Source: Paludibacteraceae bacterium | GTDB taxonomy: Bacteria; Bacteroidota; Bacteroidia; Bacteroidales; Paludibacteraceae | Direction of reading: 5' to 3' | Assembly (NCBI GenBank): GCA_017649925.1 | Contig: JAGCFX010000056.1 | Coordinates: 2,803-66,802, forward strand | DNA: 64,000 nucleotides | Shown: piece by piece, positions 1 through 64,000 of the stretch | Position numbering within the stretch: position 1 is the first letter of the stretch | How the letters are laid out: each line of letters starts with the position of its first letter | Notes under the pieces: generated by a model | What the model saw: only the letters and a program-made list of their open reading frames with translations | Databases searched by the model: none | What the model was told of the DNA's origin: nothing | Made by a program: the position numbers and the translations under genes

Positions 1-837
1 ACGCACAAGGAATTGGATTTGTGTCGGCAGGAAGATGTGGAGCGTTTCTTCGAAACGGAGAGACCGGAGTATGTATTCCTGGCTGCAGCCAAAGTGGGTG
101 GAATAGTGGCAAATCAAAATGCGTTGGCGGATTTTATGTACGACAACATGATCCTGGAAATGAACGTCATTCATGCGGCGTGGAAGAACGGCGTGAAGAA
201 ACTGGAGTTCCTTGGTTCGAGTTGTATTTATCCGCGTATGGCACCGCAACCCATGAAAGAGAGTTGTCTGCTGACGGGCGAGTTGGAGAAGACAAACGAG
301 GCGTATGCGTTGGCGAAGATCAGCGGGTTGAAATACTGCGAGTTCTTGAACCGGCAATACGGCACGGATTATATCTCTGTGATGCCGACGAACTTATACG
401 GTCCGAATGACAACTATCATCCCGAGCATAGTCATGTGCTGCCGGCGTTGATACGTCGTTTTCACGAAGCCAAAGTGGAAGGCAAGAAGAGCGTGACCTG
501 TTGGGGAACGGGAAGTCCGCTGCGCGAGTTCTTATATGTCGATGACCTCGCGAACCTGTGCGTGTTTCTGATGAATAACTACTCGGGCAACGAGACGGTG
601 AATGCCGGAACAGGAAAGGAACTGACTATCAAGGCGCTGACGGAGTTGGTGGCAAAGGTAATAGGCTATGAAGGTGAGATTTTATGGGATACGACCAGGC
701 CGGATGGCACGCCAAGAAAACTATTGGACGTAAGTAAGGCAACGGCACTGGGATGGACGTATAAGACCGAATTAGAGGATGGGATACGGCTTGCGTACAA
801 AGACTTTTTGGAGAAGCCAATGCGTGCAGAACGATAA
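1..837 (+). CDS. fcl: GDP-L-fucose synthase (NAD-dependent epimerase/reductase); N-terminus lies upstream of the window
   Basis: The frame is open from nt 1. The translation ([26 protein letters not shown] catalytic YxxxK, NLYGPNDN) is colinear with the Fcl/WcaG family. Confidence 0.9.
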
Positions 838-1613
838 TGCAGGACTTTACGCTGGACATATATCGTGAGTTGTTGGAGACGCTGCAACGGAATGGTTATG
901 AGATAATCTCTTATGCGCAATATTTGAAGGAAGAGGGGAAAGAGAAATTTGTCATTTTGCGGCATGATGTAGATGCAAAGCCGGAGAATAGTTTGAAGAC
1001 CGCGCAGATAGAGCACTCGATAGGAGCGAAAGCAACATATTATTTCAGAGTAGGGAAAGAAAGTAACCGACCGGAAGTGATACGAGCCATTGTGAAGTTA
1101 GGACATGAGATAGGGTATCACTACGAGGATTTGAGTTTGTGCGGCGGAGACAAGGAAAAGGCGTGGAGTCATTTTAAGACGTGGCTGGAATATTTCCGGC
1201 AATACTATGCGGTAGAGACGATTTGTATGCACGGTGCGCCGACAAGTAAATGGGACGGAAAAGAGTTGTGGAAGTCCTATGACTACAAGGAACTGGGTGT
1301 AACAGGCGAGCCATATCTGGATACAGATTTTGCGGATGTGTTCTACTTGACGGACACAGGTCGTTGTTGGGACGGATACAAGATGTCGGTGCGCGACAAG
1401 ATACCGCAGTATCAGGACGAATGGAATGCCAAAGGATTAACATGGCACACGACTACGCAGTTAATAGAAGCCATAGAAACGGGTAGGCTGCCGAAGCATG
1501 TGATGCTGACCACACACCCGCAGCGATGGACAAACGATAAGGCAGCGTGGTGGAAGGAACTGCTGCTGCAAAACACGAAGAATATAATCAAACGGATGAT
1601 AGTTAGCCGATGA
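837..1613 (+). CDS. polysaccharide-deacetylase-like protein of EPS loci (function tentative)
   Basis: 258-aa ORF whose start overlaps the fcl stop. The block VILRHDVDAKPENSL...ATYYFR recalls deacetylase-like proteins found in Bacteroidetes polysaccharide loci. This is a family recollection, not a search result. Confidence 0.5.
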   Translation: MQDFTLDIYRELLETLQRNGYEIISYAQYLKEEGKEKFVILRHDVDAKPENSLKTAQIEHSIGAKATYYFRVGKESNRPEVIRAIVKLGHEIGYHYEDLSLCGGDKEKAWSHFKTWLEYFRQYYAVETICMHGAPTSKWDGKELWKSYDYKELGVTGEPYLDTDFADVFYLTDTGRCWDGYKMSVRDKIPQYQDEWNAKGLTWHTTTQLIEAIETGRLPKHVMLTTHPQRWTNDKAAWWKELLLQNTKNIIKRMIVSR

Positions 1614-2497
1614 GAAAACTGAAAAACATATTATGTCTGGCGGCAATAGGAGTGCTTCTCGCGTCGTGCGTTACGGCGCGGAAAGTGAACTATATGCAGA
1701 AGCCGGACAAATATATTCCGAGTTATACGGACACCTTGAGTTATGAGGATTATGAGTTGCGAATAGGAGACCGATTGTATGTGTTTGTTTATTCGCTAGA
1801 CGAAAAGATTACGCAAATGTACAATGCCGGCGGAACGAACGCATCGCAGATGCGTCAGAACGCAGGAAGTGTAGGCGGTTCGTATGACCTGTACACCTAT
1901 CTGATTGATGACGACGGATATATCGATTTTCCGACGGTAGGTAAGGTGTTTGTGAAAGGAATGACAACGCGTGACGTGAAGCATAAGTTGGAAGAAGAGT
2001 TGGGTAAGTTGCTGCACGAGTTGCCGGGGTACAGTACCATTTCCGTGGAAGTGAATATTGTGAACCGCACGTTCTCCATCATCGGCGTGCAGAGCGGACG
2101 ATATACAATCAACAAAGAGAAGATGACCATTTTCGAGGCGTTGGCGATGGCCGGTGACCTTGGAGAATTCAATAGTCGCAAGGAAATCAAGTTGGTGCGC
2201 GAGAAGAACGGCGTGACGACCATCAAAACATTTGACGCGCGTACGGAAGACCTTGTGAACTCGGAGTACTATTATATCGAGCCGAACGATATTCTGTATA
2301 TCCGTTATATTCCGGGTTATAGTTTCGGCATCAATTCCGCGTCCACAGCCTTAGGCGTGACGGCGGCAACGATATCGTTCGGCGTGTTTGTATATTCGAT
2401 CGTTCAGACGGGTATCAATCACGTGAACAAGTATAAAAAGGGCGGAGGCTCCACGTCAGGAAGCGGCTCTACTAGCGGGGAAGGAGGTAGCAAATGA
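1610..2497 (+). CDS. polysaccharide export outer-membrane protein (Wza/BexD/CtrA type), copy 1
   Basis: Lipoprotein-type N-terminus (VLLASC). Export-domain block YELRIGDRLYVFVYS and SLBB-like block GRYTINKEKMTIFEALAMAGDL. C-terminal TM segment plus a G/S-rich tail. 4-nt overlap with the previous gene. Confidence 0.8.
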   Translation: MRKLKNILCLAAIGVLLASCVTARKVNYMQKPDKYIPSYTDTLSYEDYELRIGDRLYVFVYSLDEKITQMYNAGGTNASQMRQNAGSVGGSYDLYTYLIDDDGYIDFPTVGKVFVKGMTTRDVKHKLEEELGKLLHELPGYSTISVEVNIVNRTFSIIGVQSGRYTINKEKMTIFEALAMAGDLGEFNSRKEIKLVREKNGVTTIKTFDARTEDLVNSEYYYIEPNDILYIRYIPGYSFGINSASTALGVTAATISFGVFVYSIVQTGINHVNKYKKGGGSTSGSGSTSGEGGSK

Positions 2498-3261
2498 AAA
2501 CGATTAGAATGATAGTTTTCGGCGCCCTCGCCGTATTGATGTCGAGTTGCTATAGCCACCGCGTGATCGGTTATCTGCAAGAGCCGACAAAGGCCAATAA
2601 GTTGCCTGTTTACGACAGCGCAGCGTATGAGCCATATCGTATTCGCGTGAACGATGAGATTATCTACCGCCTGATAACGCTTGACGAGACGATGTCGAAG
2701 ATGCTAGGCGCGAATAACAATGTCGGAACACAATATGCGAACTCCTATCGCGTCTATCCGGACGGAACAATTGATATTCCGTTCCTCAAACCGCTGCATG
2801 TGGCAGGTCTGACAGAGGCAGAGGCGCAGGATTCGCTGCGTGAGGCGTTCCGCGAGATTATTCCTGACGCAGATGTGAAGTTGGCGCTGTATAACAAGTA
2901 TTTCTCGGTTATCGGCGATGCGAAAGCAGGGCAGTACTTCATTTACAAGGAGAAGATGAATATCTTCCAAGCTTTGGCGATGACGGGTGATGTGATGAAC
3001 AGCGGTGACAGACGTCATATCCGTATTATCCGCCCGCGTGACGGCGGACAAGAACCGGAAGTGCTGGAGTTTGATATCCGTACGAACAGTATTATTGATT
3101 CCAAATATTACTACATCTATCCGAACGACGTCATCTACGTGGCGCGTACTCGGGACAGTTTCTACAAAGTGCCGTCCTACACGGGCTTCTTAGGACTGAT
3201 AACGAGTAGCGTGGCGCTGTTGACGACTGTTTTGAATTATGTGGCTTACCTTTATAAATAA
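2494..3261 (+). CDS. polysaccharide export outer-membrane protein (Wza/BexD/CtrA type), copy 2
   Basis: Paralogue of the previous gene (LMSSC lipobox, YRIRVNDEIIYRL, GQYFIYKEKMNIFQALAMTGDV). ATGA-type overlap with copy 1. Confidence 0.8.
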   Translation: MKTIRMIVFGALAVLMSSCYSHRVIGYLQEPTKANKLPVYDSAAYEPYRIRVNDEIIYRLITLDETMSKMLGANNNVGTQYANSYRVYPDGTIDIPFLKPLHVAGLTEAEAQDSLREAFREIIPDADVKLALYNKYFSVIGDAKAGQYFIYKEKMNIFQALAMTGDVMNSGDRRHIRIIRPRDGGQEPEVLEFDIRTNSIIDSKYYYIYPNDVIYVARTRDSFYKVPSYTGFLGLITSSVALLTTVLNYVAYLYK

Positions 3262-3266
3262 GGACT

Positions 3267-5903
3267 ATGAGTAACAATGCATATTATACTCCCGGCGGTA
3301 ACAATGCGTATTATCAACCGGGCGGAAACGGAAACTATTACGGAGGAAACGGTGCGTATTACGCCGGTGGTAATCAAGCGTATTACCAGCAAGACCCGTC
3401 GAACGGCGATGATGATGACTCCGGTTCGTCGAATTTTGATCCGATAGCGTGGTTCTTTACGTTCCTGCACTATTGGTATCTGTTTGTGATAGCAGTGGCT
3501 ATTGCTTTCGGTTTGGCGATGCTGAAGAACCGCCGTTGGATACCTACGTATTATTCGCAAGGTACGATAGTTATCAAAGAGAGCGGAACGTATGGCGGCT
3601 CGGCATCGGCGCTGATGAGCGGTTTTGGTGTGGACGCAGGTTACAAGAATGTGAACAACCAGATGATCATGCTCGGGTCGTATGACTTGATGAGCAGGGT
3701 AGTGGATTCATTGCCGATTCTCAACGTAGAGTATATCACGCAAGGCCGTTTTAAGACGCGTTATCTATACCGTCAGTCGCCTATCTCCGTGGAATATACA
3801 CGCCTGGCACCTGAAGCATACGGTCCGTTGTATCAAGTGACATTTGGTCCTGACGGGTTGTTGAGCTTGTCGATGGGCGGCGAAAGCGAGCCTTTTGCCA
3901 CTGCGCATTACGGCGAGCCGATTCATTGTTCACTCTTCGATATCACTATCTGGCCGACGGAGTTGATGCAATCGTCAGGAAAAGTATTCTTCCGTTTCCG
4001 TAGCCATGAGTCGCTGGTAGATGAGTTTATGGGCGGTTTGCAGTTGTCGTTCGTTACAGAAGGTTCGACAGTCTTGGCTTTAGCATTGGTGAGCGAGACG
4101 CCGGAACGTGACTGCGAGTTCCTGGATAAGTTAGCACAGATATACCTGCTGCAGAACTTGGAGCAGAAGAACGAGGTGGCTGAGAACTCCATCCGCTTCA
4201 TCAATGAGCAGTTGGAGAGCCTGCAGGCTTCGCTGCAAGTGAGTGAAGGCGCGATGACCGATTTCCGTCAGGAAAACAAGTTTGTGGACGTGAACTCCTA
4301 TGCCGGTCAGTTGATGGGATTGATCGCTTCGTATGACCAACAGTCGATGGAGCTGCGCCTGAAAGAGACGTATTTCGATTATCTGATCAAGTATATCCAC
4401 GATAACATTGAGAAGGACGCCGTTATCGCCCCGACAACGATGGGCGTGAATGAGCCGATTTTGATGGGATTGGTACAACAACTCAACGATTTGCGTATCC
4501 AACGAGGCGAGTTGACGGAGAAGAACGTCTATTACGCCAAGTATACGAAGGATATAGAGAATGTGAAGAAAGCAATAGAGGAAGTAGTTGTATCCATGCG
4601 GGCAAGTCTGGAGATAGAGAAGAAAGACTTGCAAAACCGCTACAGAGAAGTGGAGAAGTCCATCAAATCGCTGCCGGAGAAAGAGTTACAGATGGTGGCT
4701 ATCGAGCGTAACTACCGCATTGATGATAACTACTACACCTTCTTCTTACAGAAACGCGCGGAGGCAGAGATTCAGAAAGCATCCAACACGCCGGATAACA
4801 GCATCATGGATAAGGCGCGTACAACGGCTGTGATGAATGCGAAAGCCAAGTCGAAGACGACCTCCACTTATCTGCTGATCGGTTTCCTGATTCCGATGGC
4901 GTTGATTATACTGAGCGAGTTGCTGAATAATAAGATTCGCGCGCCAAAGGATGTTGTCAAATTGAAGACCTTCCGCCTTATCGGTACATTGCGCCACGCG
5001 CGCAACCAAAACCCGACGCTCGTCAAGGCTTCGCCGCGATCCAGTTATGCGGAGATGTTACGAGCCATACGAACGCGTATAGAGTTCGTACTGCGCCGTA
5101 AGGATAAGATGGTGATCTGTGTCACTTCTACAGAGTCCGGTGACGGTAAGACGTTCCTTTCTACGAACCTCGCGGCGCTGTATGCCATGACGGGAAAGAA
5201 GACATTGCTGATTGACCTTGACCTCCGTAAGCCGAATATCCACACCAAACTGGCATTGGAGGGTGGAGAAGGTATGTCTAACTACCTGATTGGTGACTGC
5301 GAGAGTGATGATATTCTGGATACCCATACTCCGTTTGGCTTTGACTTTATCCGTGCGGGTACCATTCCTCCTAACCCGGGCGAATTGGTGCATTCGGAGA
5401 AGTTGTCGAAACTGATTGAGTCGCTCAAGGAGAAATACGATTTCATCGTCATCGATACTTCTCCTATTGGTCTGGTTCCTGATGCGTATGCGCTGATTGA
5501 ACTGAGCGACATGTGCTTGTACGTCATCCGTTGTATGCAGACCAACCGTTCGTTCTGCAAGCAAACGTTGGAACAGATGATGGAAGTGGTGGATAGCCCG
5601 ATTAAGGTCCAACTTGTGCTGTCTGATATCCCGACGGAGGGACGTCACTCGTACGGCTCAGGCTATGGTTACGGCTATGGAGGTTACGGCGGTTATGGTT
5701 ACGGTCACTTCGGTTATGGTGGTTACGGCGGCTATGGTTACGGTTATGGCGAAGACAATGGTCACTCGAAGAAATACGGTAAGTTATATGGCAAGTTGTA
5801 CGAGCGGTTTATGAAAGACGACAAGGCGACGCGGGCATACCACTATTACCATCATGATGAGGACGATGAAGATGCCCAGAACAAGGATGATAACGAAGCA
5901 TAA
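3267..5903 (+). CDS. chain-length determinant / bacterial tyrosine autokinase (Wzc-like BY-kinase)
   Basis: Two TM segments flank a coiled-coil periplasmic region. Walker A is TSTESGDGKTF, Walker A' is LLIDLDLRKP and Walker B is DFIVIDTSP. A C-terminal Tyr cluster reads GYGYGYGGYGGYGYGHFGYGGYGGYGYGYG. Confidence 0.88.
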   Translation: MSNNAYYTPGGNNAYYQPGGNGNYYGGNGAYYAGGNQAYYQQDPSNGDDDDSGSSNFDPIAWFFTFLHYWYLFVIAVAIAFGLAMLKNRRWIPTYYSQGTIVIKESGTYGGSASALMSGFGVDAGYKNVNNQMIMLGSYDLMSRVVDSLPILNVEYITQGRFKTRYLYRQSPISVEYTRLAPEAYGPLYQVTFGPDGLLSLSMGGESEPFATAHYGEPIHCSLFDITIWPTELMQSSGKVFFRFRSHESLVDEFMGGLQLSFVTEGSTVLALALVSETPERDCEFLDKLAQIYLLQNLEQKNEVAENSIRFINEQLESLQASLQVSEGAMTDFRQENKFVDVNSYAGQLMGLIASYDQQSMELRLKETYFDYLIKYIHDNIEKDAVIAPTTMGVNEPILMGLVQQLNDLRIQRGELTEKNVYYAKYTKDIENVKKAIEEVVVSMRASLEIEKKDLQNRYREVEKSIKSLPEKELQMVAIERNYRIDDNYYTFFLQKRAEAEIQKASNTPDNSIMDKARTTAVMNAKAKSKTTSTYLLIGFLIPMALIILSELLNNKIRAPKDVVKLKTFRLIGTLRHARNQNPTLVKASPRSSYAEMLRAIRTRIEFVLRRKDKMVICVTSTESGDGKTFLSTNLAALYAMTGKKTLLIDLDLRKPNIHTKLALEGGEGMSNYLIGDCESDDILDTHTPFGFDFIRAGTIPPNPGELVHSEKLSKLIESLKEKYDFIVIDTSPIGLVPDAYALIELSDMCLYVIRCMQTNRSFCKQTLEQMMEVVDSPIKVQLVLSDIPTEGRHSYGSGYGYGYGGYGGYGYGHFGYGGYGGYGYGYGEDNGHSKKYGKLYGKLYERFMKDDKATRAYHYYHHDEDDEDAQNKDDNEA

Positions 5904-7379
5904 ATGAAAGCGTTTGATAATGACAAATATATCCGCATTCAATCGGAGCATATCCGCGAGCGTATAGCGCAGTTTGGCAACAAACTGTATCTTGAGTTAG
6001 GTGGAAAACTCTTCGATGACCTGCACGCGAGCCGTGTACTGCCGGGTTTTATGCCGGATAGTAAGTTACGCATGCTCTCGCAGTTGCGCGATGCGCTGGA
6101 GATAGTCATCGTTATCTCGGCGGAGGACATCGAGCGCAATAAAGTGCGGCAAGATCTGGGTATCACTTACGATGAAGATGTGCTGCGTTTGCGCGAAGAG
6201 TTCATGAGTCGCGGTTTTACCGTTTCATCGGTTGTTATCACTCATTATGCAGGTCAGCGCTCTGCCGATGCTTATCGTCAGCGACTGGAATGGCAAGGCA
6301 TCAAGGTCTATTACCATTATATCATTGAGGGCTATCCGCATAATGTGGAGTTGATTGCTTCGGAGGAAGGTTTTGGCCGCAATGACTACGTGGAGACCAC
6401 GCGTCCGCTGGTGATTGTTACTGCGCCAGGTCCGGGAAGCGGAAAGATGGCGGTATGCCTCAGTCAGTTGTACAACGAGCATGCTCGCGGAAAGGATGCC
6501 GGATATGCGAAGTTCGAGACTTTCCCCGTATGGAATCTGCCTCTCAAACATCCGCTGAACGTGGCATACGAAGCGGCTACGGCGGATATTCAGGATGTCA
6601 ATATGATTGATCCCTTCCATCTGGAAGCATACGGAGAGACGGCGGTTAACTACAACCGTGATGTGGAAATCTATCCGGTGTTGGAAGCGCTGTTTACGTC
6701 GATCTACGGAAAGAGTCCGTATAAGTCGCCGACGAACATGGGCGTTAACATGGTGGGGTTCTGCATCAGCGACGATGAAGCGGTACGTGAGGCGAGCAAA
6801 CAAGAGATCATACGCCGTTATTTCCATGCATTGTGTCGCCTGGCCAACGGAGCTTGCAATGATGCGGAGATTCAGAAACTGGCGTTGTTGCAAAAGCAAG
6901 TGGGTATCAACACGGCTTACCGCAAGACGGTGGTGGCTGCCCGTGAACGCAAGGAGCAGAGTGGAGGAGGACTGAAACCGTTTGTTCACGCTGCTGCATT
7001 GGAATTGCCGGACGGACGTATTATCACCGCTGAAGCCAGCGAACTGTTAGGTTCTTCGGCGGCGCTGCTGATTAATGTGATGAAAGAGTTGGCGAGTATT
7101 GATCATAGCGTCAAACTGATACCTCAGAACATGATTGAGCCTATCCAACATACGAAGATAGAGTATCTGCACGGTCGTAATCCGCGCTTACATACCGATG
7201 AGGTGCTGGTGGCATTATCCGTACTGTCACCGCATGATGAGAACTGCCGTCGTGCATTGGAGACATTGCCGTTACTAAAGGGTTGTCAGGCACATTCGAC
7301 GGTGATGCTGAAAGAAGTTGATTTAAGAACGTTTACCAAATTGGGGATTGACTTGACGTCTGACCCCAGTCGCAAATAG
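5904..7379 (+). CDS. DUF1846 (UPF0371) family protein
   Basis: 491 aa. The N-terminal block FDNDKYIRIQSEHIRERI...GGKLFDDLHASRVLPGF is typical of the DUF1846 family as I recall it. Confidence 0.75.
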   Translation: MKAFDNDKYIRIQSEHIRERIAQFGNKLYLELGGKLFDDLHASRVLPGFMPDSKLRMLSQLRDALEIVIVISAEDIERNKVRQDLGITYDEDVLRLREEFMSRGFTVSSVVITHYAGQRSADAYRQRLEWQGIKVYYHYIIEGYPHNVELIASEEGFGRNDYVETTRPLVIVTAPGPGSGKMAVCLSQLYNEHARGKDAGYAKFETFPVWNLPLKHPLNVAYEAATADIQDVNMIDPFHLEAYGETAVNYNRDVEIYPVLEALFTSIYGKSPYKSPTNMGVNMVGFCISDDEAVREASKQEIIRRYFHALCRLANGACNDAEIQKLALLQKQVGINTAYRKTVVAARERKEQSGGGLKPFVHAAALELPDGRIITAEASELLGSSAALLINVMKELASIDHSVKLIPQNMIEPIQHTKIEYLHGRNPRLHTDEVLVALSVLSPHDENCRRALETLPLLKGCQAHSTVMLKEVDLRTFTKLGIDLTSDPSRK

Positions 7380-7494
7380 GTAAGAGAAGGCGGGTGAGAA
7401 TCCCGGACAGACAGGCTACTGTGATTGCTTCGGCATAAGTCAGATCGCTTACCCTTTGCGTTTATTGAGAAGTCCTCCTGTAACAGGACGAACA
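7379..7494 (+). promoter_or_regulatory. cobalamin riboswitch-like leader (compact form) upstream of the TonB-dependent receptor
   Basis: GGTGAGAATCC (7393-7403), GCTACTGTG (7415-7423) and a B12-box-like AAGTCAGATCGCTTACC (7437-7453). Closing helix GGTAAG (7379-7384) pairs with CTTACC (7448-7453). A hairpin GTCCT/AGGAC (7472-7489) lies just before the ATG at 7495. Confidence 0.5.
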
Positions 7495-9525
7495 ATGACA
7501 AAAAGGATATATTGCATACTGTTTATTGCACTTTGTGCCGGCTCTGCATTCGCTCTCAGCGACGCGGAGTTAGATTCGTTATACAACCAATTCCAAATCT
7601 CGGAAGTGGAGGTAACAGCGCGGGCATTGACGAAAGATGTCATCGTACCGCAGACGCTTAAAGGCGCTGAACTTCAACGGCTTAATGCATTGTCTGTGGC
7701 GGATGCTTTGCGTTATTTCTCGGGTGTGCAACTCAAAGACTACGGCGGAGTCGGAGGTATCAAAACGATCAACGTGCGCTCTATGGGAAGCCAGCATACT
7801 GCGGTTTATTATAACGGAGTGCAACTTGGTAATGCGCAGAACGGACAAGTGGATTTGGGACGTTTCTCGCTGGATAACATGGAGGAAATCCAACTCTATA
7901 ACGGTCAGAAATCCGATATCTTCCAGTCTGCACGTGAGTTCGGCGCAGCAGGTAATGTATATCTGACTACCCGTAAACCTTATTTTAAAGCAGGCGAGCG
8001 TGCGCATGTGCGCGCACAAATGCGTTTCGGTTCCTTTGCGTTGGCCAATCCTAATGTGGGCGTGGATGTCAAATTGACGGACGGGCTCTCGTTGACCATG
8101 GATGCCGAGTACGTCTATTCGGATGGAAAATATCCGTTCCGTTATCGCCGCGTTCTGCCCAACGGCGAGACGGCCTACGACACTACGGCTATTCGGCAAA
8201 ACGGCGATGTGAATGCTGTACGCACGGAGTTGGGACTGCATCATTACTACCGCACAACGGGTTTCTGGCGTGTACATGCCTATAACTATTGGTCGGAACG
8301 CGGTGTGCCGGGCGCAATTGTGAATAATGTGTGGCGAAACGGCGAGCGCCTATGGGATAGAAATACCTTTGTTCAGGTGCAATGGCAAGACGAATGGTTT
8401 GACCGGTGGAGCACGCGTGTGCTGGCCAAATATGCGAATGACTATACGCATTATCTGAATTATGACGAGCGGTTGTTGCCGTCCAACAACGAATATCTGC
8501 AGCAGGAAGCATACTTGTCCTTTGCCAATAAGGTGCAGGTGTTCAATTGGTGGGATGTTTCGCTTGCGTATGACTATCAATACAATACGTTGGCGCGTGA
8601 GAACCTGTTGCTCCAAGCAGCGCCGGAACACTTCTATCGCCATTCTCATTGGCTCTCCGCCGCTACGGCATTTAATATCAAAGAATACTTGCGGATGCAA
8701 GCGTCAGTGCTGATGACTGCTGTTGACGACAATACACCGCGTGTGACGCCAGGAATGTTCGTCTCGCTGCGTCCGTATCCGGCTATTGATCTCAGTATCA
8801 ATGCGTTCTATAAGCAGAGTTATCGTTATCCGACATTCAATGATCTCTATTATACAGACCTCGGTAACGCGAATCTACGCCCGGAATTGGCGCGTCAGCA
8901 CTCCGTAGAGATTGCTTATAGGAAGGCCGAAAAAACATACGAAATCAACGCCTCTGCGTCGTATTACTACAATCGCGTGACGGATAAGATCATTGCCTAT
9001 CCAAAGGGACAGCAGTTCCGATGGACGATGCTCAATCTCGGCACGGTGAAGATTAACGGCGTAGATGCCAAGGCTGATGCGTCTGTGTACTTGCCGCTGC
9101 GATTTGTGCTCCGAACACGCCTTAACTATACTTTCCAAAAAGCCATTGATGTGACGAACGAAAATGACACTTATTATGGTCATCAAATCCCATATATTCC
9201 CAAGCATAGCGGCAGTGTGGTGGTTAGTCTGGACTGGGAAAGCAAACGCGGTGACCATTACGGTCTCAACTATTCGTTTATCTATGTCGGTGAACGATAT
9301 TGCCAACAGGAGAATACGATTTATAACTATGTGCAGCCATGGTATACACATGATCTCTCGCTTTATGGCGAGTGGGGTGTGCCTGCGTCTAAAAAGAACG
9401 ACCGCTTAGTATGGCTCAAAGCCAATCTGGAAATAAACAACTTGCTCGGACAGGACTACGAAGTAATCCAGAACTATCCGATGCCCAAACAAAACGTACG
9501 ATGTACCCTCGCTTGCAGATATTAA
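7495..9525 (+). CDS. btuB: TonB-dependent outer-membrane receptor, probable cobalamin transporter (BtuB type)
   Basis: Signal peptide MTKRIYCILFIALCAGSAFA, plug-domain block and a C-terminal beta-barrel ending in an aromatic residue. Context: the riboswitch-like leader upstream and BtuG/BtuF-like genes downstream. Confidence 0.8.
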   Translation: MTKRIYCILFIALCAGSAFALSDAELDSLYNQFQISEVEVTARALTKDVIVPQTLKGAELQRLNALSVADALRYFSGVQLKDYGGVGGIKTINVRSMGSQHTAVYYNGVQLGNAQNGQVDLGRFSLDNMEEIQLYNGQKSDIFQSAREFGAAGNVYLTTRKPYFKAGERAHVRAQMRFGSFALANPNVGVDVKLTDGLSLTMDAEYVYSDGKYPFRYRRVLPNGETAYDTTAIRQNGDVNAVRTELGLHHYYRTTGFWRVHAYNYWSERGVPGAIVNNVWRNGERLWDRNTFVQVQWQDEWFDRWSTRVLAKYANDYTHYLNYDERLLPSNNEYLQQEAYLSFANKVQVFNWWDVSLAYDYQYNTLARENLLLQAAPEHFYRHSHWLSAATAFNIKEYLRMQASVLMTAVDDNTPRVTPGMFVSLRPYPAIDLSINAFYKQSYRYPTFNDLYYTDLGNANLRPELARQHSVEIAYRKAEKTYEINASASYYYNRVTDKIIAYPKGQQFRWTMLNLGTVKINGVDAKADASVYLPLRFVLRTRLNYTFQKAIDVTNENDTYYGHQIPYIPKHSGSVVVSLDWESKRGDHYGLNYSFIYVGERYCQQENTIYNYVQPWYTHDLSLYGEWGVPASKKNDRLVWLKANLEINNLLGQDYEVIQNYPMPKQNVRCTLACRY

Positions 9526-11375
9526 TCTTTGTTCTTTGTTCCATGCTCTTTTGGGGCTGTAGGGGCGACGAGATTATTTATCCGACGCTTGGAACGCATG
9601 TCACGGACGATGTGCGGCAGGGTGGGTTATATGTGCTCTGCGAAGGAAATATGGGGTCCAACAAAGCCCGTTTGGACTACATGAACTTGGAGTCCGGCAC
9701 GTATTATTCCAATTGGTACGGTTCACAAAACCCCAAGCAAGTGAAAGAACTCGGCGATGTGGGGAATGATATTCAGCAATATGGCAACCGTCTCTATGCG
9801 GTTATCAATTGCTCGCATAAGGTGGAAGTAATGGATCTCAAATCGCGGCATATCGGACAGATAGACATCCCAAATTGTCGTTATATGGCGTTTAAAGACG
9901 ATAAAATGTACGTCAGCGCATATGTGGGCAGTGTGGCTAATCCGGAACTCTTAGGCGCTGTATATGAGGTAGATACGGCTTCGCTAACTATTACTCGTGA
10001 AGTAAAAGTGGGACATCAGCCGGATGAGTTATGTATTGTGGACGATCAACTCTTTGTATGCAATTCCGGAGGCTATCTCACCAACCAATATGACTCTACG
10101 CTCTCTGTAATTGACCTTGCTACTTTTACGGAGATCCAAAAGGTTACCGTCGGCCTCAATCCTACGCGGGTACGTGTAGACAATCAGAAACATCTGTGGG
10201 TTTGTTGTCAGGGAAACTATGCGGATGCAAAGCCTATCGTACAAATCCTAGACCATACAACGGTTTTGAAGCGTATCTATGTGCCTTGCTCCAATATCTC
10301 TATTCAAGGAACGACGGCATATATTATTGATAATGAGTTCAATACCTTGCGTGCATTCTCTACGATAGATTTTACGGAGCAGTCGATAACGATTGATATC
10401 ACGAACTACGAACATCCGTACGGATTGTTGGCTACAGCTGATGCATTGTATATCACGGATGCCAAGAACTATGTCTCATCCGGCGTGTTGCATTGTTACA
10501 GTTATGACGGTCGTGAGCGCTGGAGTGCTATAACAGGCGATATCCCGGGGCATTTATGCCGCGTGACGCAGGCTTATGAACTATACTCAGATACTTCTGA
10601 AATCACTCCACAACAATCGCAATACATAAGCAAAGTTTATGAATACGTGCCTGCGACAGGTCAATTTGTCAATGAGTTGCCCAAATATGAGACGGGTGAC
10701 GACGAAGCCTCCATGTGCCGCAAATGCGAACAGGCGATCGCCAATAATGCCGGAGGTCTGGTCTCGTTAGGCGGGTGGGGCGGATATATCACATTCGGCT
10801 TTGACCATTCGGTGGAGAATAAAGAAGGTCGCGATATACAAATCCTTGGAAATGCGTTCTACATGAGCGGCTCAACGGAGTATGGAAGTTCAGAACCCGG
10901 TATTGTGCTCGTCAGTCGTGATGAGAATGGCAACGGCTTGCCGGACGACAAATGGTATGAACTGAAAGGCTGTTTGTATGATGACCCGCAGACGAAACAC
11001 AACGTCTCGATTACCTATACACGCGCCGGAGATACGATTCACAATCCCTTCCACCAGCATCTGTATTACCCGCAGTGGATAAAGGCTAACGAACTGACAT
11101 TCAGTGGTTCTATGCTACCATCGCAGTCGGTGACCATCAACGGGCAGAACGTCCAACGGATACTTGACTATGGCTACGTGGACAATAAACCCAACAACGA
11201 TATTGAGGGGACAAGTTTTGATATCTCGTGGGCGGTAGATACGGATGGAAAGCCGGTCAATCTGCCTATTGTTGATTTTGTACGCGTGTATAATGCTGTG
11301 CAGTCAACTACCGAACAAACAGGAGAAATAAGTACAGAAATAGCAGGCGCCAAAGACCTGCATAAAAATAACTAG
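9501..11375 (+). CDS. surface lipoprotein: BtuG-like beta-propeller fused to a ~250-aa C-terminal domain of unknown function
   Basis: Start moved to the ATG at 9501, giving MYPRLQILIFVLCSMLFWGC (signal plus lipobox). Repeated propeller-blade motifs (LYVLCEGNMG, NRLYAVIN, DKMYVSAY, DQLFVCNSGG, KHLWVCCQGN, ALYITDAKNY). Sits directly after the receptor gene with a 25-nt overlap. Confidence 0.6.
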   Translation: MYPRLQILIFVLCSMLFWGCRGDEIIYPTLGTHVTDDVRQGGLYVLCEGNMGSNKARLDYMNLESGTYYSNWYGSQNPKQVKELGDVGNDIQQYGNRLYAVINCSHKVEVMDLKSRHIGQIDIPNCRYMAFKDDKMYVSAYVGSVANPELLGAVYEVDTASLTITREVKVGHQPDELCIVDDQLFVCNSGGYLTNQYDSTLSVIDLATFTEIQKVTVGLNPTRVRVDNQKHLWVCCQGNYADAKPIVQILDHTTVLKRIYVPCSNISIQGTTAYIIDNEFNTLRAFSTIDFTEQSITIDITNYEHPYGLLATADALYITDAKNYVSSGVLHCYSYDGRERWSAITGDIPGHLCRVTQAYELYSDTSEITPQQSQYISKVYEYVPATGQFVNELPKYETGDDEASMCRKCEQAIANNAGGLVSLGGWGGYITFGFDHSVENKEGRDIQILGNAFYMSGSTEYGSSEPGIVLVSRDENGNGLPDDKWYELKGCLYDDPQTKHNVSITYTRAGDTIHNPFHQHLYYPQWIKANELTFSGSMLPSQSVTINGQNVQRILDYGYVDNKPNNDIEGTSFDISWAVDTDGKPVNLPIVDFVRVYNAVQSTTEQTGEISTEIAGAKDLHKNN

Positions 11376-11433
11376 TGCGTTTATCACACTTTTTAATTAA
11401 CATTTATTAACAAACAAAAAACAAACAAAACAA

Positions 11434-12141
11434 ATGAAAAAATCATTTCTTTTTGTAGCCGCATTGGCTTTGACTTTCGCGGCTTGTAAGCCCAACTACG
11501 ATGTTGAGGACAAGACAGTTGCTACGTTTGAAGAGGCTGCTATCAGCCCTGCAGCACCGGAGAGCGTTAACCATCTGGCTAAAACAGGCACGTTTACCAG
11601 TGGTAACTTTGAGTTCACACAAGAGGTAGCAGACTACGGTGAGTACGGTGTGTACTATTTTGGTAATGTTGTTTCCAACAAGACCGACAACACCTACAAG
11701 GATGACATGGACGGCGACAAATCCGTCAAGGGTGGTGCTATGGCAGGTAAGAACTTCCTCGTTTGGACCGTTTCTTACACCGGCGCAGACGGTATTAAAC
11801 TCAAACAAGCCGCTAAGGTGCCCGGTATGTACGTTTGCAACTCTGTTTATGCGTATGCATCGATGACCAAGGGTGACGCTTTTGCAGGAGATCCGTTTGG
11901 TGACGACGACTGGTTCCTGCTTACCATTACCGGTGCGCTGGAAGGTAAAGCCGTAAACAACCAAGTTCAGTTCTATTTGGCAAAAGGTAAAAACATTATC
12001 TCTGACTGGACGTATGTTGACCTGAGCACGCTGGGTAAGATTGACGAACTCCATTTCGCACTTACGGGAAGCCGTACGGGTGACTTCGGTCTGAATACTC
12101 CGGCTTACTTCTGCATTGACAACCTCGGTGCTAAGAAATAA
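11434..12141 (+). CDS. DUF4465-type surface lipoprotein (member of B12-locus accessory proteins)
   Basis: Lipobox LTFAAC. Blocks DDWFLLTITG, DWTYVDLSTLG and PAYFCIDNL match my recollection of DUF4465. Confidence 0.6.
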   Translation: MKKSFLFVAALALTFAACKPNYDVEDKTVATFEEAAISPAAPESVNHLAKTGTFTSGNFEFTQEVADYGEYGVYYFGNVVSNKTDNTYKDDMDGDKSVKGGAMAGKNFLVWTVSYTGADGIKLKQAAKVPGMYVCNSVYAYASMTKGDAFAGDPFGDDDWFLLTITGALEGKAVNNQVQFYLAKGKNIISDWTYVDLSTLGKIDELHFALTGSRTGDFGLNTPAYFCIDNLGAKK

Positions 12142-13170
12142 TTGATGAAACGGTTTTTACCGATAATAGGTATTGCTATTCTGCTCGCGGGCTGTGTCAA
12201 ACAGTCCGCAGAGCAGGGTAGTGTTCCCCTTGGGAACAAATATGCTACGGGCTTTCAAATCACCCCGACAGACACCGGTATTGTTGTAGAGGTCTTGCAG
12301 CCTTATCAACGCGTGTGCGTTAAGGAACCTATGCGTCGTCTCGGAACGATGAGTACGGTGCAGGTCGGTTTTCTCTATGCCATTGATGCGATGGACTGTC
12401 TGGTGGCTGTTTGCAATCCCGAACTCATCTATACGCCCGTTAAAGGCACAGAGGTTGACCTGGGCGATAGTATGAAGCCGAGTGCAGAAAGAACGCTACA
12501 GGCCGGGTTAGATGCGCTCCTGGCGGTCAATTACGGGCAGTATGACAATTTGGAGGCAGCACGCTTGGAGAAACTCGGCGTGATGACGATCTATATCAAC
12601 GAATGGCAGGAAGGTTCACCGCTCGCGCGTGCCGAATGGATAAGAGTCTTAGGCGCGCTGACGGGCAAACTGCATGAAGCGGACAGCGTCTTTAATGAGG
12701 TTGAGCAAAAGTATAAAAGTCTGTCAGTGAAACGGTCCGATAGCGCTCAACGCTCTATCATGTCAGGCAACAATTTCCGTGGCACATGGTATGTGCCGAG
12801 CGGCAAGAACTATCTGGCGTACCTTTTCAAAGATGCGGGCGCGGACTATCCGTTCTATGACAACGACCGCGAGACTTCTATTCCGCTGACTATCGAAGAG
12901 ACGCTTCGTTATTTCCACGAAGCCGATGTGTGGGTAGGAGCCGGAGGAAACAGCCTTGCCGAACTTGCGCAGATGGACGAGAAACACACGTGGTTCAAAG
13001 CATATCAGAACCACCGCGTCTATAACTGGCGCAAACAGATTAAAGAAGGCGGGGCAAATAATTTCTGGGAGCGTGGAGTCGTTCACCCCGAAGAAATGCT
13101 TGAGGACGTTGTTCATATCCTCAACAACGATCCGGATAGCTTATTGCATTTCGCGAGCCACCTCGAGTAG
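12142..13170 (+). CDS. ABC-transporter periplasmic binding protein, BtuF/siderophore-cobalamin class
   Basis: Lipobox LLAGC and a type-III periplasmic-binding-protein-like sequence. TTG at 12142 or ATG at 12145. No cognate permease or ATPase genes follow. Confidence 0.7.
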   Translation: MMKRFLPIIGIAILLAGCVKQSAEQGSVPLGNKYATGFQITPTDTGIVVEVLQPYQRVCVKEPMRRLGTMSTVQVGFLYAIDAMDCLVAVCNPELIYTPVKGTEVDLGDSMKPSAERTLQAGLDALLAVNYGQYDNLEAARLEKLGVMTIYINEWQEGSPLARAEWIRVLGALTGKLHEADSVFNEVEQKYKSLSVKRSDSAQRSIMSGNNFRGTWYVPSGKNYLAYLFKDAGADYPFYDNDRETSIPLTIEETLRYFHEADVWVGAGGNSLAELAQMDEKHTWFKAYQNHRVYNWRKQIKEGGANNFWERGVVHPEEMLEDVVHILNNDPDSLLHFASHLE

Positions 13171-13335
13171 GCATGCTCTGCAAAGACAATCCCTATAATG
13201 CGTGCGCAGATAAGCGCGCGCATTTTTATTTAAGGTGATACCTGCACACTGGCAGATAGCGGGATTCTCGTGATGACAAATAAAAGGTGCGCCGCATCTC
13301 GGGCACACCTTTTCTATTCCTTGGGAGGTATTCAT
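13141..13335 (-). CDS. cysteine-rich CWC-family small protein
   Basis: 64 aa with CPRCGAPFIC...CQC...CLCRAC. The ATG overlaps the GH13 stop (ATGA). Confidence 0.65.
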   Translation of the reverse strand: MNTSQGIEKVCPRCGAPFICHHENPAICQCAGITLNKNARAYLRTHYRDCLCRACLLEVAREMQ

Positions 13336-15185
13336 TTCTTTTGCAGTTTCACTACAATCGTACTCAATGCAGGTGCTGCTACATCCAAGCGGCTCAGATC
13401 CACTTTCTCGCCGGTCAGCGGGTTGATGCCCACCGGATTATATTTGTCCAGTATCTCCGCGTAGTTCTCTGTCGGAGCCACACGCACTTCGTCAGACGCG
13501 TTAGCAAACACAAACACAGCCTCATCGTCATTATAGCGGAAGAACGCATAGGTGTTGTCGCGCGCGAGGAAATGCATCGTCTTGCCGAAATGCAGCACAG
13601 GCTCGCTCTTGCGCCATGTGAACAGTTTGCTCTGGAAATCGAACATATCCTGCATCTCCGGTGTTACCTCAGTGCCTTGCGGCAGCGGAGCGCGCAGATA
13701 GGAATGATTGCTCGGGTCATCGCTCTTCGAGGTCATGGCGTACTCGTCGCCATAGAGCACTTGCGGAATACCGCGCATGGTGGCCAGTAGCACATACGCC
13801 AGTTTGACGCGGCGCGGGTCTTTATCTTTCACCACATCGGTAATACGCGCCATGTCATGGTTGCCGAGGAAAGTCAGCAGCTTATTCACGTCTGCATAGA
13901 GATAGTCCATTGTCAGCGCATCGTAGACGCGGGTCAGACCATTGCCCCAACCTTTTCCGTCGTTCTCCAGCGCCTGACGGATGGCCTCTTCTGTCGGGAA
14001 ATCCATCACGGTAGGCAGGTTGCTGTCAAAGCCGTCGAAGTTCTTCACGCCGCTTTGCCAATAAGCTACTGCAGGTGCAGGACGCGTCCAGCACTCGCCA
14101 ACGATATTGAGGTTCGGATACTCTTTGCGGATAGCGGCAAGCCAATCGGCTCCCGGCTGTTTCTCGATGTAAGGGTAGGTATCTACGCGCAGACCGTCGA
14201 GGTCGGCATATTCCACCCACCATATTGCCCATTGCTGGAAGTACTTCAGCAAGTCGGGGTTCTCAAGGTTCATGTCCGGCATCGGGTGGTCAAACCAGCC
14301 GCGGTTACTAAGTTTGCGGTCGAAGTCCGAGGCGTTGATGTCGTAGTTAGCCGTGAAGCAGTTGTTGGTGTTGGTGAACTCCTCGAACTGGTTGATCCAG
14401 TCTTTGTAAGGAAGGTCAGCCATCCACCAGTGTGCTGCGCCGCAGTGGTTCGGCACCATGTCCATCAGTATCTTCAGCCCTTTGGCATGTGCCTGCTGCA
14501 CCATCTGTGCGTAGAGCGAGTTGCTGCCGTAACGCGGGTCGATATGATAATAGTCGGAGCAAGCGTAGCCGTGATAACTCCATGCCTCTTCGTCATCGCC
14601 CAGCAGCGGAGTCGGCCAGATAGCCGTGCAGCCTAACTTGGCAATATGGTCAAAGCTGTTGATGATACCTTGTATGTCGCCGCCCCAACGGCCGTTCACA
14701 TTACTCTTGTCTGCCGCCTCGCGGGTCTCTTTGGTGCTGTTGTTGCTCTCGTCGCCATCAACGAAACGGTCGCTCATGATGAGATAAACCACGTCCGATG
14801 CATCAAAACTGCTCCGCTCGCGACTTCCTGCGCGGCGCTCGGCGATAGAGTAGTCCCATGTGGCGCTCTTCTTGCCTTTCTTAAGCGTGATGCGGTAGGT
14901 GCCGGGTTGGAACACACCGAAGTCCACAAACAGGTAATTCGGGCTCTCCGCGTTATGTTGGGTGCGAGGCACGAGGCCATGACATGCGCCGCGCATTGCC
15001 TTGCCGTTGTTCAGTTGCTGCACGCTCACTTGGGCGTCACTCAAATCCTCGCCGTGAAACATGATCGTCAGCGGCATCTCCATGTTGGTCCACCAGCATA
15101 ACGGTTCCACGTGTTGAATTTTAGGTGCTGCAAAAGTCATCTGACTAATCAGCAGCACAACTGCAAAAAAGAATGTCTTTTTCAT
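13332..15185 (-). CDS. GH13 alpha-amylase family enzyme with cyclomaltodextrinase-type N-terminal domain
   Basis: Signal peptide. GH13 conserved regions (DMVPNHCG, GLRVDTYPY, IVGECW, FLGNHD). Confidence 0.9.
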   Translation of the reverse strand: MKKTFFFAVVLLISQMTFAAPKIQHVEPLCWWTNMEMPLTIMFHGEDLSDAQVSVQQLNNGKAMRGACHGLVPRTQHNAESPNYLFVDFGVFQPGTYRITLKKGKKSATWDYSIAERRAGSRERSSFDASDVVYLIMSDRFVDGDESNNSTKETREAADKSNVNGRWGGDIQGIINSFDHIAKLGCTAIWPTPLLGDDEEAWSYHGYACSDYYHIDPRYGSNSLYAQMVQQAHAKGLKILMDMVPNHCGAAHWWMADLPYKDWINQFEEFTNTNNCFTANYDINASDFDRKLSNRGWFDHPMPDMNLENPDLLKYFQQWAIWWVEYADLDGLRVDTYPYIEKQPGADWLAAIRKEYPNLNIVGECWTRPAPAVAYWQSGVKNFDGFDSNLPTVMDFPTEEAIRQALENDGKGWGNGLTRVYDALTMDYLYADVNKLLTFLGNHDMARITDVVKDKDPRRVKLAYVLLATMRGIPQVLYGDEYAMTSKSDDPSNHSYLRAPLPQGTEVTPEMQDMFDFQSKLFTWRKSEPVLHFGKTMHFLARDNTYAFFRYNDDEAVFVFANASDEVRVAPTENYAEILDKYNPVGINPLTGEKVDLSRLDVAAPALSTIVVKLQKK

Positions 15186-16507
15186 TTTATATCAGATATT
15201 AGAATGTCCTTCATCCGTTCGTTTTTGAGGTCTTTCACTTTCTTGTATCCCTCCCAGAACGCCTGCATATCTTCGCTCGGCGACTGCAGGAACAGTTCCG
15301 TACCTTGCGCCTCAATCCGTCCGATGACCATGCCCACGCTTATCTTATGCGTGTCGAGCGCCGGTTGGTAGGTCTTGTCCTCGTTGCCCTCCACAAACAC
15401 CTCGCGCAGCACTCCGGTCTCCACCATTCGGCCTAACAACTGATTGACTAAACGGATGGGCAGATGGTCGCGAATGGCTAATTCGTGCGCCGAAAGAGGT
15501 TCTTCGTCATTCTCAAACCGCCGAATTATAACCGACAGCAGGTATAGCATCACGAAGTCTTTGTAGCGCCGTGACATCTGGTTCAGGTCCTGCTCGTATT
15601 CAAACTCTTCGTTGTTCTGAATGGCGTAACTCATCTCCGCGCCGATGAGGATCAGCAGGCTCGTGTATTGCAACCACGTCATGAGGATAGGTACTGTTGC
15701 AAACGCACCGTACACGATACTCGTGCGGCTCAACGAAGCGATGATATAGACGGAGAGCATCTGCAGCAACTGGAAGAGCGAACCCATGATGATACCCGGG
15801 ATCAGGGCACTCATGAAGCGCACTTTGGTGTTCGGTATCGCTACGTACATCACCGTGAAGAGCAGCCAGCACATCACGAACTGCAGGAACTTCACGCCGC
15901 TCGTCTGCAGGAAATTGTGCACAGCCTCCACGTGAAGTGTGCTCTCCACGGCCGAGTGAACGAAGATGTTGATACCCGCCGAGCAAACGATCAGCACCGG
16001 AATAAGCACCACGATGGCGATATACGTCGTTGCCTGATGCAGTATCGAGCGTGACTTATGCACATTCCAGATGCGGTTAAACGCCGTCTCTACGGACTGG
16101 AAGAACGAATACACCGCCCAGAGGAGAATGAGAATACCGATACCGATGAATACGCCGCCTTGTGCCGTTTCCAGGTAACGCTGCACCATGGCCATGATGG
16201 TCGGCACCATGTTCGTCTCGCCGAGGAACGAAGCGTTCAGCTGCTGCTCTATCACGTCCGCTACGCCGAAGCCGTTCGCTACCGCCATCACCATCGCCAG
16301 TATCGGCACGATGGCAAAGATAAGAGAGTAGGTGAGGCTCTTGGCGGTATCGTTCAGGTTCTTGCTGCCGAAACCGCGCGCCACCAGCACTATCGTACGG
16401 ATGATTTGGTATCCCAGACGTTTGATGAAGCTGTCCAGCTCATTCGTCGTCACGCGCCACATATCATAGCGCACAAACTTGATAATATCGGAGAACTTTA
16501 CTTTCAT
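15182..16507 (-). CDS. YihY/BrkB family membrane protein with C-terminal winged-helix domain
   Basis: Multi-TM core plus a C-terminal wHTH-like region. Start placed at the ATG at 16507 (MKVKFSDIIKF), because the upstream TTG at 16540 would abut rnpB. Confidence 0.8.
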   Translation of the reverse strand: MKVKFSDIIKFVRYDMWRVTTNELDSFIKRLGYQIIRTIVLVARGFGSKNLNDTAKSLTYSLIFAIVPILAMVMAVANGFGVADVIEQQLNASFLGETNMVPTIMAMVQRYLETAQGGVFIGIGILILLWAVYSFFQSVETAFNRIWNVHKSRSILHQATTYIAIVVLIPVLIVCSAGINIFVHSAVESTLHVEAVHNFLQTSGVKFLQFVMCWLLFTVMYVAIPNTKVRFMSALIPGIIMGSLFQLLQMLSVYIIASLSRTSIVYGAFATVPILMTWLQYTSLLILIGAEMSYAIQNNEEFEYEQDLNQMSRRYKDFVMLYLLSVIIRRFENDEEPLSAHELAIRDHLPIRLVNQLLGRMVETGVLREVFVEGNEDKTYQPALDTHKISVGMVIGRIEAQGTELFLQSPSEDMQAFWEGYKKVKDLKNERMKDILISDIK

Positions 16508-16547
16508 GGTTGTTTTAGTTTTTCTTTTTATTTTTCCCAAAAGGGGG

Positions 16548-16799
16548 AAGCAGGTCTATAAGCCGGGTTCTGTACCCTTGCGGGCGTCTATCATTAATCT
16601 AACGCTTCCTACCCTCCGACTCGCACGAGCAGCGCTCAAACGTCGGTTTACTTGGAATTGCAGCCCACAGTGTGCTCGTTTCACATCACTCGTCTCTGTA
16701 GCAGGGACCAAACATTACTGCCTGACGGCCGTTAACCGTTGTGGTGCTCTGTGCTGCCCGGACTTTCCTCACCTTGCGGCGCGATAGACCGACCTACTT
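16548..16799 (-). ncRNA. rnpB: RNase P RNA (bacterial type A core), unusually compact (~252 nt)
   Basis: The minus strand reads GAGGAAAGTCCGGGC (P4 5' strand), ACGGTTAACGGCCGT (P8-like), CTACAGAGACGAG, GTGAAA, AGTAAAC, GGGTAGG, TTAGATTAATGA and ACAGAACCCGGCTTAT. P1 pairs AAGTAGGTC with GACCTGCTT. P2 pairs TCTATC with GATAGA. Confidence 0.8.
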
Positions 16800-16802
16800 A
16801 TG

Positions 16803-16873
16803 AGCGGCATATGGGAGTCGAACCCACCTCCTCAGCTTGGGAAGCTGATGCACTACCGATGTGCTAATGCCGC
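16803..16873 (-). tRNA. tRNA-Gly (anticodon CCC)
   Basis: 71-nt cloverleaf drawn by hand. Acceptor GCGGCAT/ATGCCGC, D stem GCAC/GTGC, anticodon stem TCAGC/GCTGA with loop TTCCCAA, and T arm GTGGG-TTCGACT-CCCAT. No encoded CCA. Confidence 0.85.
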
Positions 16874-16884
16874 AAAATCGACTG

Positions 16885-16892
16885 CAAAAGTA
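16885..16892 (-). promoter_or_regulatory. -7 promoter box TACTTTTG for the tRNA-Gly/rnpB transcript
   Basis: Matches the Bacteroidetes TAnnTTTG consensus, 12-19 nt upstream of the tRNA 5' end. Confidence 0.55.
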
Positions 16893-16996
16893 CTACAAAA
16901 AAATGACATATGCAAGGATTTGACGAAAAAAATTAAATAAGCCTGCTCTATTTAATTGTTTTTTTGAAAAAAGTCCCTGCTTGCACAATCGCACTT

Positions 16997-17029
16997 TTAT
17001 CGAGCGGTTATCGAGCCATTATCGAGTCT
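16997..17029. repeat. three tandem 11-nt repeats TTATCGAGnnn
   Basis: TTATCGAG occurs at 16997, 17008 and 17019, an exact 11-nt spacing. Confidence 0.8.
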
Positions 17030-17197
17030 TCGCCGTTCCATTTCCTTCCCGTTCTCAAAACCGCTGCAAAGATACTGCTTTTCTCGGACATACGCAATAC
17101 TTTGTCCCTCAACTCATACCATTTGTCCCGATAGTATTGCAGCACAACTCACATCCGTTACATTTGACTTTTTACTTTTCTTCTTTCTTCTAACTTT

Positions 17198-17322
17198 ATA
17201 AAAAAGGTAAAAAGTAAAAAGTATGGAATTATAATTGTACATCGCGCAGGTGGTGCGTGCGAGAACCAAATTGCACATGCAAAAATGAAATCGCATACAG
17301 TTTACTTTTTACCTTTTTTTAT
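17198..17322. repeat. near-perfect 21/22-bp inverted repeat flanking ~80 bp (MITE-like or long hairpin)
   Basis: Left arm ATAAAAAAGGTAAAAAGTAAA (17198-17218). Right arm TTTACTTTTTACCTTTTTTTAT (17301-17322). The only difference is one extra A/T. Confidence 0.75.
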
Positions 17323-17342
17323 TTTAGGTTACTTTGTAGCAT

Positions 17343-17364
17343 AAAAAAGCATCCCGTAGGATGC
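17343..17364 (-). terminator. intrinsic terminator after the 17370..18620 gene
   Basis: The minus strand reads GCATCC-TACG-GGATGC followed by TTTTTT. Confidence 0.75.
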
Positions 17365-17369
17365 CTTAA

Positions 17370-18620
17370 TTAATAGATCTCTACAATCTCGCGTTTGAGG
17401 CGCTTGGTAATCTGGCTCTTGGTCAGGGGTTTGACATCCTTGGTCTGCAAGCCCGTGACGCGTTGTGTAGCCTTGATATGCAGCGGTATCTCCGCTTTCT
17501 TGGAACCCAGGATATGCGCATTGCAGATCATGTTCTTCTCCAGCGTATAGACATGTCCGTCCTGCCGCTGATAGATGGTGTTGAGGTCGATGACGCCGTT
17601 CAGGTTCTTAAGACGGAATTTCTCAATCGACTGATCGTCCATATTGACCAGATTGAGCATCTGCAGTTGGTCGGCATTCAGCTTATAACCGAACGGGATC
17701 GTCACTTTGACTTCCGCATGCTCGGAGAAGCGTCTCACGGCATAGGTGCGCGAATCGACTATATAATGGCGCTTAAAGGTCATCTTGAAGCATCCCAGAT
17801 ACTTGCTCACGCTCTGCGTATGGGTCAGCACCGTCTCGCCTTCGTTCTCATTGCTCACCGTCCAATGCTTGGTGTCGGTCATGGCCTGCTCGAAGTCATA
17901 GCGCATGTTTCCCATGGAGAACAGGGCCTGATGCACCACCACGCCGCTATCCACGGCATTAGCAGCCTTGCGGATGAATTTCTCTTTCTGCTTCTTCTCG
18001 ATGCGCTCGATGGCATCACTTGCGAGGATAGAATCCGCCTGCGCGCGTTTCTGGGCATCAAAGAAGCGCTTGCAATAGCGTCCCTGGAACTGGACGGAGT
18101 CGCGACCTTCTTTCGCCATCTCCGGCAGCACGACGATATTAGCAATCATCTGCTCCATGCCCCACGTGGCCCCTTCGCTCAGCATCCGCACATCGCTCAC
18201 CACCTGATATTGGGCGTTGTTGTCCGGAAACTCTTCCTCCAGCTTCACATACACCGCGTGGAGTAGGGCAGCCATGGCTTTGCGTTTATTCTTCTGCTTG
18301 CTTGCTTTGGCCGCCACGACGGTCTCTTCGAGCGCTATAGGCTGCTCTTTGAGCACCAGTGGCGTGCGTTGCGTGGTCATGCGCGACAACTCCGCCAGCG
18401 AAACGGACAGTTTCTCATAGCCGATAAAACTGACAATCACGTTCGCATTGCTCGGCAGATCGGTCTCAAACGAGAAAAGACCACCGGTGTTGGTTGCCGT
18501 GCCTTGCTCCGGCTGCATCTCCGGATAAACGGTGGCATACGAGATCGGTTGCCCTTTCTCATCTACCACCTTTCCGGAATAGGTAGCCATCACGGCCAGT
18601 ATGATCAAAAGAAATCTCAT
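17370..18620 (-). CDS. carboxypeptidase-regulatory-like (CarboxypepD_reg) domain protein, function unknown
   Basis: N-terminal block SGKVVDEKGQPISYATVY...GLFSF...VSFIGYEKLSV is typical of the domain. The rest is unassigned. Confidence 0.6.
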   Translation of the reverse strand: MRFLLIILAVMATYSGKVVDEKGQPISYATVYPEMQPEQGTATNTGGLFSFETDLPSNANVIVSFIGYEKLSVSLAELSRMTTQRTPLVLKEQPIALEETVVAAKASKQKNKRKAMAALLHAVYVKLEEEFPDNNAQYQVVSDVRMLSEGATWGMEQMIANIVVLPEMAKEGRDSVQFQGRYCKRFFDAQKRAQADSILASDAIERIEKKQKEKFIRKAANAVDSGVVVHQALFSMGNMRYDFEQAMTDTKHWTVSNENEGETVLTHTQSVSKYLGCFKMTFKRHYIVDSRTYAVRRFSEHAEVKVTIPFGYKLNADQLQMLNLVNMDDQSIEKFRLKNLNGVIDLNTIYQRQDGHVYTLEKNMICNAHILGSKKAEIPLHIKATQRVTGLQTKDVKPLTKSQITKRLKREIVEIY

Positions 18621-19063
18621 CTCCTGCCACGCGGATGGAGTTCGTCCAGCATCTCATCGAAGTTGTTGCGGAACTCGAATACATCACGCATTATGTAGTA
18701 GTTCTGAGGATCAGCGCAGAAGTCATACGCAAAAACGAGGAACTTCTTGCGGTTATCATCGAACGAGAACGTACGTGCCATGCGGCCTAAGTCCTCCGAG
18801 CAGAAATGTCCGAGCATTACGCACACTTTGGCTACTTCCAGTTTCTTGTCGTCAAAAGGCTGGTCTTCCAATACATGAAGTACCATATTTAACTCTTCAC
18901 GCGTTGCGCAGTCGAAACCTCTGCCTCTGCGGTCATCGCGCATCTCCGGACGGCCGGGACGATGGTTGTCTTTCACTAACGGCCCGCGATGGTCGCGAGG
19001 AGGTTGCGCCATACTCATCATGGTTACCATGACCATCAAACTCATCAAAAAATACCGTTTCAT
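18617..19063 (-). CDS. DUF4476 domain protein
   Basis: Signal peptide from the ATG at 19063. C-terminal block FDDKKLEVAKV...FSFDDNRKKFLVFAYDFCADPQNYY matches the DUF4476 pattern. ATGA overlap with the downstream gene. Confidence 0.6.
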   Translation of the reverse strand: MKRYFLMSLMVMVTMMSMAQPPRDHRGPLVKDNHRPGRPEMRDDRRGRGFDCATREELNMVLHVLEDQPFDDKKLEVAKVCVMLGHFCSEDLGRMARTFSFDDNRKKFLVFAYDFCADPQNYYIMRDVFEFRNNFDEMLDELHPRGRR

Positions 19064-19169
19064 ATCCAGTTTCCTTTCTTTAATTTTCCAATTTGCCTGC
19101 AAAAGTACAAAAAATATGCCAAATACGCAAATTTTTCTGTAATTATTTGTTTATGTAATAAAAAAATCT

Positions 19170-19177
19170 TACCTTTG
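19170..19177 (+). promoter_or_regulatory. -7 promoter box TACCTTTG for mgtC-like gene
   Basis: TAnnTTTG lies 21 nt upstream of the ATG at 19198. Confidence 0.5.
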
Positions 19178-19197
19178 CACCGCAAAATACAAAAGTT

Positions 19198-19647
19198 ATG
19201 AACATGATAAAAGATTTTTTGCAGACGGATTGGCTGGTGGTCATCACCAAACTGGTCTTGGCGACAGCCTTGGGTTATCTGATTGGCATGGAGCGCGAGT
19301 TGCACGGTAAAGTGGTAGGGACGCGCACGATCTCGCTTATCGCTATCGGTAGTGCGTTGTATGTGCTGATGTCCCCGCATATCTTCGGCGGCGATAACAG
19401 TCGTGTGATAGCGCAGGTCGTTTCCGGCATCGGTTTCCTCGGCGCGGGAATCATCTTCAAGGACGGCGATACCGTCAAAGGTCTTACGACGGCTGCAACG
19501 GTCTGGTGTTCAGCGGCTATCGGCTGTCTCTGCGGCAGCGGGATGTTCGCCGAAGCTATTCTCGGCACGATAGCTATCATGACCGTTAACATCTTCTTCA
19601 AACACCTTCATCCCGAGCATCAGGATCATCCTGAACAACATTCTTGA
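19198..19647 (+). CDS. MgtC/SapB family membrane protein
   Basis: 149 aa, 4 TM segments, block GMERELHGK..GTRT...IGS typical of the MgtC N-domain. Confidence 0.85.
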   Translation: MNMIKDFLQTDWLVVITKLVLATALGYLIGMERELHGKVVGTRTISLIAIGSALYVLMSPHIFGGDNSRVIAQVVSGIGFLGAGIIFKDGDTVKGLTTAATVWCSAAIGCLCGSGMFAEAILGTIAIMTVNIFFKHLHPEHQDHPEQHS

Positions 19648-19649
19648 TA

Positions 19650-20921
19650 TCAGAAATCGGAAGAGATGCAGAAATGCATCTTTTCTTTTGTTATAGGGTG
19701 CTCAAAGGCTATCTCTGCCGCGTGCAGCATTAAGCGTTCACCTTGCGTCCCATACAGCCTGTCTCCTACCATCGGCGCATTCAGTCCGTCCGGATGTGCG
19801 GCGTGCACACGCAGTTGGTGCGTGCGACCGGTAAGCGGGTAGAAGTCCACGAAGACCGTTCCGTCAGCGCGGCGCTCGCGAATCCGATAATGCGTGATGG
19901 CGGGTTTACCGTGTTCCCGGTCCACCATCTGTCGCGGCCGGTCATATGGATTGGGCAGCAAGGGCAGACTGATTTCCCCTTCATCCGCTATTCTGCTCGT
20001 CCGGCATTCCAGCACGGATTCATAGCGCTTGAGGATATCCCGCCGCTGGAAATAAGCTTGCAGCGTCTTGTACACCTCCGGCGTTTTGGCAAGCACCAAC
20101 AACCCGCTTGTGTCCTGATCAAGACGGTGAACAGCCTTGGCGCCCAAGAGACTTTCTGCGGACGGCTCATCGCTCTTCCCCGGCACAGACAACAGCCCTG
20201 CGGGTTTATTCACGACCATCAGCCACTCGTCTTCAAACAGGATGTGAGGTTTGGCAAAATCTCTCTTCTCCCGTTCGATTTCTTCCATTTGCACTCCGCG
20301 TAACATATGCCGCAAAATAGGCACACATTTGCCGGAACAGGGCGCATAGAAACAGCCTTCCTGCCTAATCTCCGTGCGCGAAGGAGCACCGACCCAGAAC
20401 TCCGCCAAAGCCAAAGGCTTTAACCCATGCGTGAAAGCATATTGCAGCAGTTTCGGCGCACAGCACTCGCCTGCGCCGGAAGGCGGTAACTTCTCCTTGT
20501 CCGCTAATGTTTTCGTCTTTTTCCCCGCATCAAACCATTCCTCGGCGGGAACAATCGGTTTCTCGTCTTGAAAAATCTCCAATAGGTTCTTCGTCTCGCC
20601 ATGACCGTTAACGAACTGATAGTTAGCGAATAACAACCGTTGTAACCGCTGAGACTCGGCTTTGGAAGTGCCGATAGGCGGCGCGGTCATCTCATAAACG
20701 GGCGGCACAAAACCTTCATGATGATAGCTGCCGTCCAGCATTGCCGAGAAAGCCGCCAGATACTTGTCGCTATCATAAACGAGCACGCCGAACATCTTGC
20801 CGCATTGGTGCAACTCGCTCTCCGGGTGCATATTCATATAGGCGTGCACTCGTTCCATCACTTCCGCTGCCGCTTTCTGCGCCAACGGGTGGGGTGGTAT
20901 TGTAAAAGGCGACATTATCAT
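19650..20921 (-). CDS. RluA-family pseudouridine synthase with ~200-aa N-terminal extension
   Basis: The C-terminal half carries HRLDQDTSGLLVLAK and RTHQLRVH motifs. The N-terminal half is Cys/His-containing and unassigned. Confidence 0.85.
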   Translation of the reverse strand: MIMSPFTIPPHPLAQKAAAEVMERVHAYMNMHPESELHQCGKMFGVLVYDSDKYLAAFSAMLDGSYHHEGFVPPVYEMTAPPIGTSKAESQRLQRLLFANYQFVNGHGETKNLLEIFQDEKPIVPAEEWFDAGKKTKTLADKEKLPPSGAGECCAPKLLQYAFTHGLKPLALAEFWVGAPSRTEIRQEGCFYAPCSGKCVPILRHMLRGVQMEEIEREKRDFAKPHILFEDEWLMVVNKPAGLLSVPGKSDEPSAESLLGAKAVHRLDQDTSGLLVLAKTPEVYKTLQAYFQRRDILKRYESVLECRTSRIADEGEISLPLLPNPYDRPRQMVDREHGKPAITHYRIRERRADGTVFVDFYPLTGRTHQLRVHAAHPDGLNAPMVGDRLYGTQGERLMLHAAEIAFEHPITKEKMHFCISSDF

Positions 20922-20973
20922 CTAAATCCGCCGCAAAATTACTAAAAAATTTGCATATGTCAAAATATTTTTG

Positions 20974-20981
20974 TACTTTTG
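20974..20981 (+). promoter_or_regulatory. -7 promoter box TACTTTTG for the vWA lipoprotein gene
   Basis: TAnnTTTG lies 29 nt upstream of the GTG start at 21010. Confidence 0.45.
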
Positions 20982-21009
20982 CAGTCGCAATATATAAAAT
21001 CTATCTGTT

Positions 21010-22221
21010 GTGAAGAAAATTTGGTTTTTGTGCGCAGTCATGGCGTTTGGCGCATGTGCAATGAAATCCGGTGATGAGCCGACTATCGCCCCAGAAGGTG
21101 GTGGCGGCGCAGAAGGTGGCTATGTGGACGGTGACGGCGGTTTCGGCGGAGGAGGCTCCGGCGGTAACGAACAAGCGCAGGCAGGCAAAGTAACGGCCGG
21201 AGAATGGCGCGATCTGGATAATTGGCTCTTCTGGTCCAATCTGATGACGAACGAGCAGGCCGACCAAAACGGAACGAGCTATACTTCATACAGCACCTAT
21301 TGGGGCTTCTTTACCAACAATCGCATCGCCGTGCGTGTGCTGAATGCGAGCAATGAACCGCAACGCGACGTAGCAGTACAGGTGAAACGCGGCGAGACGA
21401 TTCTATTTGAAGGCCGCACGGACAACCGCGGCGAGACGAACCTTTTCATTGGTCTGACGCAACAGCAGACAAGCGTAGATTCTACAACGCTGGCGCTGGT
21501 GGTGGACGGTGAGCCTTTGGCTCAACCTGTCTCGATAACGAAATGGGGCGAGGATCCGAAATGGAATATTTGCACGGCATCGGTAGCGCCTACGGCAAAC
21601 ATCGATATCGCCTTTATCGTAGATGCTACAGGCTCGATGTCCGACGAGATTGACTTCCTGAAAGCGGACCTCACCAATATCATCACTACCGTTGGTGCCA
21701 AACATGCAACCGCCAACATACGGACTGCAGCGCTCTTCTACCGCGATGAGGGCGATGACTATTTGACACGTGTGAGCGATTTCTCGGAAGACCTGACCGT
21801 GACTACAACTTTCATCTCGAAACAAGAAGCGGACGGCGGAGGGGATTACCCGGAGGCTGTTCATACGGCATTGGCGGAGGGATTGCAGAAGCTATCGTGG
21901 CGCGAAGATAACAGTATCCGTCTGACTTTCATGCTGTTGGATGCTCCTCCTCATCACGAGAGTTCGGTCATCTCCAGCTTGCAGACATCTATTCCGCTAT
22001 ATGCTAAAGCGGGTATCCGTATTATCCCTATTGCTGCCAGCGGAGTGGACAAACCGACGGAGTTCTTCCTGCGCTTTGCAGCGATGGCTACGGATGGCAC
22101 ATATGTGTTCATTACCAATGATAGCGGTGTGGGCGAAGATCATATTGCAGCTACCGTTGGGGACTACGAAATAGAGTTACTCAACGAACTGATTGTTCGA
22201 CTAATAGACCAATATTTATAA
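21010..22221 (+). CDS. vWA-domain lipoprotein
   Basis: GTG start, lipobox AFGAC and a Gly-rich linker. MIDAS DATGSMSDE inside a vWA fold region. Confidence 0.75.
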   Translation: MKKIWFLCAVMAFGACAMKSGDEPTIAPEGGGGAEGGYVDGDGGFGGGGSGGNEQAQAGKVTAGEWRDLDNWLFWSNLMTNEQADQNGTSYTSYSTYWGFFTNNRIAVRVLNASNEPQRDVAVQVKRGETILFEGRTDNRGETNLFIGLTQQQTSVDSTTLALVVDGEPLAQPVSITKWGEDPKWNICTASVAPTANIDIAFIVDATGSMSDEIDFLKADLTNIITTVGAKHATANIRTAALFYRDEGDDYLTRVSDFSEDLTVTTTFISKQEADGGGDYPEAVHTALAEGLQKLSWREDNSIRLTFMLLDAPPHHESSVISSLQTSIPLYAKAGIRIIPIAASGVDKPTEFFLRFAAMATDGTYVFITNDSGVGEDHIAATVGDYEIELLNELIVRLIDQYL

Positions 22222-22271
22222 AAAATCGCAAAAAAAATGCAAAAATATTTGGTCATGTCAAAAAAAAGCAG

Positions 22272-22279
22272 TACCTTTG
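22272..22279 (+). promoter_or_regulatory. -7 promoter box TACCTTTG for rplM-rpsI, followed by a ~120-nt leader
   Basis: TAnnTTTG match. The leader (22280-22402) contains hairpins. Confidence 0.55.
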
Positions 22280-22402
22280 CAGCCGTTTTGCGTGTGTAGT
22301 GCACGCGAACGCGTAAAAAAAAACATTTATAAATCGCCTGGCTGGGCAGTGCGGAAACGCTTAATAGATGTCTGTCGGCCAAGCCTAAAACAAACAAAAT
22401 TA

Positions 22403-22858
22403 ATGGAATACAATTCTTACATGACAGTGTCTGTAAACAAAGCTACCGCTAAGAAAGAGTGGGTAGTGGTTGACGCTGAAGGCCAGATTCTTGGTCGTAT
22501 GTGCTCCAAAGTGGCTAAACTGCTGCGTGGTAAGTACAAACCGTCCTTCACTCCGAATGTGGACTGTGGAGACAATGTAATCATCGTGAATGCTGACAAA
22601 GTGCAGCTGACAGGTAACAAATGGAACGATCGCGTTTATGTTCGTTACACCGGTTTCCCGGGTGGTCAACGCGAGTTCACTCCTGCTGACCTGATGGCCA
22701 AGGGCGCTGACAAACTCGTTCGCAAGGTAGTTAAAGGTATGCTGCCCAAGAATCGTCTGGGTGCTCGTCAAATCAACAACCTGTATATTTTCGCAGGTGC
22801 AGAGCACAACATGCAGGCACAACAACCGAAACAAATTGATATTAACACTCTGAAATAA
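22403..22858 (+). CDS. rplM: 50S ribosomal protein L13
   Basis: Start set at MEYNSYMTVSVNKATAKKEWVVVDAEGQILGR..., colinear with L13. Confidence 0.95.
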   Translation: MEYNSYMTVSVNKATAKKEWVVVDAEGQILGRMCSKVAKLLRGKYKPSFTPNVDCGDNVIIVNADKVQLTGNKWNDRVYVRYTGFPGGQREFTPADLMAKGADKLVRKVVKGMLPKNRLGARQINNLYIFAGAEHNMQAQQPKQIDINTLK

Positions 22859-22866
22859 TAGAAGAT

Positions 22867-23253
22867 ATGGAAACAGTTAATGCATTAGGTCGTCGTAAAG
22901 AGGCAGTAGCTCGCGTTTACGTTAATGAAGGTGCCGGCAAGATTGTGATCAATGGCCGCGACATCGAGACATATTTCCCGTCTTCTATTCTGCGCTATAT
23001 CGTTCTCCAGCCGCTGAATAAACTCGGCGTAGCAGAGAAATACGATATCAAGGTGAACCTTGACGGTGGTGGTTTCAAAGGTCAGGCAGAGGCTTTGCGT
23101 TTGGCTATCGCACGTGCGCTGGTAAAAATCAATCCGGAAGACAAAGCTGCACTGAAGGCAGAAGGCTTCATGACTCGTGACGCTCGTGAGGTAGAGCGTA
23201 AGAAACCGGGTCAACCGAAAGCTCGTAAGCACTTCCAGTTCAGTAAACGTTAA
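22867..23253 (+). CDS. rpsI: 30S ribosomal protein S9
   Basis: 128 aa ending ...PGQPKARKHFQFSKR, the canonical S9 C-terminus. Confidence 0.95.
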   Translation: METVNALGRRKEAVARVYVNEGAGKIVINGRDIETYFPSSILRYIVLQPLNKLGVAEKYDIKVNLDGGGFKGQAEALRLAIARALVKINPEDKAALKAEGFMTRDAREVERKKPGQPKARKHFQFSKR

Positions 23254-23268
23254 TACGTACAACTCCAA

Positions 23269-23309
23269 ATCGTGTGGACTCCTTCGGGATTACCACACGA
23301 TTGTTTTGG
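23269..23309 (+). terminator. hairpin plus T-rich tract after rpsI
   Basis: ATCGTGTGG ... CCACACGAT stem with an inner CC-TTCG-GG, followed by TTGTTTTGG. Confidence 0.6.
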
Positions 23310-23424
23310 TGTCTCAAACGCCTGTGTGCGTGCGCGCATGTTCAATTAATGTAATGTGCGTGTGAACGGGAATTCCAAAATGAACGGAGATTTATTAAAC
23401 AATCAAACACATTAAACAAACAAA

Positions 23425-24279
23425 ATGAGAACAAATTTTGATCAATTGCTCGAGGCTGGTGCACACTTTGGCCACCTCAAACGCAAATGGAATCCGGCCA
23501 TGGCTCCGTACATCTACATGGAGCGTAATGGTATTCACATCATTGACTTAAACAAGACCGTCGTTAAGGTTGACGAGGCTGCTGAAGCTTTGAAAAACCT
23601 CGCCCGTAGCGGTCGTAAGGTGCTCTTCGTTGGTACGAAGAAGCAGGCTCAAGAAGTAGTAGCAGCACGCGCTCAGGAAGTAGGTATGCCGTACATCACC
23701 GAGCGTTGGGCAGGTGGTATGTTGACCAACTTCCCCACCATCCGCAAGGCTGTGAAGAAAATGAGTCAAATCGACAAGATGAGTACCGATGGTACGCTGG
23801 ATAACGTTTCCAAGCGTGAGAAACTGCAGATCGCACGTCAACGTGAGAAACTGGAGAAGAACCTTGGTTCTATCGCCGATATGACTCGTCTGCCGAGCGC
23901 TGTATTCGTAGTGGACGTGATCAAAGAGAAGATTGCTGTTGCAGAGGCTAACCGTCTGGGTATTCCTGTATTCGGTATCGTTGATACCAACTCGAACCCG
24001 AACAACATCGACTTCGTAATACCTGCTAACGACGATGCTACAAAGGCTATCGACGTCATCCTCGGCGCTGTTTGCGAGGCTATCAAAGAAGGTCTCGAGG
24101 AGCGTAAGGTAGAGAAAGCTGACGAAGAGGCTGCAGAGGCACAGAGCACAACTGAGGCTCCGGCTCCGAAAGAGCGTCGTCAACGCATCCGCAAAGCTGC
24201 TCCGAAAGCAGAGGCAGAGAAAGTAGCCGAAGCAAAGGAAGAGGCTAAGGAAGAACCTAAAGCAGAAGAGGAGGCATAA
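23425..24279 (+). CDS. rpsB: 30S ribosomal protein S2 (with E/A/K-rich C-terminal tail)
   Basis: LLEAGAHFGH..., GIHIIDL and related blocks match S2. Confidence 0.95.
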   Translation: MRTNFDQLLEAGAHFGHLKRKWNPAMAPYIYMERNGIHIIDLNKTVVKVDEAAEALKNLARSGRKVLFVGTKKQAQEVVAARAQEVGMPYITERWAGGMLTNFPTIRKAVKKMSQIDKMSTDGTLDNVSKREKLQIARQREKLEKNLGSIADMTRLPSAVFVVDVIKEKIAVAEANRLGIPVFGIVDTNSNPNNIDFVIPANDDATKAIDVILGAVCEAIKEGLEERKVEKADEEAAEAQSTTEAPAPKERRQRIRKAAPKAEAEKVAEAKEEAKEEPKAEEEA

Positions 24280-24281
24280 TT

Positions 24282-25274
24282 ATGGCAGTTACATTGGCTG
24301 ATATCAAAAAATTGCGTGACATCACCGGTGCCGGAATGATGGACGTAAAGAAAGCCCTCGAAGAAGCAAATGGCGATTTTGAGGTTGCGAAGGACCTTCT
24401 CCGTAAGCGTGGACAAGCCATCGCAGCAAAACGCAGCGACCGCGAGGCTTCGGAAGGTTGTGTGCTCGCAAAGGTAAAAGAAGGCTTCGGCGCTATCGTT
24501 GGCGTGAAGTGCGAGACCGACTTCGTAGCTAAGAATGAGGACTTTGTGGGTATGGTTAAACTCATCCTTGACGCTGCTTTGGATAACAAAGTACGCAGCA
24601 AAGAAGAGCTTGCTAACCTCAAGATCGGTAACTTCACCGTTTCGGAGATCATTACCGAGCGTTCCGGTGTAACGGGCGAAAAGATGGAGTTGGCTGACTT
24701 TGCATGCCTTGAGGCTCCGGTAGTGGACGCTTACAACCACCTCGGCAACAAACTGAGTTCGCTTGTAGCCGCTAATGCCGGTGCAGATCACGAGACTGTT
24801 CACGGTATCTCAATGCAGGTAGCTGCTATGAGCCCGATCGCTTTGGATGCTGATCACGTAAGTGAAGAAGTAAAGAAGCACGAGTTGGAGGTAGCTATTG
24901 ACAAGACCAAACAGGACGAGATCAACAAGGCTGTTGAGAACGCTCTGCGTAAGGCTGGCTTGAACCCCGCTCATTGTGACAGCGACGACCATATCGCTTC
25001 CAACACAGCTAAGGGTTGGTTAACAGAGGAGCAGGCTCAAGTGGCACGTGACATTCGTGCAAAGGTTCCGGCAGAGGCAGAGGCAAACCTCGCTGCTCAA
25101 GCCAAGAAGATTGAGATGATTGCTCAAGGTCGTCTGGGTAAGTTCCTCAAAGAGAATACCCTCGTTGAGCAGGCTTACATCATGAGCGAGAACAAAGAAC
25201 TCGTGAAAGATATCCTCAAAGCTAAAGGGGTGGAAATCAAGGATTTCCGCCGCATCACATTATCCGCTGAATAA
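24282..25274 (+). CDS. tsf: translation elongation factor Ts
   Basis: UBA-like N-terminus ADIKKLRDITGAGMMDVKKALEEANGDFE. Directly follows rpsB. Confidence 0.95.
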   Translation: MAVTLADIKKLRDITGAGMMDVKKALEEANGDFEVAKDLLRKRGQAIAAKRSDREASEGCVLAKVKEGFGAIVGVKCETDFVAKNEDFVGMVKLILDAALDNKVRSKEELANLKIGNFTVSEIITERSGVTGEKMELADFACLEAPVVDAYNHLGNKLSSLVAANAGADHETVHGISMQVAAMSPIALDADHVSEEVKKHELEVAIDKTKQDEINKAVENALRKAGLNPAHCDSDDHIASNTAKGWLTEEQAQVARDIRAKVPAEAEANLAAQAKKIEMIAQGRLGKFLKENTLVEQAYIMSENKELVKDILKAKGVEIKDFRRITLSAE

Positions 25275-27112
25275 TGAAAAAAATTCTGAAGATATGTGGA
25301 TGGGGAGCGCTAGTAATAGTGCTCCTCTTCGCATTGATCCTTGTTTGTGTGTCGCCGGCTGCCAAATATGTGGTGAATAACTACGGCGAAGAAATCATCG
25401 GTCGTCAGCTTCATGCAGACCAAGTAATTATCAATCCGTACTGGGGTGGTGTGACTATCCGCGGCTTTGAATGCAAAGAGCAGAACGGCGAGACGAACTT
25501 CATCTCGTTTGACCATCTATATGTGCAGATAGCTTATCCACGGCTCATCGGCAAGAACGTAAAGATTCGTGCCATTCATCTGGACGGTTTCAACGGCCAA
25601 GTGCTTAAGAGTAAGGATAAGTTGAACTTCTCCGATATCATCGAGCGCTACACTAAGAATGACACTATTCCTGAAGAACCGAAAGACACCACGAAAAGCG
25701 GATGGACAGTTGCATTGGATGATATCCGGCTGAATAACAGCACAGTACGTTATCGCGATGTGATCACTCATAAGCAGTGGAGTCTGGAAGATATCACGCT
25801 TCGTGTACCGGGACTCTATTTCGACAACACGCAGACAAACGCAGGTATAGAGTTCGCATTGCCTACAGGTGGTCGGGTAGGTATCATCGCCGGCTATCGT
25901 ATGCGGTCCAATAACTATGCTGTGCGCTTGAACCTCTACGATGTACATACCGATGTTGTATTGCCGTTGGTGCAAGACTATTTGAACATCAGCGGTTTGG
26001 GAGCCAAACTGAACGGCTCTGTATTGGTAGAGGGTAGCCTGGATGCCATTACAAACGTTCAGTTGAAAGGAAACCTTGCGATGGCGGGACTGAGTATCCG
26101 CGACAAGCATAATGATCAAGTGGCTGCGCTGGATGAACTGCGAGTAGCTATCAACAAAGGAGACCTGAATACCAATACTTTCCTGCTTGATACGCTCTCT
26201 ATCTTCGGTATCACGGGCGATTATGAAGTACACGAGACATGGAACACCATGACGCGCCTGATGAAGAAAGATGAGGATCGTGAGACAAGTGCCATTGAGG
26301 CGCTTAATGACAGCGCGGAGGCCAAACCCAAGAAACAAGAGCCGAAGGAAAGCAAACCTTTGGTTTGGATGGCGAAAAGAGTGCATATCACGGGCCATGA
26401 CATCACCTATAGTGACTACTCGATGAAGCACGATTGGCAATATGCTATCCAAACATTCGAACTGACAGGCAGCAATGTGGCAACGAACGGACGAAACAGT
26501 CTGAACTTAAATGCCACGCTGACCAATAATGCCAAACTGAAAGCAGACTTTGTAGGAGGACTCGATTTGGCAAGCCAGGATACTCGTATTAATGTGAAGT
26601 TAACAGGCGTTAATTTGCATGATTTCAATGCATTATGCCGTAACTACACAGGCTATCCGTTAGAGGGCGGAGACTTGCGTCTGGATAGTCATATTGATGT
26701 TGTCTGTGGTAAGATGAAGGGTAACAATCAGATCGTGATTGACCATCCTCGGGTAGGGAAGAAAGAGAAGTTCAGCAAAGCCAAATATAAGAATATACCT
26801 GTTCGCACAGGCGTTAAGATGCTGACTTCGGCGCAGGATATGATTGTGCTGGACGTGCCGGTAGCTGGCGATGCCAGAAATCCTAAGTTCAAATTAGGCA
26901 AAGTGATTGGTCGTGCGCTACTGAAAGTATTCTTTGGACCATTGATGGGCGTAAATGACCGCAAAACGGTCAGCGCGGAGGAAATTCAAGAAATGCAGGA
27001 GTTGTTGGGAGAAGACAGTGTGTCACTCGGCAATGATGCGACGGGCGATGTCTCGGCAGACGTCGCAATGACCGCAGGCGACAGCGTCGGTCTCTCCGAA
27101 GTAAGCAAGTAA
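25274..27112 (+). CDS. DUF748 (AsmA-like) membrane-anchored protein
   Basis: N-terminal TM anchor then a long beta-rich region. The N-terminal block resembles DUF748 proteins. Confidence 0.65.
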   Translation: MKKILKICGWGALVIVLLFALILVCVSPAAKYVVNNYGEEIIGRQLHADQVIINPYWGGVTIRGFECKEQNGETNFISFDHLYVQIAYPRLIGKNVKIRAIHLDGFNGQVLKSKDKLNFSDIIERYTKNDTIPEEPKDTTKSGWTVALDDIRLNNSTVRYRDVITHKQWSLEDITLRVPGLYFDNTQTNAGIEFALPTGGRVGIIAGYRMRSNNYAVRLNLYDVHTDVVLPLVQDYLNISGLGAKLNGSVLVEGSLDAITNVQLKGNLAMAGLSIRDKHNDQVAALDELRVAINKGDLNTNTFLLDTLSIFGITGDYEVHETWNTMTRLMKKDEDRETSAIEALNDSAEAKPKKQEPKESKPLVWMAKRVHITGHDITYSDYSMKHDWQYAIQTFELTGSNVATNGRNSLNLNATLTNNAKLKADFVGGLDLASQDTRINVKLTGVNLHDFNALCRNYTGYPLEGGDLRLDSHIDVVCGKMKGNNQIVIDHPRVGKKEKFSKAKYKNIPVRTGVKMLTSAQDMIVLDVPVAGDARNPKFKLGKVIGRALLKVFFGPLMGVNDRKTVSAEEIQEMQELLGEDSVSLGNDATGDVSADVAMTAGDSVGLSEVSK

Positions 27113-28732
27113 GACTTGCTCGCGGCAGAACTGCGTTTGGTCGGCATACTCCACCATTGCACGCAGTTTATTGATATACAGCGCTTGCCGCTCTTCATAG
27201 ATAGAGGGCGATAGATAGATCTCTGTCTGTCGCTCGTTTGTCATAGTAAGGCAGCAACCCACCGAGCGTGGAATATAGGTAATGATGCCGCGTTGGGCAA
27301 GCGAGACAAGCAGTTCGTGGGTCTCGCGTCTATCCGCTTCTCGCACATATTGCAGGTTCGTATAAATGCCTGTATAAGAACGCATTAGCACGTCCATTAG
27401 TTCTGCTTGCTCAAACGAAAGGTTATATTCTCCGAGCTGATGACGTGGCACGTGGATCTGAACGCGCGGCTGTGTCTCATGCTCTTCTTCAAAGTCGATA
27501 TATCCGGCTTGTGTGAGGATATGCAGGGCGGAGTAGGCTTGCAGAACAGGCAGGTGCATAACGTGGCATAACTGATCCATATGCAGCATGAAACGATGCC
27601 CTAGACCGCTGCCTGCACCTATCTGCAGAAAGTCCATCGTCTTATGATAAACCTGCTCAACGAACTCTTTGGACGGATAGTTGTCCACAATGCGTTTCTT
27701 CGCTTTCGCCTTATCTTCCGCCTCGTTGTAAAGCAACACTGCATAAGCCGTTTTCCCATCTCTTCCGGCGCGTCCTGCTTCCTGATAATAGGATTCGAGA
27801 GTATTGGGCAGGTCATAATGAATAACGAGCCGCACATCCGCTTTATCGATACCCATGCCGAAGGCATTGGTAGCTATGATGACCCGTGTTTGCCCTTCTT
27901 TCCATGCTTCCTGACGATCATTGCGCTCTTTGGTCATCAAGCCAGCGTGGTAGTAATCTGCGCTCTCGCCTTGCGTTTTCAGCCATTCTGCGAGTTCTTG
28001 CGCCCGTTTGCGGTTTCGGACATAGACAATTGCACTGCCCGGCACTTTCGCTAGGATATGAGCTACTTGCTCGGCTTTGTTGTCTGTCCGACGCACGATA
28101 TATTGCAAGTTCTCGCGATGGAACGATTTACGCAATACATTACGCGCGCGGAAACCTAACTTATCCTGTATATCTTCAATAGTCTCGGGTGTGGCAGTTG
28201 CCGTCAACGCCAATACCGGCACATCCGGCAGCAGTTCCCGCACCGCAGCTATATTTAGATACGACGGCCGAAAATCATACCCCCACTGCGAGATACAATG
28301 CGCCTCATCTACGGCTATCAATCCTATGGGTAAGTCCGCCAAACGTTTGCGGAACTCCTCGCTCTCTAACCGTTCCGGAGAACAATAAAGGAAGTGATAG
28401 GGACCGAAAAGGCAGTTATCCAACGCTGTGCGTTGTTTATCGTAACTCATACCTGTATAGACGGCAGCCGAGTGAATACCGCGCGCCTGGAGGTTCTCTA
28501 CCTGATCCTTCATCAGCGCTATCAGCGGCGTGATGACGAGGCATAGACGACGTTCCGGACTATCATTGGCCATGACAAGAGTAGGTACCTGAAAACAGAT
28601 ACTCTTCCCGCCGCCTGTAGGCATTAGCGCCAAGGTGTCACGGCCCGATAAAACAGAATCGATGATTTCCGACTGTAATGGCCGAAAATCATCGTATCCG
28701 AAATAAGTATGTAATGCCTCGCGGGCAGTCAT
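27023..28732 (-). CDS. recQ: RecQ-family ATP-dependent DNA helicase
   Basis: FGYDDFRPLQ, PTGGGKS, VDEAHCISQWG, helicase C motifs and a C-terminal CGHCDVC. Confidence 0.9.
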   Translation of the reverse strand: MTAREALHTYFGYDDFRPLQSEIIDSVLSGRDTLALMPTGGGKSICFQVPTLVMANDSPERRLCLVITPLIALMKDQVENLQARGIHSAAVYTGMSYDKQRTALDNCLFGPYHFLYCSPERLESEEFRKRLADLPIGLIAVDEAHCISQWGYDFRPSYLNIAAVRELLPDVPVLALTATATPETIEDIQDKLGFRARNVLRKSFHRENLQYIVRRTDNKAEQVAHILAKVPGSAIVYVRNRKRAQELAEWLKTQGESADYYHAGLMTKERNDRQEAWKEGQTRVIIATNAFGMGIDKADVRLVIHYDLPNTLESYYQEAGRAGRDGKTAYAVLLYNEAEDKAKAKKRIVDNYPSKEFVEQVYHKTMDFLQIGAGSGLGHRFMLHMDQLCHVMHLPVLQAYSALHILTQAGYIDFEEEHETQPRVQIHVPRHQLGEYNLSFEQAELMDVLMRSYTGIYTNLQYVREADRRETHELLVSLAQRGIITYIPRSVGCCLTMTNERQTEIYLSPSIYEERQALYINKLRAMVEYADQTQFCREQVLLAYFGETDAVACGHCDVCRDIARRIIAE

Positions 28733-28742
28733 AAATTACCAA

Positions 28743-30287
28743 TTATAGGTTACCGATCGCCAATAACGCATTCTTGATGCGTTTGATGGTTTCTTCTTTG
28801 CCGAGCACGTCAGTGATAGCCCAGATGTGCGGACCTCTGGCAGCGCCGACAAGGCAAATACGGAAAGCGTTCATTACGATGCCCACACCATATTCCTTGG
28901 CCTCAATCCACGGCATTACCAGTCCGTCCAAGGTCTCTGCGTCCCATGACGAAACACCTTCAAGCAATTCCAACAACTCGGTCATATGTCGCGGAGAATC
29001 CTCTTTCCAGCGCTTCTTAAGCGATTTCTCGTCGTATTCGGTCGGAGCCACGAAGAAGAAGTTCGTCTGCTCCCAGAGCTCCGGAACAAAGTTCACGCGG
29101 TCTTTGGTCAAGCCGATGACGGTGGCTACCATCTGCATATCCGGATTCTCAATGCCGTTGGCCTTTAGTGTAGGCAGGAACATCTCCGCCAACTCCTCGT
29201 TGCTGCGGAGTTGCAGGTATTGGTGGTTGAACCATTTGCCTTTCTCGTAGTCGAACTTAGCGCCGGATTTGGAGACGCGGTCAAGCGAGAACTCCATGAT
29301 CAGTTCTTCCATCGTGTACAGCTCTTGATCGCCTGTGCCGTGCCATCCAAGGAGTGCAAGGAAATTGATCACTGCCTCTGGCAGATAGCCGCTCTCACGA
29401 TAGCCTGACGATACTGTGCCGTCTTTCTGATTGTGAAACTCCAACGGGAAGACAGGGAAACCGAGACGGTCACCGTCACGTTTGCTCAACTTACCGTTTC
29501 CATCGGGTTTAAGAAGCAGTGGCAAGTGCGCAAACTCAGGCATCGTGTCTTGCCAGCCGAAAGCGCGGTAAAGCAGCACATGGAGTGGAGCAGAAGGCAA
29601 CCATTCCTCGCCGCGAATGACGTGACTCACTTCCATCAGATGGTCATCGACGATGTTTGCCAAGTGGTATGTAGGCAGGTCGTCCGCTGATTTATACAGC
29701 ACTTTGTCGTCCAATATATTGCTGTTAATAACTACTTCCCCGCGAATCAGATCATGAACATGAACATCCTCGTTGGGCTCCACTTTGAAGCGTACCACAT
29801 ATTTCTCGCCATTATCGATAAGGCGTTTTACTTCTTCTGCCGGCATTGTGAGCGAGTTACGCATTTGCATACGCGTCCGCGCGTCGTACTGAAAATTAGG
29901 AATCTCTGCGCGTTTTGCTTCCAATTCCTCCGGCGTATCAAACGCAATATAGGCATGGCCGCTGTCCAATAACTGCTTTACATACTGATGATAGATCTCC
30001 CTGCGCTCGGACTGGCGATAAGGACCATGCTCTCCAACGGCTTCTATTTTCCCGTCCCGCATGCGCAGACCTTCATCAATGCCGATGCCTAACCAATCCA
30101 AAGCCTCTAAGATATATTCCTCTGCGCCTGGCACAAAACGAGTACTATCCGTATCTTCGATACGGAGCAACATGTCACCGCCGTGCTGACGGGCAAACAA
30201 ATAGTTATACAAGGCGGTACGAACACCGCCGATGTGCAACGCGCCAGTAGGACTCGGCGCAAAACGAACTCGAACTCTTCTTTCCAT
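28743..30287 (-). CDS. gltX: glutamate--tRNA ligase
   Basis: [14 protein letters not shown] (HIGH) and KLSKR (KMSKS). Confidence 0.95.
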
Positions 30288-30309
30288 AATTCAGAAACCT
30301 TTGCGGCTG

Positions 30310-30317
30310 CAAAGGTA
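30310..30317 (-). promoter_or_regulatory. -7 promoter box TACCTTTG for gltX
   Basis: TAnnTTTG on the minus strand, 23 nt upstream of the ATG at 30287. Part of the palindrome CCTTTGC-GGC-TGCAAAGG. Confidence 0.5.
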
Positions 30318-30388
30318 CTGCTTTTTTTTGACATATGCAAATTTTTGGCACGAATATTGTTGTACATATTCAAAAATCGCACAAAATT

Positions 30389-30727
30389 ATGAAACGTTAT
30401 CTCTTTTTACTCGTATCTGCCGTTATCGCCGTTAGTGCTTGGGCATCTGATGTTGTTATTGACAAGAACAACTGTACCATTATCAAAGACGGCAAAGCTT
30501 ATCCGCTTTACGGCAAAATAAAGATCGTCGATTCCTTTGAGGACGTGAAGGTCAAGATTGTGGATTGCTTTGAGGATGTGGACATTAAGATCGTCGATTC
30601 TTTTGAAGACTCATGTGGCAAGGTCAAGCTGGTAAACTCTTTTGAGGACGTGAAGGTCAAGATTGTTGACTGCTTTGAGGACGTAAAAGTCAAACTGGTC
30701 GATTGTTTTGAAGGTGTCAAAAAGTAA
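30389..30727 (+). CDS. small secreted protein built from tandem decapeptide repeats (VKIVD[SC]FEDV)
   Basis: Signal peptide MKRYLFLLVSAVIAVSAWA, then a ~35-aa unique region, then about 6.5 repeats. Confidence 0.6.
   Translation: MKRYLFLLVSAVIAVSAWASDVVIDKNNCTIIKDGKAYPLYGKIKIVDSFEDVKVKIVDCFEDVDIKIVDSFEDSCGKVKLVNSFEDVKVKIVDCFEDVKVKLVDCFEGVKK
30515..30721 (+). repeat. 30-bp in-frame tandem repeat array (coding)
   Basis: aagatcgtcgattcctttgaggacgtgaaggtc-type unit repeated about 6.5 times, with one 36-bp variant. Confidence 0.85.
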
Positions 30728-30756
30728 TCGCCCTGCCGAACTATTCTATGAACAAG

Positions 30757-30779
30757 GAGCCTTAAGGCTCTTTTTTTTT
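30757..30779 (+). terminator. intrinsic terminator
   Basis: GAGCC-TTAA-GGCTC followed by a T9 run. Confidence 0.8.
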
Positions 30780-30810
30780 CTTTTTTCTTGCGTATATAAA
30801 AAAAAAGCAG

Positions 30811-30818
30811 TATCTTTG
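30811..30818 (+). promoter_or_regulatory. -7 promoter box TATCTTTG for the mce-mmd operon
   Basis: TAnnTTTG match upstream of the ATG at 30876. Confidence 0.55.
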
Positions 30819-30875
30819 TAGCCGATTTTGATTAAAACAAGAAAAACACTACAAACAATTAAATATTTATTCTTT

Positions 30876-31289
30876 ATGAAACCCACACACATTGAGCATT
30901 TGGGCATCGCAGTGCCCAGTTTGGAAGAGGCAATGCCCTTCTTCGAATTCCTCTCCGGTAGCAAATGCTACAGTATTGAGGAAGTAGCAGACCAGAAAGT
31001 ACGCACCGCATTCTTTAAGGTCGGAGAAGTGAAGATTGAGCTTCTTGAGCCGACGAGCGAGGAATCTACCATTGCCAAGTTCATTGAGAAGAACGGCGGT
31101 CGCGGTGGTGTTCACCACGTAGCTTTCAACGTAGAGAACGTAGCTGATGCGCTTGCAGAGTGCGAGGCAGCAGGCATCCAACTCATCGACAAAGCTCCGC
31201 GCAAAGGTGCTGAGAACCTTATGATAGCGTTCCTGCACCCGAAATCAACCAAAGGTGTATTAACTGAACTTTGTCAACAACCGAAGTAA
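30876..31289 (+). CDS. mce: methylmalonyl-CoA epimerase
   Basis: Start at MKPTHIEHLGIAV. VOC/glyoxalase fold with the GGVHHVAF block. Confidence 0.88.
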   Translation: MKPTHIEHLGIAVPSLEEAMPFFEFLSGSKCYSIEEVADQKVRTAFFKVGEVKIELLEPTSEESTIAKFIEKNGGRGGVHHVAFNVENVADALAECEAAGIQLIDKAPRKGAENLMIAFLHPKSTKGVLTELCQQPK

Positions 31290-31290
31290 T

Positions 31291-32847
31291 ATGGATCAGG
31301 CTAAATTAGACAGGCTGGTAGAGAACCGCGAGAAGGCAATGGCCGGAGGCGGTGAGGCAGCCGTTGAGAAACATCATGCCAAGGGCAGCTATACCGCTCG
31401 CGAGCGAATCAATATGCTGCTTGACGAGGGTTCTTTTGAGGAAGTGAATATGTTCCTCACGCATCGTTGCCACGACTTTGGTATGGAGAAGAAAGTGTTC
31501 TTGGGTGACGGCGTAGCTGTCGGCTCGGGAACTATTGACGGTCGTTTGGTATTTGTGTTTGCTCAGGATGCTACCGTTATTGGCGGATCGTTGAGCGAGA
31601 CAATGGCACTGAAGATATGCAACGTAATGGACCAGGCGATGAAGCTCGGCGCACCGATCATCGGTCTCAATGACTCCGGTGGCGCGCGTATTCAGGAAGG
31701 CGCATGTGCGCTGGCAGGCTATGCAGAGATCTTCGAACGTAACATCCTTGCTTCTGGCGTTGTGCCGCAGATAAGCGTTATCTTTGGTCCGTGCGCAGGT
31801 GGAGCAGTATATAGCCCTGCGTTGACAGACTTCATCCTGATGACTGAGCAGAACAGTTACATGTTCATTACCGGTCCGAAGGTAGTGAAAGCCGTTACGG
31901 GCGAGGATGTGACCGTTGAGCAACTCGGTGGTGCTAAGATTCACGCATCCAAGTCCGGTGTTACCCATTTCGTAGCAGAGACCGAGGAAGAGGCTATTGC
32001 GCAAGTGCGCCGCCTTGTTTCCTTTATCCCGCAGAATAATATGGAGGAGGCTCCGCTGGTTGAGTGCACAGACGACATCACACGCGTGGACGATAACCTG
32101 AACGACCTTGTGCCTGCAGACCCGAACAAGCCGTATGATATGCATGAAATCATCAATACCATCGTGGATAACGGCGACTTTATGGAAGTTCATAAGGATT
32201 ATGCAAAGAACGTTATCTGCGGCTTTGCGCGCTTCAATGGTCGCTCAACTGGTATTATTGCCAATCAGCCGTCATGGCTTGCCGGCGTGCTGGATTGCGA
32301 TGCTTCTCGTAAGGCCGCACGTTTCGTGCGTTTCTGCGACGCATTTAACATCCAGATTCTGACGCTTGTTGACGTTCCGGGCTTCCTTTGCGGTACCGGA
32401 CAGGAATATGCAGGCATCATTGATCATGGTGCAAAACTGATGTTTGCTTACGGCGAAGCGACTGTTCCAAAGGTAACTATCACCGTTCGCAAGTCTTACG
32501 GCGGTTCTCATATCGTGATGAGTTGTAAGCAACTCCGCGGCGACATGTGCTACGCATGGCCGAATGCTGAGATTGCTGTGATGGGTGCCAGCGGTGCGGT
32601 AGGTGTGCTGCAAGCCAAAGCCATCAAAGCCATCGAGGATGCTGAAGAGAAGAAGAAATTCATCGCAGAGAAGGAGGCGGAATACAAAGATCTGTTCGCT
32701 TCGCCTTATCAGGCTGCCAATCGCGGGTACATCGATGACGTTATTGAGCCGCGCTACACCCGTAGTCGCATCATTCGTGCGTTTGAGATGTTGCAGACCA
32801 AGCGTCTGACCAATCCGCTTAAGAAACACTCTAATATACCTCTGTAA
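31291..32847 (+). CDS. mmdA: methylmalonyl-CoA decarboxylase alpha subunit (carboxyltransferase)
   Basis: 518-aa carboxyl-transferase domain protein. Operon context with OadG, BCCP and the beta subunit. Confidence 0.88.
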   Translation: MDQAKLDRLVENREKAMAGGGEAAVEKHHAKGSYTARERINMLLDEGSFEEVNMFLTHRCHDFGMEKKVFLGDGVAVGSGTIDGRLVFVFAQDATVIGGSLSETMALKICNVMDQAMKLGAPIIGLNDSGGARIQEGACALAGYAEIFERNILASGVVPQISVIFGPCAGGAVYSPALTDFILMTEQNSYMFITGPKVVKAVTGEDVTVEQLGGAKIHASKSGVTHFVAETEEEAIAQVRRLVSFIPQNNMEEAPLVECTDDITRVDDNLNDLVPADPNKPYDMHEIINTIVDNGDFMEVHKDYAKNVICGFARFNGRSTGIIANQPSWLAGVLDCDASRKAARFVRFCDAFNIQILTLVDVPGFLCGTGQEYAGIIDHGAKLMFAYGEATVPKVTITVRKSYGGSHIVMSCKQLRGDMCYAWPNAEIAVMGASGAVGVLQAKAIKAIEDAEEKKKFIAEKEAEYKDLFASPYQAANRGYIDDVIEPRYTRSRIIRAFEMLQTKRLTNPLKKHSNIPL

Positions 32848-32849
32848 TT

Positions 32850-33230
32850 ATGGTACTTTTAGCAGTTACAGCAGATACGTGGATCGTGACCGGCTTAGGT
32901 TTCGGTATTGTGTTGGTGCTCCTTTTCTGCCTTGTGTATATTCTCCAGTTCTTTGGATGGACAATGCAGAAGATAGAAGCACCGCGAGCACCGAAAGAGC
33001 CCAAAGCACCGAAGGCTGTCAAATCGGCAGAACCGACGGACGAGGGCACCAAAGCCGCTATCGCCATGGCGATCTCTGAAGCCCACAACGACGATCTCGT
33101 CGCAGTGGCTTATGCGCTTTATCTTGCGCAGAATAAGAAACATGACATTCCGACCGCTATGATCTCGCTGCATAAGCATGACACGGCTTGGAACGAGAAG
33201 TCTATTGGTATGAACAATCAAGGTTTTTAA
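32850..33230 (+). CDS. mmdD: OadG-family small membrane subunit (decarboxylase delta subunit)
   Basis: N-terminal TM helix, Pro/Ala/Lys linker, operon position. Confidence 0.65.
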   Translation: MVLLAVTADTWIVTGLGFGIVLVLLFCLVYILQFFGWTMQKIEAPRAPKEPKAPKAVKSAEPTDEGTKAAIAMAISEAHNDDLVAVAYALYLAQNKKHDIPTAMISLHKHDTAWNEKSIGMNNQGF

Positions 33231-33232
33231 TT

Positions 33233-33676
33233 ATGAAAGAATTCACATTCAAAATCAATGGCGCAGAGTACAAGTGCGCTGTAGAAGAAATAGAAGCCGG
33301 CAAGACGAACGTCACCGTTAACGGCAAAGTGTATACTGTAGAGACAGAGGCTCCCAAGGCTGCCGCTCCGGCACCGAAATCCGCCGCTGCTCCTGCTCCA
33401 AAGCCAGCAGCACCTGCTGCTCCCAAGGCAGAAGCACCCAAACCTGCGGCTCCTGTTGCAGGAGGTGTACAGGTGAAGAGCCCGCTGCCTGGTAGCGTTA
33501 TCAAAGTGCTGGTAAGCGAAGGACAAGCCGTTAAGAAAGGCGACACACTGCTCACTCTCGAGTCTATGAAGATGGAGAACGCCATCATGGCTGAGCAGGA
33601 CGGTACGGTAAAACAGATTGCCGTTTCCGCAGGCCAGAACGTAATGCAAGACGATTTACTCATAGTTCTTGGATAA
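33233..33676 (+). CDS. mmdC: biotin carboxyl carrier subunit
   Basis: Ala/Pro linker and biotinyl-lysine motif LESMKMEN. Confidence 0.85.
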
Positions 33677-34853
33677 TATGAATATCATTGAGTTTTTCCA
33701 AGGCATGGGTTTCATGCAGATGTGCTGGCAACAGGCTATCATGCTGTTGATCAGTTTCTTTCTGCTGTTCCTTGCTATTCATAAGAAATATGAGCCGCTA
33801 TTGTTGCTGCCCATCGCATTCGGTATGCTTCTGACAAACCTACCGGGCGCAGGGATGTTTCATAGCGAGTTATGGTCGGCATTCCTTGATCCGGAGAGTC
33901 CGGCTTACCATTCTTACGGAGTTATTCTTAAAGAGGGTGGTCTGCTCGACGTGCTGTATATAGGCGTCAAGGCGGGTGTTTATCCTTGCTTGATATTCAT
34001 TGGTGTAGGTGCCATGACAGATTTTGGACCGCTGATTGCCAATCCTAAATCACTCATCCTGGGTGCAGCTGCTCAGATAGGCATCTTTGTTACCTTCCTC
34101 TGCGCCAATCTGATGGGCTTCTCGCCCGCAGAGGCCGGTTCTATCGGTATCATCGGCGGTGCAGACGGTCCTACATCTATCTTCCTGACCTCTAAGTTAG
34201 CCCCGCACCTCTTGGGCCCGATTGCTATTGCTGCTTACAGTTACATGGCTCTCGTGCCGGTTATTCAGCCGCCTATCATGCGCGCGCTGACGACCAAGAA
34301 AGAGCGTGCTATTAAGATGGGACAGCTCCGTCCTGTAAGCAAGACCGAGAAGATCGTCTTCCCGATCATTATCACGGCCATTGTGGCATTGATCCTTCCG
34401 GATGCAGCTCCACTGATCGGCTGTCTGATGTTAGGCAACCTGATGAAAGAGTGTGGTGTGGTAGAGCGTCTCTCAAAGACCGCACAGAACGAACTGATGA
34501 ACATCGTCGTTATCTTCCTTGGTCTCTCCGTGGGTGCAACGGCTACTGCCGGCAGTTTCCTCAACTGGCAGACCCTGATGATTCTGGCAATGGGTATCGT
34601 CGCTTTCGGTCTCGGTAGCGCAGGAGGTGTGCTGCTAGCTAAGTTTATGAACCTCTTCCTCAAAGAGAAGATCAACCCGCTGATTGGCTCTGCAGGCGTT
34701 TCTGCCGTACCAATGGCTGCGCGCGTGAGTCAGACCGTGGGACAAGAAGAGAACCCGTCGAACTTCCTGCTTATGCACGCCATGGGTCCGAATGTAGCCG
34801 GTGTGATCGGTTCTGCCGTTGCTGCGGGTGTCCTCCTGACGATGTTAGGATAA
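33669..34853 (+). CDS. mmdB: Na+-translocating decarboxylase beta subunit
   Basis: About 9-TM protein, OadB/MmdB-like (GADGPT, NLMKE blocks). Confidence 0.88.
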
Positions 34854-34856
34854 TCT

Positions 34857-35969
34857 ATGTCGAACAGACGCATAGGAACAATAGTATTGGTAATAGCCAT
34901 GGTGATCGTGGCTATTTCCGTGCTATTTACCAATAATCTCGCGCGAGCGTTGCAGGCGGAGGAGCAGAAGAACATGGCGGTGTGGGCGGATGCTACGCAG
35001 CGTCTTATCCTTGCTGACAGTAATGCGGATATTGATTTCGTGTCTTCTATCATCGAGGGCAATACCACTATTCCTGTTTATATCTGCGACGAGGAAGGAA
35101 AGATTCTTGCCAGCCGTAATGTGCCGGAAGGGAAGGAGACTGTCGGTAAGCACGGGCCTATAGAAGTGAAGATCAGCGATGAAGTATCCCAATATATATA
35201 TTGGGATGACAGTCATCTGTTGACCCGTTTGCGTTATGTGCCTTATGCCCAGTTTGCTCTTATCTTCATCTTCATCGTCATTGCAGTCATCACCATGCTG
35301 ACTGCCCAACGCAGCGAGGAGAATCGTCTATGGGTAGGATTATCCAAAGAGACAGCTCATCAACTCGGCACGCCGATCTCGTCGCTCAATGCCTGGCAGC
35401 AACTGCTTGCAGAGGCTTATCCGAACGATGAGTATGTGCCGCAGATGAAGCGCGATATTGAGCGCCTGCAGATGATTGCCGACCGCTTTCAGAAGATAGG
35501 CTCAGAGCCCGCGTTACAGCCCGAGAACCTCATTCCCGTTATTCAGAATGCCGTCAGTTATATGCGCGCCCGCAGTAGCAGCCGCATCGTCATTGACGAC
35601 CATTGTCTGGAAGGCGTTAATCGCACCGTGATGCTCAACGCGCCGCTAATGCAGTGGGTGGTAGAGAACCTATTGAAGAATGCAGTGGATGCCATCTCTG
35701 GAAAGGGCTCCATAACGCTGCAGATCCACGAGAACGAGCGCGATGTGATGCTCGACATTACCGACACCGGCAAGGGAATAGACAATAAAAACCAGCGTCA
35801 CATCTTTGAGCCGGGCTTTACATCTAAGGATAGAGGGTGGGGCTTAGGCCTTCCACTCGCCAAACGTATCGTCGAGCAGTACCATGGAGGCAAACTCCTG
35901 CTTAAGCACTCGCAGCCGGGCGTCGGAACGACCTTCCGCATCGTTATCAAAAAGCCCGAATACCGTTGA
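34857..35969 (+). CDS. membrane sensor histidine kinase (orphan, no adjacent response regulator)
   Basis: Two TM segments, H box ETAHQLGTPISSL, N box NLLKNAVDA, G1 DTGKGI, G2 GWGLGL. Confidence 0.8.
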   Translation: MSNRRIGTIVLVIAMVIVAISVLFTNNLARALQAEEQKNMAVWADATQRLILADSNADIDFVSSIIEGNTTIPVYICDEEGKILASRNVPEGKETVGKHGPIEVKISDEVSQYIYWDDSHLLTRLRYVPYAQFALIFIFIVIAVITMLTAQRSEENRLWVGLSKETAHQLGTPISSLNAWQQLLAEAYPNDEYVPQMKRDIERLQMIADRFQKIGSEPALQPENLIPVIQNAVSYMRARSSSRIVIDDHCLEGVNRTVMLNAPLMQWVVENLLKNAVDAISGKGSITLQIHENERDVMLDITDTGKGIDNKNQRHIFEPGFTSKDRGWGLGLPLAKRIVEQYHGGKLLLKHSQPGVGTTFRIVIKKPEYR

Positions 35970-36656
35970 ACCACTGCCCGTCATACTTGCATAATAAGCG
36001 CCTGCGTCAAGCAGACGCTTTTTTATTTCCGCAATAATAGGATGGTGGGGGAATACCGTCTTCTCAAAATCATTCGTCTTACGGTCAAAAGGATGGGGAT
36101 TGGGCACTATTCCGCAATAAGCCTCTTTGGTGGACACTCCCTCGTCGGGTTTGATCATCACAATACGTTTGCCTTTGAGGTCCAGATCAATGGGCGTCAG
36201 AATATCTCCGATGCCCTCTGCATAGCAAGGCGTATTGTAAATAAAGAACGGGCAATCGGCACCTAACGGTCTCACTTCTTCCACCAATTGTTGCTTCGTC
36301 AAACCCAAACCAAAAAGTTCATTTATGGCAATGGCCATGTGCGCCGCATCGCTACTTCCGCCACCCAGTCCTGCACCGAAAGGAATCGTTTTTTTGAAAC
36401 GAATAGCCACTTTGCCTACCTGCTTATACTTGTTCGCAAAGGATTGGTAGCATTTTATAATCAGATTGTCCTCCGGCTTACAGTCCACAGAAAGGCCTTC
36501 CTGAACGAAGGAAAAGGTGTCAGAAGGCGTCACTTCCAACTCATCATGTAAGCCGTAAATGGGGACAAAAACAGTCTCCAGATCATGGTAGCCGTCCTCC
36601 CGCTTGCGCACCACGCGCAGGCCTAAGTTAATTTTACAATTCGGATAAAGCAGCAT
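35844..36656 (-). CDS. ispE: 4-diphosphocytidyl-2-C-methyl-D-erythritol kinase
   Basis: KINLGLRV and the GHMP motif PFGAGLGGGSSDAA. Confidence 0.9.
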   Translation of the reverse strand: MLLYPNCKINLGLRVVRKREDGYHDLETVFVPIYGLHDELEVTPSDTFSFVQEGLSVDCKPEDNLIIKCYQSFANKYKQVGKVAIRFKKTIPFGAGLGGGSSDAAHMAIAINELFGLGLTKQQLVEEVRPLGADCPFFIYNTPCYAEGIGDILTPIDLDLKGKRIVMIKPDEGVSTKEAYCGIVPNPHPFDRKTNDFEKTVFPHHPIIAEIKKRLLDAGAYYASMTGSGSTVFGLFDNDAEGRSDARLRVLKQEFASMVLLDDTFGEWKA

Positions 36657-38296
36657 TACTTATACAGGAATCGTTTGATGGACCGTTTGGGTGTGTGCTC
36701 AAAGGGTTTGTCTTGTACTTCGATGTTTGAGACCTTGCTGTAAGAAGGAATCAGGCTATTGAGTTTCACGAGGTTTGCTTTCATGATCTGCTGTATTTCC
36801 TCGAGGCTCATGCGTTTGGTGAGCGTCTCGTCAGGGAAGACCAGTGCCACCAGTTTGCCTTCACGCTCCACGATGAGCGATTCACCAACCGCCTCTTGGT
36901 TATTGAGCTTATCCTCAATTTCTTCGGGGTATATATTCTGTCCCGAAGCACCGAGGAACATCGTTTTGCAGCGCCCTTTGATGTAGATATTCTTCTTTCT
37001 ATCCAGTCGTCCGAGGTCTCCTGTGCGCAGCCATCCGTCTTCCGTGAACGCCGCCTTGGTAGCCTCCGGATTCTTGTAGTAGCCGAGCATCACATCCTCT
37101 CCTTTGACGAGAATCTCGCCGATGCCGGCTTCATTGGGATTATCAATCTTAACGTCCATATTCATCACCGGCACACCTCCTGTGCGGGCTTTGAAATACT
37201 TAGGCGGGTTTCCGCCGATCAGCGGGCCGCACTCCGTCATTCCATAGCCGATAGAGAGCGGGAAATGGATATCCATCAGGCATTTCTCCACCACGGGATT
37301 CATGGCCGCACCGCCGCAGATGAAATAACGCAGCTTGCCGCCGAAGGCTTTTCTAAGGCCTGTCTTCACGCGGCTTTTGAGGAACGCACCGATGATAGGT
37401 GTGTGCCAGAACATGCGGATGGCCCATTTGCTGAGTGTCGGGTCGAGTTTCTGCTTGTAGATCTTCTCTATCACCAAGGGCACTGTTACCACGAGGTAGG
37501 GTTGTACGTCGTTGAGCGCCTTGAGCAGAATAGACGGCGTCGGACTCTTGGTCAGGAAATAAATATGCGTACCTGAACAAAGCGGGTAGAGCAGTTCGCA
37601 CACCTGACCAAACATGTGTGCCAACGGAAGCATCGACACCAGGCGTTGGCCGGGTTCTACCGGTAACATCTTCATTCCCACTTCCACGTTGTTACTCAGC
37701 GATTTACCGTTGAGCATCACACCTTTCGGGCTACCCGTCGAGCCGCTGGTATAGTTGATGAGCGAGAGCGTCTCTGCGTCCGCGGTGAAATAGATGTCCT
37801 CCGGCTCAATGCTGTGCGGGTATTTCTTAGCGAAAGCTTTATCAATGGCCTTGGCGTCCGGCATTTTGACGTCTTCCCGCGCATACAACGTACGCCAGTC
37901 TTCCAACGCAATAGCCGCTTTCAGCTTCTGCGGCATCGTCTGGTGTTGCAGCTCCTTCCATACATAAGGCCCTACAAACAGGAACTCACTATCCGAGTGG
38001 TCCAGCAGATGCGCGATGTCCTCCGCCGTGAAGTCCTGCAATATACTGACACACACACCTTCATAAGCCGCGATGGCAAGGTAGGCAAGCGCCCAATTGG
38101 CGCAGTTACGCCCGCATAGCGCTATCTTATCGCCTCGCTTAATGCCTACCAACTCAAACAACACGTGTAAGCGCAGCATTTCAATGGCCAACTCCCCGAA
38201 TGTATACTCGTGATCCTCGTTGTAGTCCGTCAATGCCGCATCGTTCCATTGATGCGTCATTACGTCCGTCAAATAGTTTAAATAATGTTTCTGCAT
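36656..38296 (-). CDS. AMP-dependent (long-chain) acyl-CoA ligase
   Basis: Start at the ATG at 38296 (MQKHYLNYL). AMP-binding motif YTSGSTGSPKGV, plus GYGMTE. Confidence 0.85.
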   Translation of the reverse strand: MQKHYLNYLTDVMTHQWNDAALTDYNEDHEYTFGELAIEMLRLHVLFELVGIKRGDKIALCGRNCANWALAYLAIAAYEGVCVSILQDFTAEDIAHLLDHSDSEFLFVGPYVWKELQHQTMPQKLKAAIALEDWRTLYAREDVKMPDAKAIDKAFAKKYPHSIEPEDIYFTADAETLSLINYTSGSTGSPKGVMLNGKSLSNNVEVGMKMLPVEPGQRLVSMLPLAHMFGQVCELLYPLCSGTHIYFLTKSPTPSILLKALNDVQPYLVVTVPLVIEKIYKQKLDPTLSKWAIRMFWHTPIIGAFLKSRVKTGLRKAFGGKLRYFICGGAAMNPVVEKCLMDIHFPLSIGYGMTECGPLIGGNPPKYFKARTGGVPVMNMDVKIDNPNEAGIGEILVKGEDVMLGYYKNPEATKAAFTEDGWLRTGDLGRLDRKKNIYIKGRCKTMFLGASGQNIYPEEIEDKLNNQEAVGESLIVEREGKLVALVFPDETLTKRMSLEEIQQIMKANLVKLNSLIPSYSKVSNIEVQDKPFEHTPKRSIKRFLYK

Positions 38297-39215
38297 TATG
38301 GTGTAGAAATTAGTGACAAAATCCAATTCGGGTGCAAAGATACAAAAAATAAATAACATACGCAAGCGCGCGCATGTTTTTTATTAAATAATGTAGGGTA
38401 GAATCGTTAGTGTCTGAGCCGTGCAAAGGTACCGCAGTGTGCACAAGTGTAGTAAGAACGGCCGGATGAGGGAAGAGTAGAGGTACCCTCAGAAGAGCCA
38501 ACGAACAAACGCAGGACAAAATCCTGCGCTTGCTGACTCAATGTGAAAAAATCCATTTTCATTGTAAAATAGGTTAGGGTTTAGGTTTAATGGCAAAAGT
38601 TGCCTTTAAAAATCGATGCAAAGGTAATACATTTTTGTGAACCGTGCAAGAAAAAAATGCAAATTTTAAGCGCAATAAGTGTGAACACAATAATGCATAC
38701 AAATACACAGATTTGTACCGTTTGCAAATAACAGCAAATGGAGTCCGGAGGGCCGTTGTACACAGATTAATAAGAAAAGAGTAGAGTAGTGCCATTTTTC
38801 GGAAATGTTGCAGATGTCGGTAGGGTGTAGAGGACGGCTATAAGGCGCATATTACGCGATTTAAACAAACGTAACTTGCTATATTTCAATAGATAATAAG
38901 ATTACTTGACATTTTACTTTAAGGCAGTCTGTATAGATGGCATCTAATGGCAAAATTGAGGATACTATATGCGTATTATAATGCGTAAACTGCTAATAAT
39001 CTACATATTACAGTAGTTAAGTAAAGTAAAATAAGGTAGTGTTTTGTGGTGGCTGATCGGGTATTGGTGCGTAAAAGGCAGTGCAGTAGTGCAAATTGTT
39101 CCACGAAAAATGATATTCACAAATGTAAATATTTGTAAATCAATATATATTCACAAACAACAAAAATATTTTTCAAAAAAGTTTGCAAACATTTGTGTAT
39201 TTCGGTATTTTTTTG

Positions 39216-39223
39216 TACCTTTG
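39216..39223 (+). promoter_or_regulatory. -7 promoter box TACCTTTG for the HTH regulator gene
   Basis: TAnnTTTG lies 27 nt upstream of the ATG at 39250. Confidence 0.55.
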
Positions 39224-39249
39224 CAGCCGATTTCAAATAATGAATTCTT

Positions 39250-39636
39250 ATGAACGAGAGAGAACGCATCGAGCAAGTGATTAAATCCCTAGGATTAACG
39301 GCTCGTCAGTTTGCAGCAGAGATTCGTGTGCAGCCTGGAACGATCAGTAATATGATGTCTGGGCGTAATAATCCCAGTTTTGAGGTCATAAAACGCATTA
39401 TGCAGCGTTATCCTACCCTTAATCCCGAGTGGTTGATAGTAGGCAAAGGCGAGATGTGGCGCACTGTGCCGGGAGAACAGGCCGGTTTATTTGATATTTT
39501 ACCGCCCGACCCAAGCAGTAAGGCGCATAATACGCAAAAAGAAGAGCCGCAGACTCCTGCAGCTCCGGCTAAACAGATAAAAAATATCGTTGTATATTTT
39601 ACAGACGGTACTTACGAGGAGTTCGTAAGACCGTAG
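39250..39636 (+). CDS. XRE-type helix-turn-helix transcriptional regulator
   Basis: N-terminal HTH LGLTARQFAAEIRVQPGTISNMMSGRNNPS. Confidence 0.8.
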   Translation: MNERERIEQVIKSLGLTARQFAAEIRVQPGTISNMMSGRNNPSFEVIKRIMQRYPTLNPEWLIVGKGEMWRTVPGEQAGLFDILPPDPSSKAHNTQKEEPQTPAAPAKQIKNIVVYFTDGTYEEFVRP

Positions 39637-39678
39637 TAAAACGTAGTTTGCGTAGATTACGAAAATAACGTAAACAAA
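39632..39678 (+). repeat. 9-nt-periodic CGTWGTTTN-type repeat tract (copy A, intergenic)
   Basis: CG dinucleotides at 39632, 39642, 39651, 39660 and 39669. Units are cgtagtaaaa, cgtagtttg, cgtagatta, cgaaaataa, cgtaaacaa. Confidence 0.8.
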
Positions 39679-39705
39679 AAAGCACTGCTCACTGCAGTGC
39701 TTTTT
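39676..39705. terminator. bidirectional terminator hairpin shared by the HTH gene and lon
   Basis: A5-AGCACTGC-TCACT-GCAGTGCT-T5. The lon stop codon lies in the loop. Confidence 0.7.
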
Positions 39706-42052
39706 CTAATACCTCGCTGATGTCCCGCACGTAGTGCAGTTTGAGGCCTTTGAGGTAGATATCGTTGATTTCCGCCACATCTTTGCGGTTATCCTCGCAG
39801 AGGATAATATCCGTAATACCTGCTCGTTTAGCCGCGAGCAGTTTTTCTTTTACGCCACCGATGGGCAGCACTTTGCCGCGTAGCGTCATTTCGCCGGTCA
39901 TGGCAATCCGTGGTTTGACCAGGCGTTTGGTAAATGCGCTGACCAAAGCAGTAGTCATTGTGATGCCTGCCGAAGGGCCGTCTTTGGGGATAGCGCCTTC
40001 CGGCACATGGATATGTACCGCGGTTTTCTCAAATAGTTCGGGTTTGATGCCCAGTTCCTTGGCATGTGCTTTGACGTAGCCGAGGGCGAGGGTAGCGGAC
40101 TCTTTCATCACGTCGCCGAGGTTACCCGTAAGGGTAAGGGTGGGCGTTTTGGAGGTAGAGAGGCTTGTTTCTATAAATAGTATCTCTCCGCCGACCTGTG
40201 TCCAAGCGAGGCCTGTGACCACGCCGACATATTTATTGGTCTCCCACGCGTCGCGTGAGTAGCGCGCCTGGCCAAGGTAGGAGCGCAGGTCATCGAGCGT
40301 GACAGAGACGTTATAATCCTCGCTGAGGGCTATTTTGGTGTCCACTTTGCGGCAGATGGTTGCAATCTGACGCTCGAGGGAACGGACGCCGGACTCGCGG
40401 GTATAATCTTCGATTATATGGGCGAGGATTTCTTTCTTGAATTTGAGTTGTGTGGACTTCAGTCCGTGGTTCTTTAATTCCTTTGGAATTAAGTGCCGTT
40501 TGGCAATCTCCTCTTTCTCTTCCTGGAGGTAACCGGTCATCTCGATGAGTTCCATGCGGTCGAGCAGTGGTCTCGGCACGGTGTCGAGGGTGTTAGCGGT
40601 GGCGATGAAGAGGACTCGGCTGAGGTCATAATCCACGTCGAGGTAGTTGTCATGGAATGTGCTGTTCTGCTCGGGGTCGAGCACTTCGAGCAGTGCAGAC
40701 GTGGGGTCGCCCTTGTAGTCTGCGCCTATCTTATCGACCTCATCGAGCACAAAGACGGGGTTGGAGGTGCCGCATTTCTTGATGTTATCAATAATACGGC
40801 CGGGCAGTGCGCCCACATAGGTACGGCGGTGTCCACGGATCTCCGCTTCGTCATGCAGACCGCCCAACGAAATGCGCGCGTACTTACGTCCGAGTGCCTC
40901 GGCGATGCTCCTTCCGAGACTTGTCTTACCGACTCCCGGAGGTCCGTAGAGGCATAGGATAGGGGACTTGACAGGGTTGGCTTCCTTCTCTTTTTTAGTG
41001 CGAAGAGTTAGTTGCCGCTGTACTGCAAGGTATTCGACAATCCTTTGCTTCACTTTATCAAGTCCAAAGTGGTCTCTATTCAGCACCTCTTGTGCATGCG
41101 TCATATCGTAGTTATCGTCCGAATAAATGCCCCACGGCAGCTCAAGCATGGTGTTAAGATAGTCGAGTTGGGTGGAGTAGTCGGGCGAGAAAACATGCAT
41201 ATGCTCGAGTCGCTTGAGTTCTTTGTTGAACTGCTCAGCGACGGACTGTGACCATTGTTTCTCCTGGGCGCGTTGACGGAGTTCCTGAACGGTCTGCTCA
41301 TCGTTGTCGCCGAGGTCTTTTTTGATGGTCTCAATCTCTTGCTGTAGGAAGTACTCACGCTGACGTTTGTCGATTTTCTCGGCTGTGCGGCGTCGAATAT
41401 CGGCTTTGATGGTCAGTTCCTCGAGGTCTTTCTGGAGGATGGTAAGGATTGCTTCTGCGCGCTCAGAGAGGGAGTGAATCTCCAGCAGCCCTTGTTTGGT
41501 GTCGGTAGGGATGTGGTACATCGAGCAGACATAATTGACCATAGTAGGGTCGTTATTGAGGCTCTTGATGGACATCTGCAGGCCAGCCGGGGCATCTTCT
41601 CGCTCGTTGAGTATCTTGACCACCGTCTCACGGATGCTCTCGGCGGTTGCTTTGAACTGCTTGTCGTTTTTGAGAGGCATGTGCTCCTCCATGACGATGG
41701 CATGCGCCTTGAGTTGGCCGTCTTCTTCGATGAAATCGGAGGCCTGGATACGGTGAAAACTCTCGAAGATAGTCATCATTGTGTCTTTGCCCATTTCGGG
41801 AACGGGTATGATCTGCAGCACGCGCGCCATGACACCGATGTTGTAGAGGTCATTTTCCTTGGGTTCCGCGAGTTTGCCGTCTTTCTGCGTCAGAATGATC
41901 AATCGTCTGTTGTCCTTGTTGGCAGCCTTGATGAGTTTGAGGCTGTTTTTCTTGGATACAGCAATAGGCAAGAGCACTCCCGGGAACAAAACGGTGTTCT
42001 TGATAGGGAGCACATCATAGAGGTTATTTTCCATTACAGCGTTATTTTCCAT
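39689..42052 (-). CDS. lon: ATP-dependent Lon protease (endopeptidase La)
   Basis: Walker [10 protein letters not shown] and catalytic PKDGPSAG. Confidence 0.95.
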
Positions 42053-42191
42053 ATGCTATTTTACATAATCACGATTAGGTTTGTACTTATTATATATTTA
42101 CAATATATGTTGTACAAGGATTATGCCAAAGGGTCAAAGTTGTTGTTTTTCTGCCAAAATGTCAGTTTGCGATTATTGTTGTTAATGTCAT

Positions 42192-42686
42192 TTACGAATG
42201 TTGTTTCATTCTTTCACGAAGAATCGCTTGTATGAAGTTGTCGAGCTTCGCATATTGTTTACGTTGCAGTTTGGAGGTATTTGCTTGCGGCTTTTTCTCA
42301 TATGGAGCTTCAGAGTCCGGTTGTTTGAACTGTGCGTAAAAACGTTTGCGGAAATCCTCCAGCTGTTTCCGCAGTTCAAGAATTTGCGTGCGTTCTGCCA
42401 ATGTCATGGCTGCCAATTCTTCGTCCGTATATTTGGCAGAATTGATGATTGAAGACGAAATACGCTTTGACTCGGCAAACAAATTAATGTTCGCCAATTC
42501 GGCGCCTTTCGGCGGATTTTTGGTATAATCTCGCGGATGAACAATTTCGTAAGATTCCTGTACGCCTTCTTTGAGAACCTTTCCCGTGGGTGCGCGGTAC
42601 GTCTTTTTCCGCATAATTGTTTTGCTGTCTTTCGCGTATTTCCCACGCATTGATTTAATCGGATCAAAAAACTCAATTTGACTCAT
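42192..42686 (-). CDS. hypothetical basic protein (164 aa)
   Basis: Long ORF with a K/R-rich composition and no recognisable motif. Confidence 0.5.
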   Translation of the reverse strand: MSQIEFFDPIKSMRGKYAKDSKTIMRKKTYRAPTGKVLKEGVQESYEIVHPRDYTKNPPKGAELANINLFAESKRISSSIINSAKYTDEELAAMTLAERTQILELRKQLEDFRKRFYAQFKQPDSEAPYEKKPQANTSKLQRKQYAKLDNFIQAILRERMKQHS

Positions 42687-42697
42687 AGTTTGGTATC

Positions 42698-42750
42698 TTT
42701 TGACTCTTTATTTGATATATTTTGACTCTTTGTTTGATATGTTTTGAATA
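42698..42750. repeat. tandem 22-bp repeat (2.4 copies) just upstream of the 164-aa ORF
   Basis: ttttgactctttatttgatata, then ttttgactctttgtttgatatg, then ttttgaata. Confidence 0.85.
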
Positions 42751-43218
42751 TGAAGGGGGTGATTTCGGGGTGATTAGGGGGATATTTCCGGGTTATCAGG
42801 GAGCTTTTCCTGTTACGTTTTAGTAGGGTGCTACTCTACCCTTTCTCCCATTGTCGGATATCAATAAACTACTTTTGCGAGTGCAAAGGTACAACAAATT
42901 TTTGAAATGTGCAAGATTTTAACCGAAATAATTCATCTGTGCTTGCATAGGGAAGTTACTTCGGTTAAAAGATTGCCGTTTGCACAACAGTGCGAACGTT
43001 CCTTCGAAGGCTAGGTGTCCCCGTTAATCGGGGAAACCGTAACACGGGAAGGGGCTTTATTAAAGAAATGGGGGAGGAGGTCGAAGATACAACAAAAATT
43101 TTAAATATGCAAACATTTTGTGAGAAATCTTACATTTTCTATGATCTTGCCCATATTTGTAGCCACAAAAAAGGTGAGGATACTTCCCCACCCCTTTGAA
43201 ATTACAGGAATATGCGGT

Positions 43219-43686
43219 TTATCTTACTACCGGATATAGTTCTACTTTACCATCATCTGATAGAATCCCTTCATATGAAGGATAAAAAATATCATAGCCT
43301 GCCGGTAGATATAGAGTAGAAGGATCTTCTCTATATGAAATGGCATTTTGAATATGCGTTTCCGCAAATGTCCACCAATAACAACCGCCTTGCGAACCTT
43401 GCCATTCTGTGCTGCCGTAAAAGGCATCTTTAGCTACCAACAAACTATCCTCATATTCCCCAAGTTCCAATTTCCAGACCTTTTGGTCGCCATCAACAGG
43501 CATAAACGAAATTCGGACGTAAAGACTGCTATCGACGGTTCGTAGCAATTGGTATTCCTTGAAATACGAAGTATACTCTGCTGGATGCGAGCATGAGCAA
43601 AAAAGGAACAAACTCAAGGATAATAAAAAATAGTGATATGTATGCATAGTAATTCGTATATATTTCATCCATTTCAGCATTATCAT
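43219..43686 (-). CDS. hypothetical lipoprotein (last gene of the TerY-P-type operon)
   Basis: Lipobox LFLFCSC. An alternative start exists at 43647 (MHTYHYF). Confidence 0.55.
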   Translation of the reverse strand: MIMLKWMKYIRITMHTYHYFLLSLSLFLFCSCSHPAEYTSYFKEYQLLRTVDSSLYVRISFMPVDGDQKVWKLELGEYEDSLLVAKDAFYGSTEWQGSQGGCYWWTFAETHIQNAISYREDPSTLYLPAGYDIFYPSYEGILSDDGKVELYPVVR

Positions 43687-43709
43687 CTGCTGAGTGTTAG
43701 TTTATTCAT

Positions 43710-44630
43710 TTATCGGTAGATTGACGCAGGAACGCTAATTGCCACAAAGGTTGGACCAGGAGGAAATTCATAGGTTGGCATTGGTTTTTCTCCTAATAAT
43801 ACATGTCCGTAGTCGTCATAGGGATTAAAGGCTTTATAACCGTAATACTTTCTATACAAATACGCGTAATCACGGAGTGCTACAGGATTTTTTGCCTCAA
43901 GATAGAACCATCGGTCATCTTTTTCAAAATAGCAGAGGATTTCAACTAACGCATTAGCATAAGCGCTTTCAAGCATTTGTTCCCTTTTCTGATAGTTATA
44001 CTGATCTTTATGAAGACGAATATCTTCGTAAATAGTATACATCATCTGTTCCGCATTTTTGGTATACCCTTTTTGGGCGATGATTTTTTGTAATCGCTCT
44101 TGTTTATAGTCTTCTCTCTTCTGTTGTATATCAAAATTACCATTGCTATCTTTGATTATAAGGCAAAGAAGGACAAGCATTATAGCTCCGTACGTACACC
44201 ATACGTAAATATTCCAATTACCTATATCAAAATATTTAAATAGCAAAGTCAATAGATAGGTTGGCCCACCTATTACCCCGCCAACCAAAAGCGCACGAGA
44301 AATAATCTCATCCCATACTTTCGGAAAATAATCCCGTATATTCTCCCATAATGTATATTGGGGATAAGGCATTGCAGGATGCGCATCAAGCAGCTTCTGT
44401 TTTTCTGCTTTTGAGAGAGGTTGAGTTAGTGTCACCTGAAGCGTTGAGGGCTTTGGCGCTGACATCTCTTCAAACTTGCCTTCACGAATAAGGTCAAAAG
44501 CCATCTTTTGCACGTCCTTATTATTCCCGAAAATATCCGCTAATGCACTCCGAAGTCTTTCATCGGACAATTGCTCAAGATTTGGATACTTTTGCAAAAA
44601 TGCGCTTAATAATGTTGCTGAATGGTTCAT
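43710..44630 (-). CDS. hypothetical two-TM membrane protein with Tyr-rich C-terminal domain
   Basis: TM segments ALLVGGVIGGPTYLLTLLF and VWCTYGAIMLVLLCLII. The 5' end overlaps the PP2C gene by 56 nt (alternative ATG at 44504). Confidence 0.55.
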   Translation of the reverse strand: MNHSATLLSAFLQKYPNLEQLSDERLRSALADIFGNNKDVQKMAFDLIREGKFEEMSAPKPSTLQVTLTQPLSKAEKQKLLDAHPAMPYPQYTLWENIRDYFPKVWDEIISRALLVGGVIGGPTYLLTLLFKYFDIGNWNIYVWCTYGAIMLVLLCLIIKDSNGNFDIQQKREDYKQERLQKIIAQKGYTKNAEQMMYTIYEDIRLHKDQYNYQKREQMLESAYANALVEILCYFEKDDRWFYLEAKNPVALRDYAYLYRKYYGYKAFNPYDDYGHVLLGEKPMPTYEFPPGPTFVAISVPASIYR

Positions 44631-45453
44631 GATTAGTAACTTTATCAGGTTGGCTTATTATTCCGGAAATAGATATGTCGTCATGTGAACCTTGCTCAGA
44701 CATTTGTGGGAGGAATGCCTGTAAGTCCGTAATAGCAGTTTCCATATTCTCTTGTATCATTTTCCATATAGTAGAATAAAATGCGCACAGACGTTCATCT
44801 GTCGGATATGTATCATCTACACCATCGGAAGCGACAAACGCTGCGACGGGCAGATTGTCGGTCATATACACGAAGCGAAAGCGACTGATAGCATCATTAT
44901 CGCAAAGCGAGGTTGTACAGTTTAAGAAACAATCTTCGTCCCAAGGGATGGGCTGAGATAAATTATCCTCCGCATCTATAATGACACATTTGCCATCTCC
45001 TATCTGTAAGCCGAAAAAACATCTTGCTGTCCGAACTATCGCTATGAGTGTTGTTCCGTAGGCGAACTGCCAATTGCCGACTTCGATTTGTAGGCGATCA
45101 GATTCACTTAGCTGGCTCAATTCTTCTTCAGTAAACGGAGATGCCGTCTTATCTTGTTCAATCAAACTATTCCAATTAGAGATAATACTAGCAGCAAGTT
45201 GTTTCTGCCAATCTCCTTTTGGAAGGTCAGTCATATTGTTTGTGGAAATCACAAAGTCACGCAAGATAAGCTTGGTGATCACTGCTGCGTTACGCGAACC
45301 TCTGTCGCTACGGAAATAGCGGTCGTTTCCATGCCCGTCGGCAATGATGCCGATAGCATAGTCTTTGGTGAAATAACTCGTTGCATAATCCTGACATGGT
45401 TTGTTAGTCAGGATATGCGATGAGCCTCGTTCTATGACATGAAATGCATACAT
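44575..45453 (-). CDS. PP2C-family Ser/Thr protein phosphatase (TerY-P triad)
   Basis: Motifs CQDY, IADGHGN and ASDGVDD. Confidence 0.8.
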   Translation of the reverse strand: MYAFHVIERGSSHILTNKPCQDYATSYFTKDYAIGIIADGHGNDRYFRSDRGSRNAAVITKLILRDFVISTNNMTDLPKGDWQKQLAASIISNWNSLIEQDKTASPFTEEELSQLSESDRLQIEVGNWQFAYGTTLIAIVRTARCFFGLQIGDGKCVIIDAEDNLSQPIPWDEDCFLNCTTSLCDNDAISRFRFVYMTDNLPVAAFVASDGVDDTYPTDERLCAFYSTIWKMIQENMETAITDLQAFLPQMSEQGSHDDISISGIISQPDKVTNHEPFSNIIKRIFAKVSKS

Positions 45454-45454
45454 A

Positions 45455-46186
45455 TTAAAATCCGTTTGATAATGCCTCTAAATCTGCGTTCTCTTTGAAG
45501 TCCTTTACCTGTTCGGCAAACTCTTCCTGTTTGGATTCGCTATCCGAATTGGTATTCCCTCCTCCGACACCGATTCCGCTACTGCGCGAACCGATCTTCG
45601 ATGATGTGACACTCACAAAACGAATCATCTGTTTCAACGCTTCTGGCGTGTGAGCAGTAAGAACCAATTCAGGATTGCCTGTAAACTCTGTCAGGACCTG
45701 CATATCGGCATCGTCACCGATAGCAATAGCTACGCGAATGGCAACTTTGAACCATCTGTTTTCGCGAAGACTGTCGAGAGCTTTACGATATTCATCAGTT
45801 GGCTGACCATCTGACATGAGAAATAAGACAGGTGCGAAGTTCCCGGTGGGCGAATTAAGAAACTCATTACGGGAAAGTTTGCTATTCAATTCATTGAAAG
45901 CCTCTCCCATGACTGTCATTCCGTTAGCAGAGAGGTCTGACCACGTAAGTCCTTCCACATCCGTCGGTTTGAATAGCCATTGAGTGGAATTGTCAAATTG
46001 CAGACAAGCCACTTTGATTTGCGCATCGGCATTCTCAGATGAGATATCCGCAATTTCCGGTAACACCTCACGAATAGCGGTGTTTACTGCGGCGATTTTC
46101 TCGCCATCCATACTGCCCGATGTGTCAACAATGAAGAATAATGACATTTGACGACGAGCGATTTCTACTGTTTCTAATGGGTTCAT
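45455..46186 (-). CDS. vWA-domain protein, TerY-like (TerY-P triad)
   Basis: MIDAS FIVDTSGSMDG. About 240-aa cytoplasmic vWA protein with no signal peptide. Confidence 0.8.
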   Translation of the reverse strand: MNPLETVEIARRQMSLFFIVDTSGSMDGEKIAAVNTAIREVLPEIADISSENADAQIKVACLQFDNSTQWLFKPTDVEGLTWSDLSANGMTVMGEAFNELNSKLSRNEFLNSPTGNFAPVLFLMSDGQPTDEYRKALDSLRENRWFKVAIRVAIAIGDDADMQVLTEFTGNPELVLTAHTPEALKQMIRFVSVTSSKIGSRSSGIGVGGGNTNSDSESKQEEFAEQVKDFKENADLEALSNGF

Positions 46187-46205
46187 AATAATAAAATTTT
46201 AAAGG

Positions 46206-47486
46206 TTATTGTATGTTAGCTTTTATTTGTGACGAGAATGATATCTCTACATTCTTATATATAGGCAGGCCGGTATTGGGTTTTATTTCCAATTCCTTAC
46301 CATTCGGATAGACGGCCTTCCAGGTGTCGTTTGTGCGATTCATCAAGCCCCATACATTGGGATTGTTCTTGTTAACGATCACCTCTCCGGTAACCGTAAA
46401 AATATCGTCCGCAGAAGATGTCTGATTGGCATATAGCTTCATCTTCGGATACAAGGCCACTCTCTGCTTTCCGACCACCAGCATCAGTGGTTTCTCTATT
46501 GATTTCTGGCAATTGAAGCAGAGCGTGAACGTCTTGTCCAAATCCACAAAGGTTTCATGTCCACATGTGTGCGTAAGTGTTTGGCTGCGCAGCTGTGTAA
46601 GGATCTTGAGCCAATCATTATCGGATTTTCGCTTATTAGGATTGCGCAAAGCATCCTCAGCAAATGCTTCAATAAACGCCTGTTGGAAGAACTCCGGGAA
46701 CAAAGGCCAACGATTGAGCACATTGGTGTGTATCCCGCGCACGGGGCGGTTGCTGTCCTTTTGGGAATCATAGATGAAGATGGGATTTTCGCCATATACA
46801 TTCCGCTCAATGGCATCGTTCAAACACGGCACTTCTGCAACACGTTTGCCGTCAAACGGATGATTATTGAAGAAAAGCATGAATAATATTACACTCAGAG
46901 AAAAGTAATCCGAGAGGTTATTCGGAGTGCTGTTGCCGATAACTATTTCCGGAGCCATATAGCGGCACTTGCCTTTGATGCCGAGATTGGTACTCGGTGG
47001 GCACACGTTGTCATTATCGCATATCAGCACATCGCCGGTATTCGGATTGAAGAAGAAGTTTCCATCATTCAAGTCTTGATATGACAATCCTTTCCTATGT
47101 AGTTCACGGAAGGCATAAGTAATCTGAATAGCTGCGTTAATCATCGCATTCCATGAGGCGAAGCGCGCTTTAGCCACCAGAAATTTACTGAAATCGACGT
47201 ACTCTTTCGGCCGAATGTCCATTATATAACCAAATCTGTTGGACATGCTGACCGTTACCTGCGGCCACAAGAAATGTTGCGTAGGTGCGCCTTTCTTTAC
47301 ATTCTCTTCCAAATTACGTGCGAAGCGCTTGGAAGGATATTTGTTATACACCTTTAGCGCATAATCATTGCGGTCAATTGAGACGCGATAAACGGTTCCT
47401 TGACCACCGTCGCCAAGTTTCTGTTTTACTGTTGCCGTGCTCCCATTTGAGAGCGGAATGCGGGTGTTTGGAGTTAGTTCTTTCAT
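46206..47486 (-). CDS. Ser/Thr protein kinase with C-terminal Zn-ribbon plus beta-rich domain (TerY-P triad)
   Basis: Start at the ATG at 47486. G-loop GDGGQGTVY, YALKV, catalytic YQDLNDGN, YMAPE, then CGHE..CFNC. Confidence 0.8.
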   Translation of the reverse strand: MKELTPNTRIPLSNGSTATVKQKLGDGGQGTVYRVSIDRNDYALKVYNKYPSKRFARNLEENVKKGAPTQHFLWPQVTVSMSNRFGYIMDIRPKEYVDFSKFLVAKARFASWNAMINAAIQITYAFRELHRKGLSYQDLNDGNFFFNPNTGDVLICDNDNVCPPSTNLGIKGKCRYMAPEIVIGNSTPNNLSDYFSLSVILFMLFFNNHPFDGKRVAEVPCLNDAIERNVYGENPIFIYDSQKDSNRPVRGIHTNVLNRWPLFPEFFQQAFIEAFAEDALRNPNKRKSDNDWLKILTQLRSQTLTHTCGHETFVDLDKTFTLCFNCQKSIEKPLMLVVGKQRVALYPKMKLYANQTSSADDIFTVTGEVIVNKNNPNVWGLMNRTNDTWKAVYPNGKELEIKPNTGLPIYKNVEISFSSQIKANIQ

Positions 47487-47513
47487 AATTTCAATCTTTT
47501 TCCAACTATACTG

Positions 47514-47521
47514 CAAATATA
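47514..47521 (-). promoter_or_regulatory. -7 promoter box TATATTTG for the kinase-vWA-PP2C operon
   Basis: TAnnTTTG on the minus strand, 28 nt upstream of the ATG at 47486. Confidence 0.5.
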
Positions 47522-47609
47522 ATGCAAAAAAATGTAGTATTGCAGAAAAAAAGAAAATCACGTGGGAATATAATCAGACATAAGACCCTGAAATTCAGTG
47601 CGTATAACA

Positions 47610-47641
47610 AAATTACCCGACCGGTTGAAGTCAGGTAATTT
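47610..47641 (-). terminator. hairpin separating the two island operons (weak terminator)
   Basis: AAATTACC ... GGTAATTT 8-bp stem with a 16-nt loop, located 20 nt after the stop at 47662. The T tract is poor. Confidence 0.35.
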
Positions 47642-47661
47642 GAGGTAGAAAAAAGATGCCT

Positions 47662-48900
47662 TTATTGTCTTGCAGCAGCTTCTCGCGCTTGATTAAAGCC
47701 TTTGTTGCTGTTTGAGAAATCTCCGGAAGATCCGAATGTCACCTTACCTATTTGCTGCATGGCTAGATAGTAATCATTCCGTGATAGCCTGTCTTTAGTG
47801 AAATAGCCTAATTTGTATTGAAGTTGATATAGCAAATTTCCGTAATCAGCAGCCGTCTTACATTCCTGAATTTTTTCACGGACCGCACGTCGGCACTTTT
47901 TACCCAAATCAGTTAATGCTTTGTTTTCATCCACGGGGTGGGGCTTTAACTGAACTTCAGTTACACGGTATTCAGGTATTTGGAATTTCTCGTATCCTTT
48001 GAATGAATGGATTTGCTGAATGATATATGCAAAGTACCCACGATGCCATTCTATCAGAGAATCCACAAAGTATGCTTGGCAATGCTCACGTAGGAATGTT
48101 TCATCTTGATTCAATCGGGTCACTTCCAATTGCGCCATTGCTATATACGTCATCACATCAATATTTTTTTCATCTACAGCATGAGGAGTTGTTTCAACAT
48201 AGCCTTTGATAGCTTGGGAAAACAGGAAAGCAAAGCTTTTGTAAATGCGTTTCGCTGACACGCCGTTGGTGTTGATGTCGTGCAGTTCGTTTAGATGAAG
48301 TCCTTCTTTATTGTCATTTACACTATAGTCTGCCGTAGCGCGATTATAGCGGAACGCATCATCATAGATAGTTTTATTCAACCATGTTTGATAGTATGCA
48401 TATCGCAACATTAACAGCATAAAGGGACTGACTACATGCATAATAGCCCCCATAAAATCCAAGTCTTTTTTTATGTCTACTTTGGAAGGATTGTAATTAT
48501 CCAATGCAGCCTCAGATGAACCGCATTCTTCTTCCATCATCTCGGAAAACATATCGAGGTTTGCCGACTCAAACGCCTCCCAAGAGATTAGTTTTTCAGG
48601 ACTTAAGAGATTTTGATATTCATCAACTAATAGCTTATCTTTCCAATAATCAAAAATAGGATATATTTCTGGATGATCAGTGAAGAACTTTTCAGAGCGG
48701 TTCAAATATTTCAACTCTATAGGCAATTGAAGAATATCTGTAAAATTCTCTTCGTTTTCCGCTCTATAAGCTATCCATAGGTCATTCAAACTATCTTCAG
48801 ACACATGATATGCGCCTATAGGAATATGCGAAAGTGCATAATGACCAAAACCATCGGTATAAATGTTTATTGATATCGTATTGAGCGTTTCAAGATCCAT
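47662..48900 (-). CDS. hypothetical protein (412 aa)
   Basis: Long ORF with no motif I can recognise. Confidence 0.55.
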   Translation of the reverse strand: MDLETLNTISINIYTDGFGHYALSHIPIGAYHVSEDSLNDLWIAYRAENEENFTDILQLPIELKYLNRSEKFFTDHPEIYPIFDYWKDKLLVDEYQNLLSPEKLISWEAFESANLDMFSEMMEEECGSSEAALDNYNPSKVDIKKDLDFMGAIMHVVSPFMLLMLRYAYYQTWLNKTIYDDAFRYNRATADYSVNDNKEGLHLNELHDINTNGVSAKRIYKSFAFLFSQAIKGYVETTPHAVDEKNIDVMTYIAMAQLEVTRLNQDETFLREHCQAYFVDSLIEWHRGYFAYIIQQIHSFKGYEKFQIPEYRVTEVQLKPHPVDENKALTDLGKKCRRAVREKIQECKTAADYGNLLYQLQYKLGYFTKDRLSRNDYYLAMQQIGKVTFGSSGDFSNSNKGFNQAREAAARQ

Positions 48901-48908
48901 AATAATGA

Positions 48909-49133
48909 TTACATATCTTCATATTGATTGCCATAAGGACCGTAGAAGCGGACACGCCGACCATTGCGGAAGGAAACAATGACTGCCCCACCCGCCCACA
49001 TCGCATCTACGATACTTGCGTCTGAGATAAGGTTATAACTCTGCCCTCTTGATGAGAAGACCTTTACCGTGTAGCCGTCAACAACTACATATTGATACTC
49101 GCTAAACTCGCGAGGCCATTCTGATGTATGCAT
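48909..49133 (-). CDS. hypothetical small protein (74 aa)
   Basis: ORF packed 8 nt from the downstream gene. Confidence 0.45.
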   Translation of the reverse strand: MHTSEWPREFSEYQYVVVDGYTVKVFSSRGQSYNLISDASIVDAMWAGGAVIVSFRNGRRVRFYGPYGNQYEDM

Positions 49134-49157
49134 AATAAAACTTCTTAATTGATGATA

Positions 49158-49454
49158 TTAATCGTCTAAATATTCTCCTGAACCATCAGGTTTATGCAGT
49201 GGTCCTGACCATAAGTAGTTCTTCGGTATTAACCGCAAAACTGTCTGATACTCCTCATAATAGAAATCACTATCGAAGTCCAACTTGCCTTCGTTGTACA
49301 TTTTACAACAGATAACGAGCGGATCATATATTTCATCTCTCGCCCGTTCTGACAAGGCATCCCACACATTCTGTGCAAAGTCGCCTGTTATCTCGGATAT
49401 CATATCAAGCATGACATCCTCACCTTCGTCAATTGGTATATATCTGCGGCGCAT
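49158..49454 (-). CDS. hypothetical acidic small protein (98 aa)
   Basis: ORF packed 8 nt after the LRR gene. Confidence 0.45.
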   Translation of the reverse strand: MRRRYIPIDEGEDVMLDMISEITGDFAQNVWDALSERARDEIYDPLVICCKMYNEGKLDFDSDFYYEEYQTVLRLIPKNYLWSGPLHKPDGSGEYLDD

Positions 49455-49462
49455 GGACGGAG

Positions 49463-50365
49463 TTATTTTTCAATGATAATTGGTGATAAATCAGTACTAT
49501 ATTCTCCAAACATTTCAAGGAATCGCTGTTTGTGCCCAATAGGGACAATAATCTCTTTTAACGAAGACAATGGCGTAGGAATTGGAAGAGGCTCATCATG
49601 ATGATTGTGGTAGGAATGCTCATTTTCAATGGCCGCAAAACCTATTTCCTTTATAGTACTTGGTAAGGATAATTCCTGTAAATTATCACATAATGCGAAT
49701 GCCCAATCTCTAATTATAGTAACATTCTCTGGAATTATAAGACTCTTTAGACTTGTACAACATTCAAAAGCATATTTATCAATGACTTTGATACTATTAG
49801 GAATGATAACACTTTTCAAACTTTTACAACCTGAGAATGCACTTTCTCCTATGCTTGTGACGCTATTAGGAATATTAACTTCTATGATGCCTAAACAATC
49901 TCTAAAAGCATTCTTTGCAATGCTTGTTACACTATTCGGAATCTCAATAGCTCCTGTAGCTAATATAGAACATGCCAAAAGTTGTGTTTTTGTTTTATCA
50001 CTATATACACAGAAACCATCCACGTAGCCATTTACACATCTAGCCCCAAAAGTAGAATCGGTTATTTTGCCCCAATAGACAATATTAAGAACCTCTCCGA
50101 ATGCTAAATCGCCGATATTAGTAACGTTGTTCGGAATAGTTAAAGTTTGCAAAGAAGAACAATACAAAAAAGCACCCGCCCCAATGCAGGAAACACTATC
50201 AGGAATAGTGATAGATGTTAAACCGCGGCATTGAAAGAAGGCATGTTTATCAATGCTTGTAACTCCATCAAGGATAATGTATTCCCCTTGGATGCTTTCG
50301 GGACAGTGTAGTAATGTTTTCTTGTCATCGGAGTATCGGACTCCTCTATTGTCAATGTAAGCCAT
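49463..50365 (-). CDS. BspA-type leucine-rich-repeat protein, no signal peptide
   Basis: Repeats of the form L.SI.IP.SVT.IG..AF..C..L. Confidence 0.75.
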   Translation of the reverse strand: MAYIDNRGVRYSDDKKTLLHCPESIQGEYIILDGVTSIDKHAFFQCRGLTSITIPDSVSCIGAGAFLYCSSLQTLTIPNNVTNIGDLAFGEVLNIVYWGKITDSTFGARCVNGYVDGFCVYSDKTKTQLLACSILATGAIEIPNSVTSIAKNAFRDCLGIIEVNIPNSVTSIGESAFSGCKSLKSVIIPNSIKVIDKYAFECCTSLKSLIIPENVTIIRDWAFALCDNLQELSLPSTIKEIGFAAIENEHSYHNHHDEPLPIPTPLSSLKEIIVPIGHKQRFLEMFGEYSTDLSPIIIEK

Positions 50366-50400
50366 AATATTTATATTTAGTGGTTATTAACCTTGAATGT

Positions 50401-51201
50401 TTATGCAAATATCTTTTCAAGCAGCTCGCGGAAATCATCACGGTCGGTAAAATGGAAAGAGTTAGGATATAGCGGACTTCCCCAACTTTGTTCTACCGCA
50501 TGAAGTTCCTTAATTTTAGATGAGACACTTTCATTCCTCGTTCTAAGATCTTCTATTATTTCAGAAAGACTATTGATGTCGTGTTCTCTCGTGTGTACGG
50601 CTTCTTTCGGCATACCTGCTAATGCGGGAGATTCAATAAATAAATCTTGATGCGCGTCCAAATATTTTACCATTTCAGGAATAATGCCCTGACTCTTAGA
50701 TTCCCGCCATTCGGCATAGGTGCGTTCCAATACGCAGTATTGGTCAAAATATTTCTCTAAATCGTCTTGCCCAATAGCCCATTCCTTCCCCGCAGAAAAG
50801 TCGTTTACCAAACAGATAAATGGTTTTTGAAGTTTGCGTAGTTGATAAACACAGTATTCCATTATTCCCATTTCAAGTTGCTTACCACATGAATGATATA
50901 TAATCCTTTTTGTTCGGTCTGAATAGGACTCGGGAAGATGGTCATGATTTAAGAATTCGACATTACCACTCCCCTGTTTTACAATTTCGCCATCAGGTAC
51001 TATTCGATGGCGACCACGGGACGGATGGTCTATGATAGAGATGGTGTCATGGCGATGATCTGTGAGGTTCGTAAGTTCTGCTTTGACTTCATACAATGTT
51101 TGATTCCTAGCGAACCATAACATTAATGGTTTGGTAAACTCTTTTTGATCACAATACTTTTGAATCAGCTGGTCTAATTCTGATAACTTTACAGTTTTCA
51201 T
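50401..51201 (-). CDS. hypothetical protein (266 aa)
   Basis: Long ORF with no recognisable motif. Confidence 0.5.
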   Translation of the reverse strand: MKTVKLSELDQLIQKYCDQKEFTKPLMLWFARNQTLYEVKAELTNLTDHRHDTISIIDHPSRGRHRIVPDGEIVKQGSGNVEFLNHDHLPESYSDRTKRIIYHSCGKQLEMGIMEYCVYQLRKLQKPFICLVNDFSAGKEWAIGQDDLEKYFDQYCVLERTYAEWRESKSQGIIPEMVKYLDAHQDLFIESPALAGMPKEAVHTREHDINSLSEIIEDLRTRNESVSSKIKELHAVEQSWGSPLYPNSFHFTDRDDFRELLEKIFA

Positions 51202-51222
51202 GACTATTTTAATTTAATGTTG

Positions 51223-52002
51223 TTATTCTATTTCAAATCCGCATGCTTTCACTTTCTCACATGTGTCGCGCAGGAGTTTCCGTATATCTCTCTCCTGATA
51301 GCCTTTTATAGCCTCTCTGAAAGCGTGCTCTGCTTCTGCCTTTCTTTCTAAGCCAGACAAACATTCTGCATAGGTATCCAAATGGTCCGGATTCTCCTTG
51401 CCTTGCTCCTCCATAGACAGAGACTTCTCAATATATGGCAAAGCTTTTTCGTACTCGCCCCATTCGCACAACAGCCAAGCCCAATTGTTATAGTCCTTCG
51501 GCGATTCCAATAGTGATTCACCATTAAGATAATAGGAATCCGCCTCGTCTATAGATTTTCCCGACAGCAATGCTATCTTCCAAAGATACAAACCGGCTTC
51601 GCTTACTCCTCCTTCTGCCAAAGCCTCATTGAAGAAATCTTTTGCTTCATCTAAACGTTGTTGTTCGTTATCAATCTTATCAACACGGTTGTCAAAAATC
51701 ATTCGACCGAGAAAGAGCGCATTTTTACTGTCGTACATATAAGCTTCGTAGTAATATTTCCATGCTAATTGATTATTCTCCTCTGTGTCACCTAATTTAT
51801 AATACACGTGCGCGAGGTTAAGACAAGCAGAATGACTTCCCGTATCAGCTGCGCGTTTCAACCAAAAGATGGCTTTTTCTGTATCAGGTTCAATGCCTTT
51901 CCCCCAATAATACATGCTACCCAACGTCAGCATTGCTTGACTATTCTCGCGCTCTGCCGCTTTGGTCAGTTTCTCCAGATTCTTCTCTTGTCGCTTTTTC
52001 AT
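51223..52002 (-). CDS. Sel1/TPR repeat protein
   Basis: Sel1-like units (LGSMYYWGKGIEPDTEKAIFWLKRAA, CLNLAHVYY) and C-terminal TPR-like helices. Confidence 0.7.
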   Translation of the reverse strand: MKKRQEKNLEKLTKAAERENSQAMLTLGSMYYWGKGIEPDTEKAIFWLKRAADTGSHSACLNLAHVYYKLGDTEENNQLAWKYYYEAYMYDSKNALFLGRMIFDNRVDKIDNEQQRLDEAKDFFNEALAEGGVSEAGLYLWKIALLSGKSIDEADSYYLNGESLLESPKDYNNWAWLLCEWGEYEKALPYIEKSLSMEEQGKENPDHLDTYAECLSGLERKAEAEHAFREAIKGYQERDIRKLLRDTCEKVKACGFEIE

Positions 52003-52028
52003 AATCGTATGTTTTTACTAATTTGGCA

Positions 52029-52036
52029 CAAAGTTA
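52029..52036 (-). promoter_or_regulatory. -7 promoter box TAACTTTG for the six-gene island block
   Basis: TAnnTTTG on the minus strand, 27 nt upstream of the ATG at 52002. Confidence 0.45.
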
Positions 52037-52171
52037 ATGCCATTTTTTCACATACACACGATTAATTTGAAAAACAGCAATTCTGAATATATCATAAGTA
52101 GCTGTATATCATCCAGATACAACAGTGTCTTTCTCCTGGCAAATAAGGTAATTCAAGGTAGTATTATGAAA

Positions 52172-53118
52172 TTACCCTACTTGTACATCGGGGTTGATTT
52201 TGCGGATGAGTCCTTTGAGGACATCTCCCGGTCCGAATTCGTAGAAAACTACGTTGTTGTTTTCGTAGTTTGCGTTGTTTGCGTTATTTGCGTCGGCGAT
52301 CATGTTCTGTACGGACTGTGTCCAGCGAACGGGGGCAGTGAGTTGCTTGAGGAGGTTTTCGCGTATGACTTCCGGTTCCGTAGCGGGTAACGCCGTGACA
52401 TTCTGATAGATAGGACAGAAAGGTTTGCGGAAGTCGGTCTTGTTGATAGCCTCTGCGAGTGCTTCCGCTGCGGGTTGCATGAGGGGCGAGTGGAAAGCGC
52501 CACCGACAGGCAGCCGGAGTGCACGGCGCGCACCTGCCTCTTTCATGAGCGGACAAGCAGCCTCTACGGCATCGACATCTCCGGAGATAACGACTTGTCC
52601 CGGGCAGTTGAAGTTGGCGGCGACAACTACATGGTTTGAAGTAGTTTGAAGGTTTGAGCCTTCGGCTTGTTTGAAGTTGTTTGAGATTTGATCACAGATC
52701 TCTACGACTTTGTCGTCTGGGAGTCCGAGGACGGCGGCCATGGTGCCGGGGTTGGCTTCACATGCCGCCTGCATAGCTTTCGCGCGCGCGCTCACTAATA
52801 ATAAGGCGTCCTCGAATCGCAAAGCGCCGCAAGCGACGAGTGCGGAGAACTCCCCCAGGCTGTGTCCCGCCACCATGTCAGGGCGCTCGATAGTCATCAG
52901 ACGCTGCGCCACGACCGAGTGCAAGAAGACCGCCGGCTGCGTCACCTTGGTCTGCTTGAGGTCTTCCGCGTCGCCATTGAACATGACATCGGTGAGCGAG
53001 AAGCCAAGCAGCCTGTCGGCTGCCTGACACATCTCGCGTGCCTCCTTATGCGCGTCGTAGAGGTCTTTGCACATGCCGGGGAACTGACTACCCTGCCCCG
53101 GAAAAACAAAAGCCTTCA

Positions 53119-53119
<1 letters not shown>
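52172..53119 (-). CDS. fabD: ACP S-malonyltransferase
   Basis: FPGQGSQ and GHSLGEFSA. The start overlaps the ntpK stop by 1 nt. Confidence 0.92.
52240..52293 (+). repeat. 9/12-nt-periodic CGTWGTTTN-type repeat tract (copy B, in frame inside fabD)
   Basis: CG at 52240, 52252, 52264, 52273, 52282 and 52291. Encodes ADANNANNANYENNNVV on the minus strand. Confidence 0.8.
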
Positions 53120-53550
<431 letters not shown>

Positions 53551-55317
53551 TTATTTTTTAAATGGTTTATACAGTTTTCCGCTGCCTTCATATCCGGAGT
53601 TCTTGAAATACTCCACGAAGGACAGACGTAGCGGGTGAACGAACGCTCCGAGCGCCGACATAGCGAGGTTGAGCAAGTGGCCCACGACGATGATCAGCAA
53701 GAACGGTAACCACTGCCATGTCGGGTTGTCGCCCAGCACCATTCCGGCAAGGTTATTGAACGCGCCTCCTAACATGCCTCCCGCCAAGCCAAGGGCATAG
53801 AGACGGATGTACGAGAGGGTGTCGCCCAAGATACCCGTTGCCATATTATAGGTGTCCCACAATCCCGCGCCGATATTGATCAGCGGGTTGCGGCCCGGCG
53901 TATTGAAGATGAAGATCCCCAAAGCGGAGACAGCACCGATAGCGATGAGCGTCCACTTGGTCACCTGCGCCGGGAGTGAGAAAGTCATGGCGAGGATGAG
54001 CGTAGCAATAGTGCCCACGATGAGCAGTAGCCATCCCCATGTAGAGACAGTCGCCCTGAAGCCGTCCCGACGTGTATAAGAGAGCGCCTTGATGGTCATA
54101 GCGAGGCAGATATGGAAGATACCGATACAGATAGCCATCACCATCTGTATGTCATATCCCATCACCTTGCCCTTGATCATCACGCCTTTGAGGCCATCCG
54201 GCACCCATGCAGCGTTGTAGAGGTCGATACCAAAGAACGTGCCGAGGAAGAAGCCCACAACCGCCGTTCCGACGCCCAAGACAAAGATGATAGGTCCCAG
54301 ACCATCAAACATCTCGATCTTCAGCTTACCCTTAGCCAGCAGCCATCCGAGAAGCATCAAGAGGAAGCCGTACCCGCAGTCGCCCATACAGATGGCGAAG
54401 AACAAGAGGAAGAACGGCCCGAGTATAGGCGTGGGGTCAAACTCATTGTAGTTCGGCCAGCCGTACATACCCGTGAGGCACTCGAAGAGCTGCGTGAACT
54501 TATTATTGCGTAGCTTGATAGGTGTGGCGTCTTCCTTCTCCGGGTCGGTCTCTTCATAATAGACCTGCGCCTCGCTGAGCATGGCGTTCAGTTCGGGCTC
54601 GCGGTCAATAGGACAGAAGCCCTCGAAGAGGCACAGCGCACCTTCCGCCAGTTTGTCGGTAGAGAGGGTAACTCGTTGCCAATCAATCACTTGACGAGCT
54701 TCCGCGAGTTGCTTCTCAATGTCTTTGAGGTTCGCTTTTTGCCAAGCCTGAATGCGGGCTTCCGCTGCTGCGAGGAGTCCCTTGAGGTGCTCTACCTCTT
54801 GCAACCACTGGGCTTCCGATTTCTCAGGAGCGGGCAACGGAGTTGCGTAATCTGAGAGCTCCGCGTAGTTTTCGTTGTTTACGTTGTTTTCGTTGTTTAC
54901 GTTAACGAAAAAGGTCTTGCCGTCCTTTTCGTTAACCTTAATCCCCCACTCTTCTTGGAAGGCCGCTTTTGGGCAGGCGAAGAACCGGAGCGTGTAACCC
55001 GCCTCACCGAGTTCAGCAATCTTAGCGGGGTCAAACTGTCCCCAGACAGCAGCCTGCTGTGCCTCTGCTTGTGCCTCTGCGATGCTCTGGCGGATGTTTG
55101 CCTGCTCGCTGAGCAGTTGGTCCGGCGCACCTTGTCTGAGCAGTTTGCGGAGCTCGTCCTCATGCTGCAGCGCCGCTTGCAGGGCATCATCGTCCTCGAT
55201 GAGTCCCGCGGCTTTCTGCGTGATATGAACCACGCCGAGTTCGCGCAGCTGCTCGAGGAAAGGCTCGTAGTCACGATGGAACACCAGGAAGGTGTATTTC
55301 TTCATTTGAGTGATCAT
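53551..55317 (-). CDS. ntpI: V-type ATPase subunit I (a-subunit, 116-kDa family)
   Basis: Soluble N-terminal half plus a multi-TM C-terminal half, in the expected operon position. Confidence 0.85.
   Translation of the reverse strand: MITQMKKYTFLVFHRDYEPFLEQLRELGVVHITQKAAGLIEDDDALQAALQHEDELRKLLRQGAPDQLLSEQANIRQSIAEAQAEAQQAAVWGQFDPAKIAELGEAGYTLRFFACPKAAFQEEWGIKVNEKDGKTFFVNVNNENNVNNENYAELSDYATPLPAPEKSEAQWLQEVEHLKGLLAAAEARIQAWQKANLKDIEKQLAEARQVIDWQRVTLSTDKLAEGALCLFEGFCPIDREPELNAMLSEAQVYYEETDPEKEDATPIKLRNNKFTQLFECLTGMYGWPNYNEFDPTPILGPFFLLFFAICMGDCGYGFLLMLLGWLLAKGKLKIEMFDGLGPIIFVLGVGTAVVGFFLGTFFGIDLYNAAWVPDGLKGVMIKGKVMGYDIQMVMAICIGIFHICLAMTIKALSYTRRDGFRATVSTWGWLLLIVGTIATLILAMTFSLPAQVTKWTLIAIGAVSALGIFIFNTPGRNPLINIGAGLWDTYNMATGILGDTLSYIRLYALGLAGGMLGGAFNNLAGMVLGDNPTWQWLPFLLIIVVGHLLNLAMSALGAFVHPLRLSFVEYFKNSGYEGSGKLYKPFKK
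54864..54906 (+). repeat. 9-nt-periodic CGTWGTTTN repeat tract (copy C, in frame inside ntpI)
   Basis: cgtagtttt, cgttgttta, cgttgtttt, cgttgttta, cgttaa. Encodes VNVNNENNVNNENY on the minus strand. Confidence 0.85.
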
Positions 55318-55937
55318 GCTTGTGCCCTCCTATCTTCTTCTTCACGCTGCTCGCGCTCGCGCTTACCTTTAACGATTTTTTGACTCGATTTGCTTAGGTT
55401 CTCCTCGTCCTCCATAAACCGTTTTATTTTACGGATAGCGTCTTGATAACCAGGTATTTGCACTTTCTCAAAGAGGTTCACTTTCTGCGTCGTCTTCTTA
55501 CGCGCATACTCGAGCAAGTCCACTTTGCGGCGCACAAACTCCTGGCGGATGCCCACATCGGCAATGGCCTTGAGTTGCTCAAAACCATCAGCAAACCATT
55601 TGGGACTGGAGAAGAGCGAGAACTCTTTGGTTGAATAGACGACTTCATCTAACACGGGTACGCGCACGCCCGCGATCTTCCTAATAGACATGCGCACGTC
55701 GTCCACGTGTATAAGCGAGGTGTCGAACTCGCCCCAAAGAGCTATCATCTGGTCATAATCCTTAATGCGGCGCTCGACTTCCTTATCCAGGTCCTCGAGT
55801 TCCTTCTTTGCCTTCTTTACCTCGAGCCGCAAGGCGGTCTCTTTGCTCTGCAAAGTAGGCAGCGTTCGTTGCCGCATTTTCAGGTCCTTCTCCAGACTCT
55901 GCAACGATGTTTTATTGAATTGATATTGAATTGCCAT
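55314..55937 (-). CDS. ntpD: V-type ATPase subunit D
   Basis: 207-aa coiled-coil protein. N-terminal block NKTSLQSLEKDLKMRQRTLPTLQSKE is typical of subunit D. Confidence 0.85.
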   Translation of the reverse strand: MAIQYQFNKTSLQSLEKDLKMRQRTLPTLQSKETALRLEVKKAKKELEDLDKEVERRIKDYDQMIALWGEFDTSLIHVDDVRMSIRKIAGVRVPVLDEVVYSTKEFSLFSSPKWFADGFEQLKAIADVGIRQEFVRRKVDLLEYARKKTTQKVNLFEKVQIPGYQDAIRKIKRFMEDEENLSKSSQKIVKGKREREQREEEDRRAQA

Positions 55938-56000
55938 TTAAATTTACCATTTGGTCATTTACCATTTACCATTTATTGGTTCATTTAGCCATTTGGGTAT
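55938..56000 (-). repeat. intercistronic spacer made of seven AAATG(G) repeats
   Basis: CATTT occurs on the plus strand at 55935, 55948, 55956, 55963, 55970, 55982 and 55990. Confidence 0.8.
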
Positions 56001-57329
56001 TTAATTCTTCGGCCAATATTTTTCTACTAATGCGGCTTTGATGTTGACCTCCTCGGGCTTGAAGTACTTGCCAAAGAGCGCCCATGCGATGTCGAGCATC
56101 TGAACGGTATTGATGTTCACATCGATGGCAAGGATCTCCTGCGAGTAGTCGCGCGCAAAGTCGAGACAACGCAAGTCATAATCCGTAAGGTCAAATCCGT
56201 TCTCTTTCTTCGTTTTAGCGTTTGCGGCGTCTGCATAGAGCCGAACGGCTGCGTTCATTACCTGCGGGTGGTCTTCGCGCGTCTTCTTGCCTGCCACAAG
56301 TTGTTTCAGACGACTCAACGAACGGAACGGGTCAACGATAACTTTACCGATTTCAGAGTCGCGACGGAGGTATAACTGCCCCTCCGTAATATAACCTGTG
56401 TTATCCGGAATGGCGTGTGTGATATCTCCTCCGGAGAGCGTCGTGACGGCGATGATAGTGATAGAGCCGCCACCGATCTCCTCGGGGAACTGCACTGCCT
56501 TCTCATAGATCTTAGCGAGGTCTGAATAGAGCGAACCCGGCATAGAGTCTTTCGACGGGATCTGGTCCATACGGTTGGAGACGATGGCGAGTGCGTCGGC
56601 GTAGAGGGTCATGTCGGTAAGGAGTACCAGCACTTTCTCGTGCTTCTCTACGGCGAAATACTCAGCAGCCGTCAGCGCCATGTCGGGAATCAGCAATCGC
56701 TCTACAGGCGGGTTCTCCGTGGTGTTGACGAACGAGACGATATGGTCCAGCACACCGGCATTGGAGAACACATTCTTGAAATAGAGGTAGTCATCGTTGG
56801 TAAGACCCATACCGCCCAGGATGATCTTATCCGCCTCTGCACGGAGAGCCACGTTCGCCATCACTTGGTTATACGGCTGGTCCGGGTCAGCGAAGAAAGG
56901 AATCTTCTGTCCCGAGACGAGGGTGTTGTTCAGGTCAATACCCGCAATACCCGTAGCGATCAGCTCCGACGGCTGTTTACGCCGCACAGGGTTCACCGAC
57001 GGGCCGCCAATCTCGACCTCCTTGCCCTCGATGGCCGGTCCACCGTCGATAGGATCGCCGTAAGCGTTGAAGAAACGCCCTGCGAGTTGGTCACTCACCT
57101 TGAGACTCGGCGCCTTACCGAGGAACACCACCTCTGCATTCGTGGGGATACCTTCCGTTCCCTGGAACACCTGCAGCGTGATCTCGTCGCCGAGGATTTT
57201 AACTACTTGCGCCAACTTGCCGTTCACCATCGCCAACTCGTCATTACCTACTCCTTCCGCTTTGAGGGAACAGGTGGCTTTGGTGATCGCCGTAATCTGC
57301 GTGTAAATCTTTTGAAATGCTTTAGCCAT
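56001..57329 (-). CDS. ntpB: V-type ATPase subunit B
   Basis: 442 aa, non-catalytic AB-family nucleotide-binding fold. Confidence 0.92.
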   Translation of the reverse strand: MAKAFQKIYTQITAITKATCSLKAEGVGNDELAMVNGKLAQVVKILGDEITLQVFQGTEGIPTNAEVVFLGKAPSLKVSDQLAGRFFNAYGDPIDGGPAIEGKEVEIGGPSVNPVRRKQPSELIATGIAGIDLNNTLVSGQKIPFFADPDQPYNQVMANVALRAEADKIILGGMGLTNDDYLYFKNVFSNAGVLDHIVSFVNTTENPPVERLLIPDMALTAAEYFAVEKHEKVLVLLTDMTLYADALAIVSNRMDQIPSKDSMPGSLYSDLAKIYEKAVQFPEEIGGGSITIIAVTTLSGGDITHAIPDNTGYITEGQLYLRRDSEIGKVIVDPFRSLSRLKQLVAGKKTREDHPQVMNAAVRLYADAANAKTKKENGFDLTDYDLRCLDFARDYSQEILAIDVNINTVQMLDIAWALFGKYFKPEEVNIKAALVEKYWPKN

Positions 57330-57484
57330 TCGCGCTGGCTATCCTCGTACATGTGTCAAAACTCCGTTTTAACAGTAAGTACTCGGATGCCCTCGCTCTT
57401 CGGTCCGCGAACCCTTCGTTCGGTTCACGTCCCGAGGGGAGGACCCTCTAAGCCAGATGAGAGGTTTTAAATATCATTGTTAAA

Positions 57485-57676
57485 TTATTTGCATTTTATT
57501 CCTAAGGAATTATAAATCTGCCCGTTACGGATAATATACAACTGTCCGTCAAGGAGAATTTTAGCGGTCTCTCCGTTCGTGATAACGTCCTCAATACCCT
57601 CTTGCGGGTCCGTAGGATCAGTTGGATCGGTAGGGTCTGCCGGGTCAGCAGGAGTAAGATCTATTGTTTTTCGCAT
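57485..57676 (-). CDS. small hypothetical protein with (P[AT]D)n repeat (63 aa)
   Basis: ATG lies 2 nt after the upstream stop. Sequence MRKTIDLTPADPADPTDPTDPTDPQEG... Confidence 0.4.
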   Translation of the reverse strand: MRKTIDLTPADPADPTDPTDPTDPQEGIEDVITNGETAKILLDGQLYIIRNGQIYNSLGIKCK

Positions 57677-57678
57677 GA

Positions 57679-57885
57679 CTAATCTTGATTTTCTTCCTCG
57701 TTTTCGTCCCAATTAATTATCGGATTCGGGTTCACACCGTACATAGCGTGGACGGTAGTGTCTGTGTATTCAGGTCCATACATAGGATCCGGGGCGTACA
57801 TAACTGCCCGCTCACAACTGTTCAGTCCCAGAGCCGTAATCAGCGAACCCAAGAAGACATTGATAGCACTTCTTACTTTTTTCAT
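57679..57885 (-). CDS. small lipoprotein (68 aa) translationally coupled to ntpA
   Basis: ATGA overlap with the ntpA stop. Signal plus lipobox ALGLNSC. Confidence 0.5.
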   Translation of the reverse strand: MKKVRSAINVFLGSLITALGLNSCERAVMYAPDPMYGPEYTDTTVHAMYGVNPNPIINWDENEEENQD

Positions 57886-59639
57886 GCTGCTATTTGTTTT
57901 TCTGCTACCAGATCATCAAGTTTCTTGCGGTAGTCCTCGAAATCTTTGGAGAGGAACTCGCAATAGTTCATCTGTTTGCAGAGGTTGATAATTCGCTTGA
58001 AATAGTCAATAACATCAAGGAAGTTATCGAAATCGTAGTCGTGTTTGCAGATGTCCATAACGAGACGGAGCATGTACTGCTGGCGATCGAGCGGACAAAC
58101 GGCGTCAATCTTATCGAAAGCGTCCTGCTGGAGAATGACAAAGTCAATGACTTCGGATTTCCAGAACGCCTCGTGGTAATCCACAGGTACCCCATCATCT
58201 CCAAGGATGTTAATCTGTTCTTGAATCTCCTTGCCGCGTTGCAGATAAGTCTTCATATCGTTGACCATCGGCAGCCAGTTCTTGTCAATAAGACCGGAGA
58301 TATATTCCTCAAACTCAGGGTATTCCACATATTTGGAGTACGAGTCGATGGGATTCACAGCCGGGTAACGCTTGCGGTCGGCACGCGCCTGCTCAAGGGC
58401 ATAGAAACACCGCGCCACTTTCTTCGTTCCTTCAGTCACAGGCTCCTTGAGGTTACCTCCGGCAGGCGAAACGGTACCGAGGAAAGTGACAGAACCGGTA
58501 GCACCGTTATTCAGATAGACATAACCCGCGCGGGCATAGAAAGCGCCGATGATAGCGGAGAGGTCCATTGGGAAAGCATCCTGACCGGGCAACTCCTCCA
58601 GACGGTTACTCATCTCACGCAGCGCCTGTGCCCAACGGGACGTCGAGTCGGCCATGAGAAGCACGCGCAGACCCATCGAACGGTAGTACTCCGCGATGGT
58701 CATGGAGGTATAAACAGAAGCCTCACGGCTTGCCACCGGCATGTTGGAAGTGTTGGCAATGATAATGGTACGCTCCATCAGTTTGCGGCCCGTGTGCGGG
58801 TCATCCAGTTCAGGGAACTCCGTGAAGGTCTCCACCACCTCGTTAGCACGCTCACCGCAGGCAGCGATAATAACGATGTCTGCTTCCGCTTGCTTGGAGA
58901 TGGCGTGCTGAAGGACGGTCTTACCGGTACCGAACGGCCCGGGAATAAAACCTGTACCCCCCTCGCAGAGCGGGTTAGCTGTGTCAATGGTGCGCACACC
59001 TGTCTCCAGCAGTTTGAAAGGCCGCGGTTTCTCGCGATAAGCAAGGATAGCTTTCTTTACCGGCCATTTCTGCACCATTGTCACTTCATGATCCTGACCT
59101 TCCGCATCCGTAAGGACAGCCATCACGTCATTGATAGTATATTCACCTGCGGGTTTTATCGATTTCACCGTATAAATTCCCTCAAAGACGAACGGCACCA
59201 TGATCTTATGCGGCTGGTGGTTCTCGTCCACTTCTCCGAGCCAAGAAGCGGCTTCTACCTTATCACCGGGTTTAGCGATCGGCTTGAAAGCCCATTTCTT
59301 CTTGTCGTCGAGCGGGAAGTTATACTCGCCGCGCTTGAGGAACACACCCGTCAGTTTGTCGAGGTCGTTCTGCAAGCCATCATAGTTACGGCTGAGCAGA
59401 CCCGGACCGAGCGTTACTTCGAGCATGTGACCGGTGAATTCGACCTTATTGCCTACTTTGAGGCCACGAGTCGATTCAAACACCTGCGCATAAACGTTAG
59501 CGCCAATCACCTTGATGACCTCCGCCATCAGTTTGGTTTCACCAACGTAGATGTAGCAAATCTCATTTTGTGCTACCGGACCATCGACCGCCACCGTTAC
59601 GAGGTTCGCGATGATTCCTTTTACTTTTCCTGTTGTCAT
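57882..59639 (-). CDS. ntpA: V-type ATPase catalytic subunit A
   Basis: Walker A GPFGTGKTV, 585 aa. Confidence 0.95.
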   Translation of the reverse strand: MTTGKVKGIIANLVTVAVDGPVAQNEICYIYVGETKLMAEVIKVIGANVYAQVFESTRGLKVGNKVEFTGHMLEVTLGPGLLSRNYDGLQNDLDKLTGVFLKRGEYNFPLDDKKKWAFKPIAKPGDKVEAASWLGEVDENHQPHKIMVPFVFEGIYTVKSIKPAGEYTINDVMAVLTDAEGQDHEVTMVQKWPVKKAILAYREKPRPFKLLETGVRTIDTANPLCEGGTGFIPGPFGTGKTVLQHAISKQAEADIVIIAACGERANEVVETFTEFPELDDPHTGRKLMERTIIIANTSNMPVASREASVYTSMTIAEYYRSMGLRVLLMADSTSRWAQALREMSNRLEELPGQDAFPMDLSAIIGAFYARAGYVYLNNGATGSVTFLGTVSPAGGNLKEPVTEGTKKVARCFYALEQARADRKRYPAVNPIDSYSKYVEYPEFEEYISGLIDKNWLPMVNDMKTYLQRGKEIQEQINILGDDGVPVDYHEAFWKSEVIDFVILQQDAFDKIDAVCPLDRQQYMLRLVMDICKHDYDFDNFLDVIDYFKRIINLCKQMNYCEFLSKDFEDYRKKLDDLVAEKQIAA

Positions 59640-59660
59640 ATCTTAAAATTCTGTAATTTT

Positions 59661-59708
59661 CGTTGTTTTCGTATTATACGTAAACTACGTAGCCTACGTA
59701 AACTACGC
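59661..59708 (+). repeat. 9-nt-periodic CGTWGTTTN repeat tract (copy D, intercistronic)
   Basis: CG at 59661, 59670, 59679, 59688, 59697 and 59706. Units are cgttgtttt, cgtattata, cgtaaacta, cgtagccta, cgtaaacta. Confidence 0.85.
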
Positions 59709-60317
59709 GTCAAGTTTTACGTCTTTCTTCATATCTGCCACTAACTCACGGAAGATCTTTTCGCCTTCTTCAACGGTTAGTATCGACCAGCGATGGAGCA
59801 TTACGGCTTCCAGATAATAGGCAAAGACCATCTCCGAGGAGAAGAAATCAAACTCCGTTCGATCTTGCAGCCATGTAAAGCGGATGGCATCCTGTGCTTT
59901 CTCGCGTTGCATGAGGTCCTCGATGCCTGCCAACGCCAAGATCTCTGTCCAGTCGCCGGTCACTTCATTCAGTCCGAAGTCCTTCTGCGTGGTGTGTGTG
60001 CGGAGTTGTTCCGCCACTTCTCCTTCACCAACTATTTGAGTCTTGGGATCAAAGCCATGCTTGCGGCATATCTGCGCCACGAGGACGTTATTCATGTTCT
60101 GGTTGAAAGCAAACCACTCTCGCACGAAGCGGTTCTTTGCTTTTAGTCCCTCAGCCAGGATAGCCTCGTCCATCGGCGCGCGCAACATGTCCAGCAGTTT
60201 CTTATCGGACGCCGACAACTGTTCATCGAGCAGTTCATCCAATTTCTCCATTGAAATCGGACTATCACTTCCCGCCTTCAGTTCCGGCAGTCCCGCCAAT
60301 AAATACTCGTAAGTCAT
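59703..60317 (-). CDS. DUF2764-type protein (V-ATPase subunit C-like)
   Basis: 204 aa, sitting between ntpE and ntpA as in other Bacteroidetes V-ATPase operons. Confidence 0.65.
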   Translation of the reverse strand: MTYEYLLAGLPELKAGSDSPISMEKLDELLDEQLSASDKKLLDMLRAPMDEAILAEGLKAKNRFVREWFAFNQNMNNVLVAQICRKHGFDPKTQIVGEGEVAEQLRTHTTQKDFGLNEVTGDWTEILALAGIEDLMQREKAQDAIRFTWLQDRTEFDFFSSEMVFAYYLEAVMLHRWSILTVEEGEKIFRELVADMKKDVKLDA

Positions 60318-60318
60318 A

Positions 60319-60903
60319 TTAGAACAGTTCCTCTACTAACTGTGGACGGAGCATTTCTTTAAAATACGCGATGAACTCGGTGTCACCAAAGGCCAGTTTG
60401 TAACCGCCTTTTGCCGGCTGGATAGTGAAGTCCGTTTTAATACCCTTCACTTCCGCGATCTTGACGCCCTTATCGAGCAGACCTTTGGCGTTAGCGGCAA
60501 AATACTTGCGCAGCGCCTCTGCGTCCTTAGCCTCGATTAGCACCTCGCCGTTCTTTGCCATCTGTTCCGCCAGTTTGGCGATGATTCCTTGCATAAACTT
60601 CGCGTCAGCAGCAGCGGCTTTGACACTATCTGCAGCAATCTTATCCGCCAGCAGGTTAACAATCTCCATCTTCACGGCATTGACGCTCTGCTCTGCATAC
60701 AACTTGAGTTCCGCGCGCGTCTTCTTGTCCAAGTCAGCGGATTTGTGCTCCGCTTCTGCTACAAGTGCAGCTGCTTTTTTCTCTGCTTGTGCAATAATTT
60801 CTGCTGCTTTCGCATTGGCCTTCTCAACGATTTGTTGTGCCTCGGCGTTGCCTTTCTCTACGCCCTCTGCGTAAATTTTGTCGGTTAATTCAGATAAATT
60901 CAT
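60319..60903 (-). CDS. ntpE: V-type ATPase subunit E
   Basis: Ala/Lys/Glu-rich coiled-coil N-terminus with a globular C-terminus. Confidence 0.8.
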   Translation of the reverse strand: MNLSELTDKIYAEGVEKGNAEAQQIVEKANAKAAEIIAQAEKKAAALVAEAEHKSADLDKKTRAELKLYAEQSVNAVKMEIVNLLADKIAADSVKAAAADAKFMQGIIAKLAEQMAKNGEVLIEAKDAEALRKYFAANAKGLLDKGVKIAEVKGIKTDFTIQPAKGGYKLAFGDTEFIAYFKEMLRPQLVEELF

Positions 60904-60939
60904 ATTGTTTGATATTTGATATTAGTCATTTTGTCGATT

Positions 60940-61569
60940 TCAACGGATAAAATTCGTTTGCGTGACTGCTTCGCGTTGAGGTACGGGTTCGTTTTGCAAC
61001 CCACGTAGCACGCGCGCCATGTTGTGCGCCAATGTGCGCATGGTCTGCATGCCTTCCTTGTCTTGCACCACTTCTCCTTCGTCACGCCCGTAAGCGATGC
61101 TCCAATATTGGGACGTCACAATGGGCATATTCATTATTTGCATGGGCATGAGCAGCGATTGTAACGCAGCCGTTGCCCCACCCCGACGGCAGATAGCGAC
61201 AGCAGCGGCGGGCTTGTTACGCAGCGCATCTCCGTTACTGAGGAATGCGCGCTGCATAAAAGACAGCAAGGCACCGTTCGGCTGACCATAATAGACAGGA
61301 GAACCAAACACGAAAGCATCTGCGTCAGCGAACTTAGCAGAGATAGCATTACAGTTATCATCATTGAAAATACAGCCCTTATGACCGTCAGAATACGGCA
61401 CTCCGGACCTACACTGATAACAGGCAGCACAGCCACGCATAGGACGATTGCCAATCCATACAATCTCACTTTCAATACCTTCCGATTGCAGCGTCTTGGC
61501 TATCTCGCTCAGCGCCACAAACGTATTTCCGCCCTTGCGGGGACTGCCATTGATTAGAAGTACTCTCAT
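60940..61569 (-). CDS. flavodoxin-like NAD(P)H-dependent FMN reductase / iron-sulfur flavoprotein family
   Basis: Start at the ATG at 61569 (MRVLLINGSPRKGGNT). CAACYQC cluster. Confidence 0.75.
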   Translation of the reverse strand: MRVLLINGSPRKGGNTFVALSEIAKTLQSEGIESEIVWIGNRPMRGCAACYQCRSGVPYSDGHKGCIFNDDNCNAISAKFADADAFVFGSPVYYGQPNGALLSFMQRAFLSNGDALRNKPAAAVAICRRGGATAALQSLLMPMQIMNMPIVTSQYWSIAYGRDEGEVVQDKEGMQTMRTLAHNMARVLRGLQNEPVPQREAVTQTNFIR

Positions 61570-61663
61570 GAGCAAAGCAATTTTGTGCGCAAAATTACAA
61601 AAAAAAATTGACACACACAATAGTGTATGTCATTTTTTAGCATTTTTTGTCAATTTGTGGCAA

Positions 61664-62386
61664 TTATTCGTACTTATCGTCTCCGTGGTAGAGGATCGGA
61701 TGTGCCAGTTCATTAATGCATCTGTGTGCCTGGTGTTGCATTTTAATGCAGAAGAAGATAAGCACAAAGAAAGCTATACCACCTACTACCGGATCTGCCA
61801 TTCCGCTCATAGCTAATGAATCGTAGACGCCGTGGGCCATAAAAGGCACAAAGAATATGCAGAAGGCGTTTTTGAAGGAGTGATCAATGAAGTGGTAAAC
61901 CGAGTAATAATACCCCATAATGATGGCGAAAGCATAATGTCCGGGGACAGCCAGTAAGGCTCGCATGATGGCTACAGAAGTCCAGTTTTCCGCGTCGACC
62001 ACATACAGGACATTCTCCACAGCGGCAAAGCCCAAACCGATACAAACAGCATAAACTATTCCGTCAAAAGTCTCGTCAAAATGGGGATTTTTTCGCAAAA
62101 CAATCCATAATGCGAGTAACTTAGCCGCCTCTTCCGGTGCCGCCGCTACACAGAATGCGCGGATAGTGGTGCCAAAAAGCGTTTCCGGAGTAGTATTATT
62201 TCCGAAAAGGCCACTCAAGATGAATAACTCCGCCACAGCCACTGGCAAACATATTGCAGTGCCCCATAAAAATGCTTTGATAATGCCCCACATTGGCTCC
62301 TTGTGCGGGTCTTTCCGGTAAACATAGCCGAGGAGCACAACTACCGGCAGCAGAGCCGCTGTGTACATAAGAATAGTTTTTAGCAT
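61664..62386 (-). CDS. PrsW-family intramembrane protease
   Basis: Multi-TM protein with the EEAAKLL motif and HGVYD. Confidence 0.75.
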   Translation of the reverse strand: MLKTILMYTAALLPVVVLLGYVYRKDPHKEPMWGIIKAFLWGTAICLPVAVAELFILSGLFGNNTTPETLFGTTIRAFCVAAAPEEAAKLLALWIVLRKNPHFDETFDGIVYAVCIGLGFAAVENVLYVVDAENWTSVAIMRALLAVPGHYAFAIIMGYYYSVYHFIDHSFKNAFCIFFVPFMAHGVYDSLAMSGMADPVVGGIAFFVLIFFCIKMQHQAHRCINELAHPILYHGDDKYE

Positions 62387-62407
62387 AATGTATTTATATT
62401 CAATTAG

Positions 62408-62860
62408 TTATTCTTTATCAAGATAGCTGTTCAGGATGGCCTTGCAGGCCGTATAAATATCTCGGTATGCAGCCTCAAAATCACGTGTGTACCAAGGGTC
62501 AGACACATCTCTATTTTCACCGGCCCATTTCATCATCAGTGAGGTCTTCTCATCGCGGATAGGGAGCCACGCAATATTGGCCTTGTCGGCACAGATAATA
62601 GCATCATAATAGTCATACTCTTGAACCGATATTTGGTGGGCGTGGTGCGGACCAAAAGGAATATGATTTTCGCGCAATTTGAGCTTTGCCGGCGGGTAGA
62701 TGTCATTGCCGATTTCTTCCGTTGAAACCGCAGCAGAAGCGACCTCAAAGCGGTCTTCCACCCCAGCCTCTTTTGTCAGATATTTGAATATATATTCAGC
62801 CATAGGAGAGCGGCAAATATTGCCGTGACAAACAAATAATATGCGCGTTACCGGTTTCAT
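62408..62860 (-). CDS. low-molecular-weight protein-tyrosine phosphatase
   Basis: P-loop CHGNICRSP and a DP motif. Confidence 0.9.
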   Translation of the reverse strand: MKPVTRILFVCHGNICRSPMAEYIFKYLTKEAGVEDRFEVASAAVSTEEIGNDIYPPAKLKLRENHIPFGPHHAHQISVQEYDYYDAIICADKANIAWLPIRDEKTSLMMKWAGENRDVSDPWYTRDFEAAYRDIYTACKAILNSYLDKE

Positions 62861-62870
62861 AGCAATACAC

Positions 62871-63356
62871 TTACCAGATAGCTTGAATCAGGGCGACAGT
62901 CATGAGCCCACAGCAGATCAGTTTGATGACTGTACCAAAGAGAAGGCCGATAAAACTACCCCATCCTGCTTTGAGGGCTTCTTTGATCTCTTTGCCGCCC
63001 AGCAGTTCACCGAGGATAGCGCCTGCCAGCGGGCCTACAATAACGCCCAGAGCGCCAAAGAAAAGACCTACAAAAACTCCAAGCGTACTTCCCCACACTC
63101 CCCACTTGGTGCCGCCAAATTGCTTGGTGCCCCACGCGGGAACGACGTAGTCAAGTACAGAGACCACAATAGTGACAATTCCCCAGATAAGAAGAAATTG
63201 CCAGGAGAAATCAATGCGGTCGGTTGCTTGTGCGATCCATAGACCGGCATAAGCAATAGGTGTGCCGGGCAGCCCGGGGATAATGCAGCCGATAATACCA
63301 ATCAGCATGCAAAGCCCTGCTATTATCAATAAGAAAATATCCATACTTGTAACCAA
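62871..63356 (-). CDS. DUF456 family membrane protein
   Basis: Four TM helices rich in Gly. TTG at 63356 or ATG at 63344. Confidence 0.65.
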   Translation of the reverse strand: MVTSMDIFLLIIAGLCMLIGIIGCIIPGLPGTPIAYAGLWIAQATDRIDFSWQFLLIWGIVTIVVSVLDYVVPAWGTKQFGGTKWGVWGSTLGVFVGLFFGALGVIVGPLAGAILGELLGGKEIKEALKAGWGSFIGLLFGTVIKLICCGLMTVALIQAIW

Positions 63357-63395
63357 ATGCGGTGCAAAGGTACAAAGAATTTTTTATATACACAA

Positions 63396-63417
63396 GAAAA
63401 AACGCCCCGAAGGACGT
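63396..63417 (-). terminator. intrinsic terminator after the pyrophosphatase gene
   Basis: The minus strand reads ACGTCC-TTCG-GGGCGT followed by TTTTTT. Confidence 0.75.
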
Positions 63418-63440
63418 TTTTTCTTCATTTTAAGCGATTA

Positions 63441-64000
63441 TTATAAGAGGTGATAGGTAACGGTCAGACCGGCCATCACGATGCTTACCATCGACATCAG
63501 TTTGATGAGGATGTTCAGCGACGGACCCGATGTGTCTTTGAACGGGTCACCTACGGTGTCACCTACAACGGTTGCTTTGTGGCAGTCAGAGCCCTTGCCG
63601 CCGAAATGACCTTCCTCTACATATTTCTTTGCGTTATCCCAAGCACCGCCGGCGTTAGCCATGAAGACGGCGAGTACGAAGCCTGTTGCCAGACCACCGA
63701 TAAGGAGACCAAGCACACCTGCTACGCCCAATACCAGACCCGTGATGATCGGCACTACGATAGCCAGGATGGACGGTAACAACATTTCATGTTGTGCACC
63801 TTTGGTGGAGATGGCTACGCAGCGTGCGTAGTCCGGATCAGCCTTGCCTTCAAGGATGCCCTTGATGGTTTGGAACTGACGACGAACCTCTTCTACCATC
63901 TTCTGTGCAGCACGACCTACGGCGTTCATTGTAAGACCGCAGAACAGGAAGGCCATCATTGAACCGATAAAGATACCTACGAGTACAATCGGGTTCATTA
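63441..64000 (-). CDS. hppA: membrane-bound ion-translocating pyrophosphatase, C-terminal part only (gene continues past window end)
   Basis: GDTVGDPFKDTSGPSLNILIKLM block. The frame is open to nt 64000. Confidence 0.9.
   Translation of the reverse strand, partial: MNPIVLVGIFIGSMMAFLFCGLTMNAVGRAAQKMVEEVRRQFQTIKGILEGKADPDYARCVAISTKGAQHEMLLPSILAIVVPIITGLVLGVAGVLGLLIGGLATGFVLAVFMANAGGAWDNAKKYVEEGHFGGKGSDCHKATVVGDTVGDPFKDTSGPSLNILIKLMSMVSIVMAGLTVTYHLL

Follow-up and report, generated by a model that had tools for sequence, protein, structure and literature searches.

The TerY-P triad, defined by Anantharaman, Iyer and Aravind (2012) and drawn on here through later summaries (PMC11090510, PMC4978471), belongs to Ter-family stress-response loci and consists, as those summaries present it, of adjacent, co-directional genes for a vWA protein, a PP2C phosphatase and a kinase with a C-terminal Zn-ribbon. 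Validated TerY-P anti-phage systems, such as those of Gao et al. 2020 and a P. aeruginosa variant (bioRxiv 2022.08.12.503731), have proteobacterial hosts, and their kinase, according to PMC11090510, carries a fused OB-fold. Microscopy of the P. aeruginosa variant has indicated that it protects, with most cells surviving (bioRxiv 2022.08.12.503731). A chromosomal kinase/PP2C/vWA cluster is also present in E. coli as YegI/PphC(YegK)/YegL, of which YegI (646+ aa) is an integral membrane protein (bioRxiv 10.1101/819920, 10.1101/303594).

A locus comparable to these is found in a Paludibacteraceae bacterium (assembly GCA_017649925.1, contig JAGCFX010000056.1, positions 2,803 to 66,802), the whole 64,000-nt stretch analysed being referred to here as the window. 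Five ORFs, all present and all on the minus strand, encode a kinase, a vWA protein, a PP2C phosphatase, a protein with two TM helices (2TM) and a small lipoprotein, and a second operon lies upstream. The features are as follows:

47662..52036, minus strand: co-travelling upstream operon of six genes, with its own TAACTTTG box at 52029-52036
51223-52002, minus strand: Sel1-repeat protein, upstream operon
50401-51201, minus strand: g266, upstream operon
49463-50365, minus strand: LRR_5 protein, cytoplasmic, upstream operon
49158-49454, minus strand: g98, upstream operon
48909-49133, minus strand: g74, upstream operon
47662-48900, minus strand: g412, upstream operon
47610..47641, minus strand: terminator-like hairpin between the upstream operon and the kinase operon (-15.6 kcal/mol, z=-3.1)
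47514..47521, minus strand: promoter box TATATTTG, Bacteroidota-type, a single box 28 nt 5' of the kinase ATG
46206..47486, minus strand: Ser/Thr kinase, 426 aa (Pfam Pkinase E=1.8e-16; family alignments; AF2 model)
45455..46186, minus strand: TerY-like vWA protein, cytoplasmic, with MIDAS (DTSGS...SDG) (Pfam VWA E=1.7e-13)
44575..45453, minus strand: PP2C phosphatase, 292 aa (PF13672 PP2C_2 E=1.6e-28, 208/209 profile positions)
44575..44630, minus strand: dual-coding overlap of 56 nt, where the 3' end of the PP2C gene is shared with the 5' end of the 2TM gene (ORF coordinates)
43710..44630, minus strand: 2TM protein, 306 aa (homolog alignments; AF2 model)
43219..43686, minus strand: small lipoprotein, 155-aa ORF (signal peptide and Cys)
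43163..43197, minus strand: terminator-like hairpin with U-run at the operon end (-20.6 kcal/mol, z=-2.9)

The ORFs, the spacers of 19 nt (kinase-vWA) and 1 nt (vWA-PP2C) and the 56-nt overlap all lie where a sequence-only reading of this DNA had placed them, and its calls of intact kinase, vWA and PP2C motifs and of two TM helices with a Tyr-rich C-terminus in the fourth protein were borne out by motif inspection, Pfam matches to all three triad proteins and two hydrophobic helices in 2TM. The five genes form one transcription unit here, lying between the promoter box and two terminators, and no hairpins were found inside it. That reading had placed the genes behind a TAnnTTTG box of their own; the one TATATTTG box at 47514-47521 exists and acts for the whole operon, not per gene, and the window contains 60 copies of TANNTTTG where 37.5 would be expected. 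The five-gene operon it proposed stands as a unit of transcription in this genome and not as a conserved one, the lipoprotein being specific to the window: the conserved set comprises the kinase, vWA, PP2C and 2TM genes only, with the fifth gene outside it. Its claim that the arrangement is undescribed held, no description being found in the searchable literature.

The kinase ORF spans 46206..47561, with the true start at ATG 47486 (MKELTPN), in agreement with the starts of all homologs. The protein contains the motifs GDGGQG, ALK, DLNDGN, CDNDN and YMAPE, which do not vary within the family, and its kinase domain is followed by a Zn-ribbon (~residues 306-326) and then a beta-rich C-terminal domain (~329-426). 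The Zn-ribbon was called from motif inspection, no Pfam Zn-ribbon model matching the kinase; C308, C323 and C326 are invariant among 36 kinase homologs, while at the position of the first ligand the window kinase has H/T and most relatives have C. In the AF2 model (pLDDT 92), whose kinase fold has PDB matches, ~11 short beta-strands run across residues 329-425. Foldseek with the whole model returned kinase domains only and none for the C-terminal domain, and a profile of that domain found nothing credible in PDB sequences or Pfam.

The vWA protein contains DTSGS and SDGQPTD, lacks a signal peptide, and in tblastn aligns at 32% identity (E=4e-17) with the TerY of IncHI2 ter clusters, annotated there as 'tellurium resistance protein TerY'. 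The PP2C retains DGHGN and SDGVDD and ends in a tail, NIIKRIFAKVSKS, that is basic, amphipathic and conserved. In PADLOC the kinase matched generic kinase models only (PD-T4-6, mad6), and no model matched the vWA, PP2C or 2TM proteins, for the first two even at E<=10. As a control, the genuine TerY of IncHI2 was searched together with its kinase and with a triad from a Prevotella plasmid, and none of them matched a TerY-P-named model either; the library may lack such models or hold narrow ones.

With a TerY-like vWA bearing a MIDAS, a PP2C and a Zn-ribbon kinase encoded by adjacent, co-directional genes, the kinase-vWA-PP2C set is, on sequence grounds, a TerY-P-type triad of a known and widespread kind, as had been proposed. 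The kinase family has >6000 relatives, in at least 593 stretches of GTDB species genomes, and only nine viral contigs carry it. Among the best 80 loci sampled, the kinase-vWA-PP2C order is kept in ~75, spanning Bacteroidota, Clostridia, Spirochaetes, Synergistetes and one archaeal MAG. Homologous triads are flanked by TerY_C (22 loci) and tandem TerD (~6-7 loci); no TerD, TerC or TerY_C gene was found in the window.

In comparison with the TerY-P triads of Ter loci, the window differs in having no DNA-processing, McrBC or CoCoNuT partners, in its kinase-vWA-PP2C order, in the extra beta-rich domain after the Zn-ribbon of the kinase, and in a clade-specific 2TM partner that is probably translationally coupled to the PP2C. 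It shares with the TerY-P system of Gao et al. 2020 and the P. aeruginosa variant (bioRxiv 2022.08.12.503731) the same set of three domains, encoded by a cassette of three genes within a mobile island, but no 2TM partner has been described for those systems, and the present one belongs to Bacteroidales. Some close kinase homologs are named by JGI after the YegI-like COG 'helix-hairpin-helix protein with kinase domain', a link to YegI by name only; unlike YegI, the 426-aa kinase here is soluble, and any anchoring to the membrane would be provided in trans by 2TM.

The 2TM protein comprises an N-terminal three-helix bundle, a conserved HPxxPYPxYTxWENIRDY motif, a TM hairpin (residues 94-164 in the AF2 model) and a Tyr-rich, helical C-terminal domain modelled at pLDDT ~88, with 19 Tyr in the last 142 residues (13%, vs 5% in island proteins). 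The loop between the helices, predicted to be periplasmic, has ~9 residues, and the model together with the positive-inside rule predicts both ends of the protein to be cytoplasmic. Neither the whole protein nor its fragments at E<=10 matched PADLOC, Pfam, NCBIfam or PHROGs, Foldseek against the PDB gave nothing significant (best E=4.0), and neither sequence nor fold searches linked it to any pore-former or defence effector already known. Its gene begins within that of the PP2C, and an overlap of 50-59 nt, with both reading frames conserved, is kept in related loci L011, L096, L097 and L109; the two genes are therefore probably translationally coupled.

This family is tiny: one search gave 15 homolog clusters, and an exhaustive profile search of 1.84 billion representatives gave only 13. 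In all of the ~20 loci with upstream context, PP2C lies no more than one gene upstream of 2TM, and loci linking the two come from ~10 distinct lineages. The adjacency to the triad takes three gene arrangements, one being the dual-coding overlap, and persists despite saturated synonymous sites; dN/dS of 0.18 relative to L011 indicates purifying selection on 2TM, which evolves ~4 times faster than the kinase and vWA. In none of the collections searched did a 2TM gene occur apart from a triad, and viral contigs yielded no member of the family. The conserved adjacency at saturated dS and the overlap support a functional link between the 2TM gene and the triad. The hosts form a narrow, small and uncultured clade of Bacteroidales from gut and rumen. 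Among the best 80 loci, 2TM is present in 11/11 whose kinase is at least 78% identical to that of the window and in 0 of ~70 triads whose kinase is at most 64% identical, and is thus a clade-specific accessory rather than a general effector, the core switch functioning without it.

At the position after 2TM, the lipoprotein is specific to the window, relatives having WG288 and/or sp182 there, and DNA homology to the nearest island, L011, stops at 43738. Alignment with homologs suggests that its true start is likely M14, at ~43647. These homologs adjoin a MORN-repeat protein and no triad, so that the co-occurrence with triads that had been expected of both downstream genes was found for 2TM and failed for the lipoprotein. 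From these comparisons the latter is a variable, swapped-in cassette, not conserved with the triad. It matched nothing in PADLOC, NCBIfam, PHROGs or Pfam, also as fragments at E<=10. The possibility that it is a diverged sp182 was rejected (hhalign probability 0.2%), and six-frame hmmsearch and tblastn found no remnants of sp182 or WG288 anywhere in the window. The usual sp182 has a signal peptide, a ~120-aa exported domain and a C-terminal TM helix, and follows 2TM in nearly all loci, being absent in the window and L014; WG288, a cytoplasmic WG-repeat protein, is another usual accessory of the clade. The gene after 2TM always encodes an exported protein, even where the proteins are non-homologous, and the accessory genes WG288, g266, sp182 and the lipoprotein are shuffled, lost or replaced among relatives.

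In the Paludibacteraceae genome the triad lies on a low-GC island of ~10 kb (GC 0.38-0.43 vs ~0.50), which has lon on one side and fabD on the other. At its borders, scans for tRNAs and Rfam families gave no integration-site RNA. Related islands have a serine recombinase alongside and differing neighbour genes; an Abi_2 gene and recombinases also adjoin such islands. Clade members have homologs of the Sel1, LRR, g98, g74 and g412 genes upstream of their triads, and within the clade the upstream operon is about as conserved as the 2TM gene; the functional unit may therefore be larger or otherwise partitioned, and the five genes that the sequence-only reading had singled out fall short of the conserved neighbourhood, since the upstream operon co-travels too. 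Searches with g164, g412, g74, g98 and g266, also as fragments at E<=10, gave no match in PADLOC, NCBIfam, PHROGs or Pfam.

The best explanation, to which a probability of about 0.55 is given, is a TerY-P-type switch that has acquired, within this clade, a dedicated inner-membrane partner, 2TM, acting as adaptor or substrate. The switch consists of the Zn-ribbon kinase, the TerY-like MIDAS vWA as a metal-binding adaptor, and the PP2C, with the gain of the partner confined to the narrow group of gut and rumen Bacteroidales. 2TM would form a membrane hairpin with the three-helix bundle and Tyr-rich domain facing the cytoplasm, and its most likely role would be that of a membrane-anchored adaptor or substrate that either localises the kinase/PP2C/vWA switch at the membrane or is toggled by it. 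It may also link the switch to an exported partner, usually sp182; in the window an unrelated lipoprotein cassette takes the place of the usual WG288 and sp182. Because 2TM has no known domain or fold match, the adaptor or substrate role can only be inferred. By analogy with validated TerY-P systems, the family may plausibly take part in phage defence or inter-genomic conflict.

An unlikely alternative places 2TM on the input side, forming with sp182 (here the lipoprotein) an envelope sensor through which phage adsorption or envelope stress would reach the kinase/PP2C switch. Such a sensor would accord with an exported, TM-anchored sp182 after 2TM in nearly all loci, with non-homologous exported proteins at that same position, with the fast evolution of 2TM, and with E. 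coli, where YegI, the kinase beside PphC and YegL, is itself integral to the membrane. However, sp182 is missing from the window and L014, TM-TM contacts are impossible for a lipid-anchored protein, and the periplasmic loop of 2TM is very short.

It is distinctly improbable that 2TM is the missing TerY-P effector, causing abortive infection by membrane disruption with the lipoprotein as part of the system, as the sequence-only reading had suggested. The tight linkage of its gene to the triad, its place towards the operon 3' end, a frequent effector position, and the Abi_2 gene and recombinases beside related islands can be read that way, but a general effector would hardly be confined to one small clade and absent from ~70 other triads. 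Membrane or secreted proteins are not generally enriched 3' of PP2C in triads (18/53 vs 31% background), conservation with the triad does not extend to the lipoprotein, and cells mostly survive under the P. aeruginosa variant (bioRxiv 2022.08.12.503731). Nothing supporting membrane disruption was found, 2TM having two TM helices, a ~9-residue periplasmic loop and no PADLOC, Pfam, PHROGs or PDB match.

That the 2TM gene and the lipoprotein gene are both passengers, unrelated to the triad, on its mobile island is the least probable account: the mosaic island with its shuffled, lost and replaced accessory genes and the clearly free lipoprotein cassette make this the favoured view of the lipoprotein, but for the 2TM gene it is unlikely, given an adjacency held through three arrangements at saturated dS, the conserved dual-coding overlap and the lack of a triad-free 2TM locus in any collection.

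A further reading for this clade, which can be put forward only tentatively, is that 2TM, sp182 and WG288 together make up a signalling module across the membrane with a physical connection to the TerY-P switch. If so, this would provide the first concrete handle on what the TerY-P triad senses or acts on, and the PP2C/2TM dual-coding overlap would set the stoichiometry of phosphatase to membrane partner.

TerY-P triads are widespread, and in one version anti-phage activity has been validated by experiment. For these, 2TM offers a concrete candidate interactor, being strictly triad-linked, predicted to be membrane-anchored and probably coupled to the PP2C. Its value is limited by its confinement to a small, uncultured clade and, since most triads lack it, it cannot explain the general mechanism. 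Across phyla, triads recruit varied accessory genes, among them those for cytoplasmic proteins with LRR_5, Sel1 or WG repeats, and this pattern of recruitment may be more informative than 2TM itself.

The kinase, vWA and PP2C genes of the five-gene cluster form a triad that belongs to a very large, already known family; what is new, and clade-specific, is the partner encoded 3′ of PP2C, a 306-aa predicted inner-membrane protein with two hydrophobic helices (2TM), and the conserved dual-coding overlap between the two genes. The minus strand encodes all five, in the following setting:

47662–52036, minus: upstream operon (Sel1-repeat protein, g266, LRR_5, g98, g74, g412)
47610–47641: hairpin-plus-U terminator, directly upstream of the kinase promoter box
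46206–47486, minus: kinase
45455–46186, minus: vWA protein
44575–45453, minus: PP2C phosphatase
43710–44630, minus: 2TM protein
43219–43686, minus: lipoprotein
43163–43197: hairpin-plus-U terminator, directly 3′ of the lipoprotein gene

The kinase ORF spans 46206–47561, with its start at ATG 47486, the same first residue in every homolog. A single TATATTTG box lies 28 nt 5′ of this ATG and no hairpin was found between the 2TM and lipoprotein genes which, together with the flanking terminators, makes it plausible that the five genes are one transcript in this Paludibacteraceae genome. The spacers of 19 and 1 nt and the 56-nt PP2C/2TM overlap given in the sequence-only reading are correct, and the five-gene operon it described holds insofar as one transcript is plausible here; as an arrangement it is a one-off, the lipoprotein falling outside the conserved set.

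Pfam matches to Pkinase (1.8e-16), VWA (1.7e-13) and PP2C_2 (1.6e-28), and the likeness of the vWA protein to annotated TerY of IncHI2 ter clusters (32% identity, E = 4e-17), bear out the assignment of the trio as a TerY-P phosphorylation triad, since it comprises the elements by which that triad was defined: a TerY-like vWA, a PP2C and a Ser/Thr kinase with a C-terminal Zn-ribbon (PMC11090510). In those plasmid-borne clusters, TerY is followed by two hypothetical genes and a kinase gene. The motifs quoted earlier for kinase, vWA and PP2C were all found in the window, and the three catalytic and binding domains are intact. The triad may or may not be of the experimentally validated subtype of Gao 2020: the window's vWA and PP2C drew no match from PADLOC models, but neither did bona fide TerY proteins.

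The quoted kinase motifs are invariant in 36 homologs, as is the unusual catalytic segment SYQDLNDGNFF...ICDNDN...YMAPE; across the family (alignment A4) an invariant Y-Q-D-L-N-D-G-N replaces HRDLKPxN, and C-D-N-D-N replaces DFG. The C-terminal Zn-ribbon and beta-domain are modelled as packed rigidly against the kinase core (pTM 0.92, pLDDT 92), the beta-domain with ~11 strands, which structure and profile searches did not classify as OB or any other fold. The kinase has more than 6000 relatives at E ≤ 1e-10, many matching over the full length with ~50% identity; when each GTDB species was represented by one genome, at least 593 kinase-encoding stretches were found. The best 80 of these derive from Bacteroidota, Clostridia, Spirochaetes, Synergistetes and one Bathyarchaeal MAG, with the kinase-vWA-PP2C order kept in ~75; in 22 of the 80 a gene for a 120-aa TerY_C protein neighbours the triad, in most cases immediately 5′ of it; tandem TerD genes also occur beside homologous triads. 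The triad of the Bathyarchaeal-assigned contig (L052, Candidatus Bathycorpusculum soli; kinase 44% identical to the window's) reflects either inter-domain transfer or a binning artefact.

The 2TM family is tiny, comprising 15 clusters by word-indexed search and 13 when 1.84 billion representatives were searched exhaustively with a profile, with none found on viral contigs. In every locus showing upstream context (the window, L001–L006, L011–L015, L096–L099, L109, L110, L112 and L113; about ten lineages differing by >10%), PP2C lies at most one gene upstream of 2TM, in one of three arrangements:

Overlap of 50–59 nt with PP2C: window, L011, L096, L097, L109
Gap of 26 nt after PP2C: L014, L015
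WG288 (a WG-repeat protein) or a g266 paralog between PP2C and 2TM: L001, L005, L006, L099, L110

The overlap (44575–44630 in the window) is dual-coding, with both frames conserved in all five loci that have it; it encodes a basic amphipathic PP2C tail (NIIKRIFAKVSKS-like) and the 2TM N-terminus, MxxSxTLLSALLQKYPNLEQL, which is conserved even where there is no overlap, so that the upstream ATG is the real 2TM start. The PP2Cs of the clade all end in such a short tail (IKRIFAKVSKS or WRRIFSKSKYN), overlapping or not, and the tail may serve for docking or membrane binding.

Synonymous sites are saturated between the window and most relatives. Values of dN are 0.50 (2TM), 0.25 (PP2C), 0.14 (kinase) and 0.13 (vWA); against the nearest island, L011, dN/dS is 0.18 for 2TM and 0.04 for vWA. 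The 2TM gene is thus under purifying selection while evolving fast, its adjacency kept over long divergence, and these substitution patterns and gene orders are good evidence that it is functionally linked to the triad. Co-occurrence of both downstream genes with triads, as earlier proposed, held for 2TM within the clade only: the gene is present in 11/11 loci whose kinase is ≥78% identical to the window's, but in none of ~70 at ≤64%, and the lipoprotein does not co-occur. In distant triads the genes 3′ of PP2C are heterogeneous, with no enrichment of TM-helix or signal-peptide proteins (18/53 vs 31% background).

The lipoprotein, first taken as an extension of the operon, does not form part of a conserved set. 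It has only 5 homolog clusters, and its 59–60% identical homolog, a canonical lipoprotein, lies 3′ of an 807-aa secreted MORN-repeat protein (L008–L010, e.g. L009 1724–6315); an unrelated, TM-containing Ser/Thr kinase of 409 aa is close by, but neither a vWA nor a PP2C gene is. This suggests a mobile cassette pairing with varied partners, and the best reading of the gene is a pure hitch-hiker. At the DNA level, homology to the nearest island stops at 43738, still inside the 3′ end of 2TM. Where the window has the lipoprotein gene, relatives have WG288 and/or sp182, an exported protein of 178–183 aa (signal peptide, ~120-aa exported domain, C-terminal TM anchor) found 3′ of 2TM in almost every locus. 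No trace of either was found in the window, and the lipoprotein as a diverged sp182 was ruled out (hhalign probability 0.2%). Compared across loci, the clade consensus architecture is kinase-vWA-PP2C-[WG288]-2TM-[WG288]-sp182, of which the window is a reduced derivative with a different exported protein swapped in after 2TM. A Paludibacteraceae triad without 2TM (L034, kinase only 46% identical) has a distant 138-aa sp182 homolog two genes after PP2C (13234–13650), so the sp182 association may be older than that of 2TM.

The conserved neighbourhood exceeds the five genes. Homologs of the upstream operon, which has its own TAACTTTG promoter box (52029–52036), lie 5′ of the triad throughout the clade in shuffled order; g74 is 76–91% identical in loci where 2TM is only 35–45% identical. 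The LRR_5 protein lacks a signal peptide and is cytoplasmic, and g412, g74, g98 and g266 matched no family in any library searched. The whole segment (~42.1–52.1 kb; GC 0.38–0.43 vs ~0.50 around) forms a low-GC island of ~10 kb between lon (39689–42052) and fabD (52172–53119), with no recombinase within it and no tRNA or Rfam elements at its borders. Related islands have a serine recombinase immediately downstream and differing neighbours, consistent with mobility. An orphan 164-aa basic protein, g164 (42192–42686), lies in the low-GC segment just past the operon terminator, with no homologs in related loci; a 128-aa HTH protein (39250–39636) lies beyond lon, outside the segment.

Distant triads of other phyla are repeatedly accompanied by LRR_5 (19 loci), Sel1 and WG-repeat proteins, and also by a transglutaminase-like protein, PG_binding_1 and a radical-SAM enzyme. 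In a Clostridial variant (L030, L046, L050, L093; Ruminococcus, Lachnospiraceae and Clostridia MAGs), a ~880-aa 10-TM protein and two TerD genes are followed by kinase, vWA, PP2C, an LRR_5 protein and a transglutaminase-like protein. The cytoplasmic LRR and transglutaminase-fold pair recurs and is a candidate output module. Bacteroidales/Muribaculaceae MAGs (L067, L070, L071, L074, L078, L081) share a further conserved extension, in the order (TerY_C)-kinase-vWA-PP2C-WG-repeat protein-PG_binding_1 protein-99-aa protein-radical SAM enzyme-290-aa protein, and L001/L002 also have a radical SAM/SPASM gene, upstream.

An AlphaFold2 model of the 2TM protein (15 homologs, mean pLDDT 71.7), which has no fold match in the PDB, comprises:

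Residues 2–50: N-terminal three-helix bundle
Disordered linker, where longer relatives have an extra ~45-aa domain
Short helix, then HPxxPYPxYTxWENIRDY, the family's most conserved motif
Residues 94–134 and 139–164: helical hairpin holding both hydrophobic segments
Residues 166–279: helical C-terminal domain (pLDDT ~88, 13% Tyr)

Lys/Arg residues are concentrated on the N-terminal side of TM1 and the C-terminal side of TM2, with an inter-helix loop of ~9 residues, from which we infer that both soluble domains are probably cytoplasmic. In the reading we favour (probability about 0.55), the kinase and PP2C would switch a partner between its phosphorylated and unphosphorylated states, vWA with its MIDAS would bind a partner, and 2TM, produced in step with PP2C, would be a membrane-anchored adaptor or substrate joining this switch to the exported partner. 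A sensor on the input side of the switch is unlikely. Less probable still is the membrane-disrupting effector first proposed: the 2TM distribution is narrow, the protein has no effector-like similarity, and a TerY-P variant of P. aeruginosa is reported to protect against Autographiviridae with survival of most cells (bioRxiv 2022.08.12.503731). That the 2TM gene, kept beside the triad over long divergence, is a pure hitch-hiker is likewise unlikely.

The small searchable TerY-P literature makes no mention of a membrane partner or of Bacteroidales. The 2TM protein, of limited value in belonging to a small uncultured clade and lacking generality, is a concrete, testable candidate interactor for a TerY-P system.
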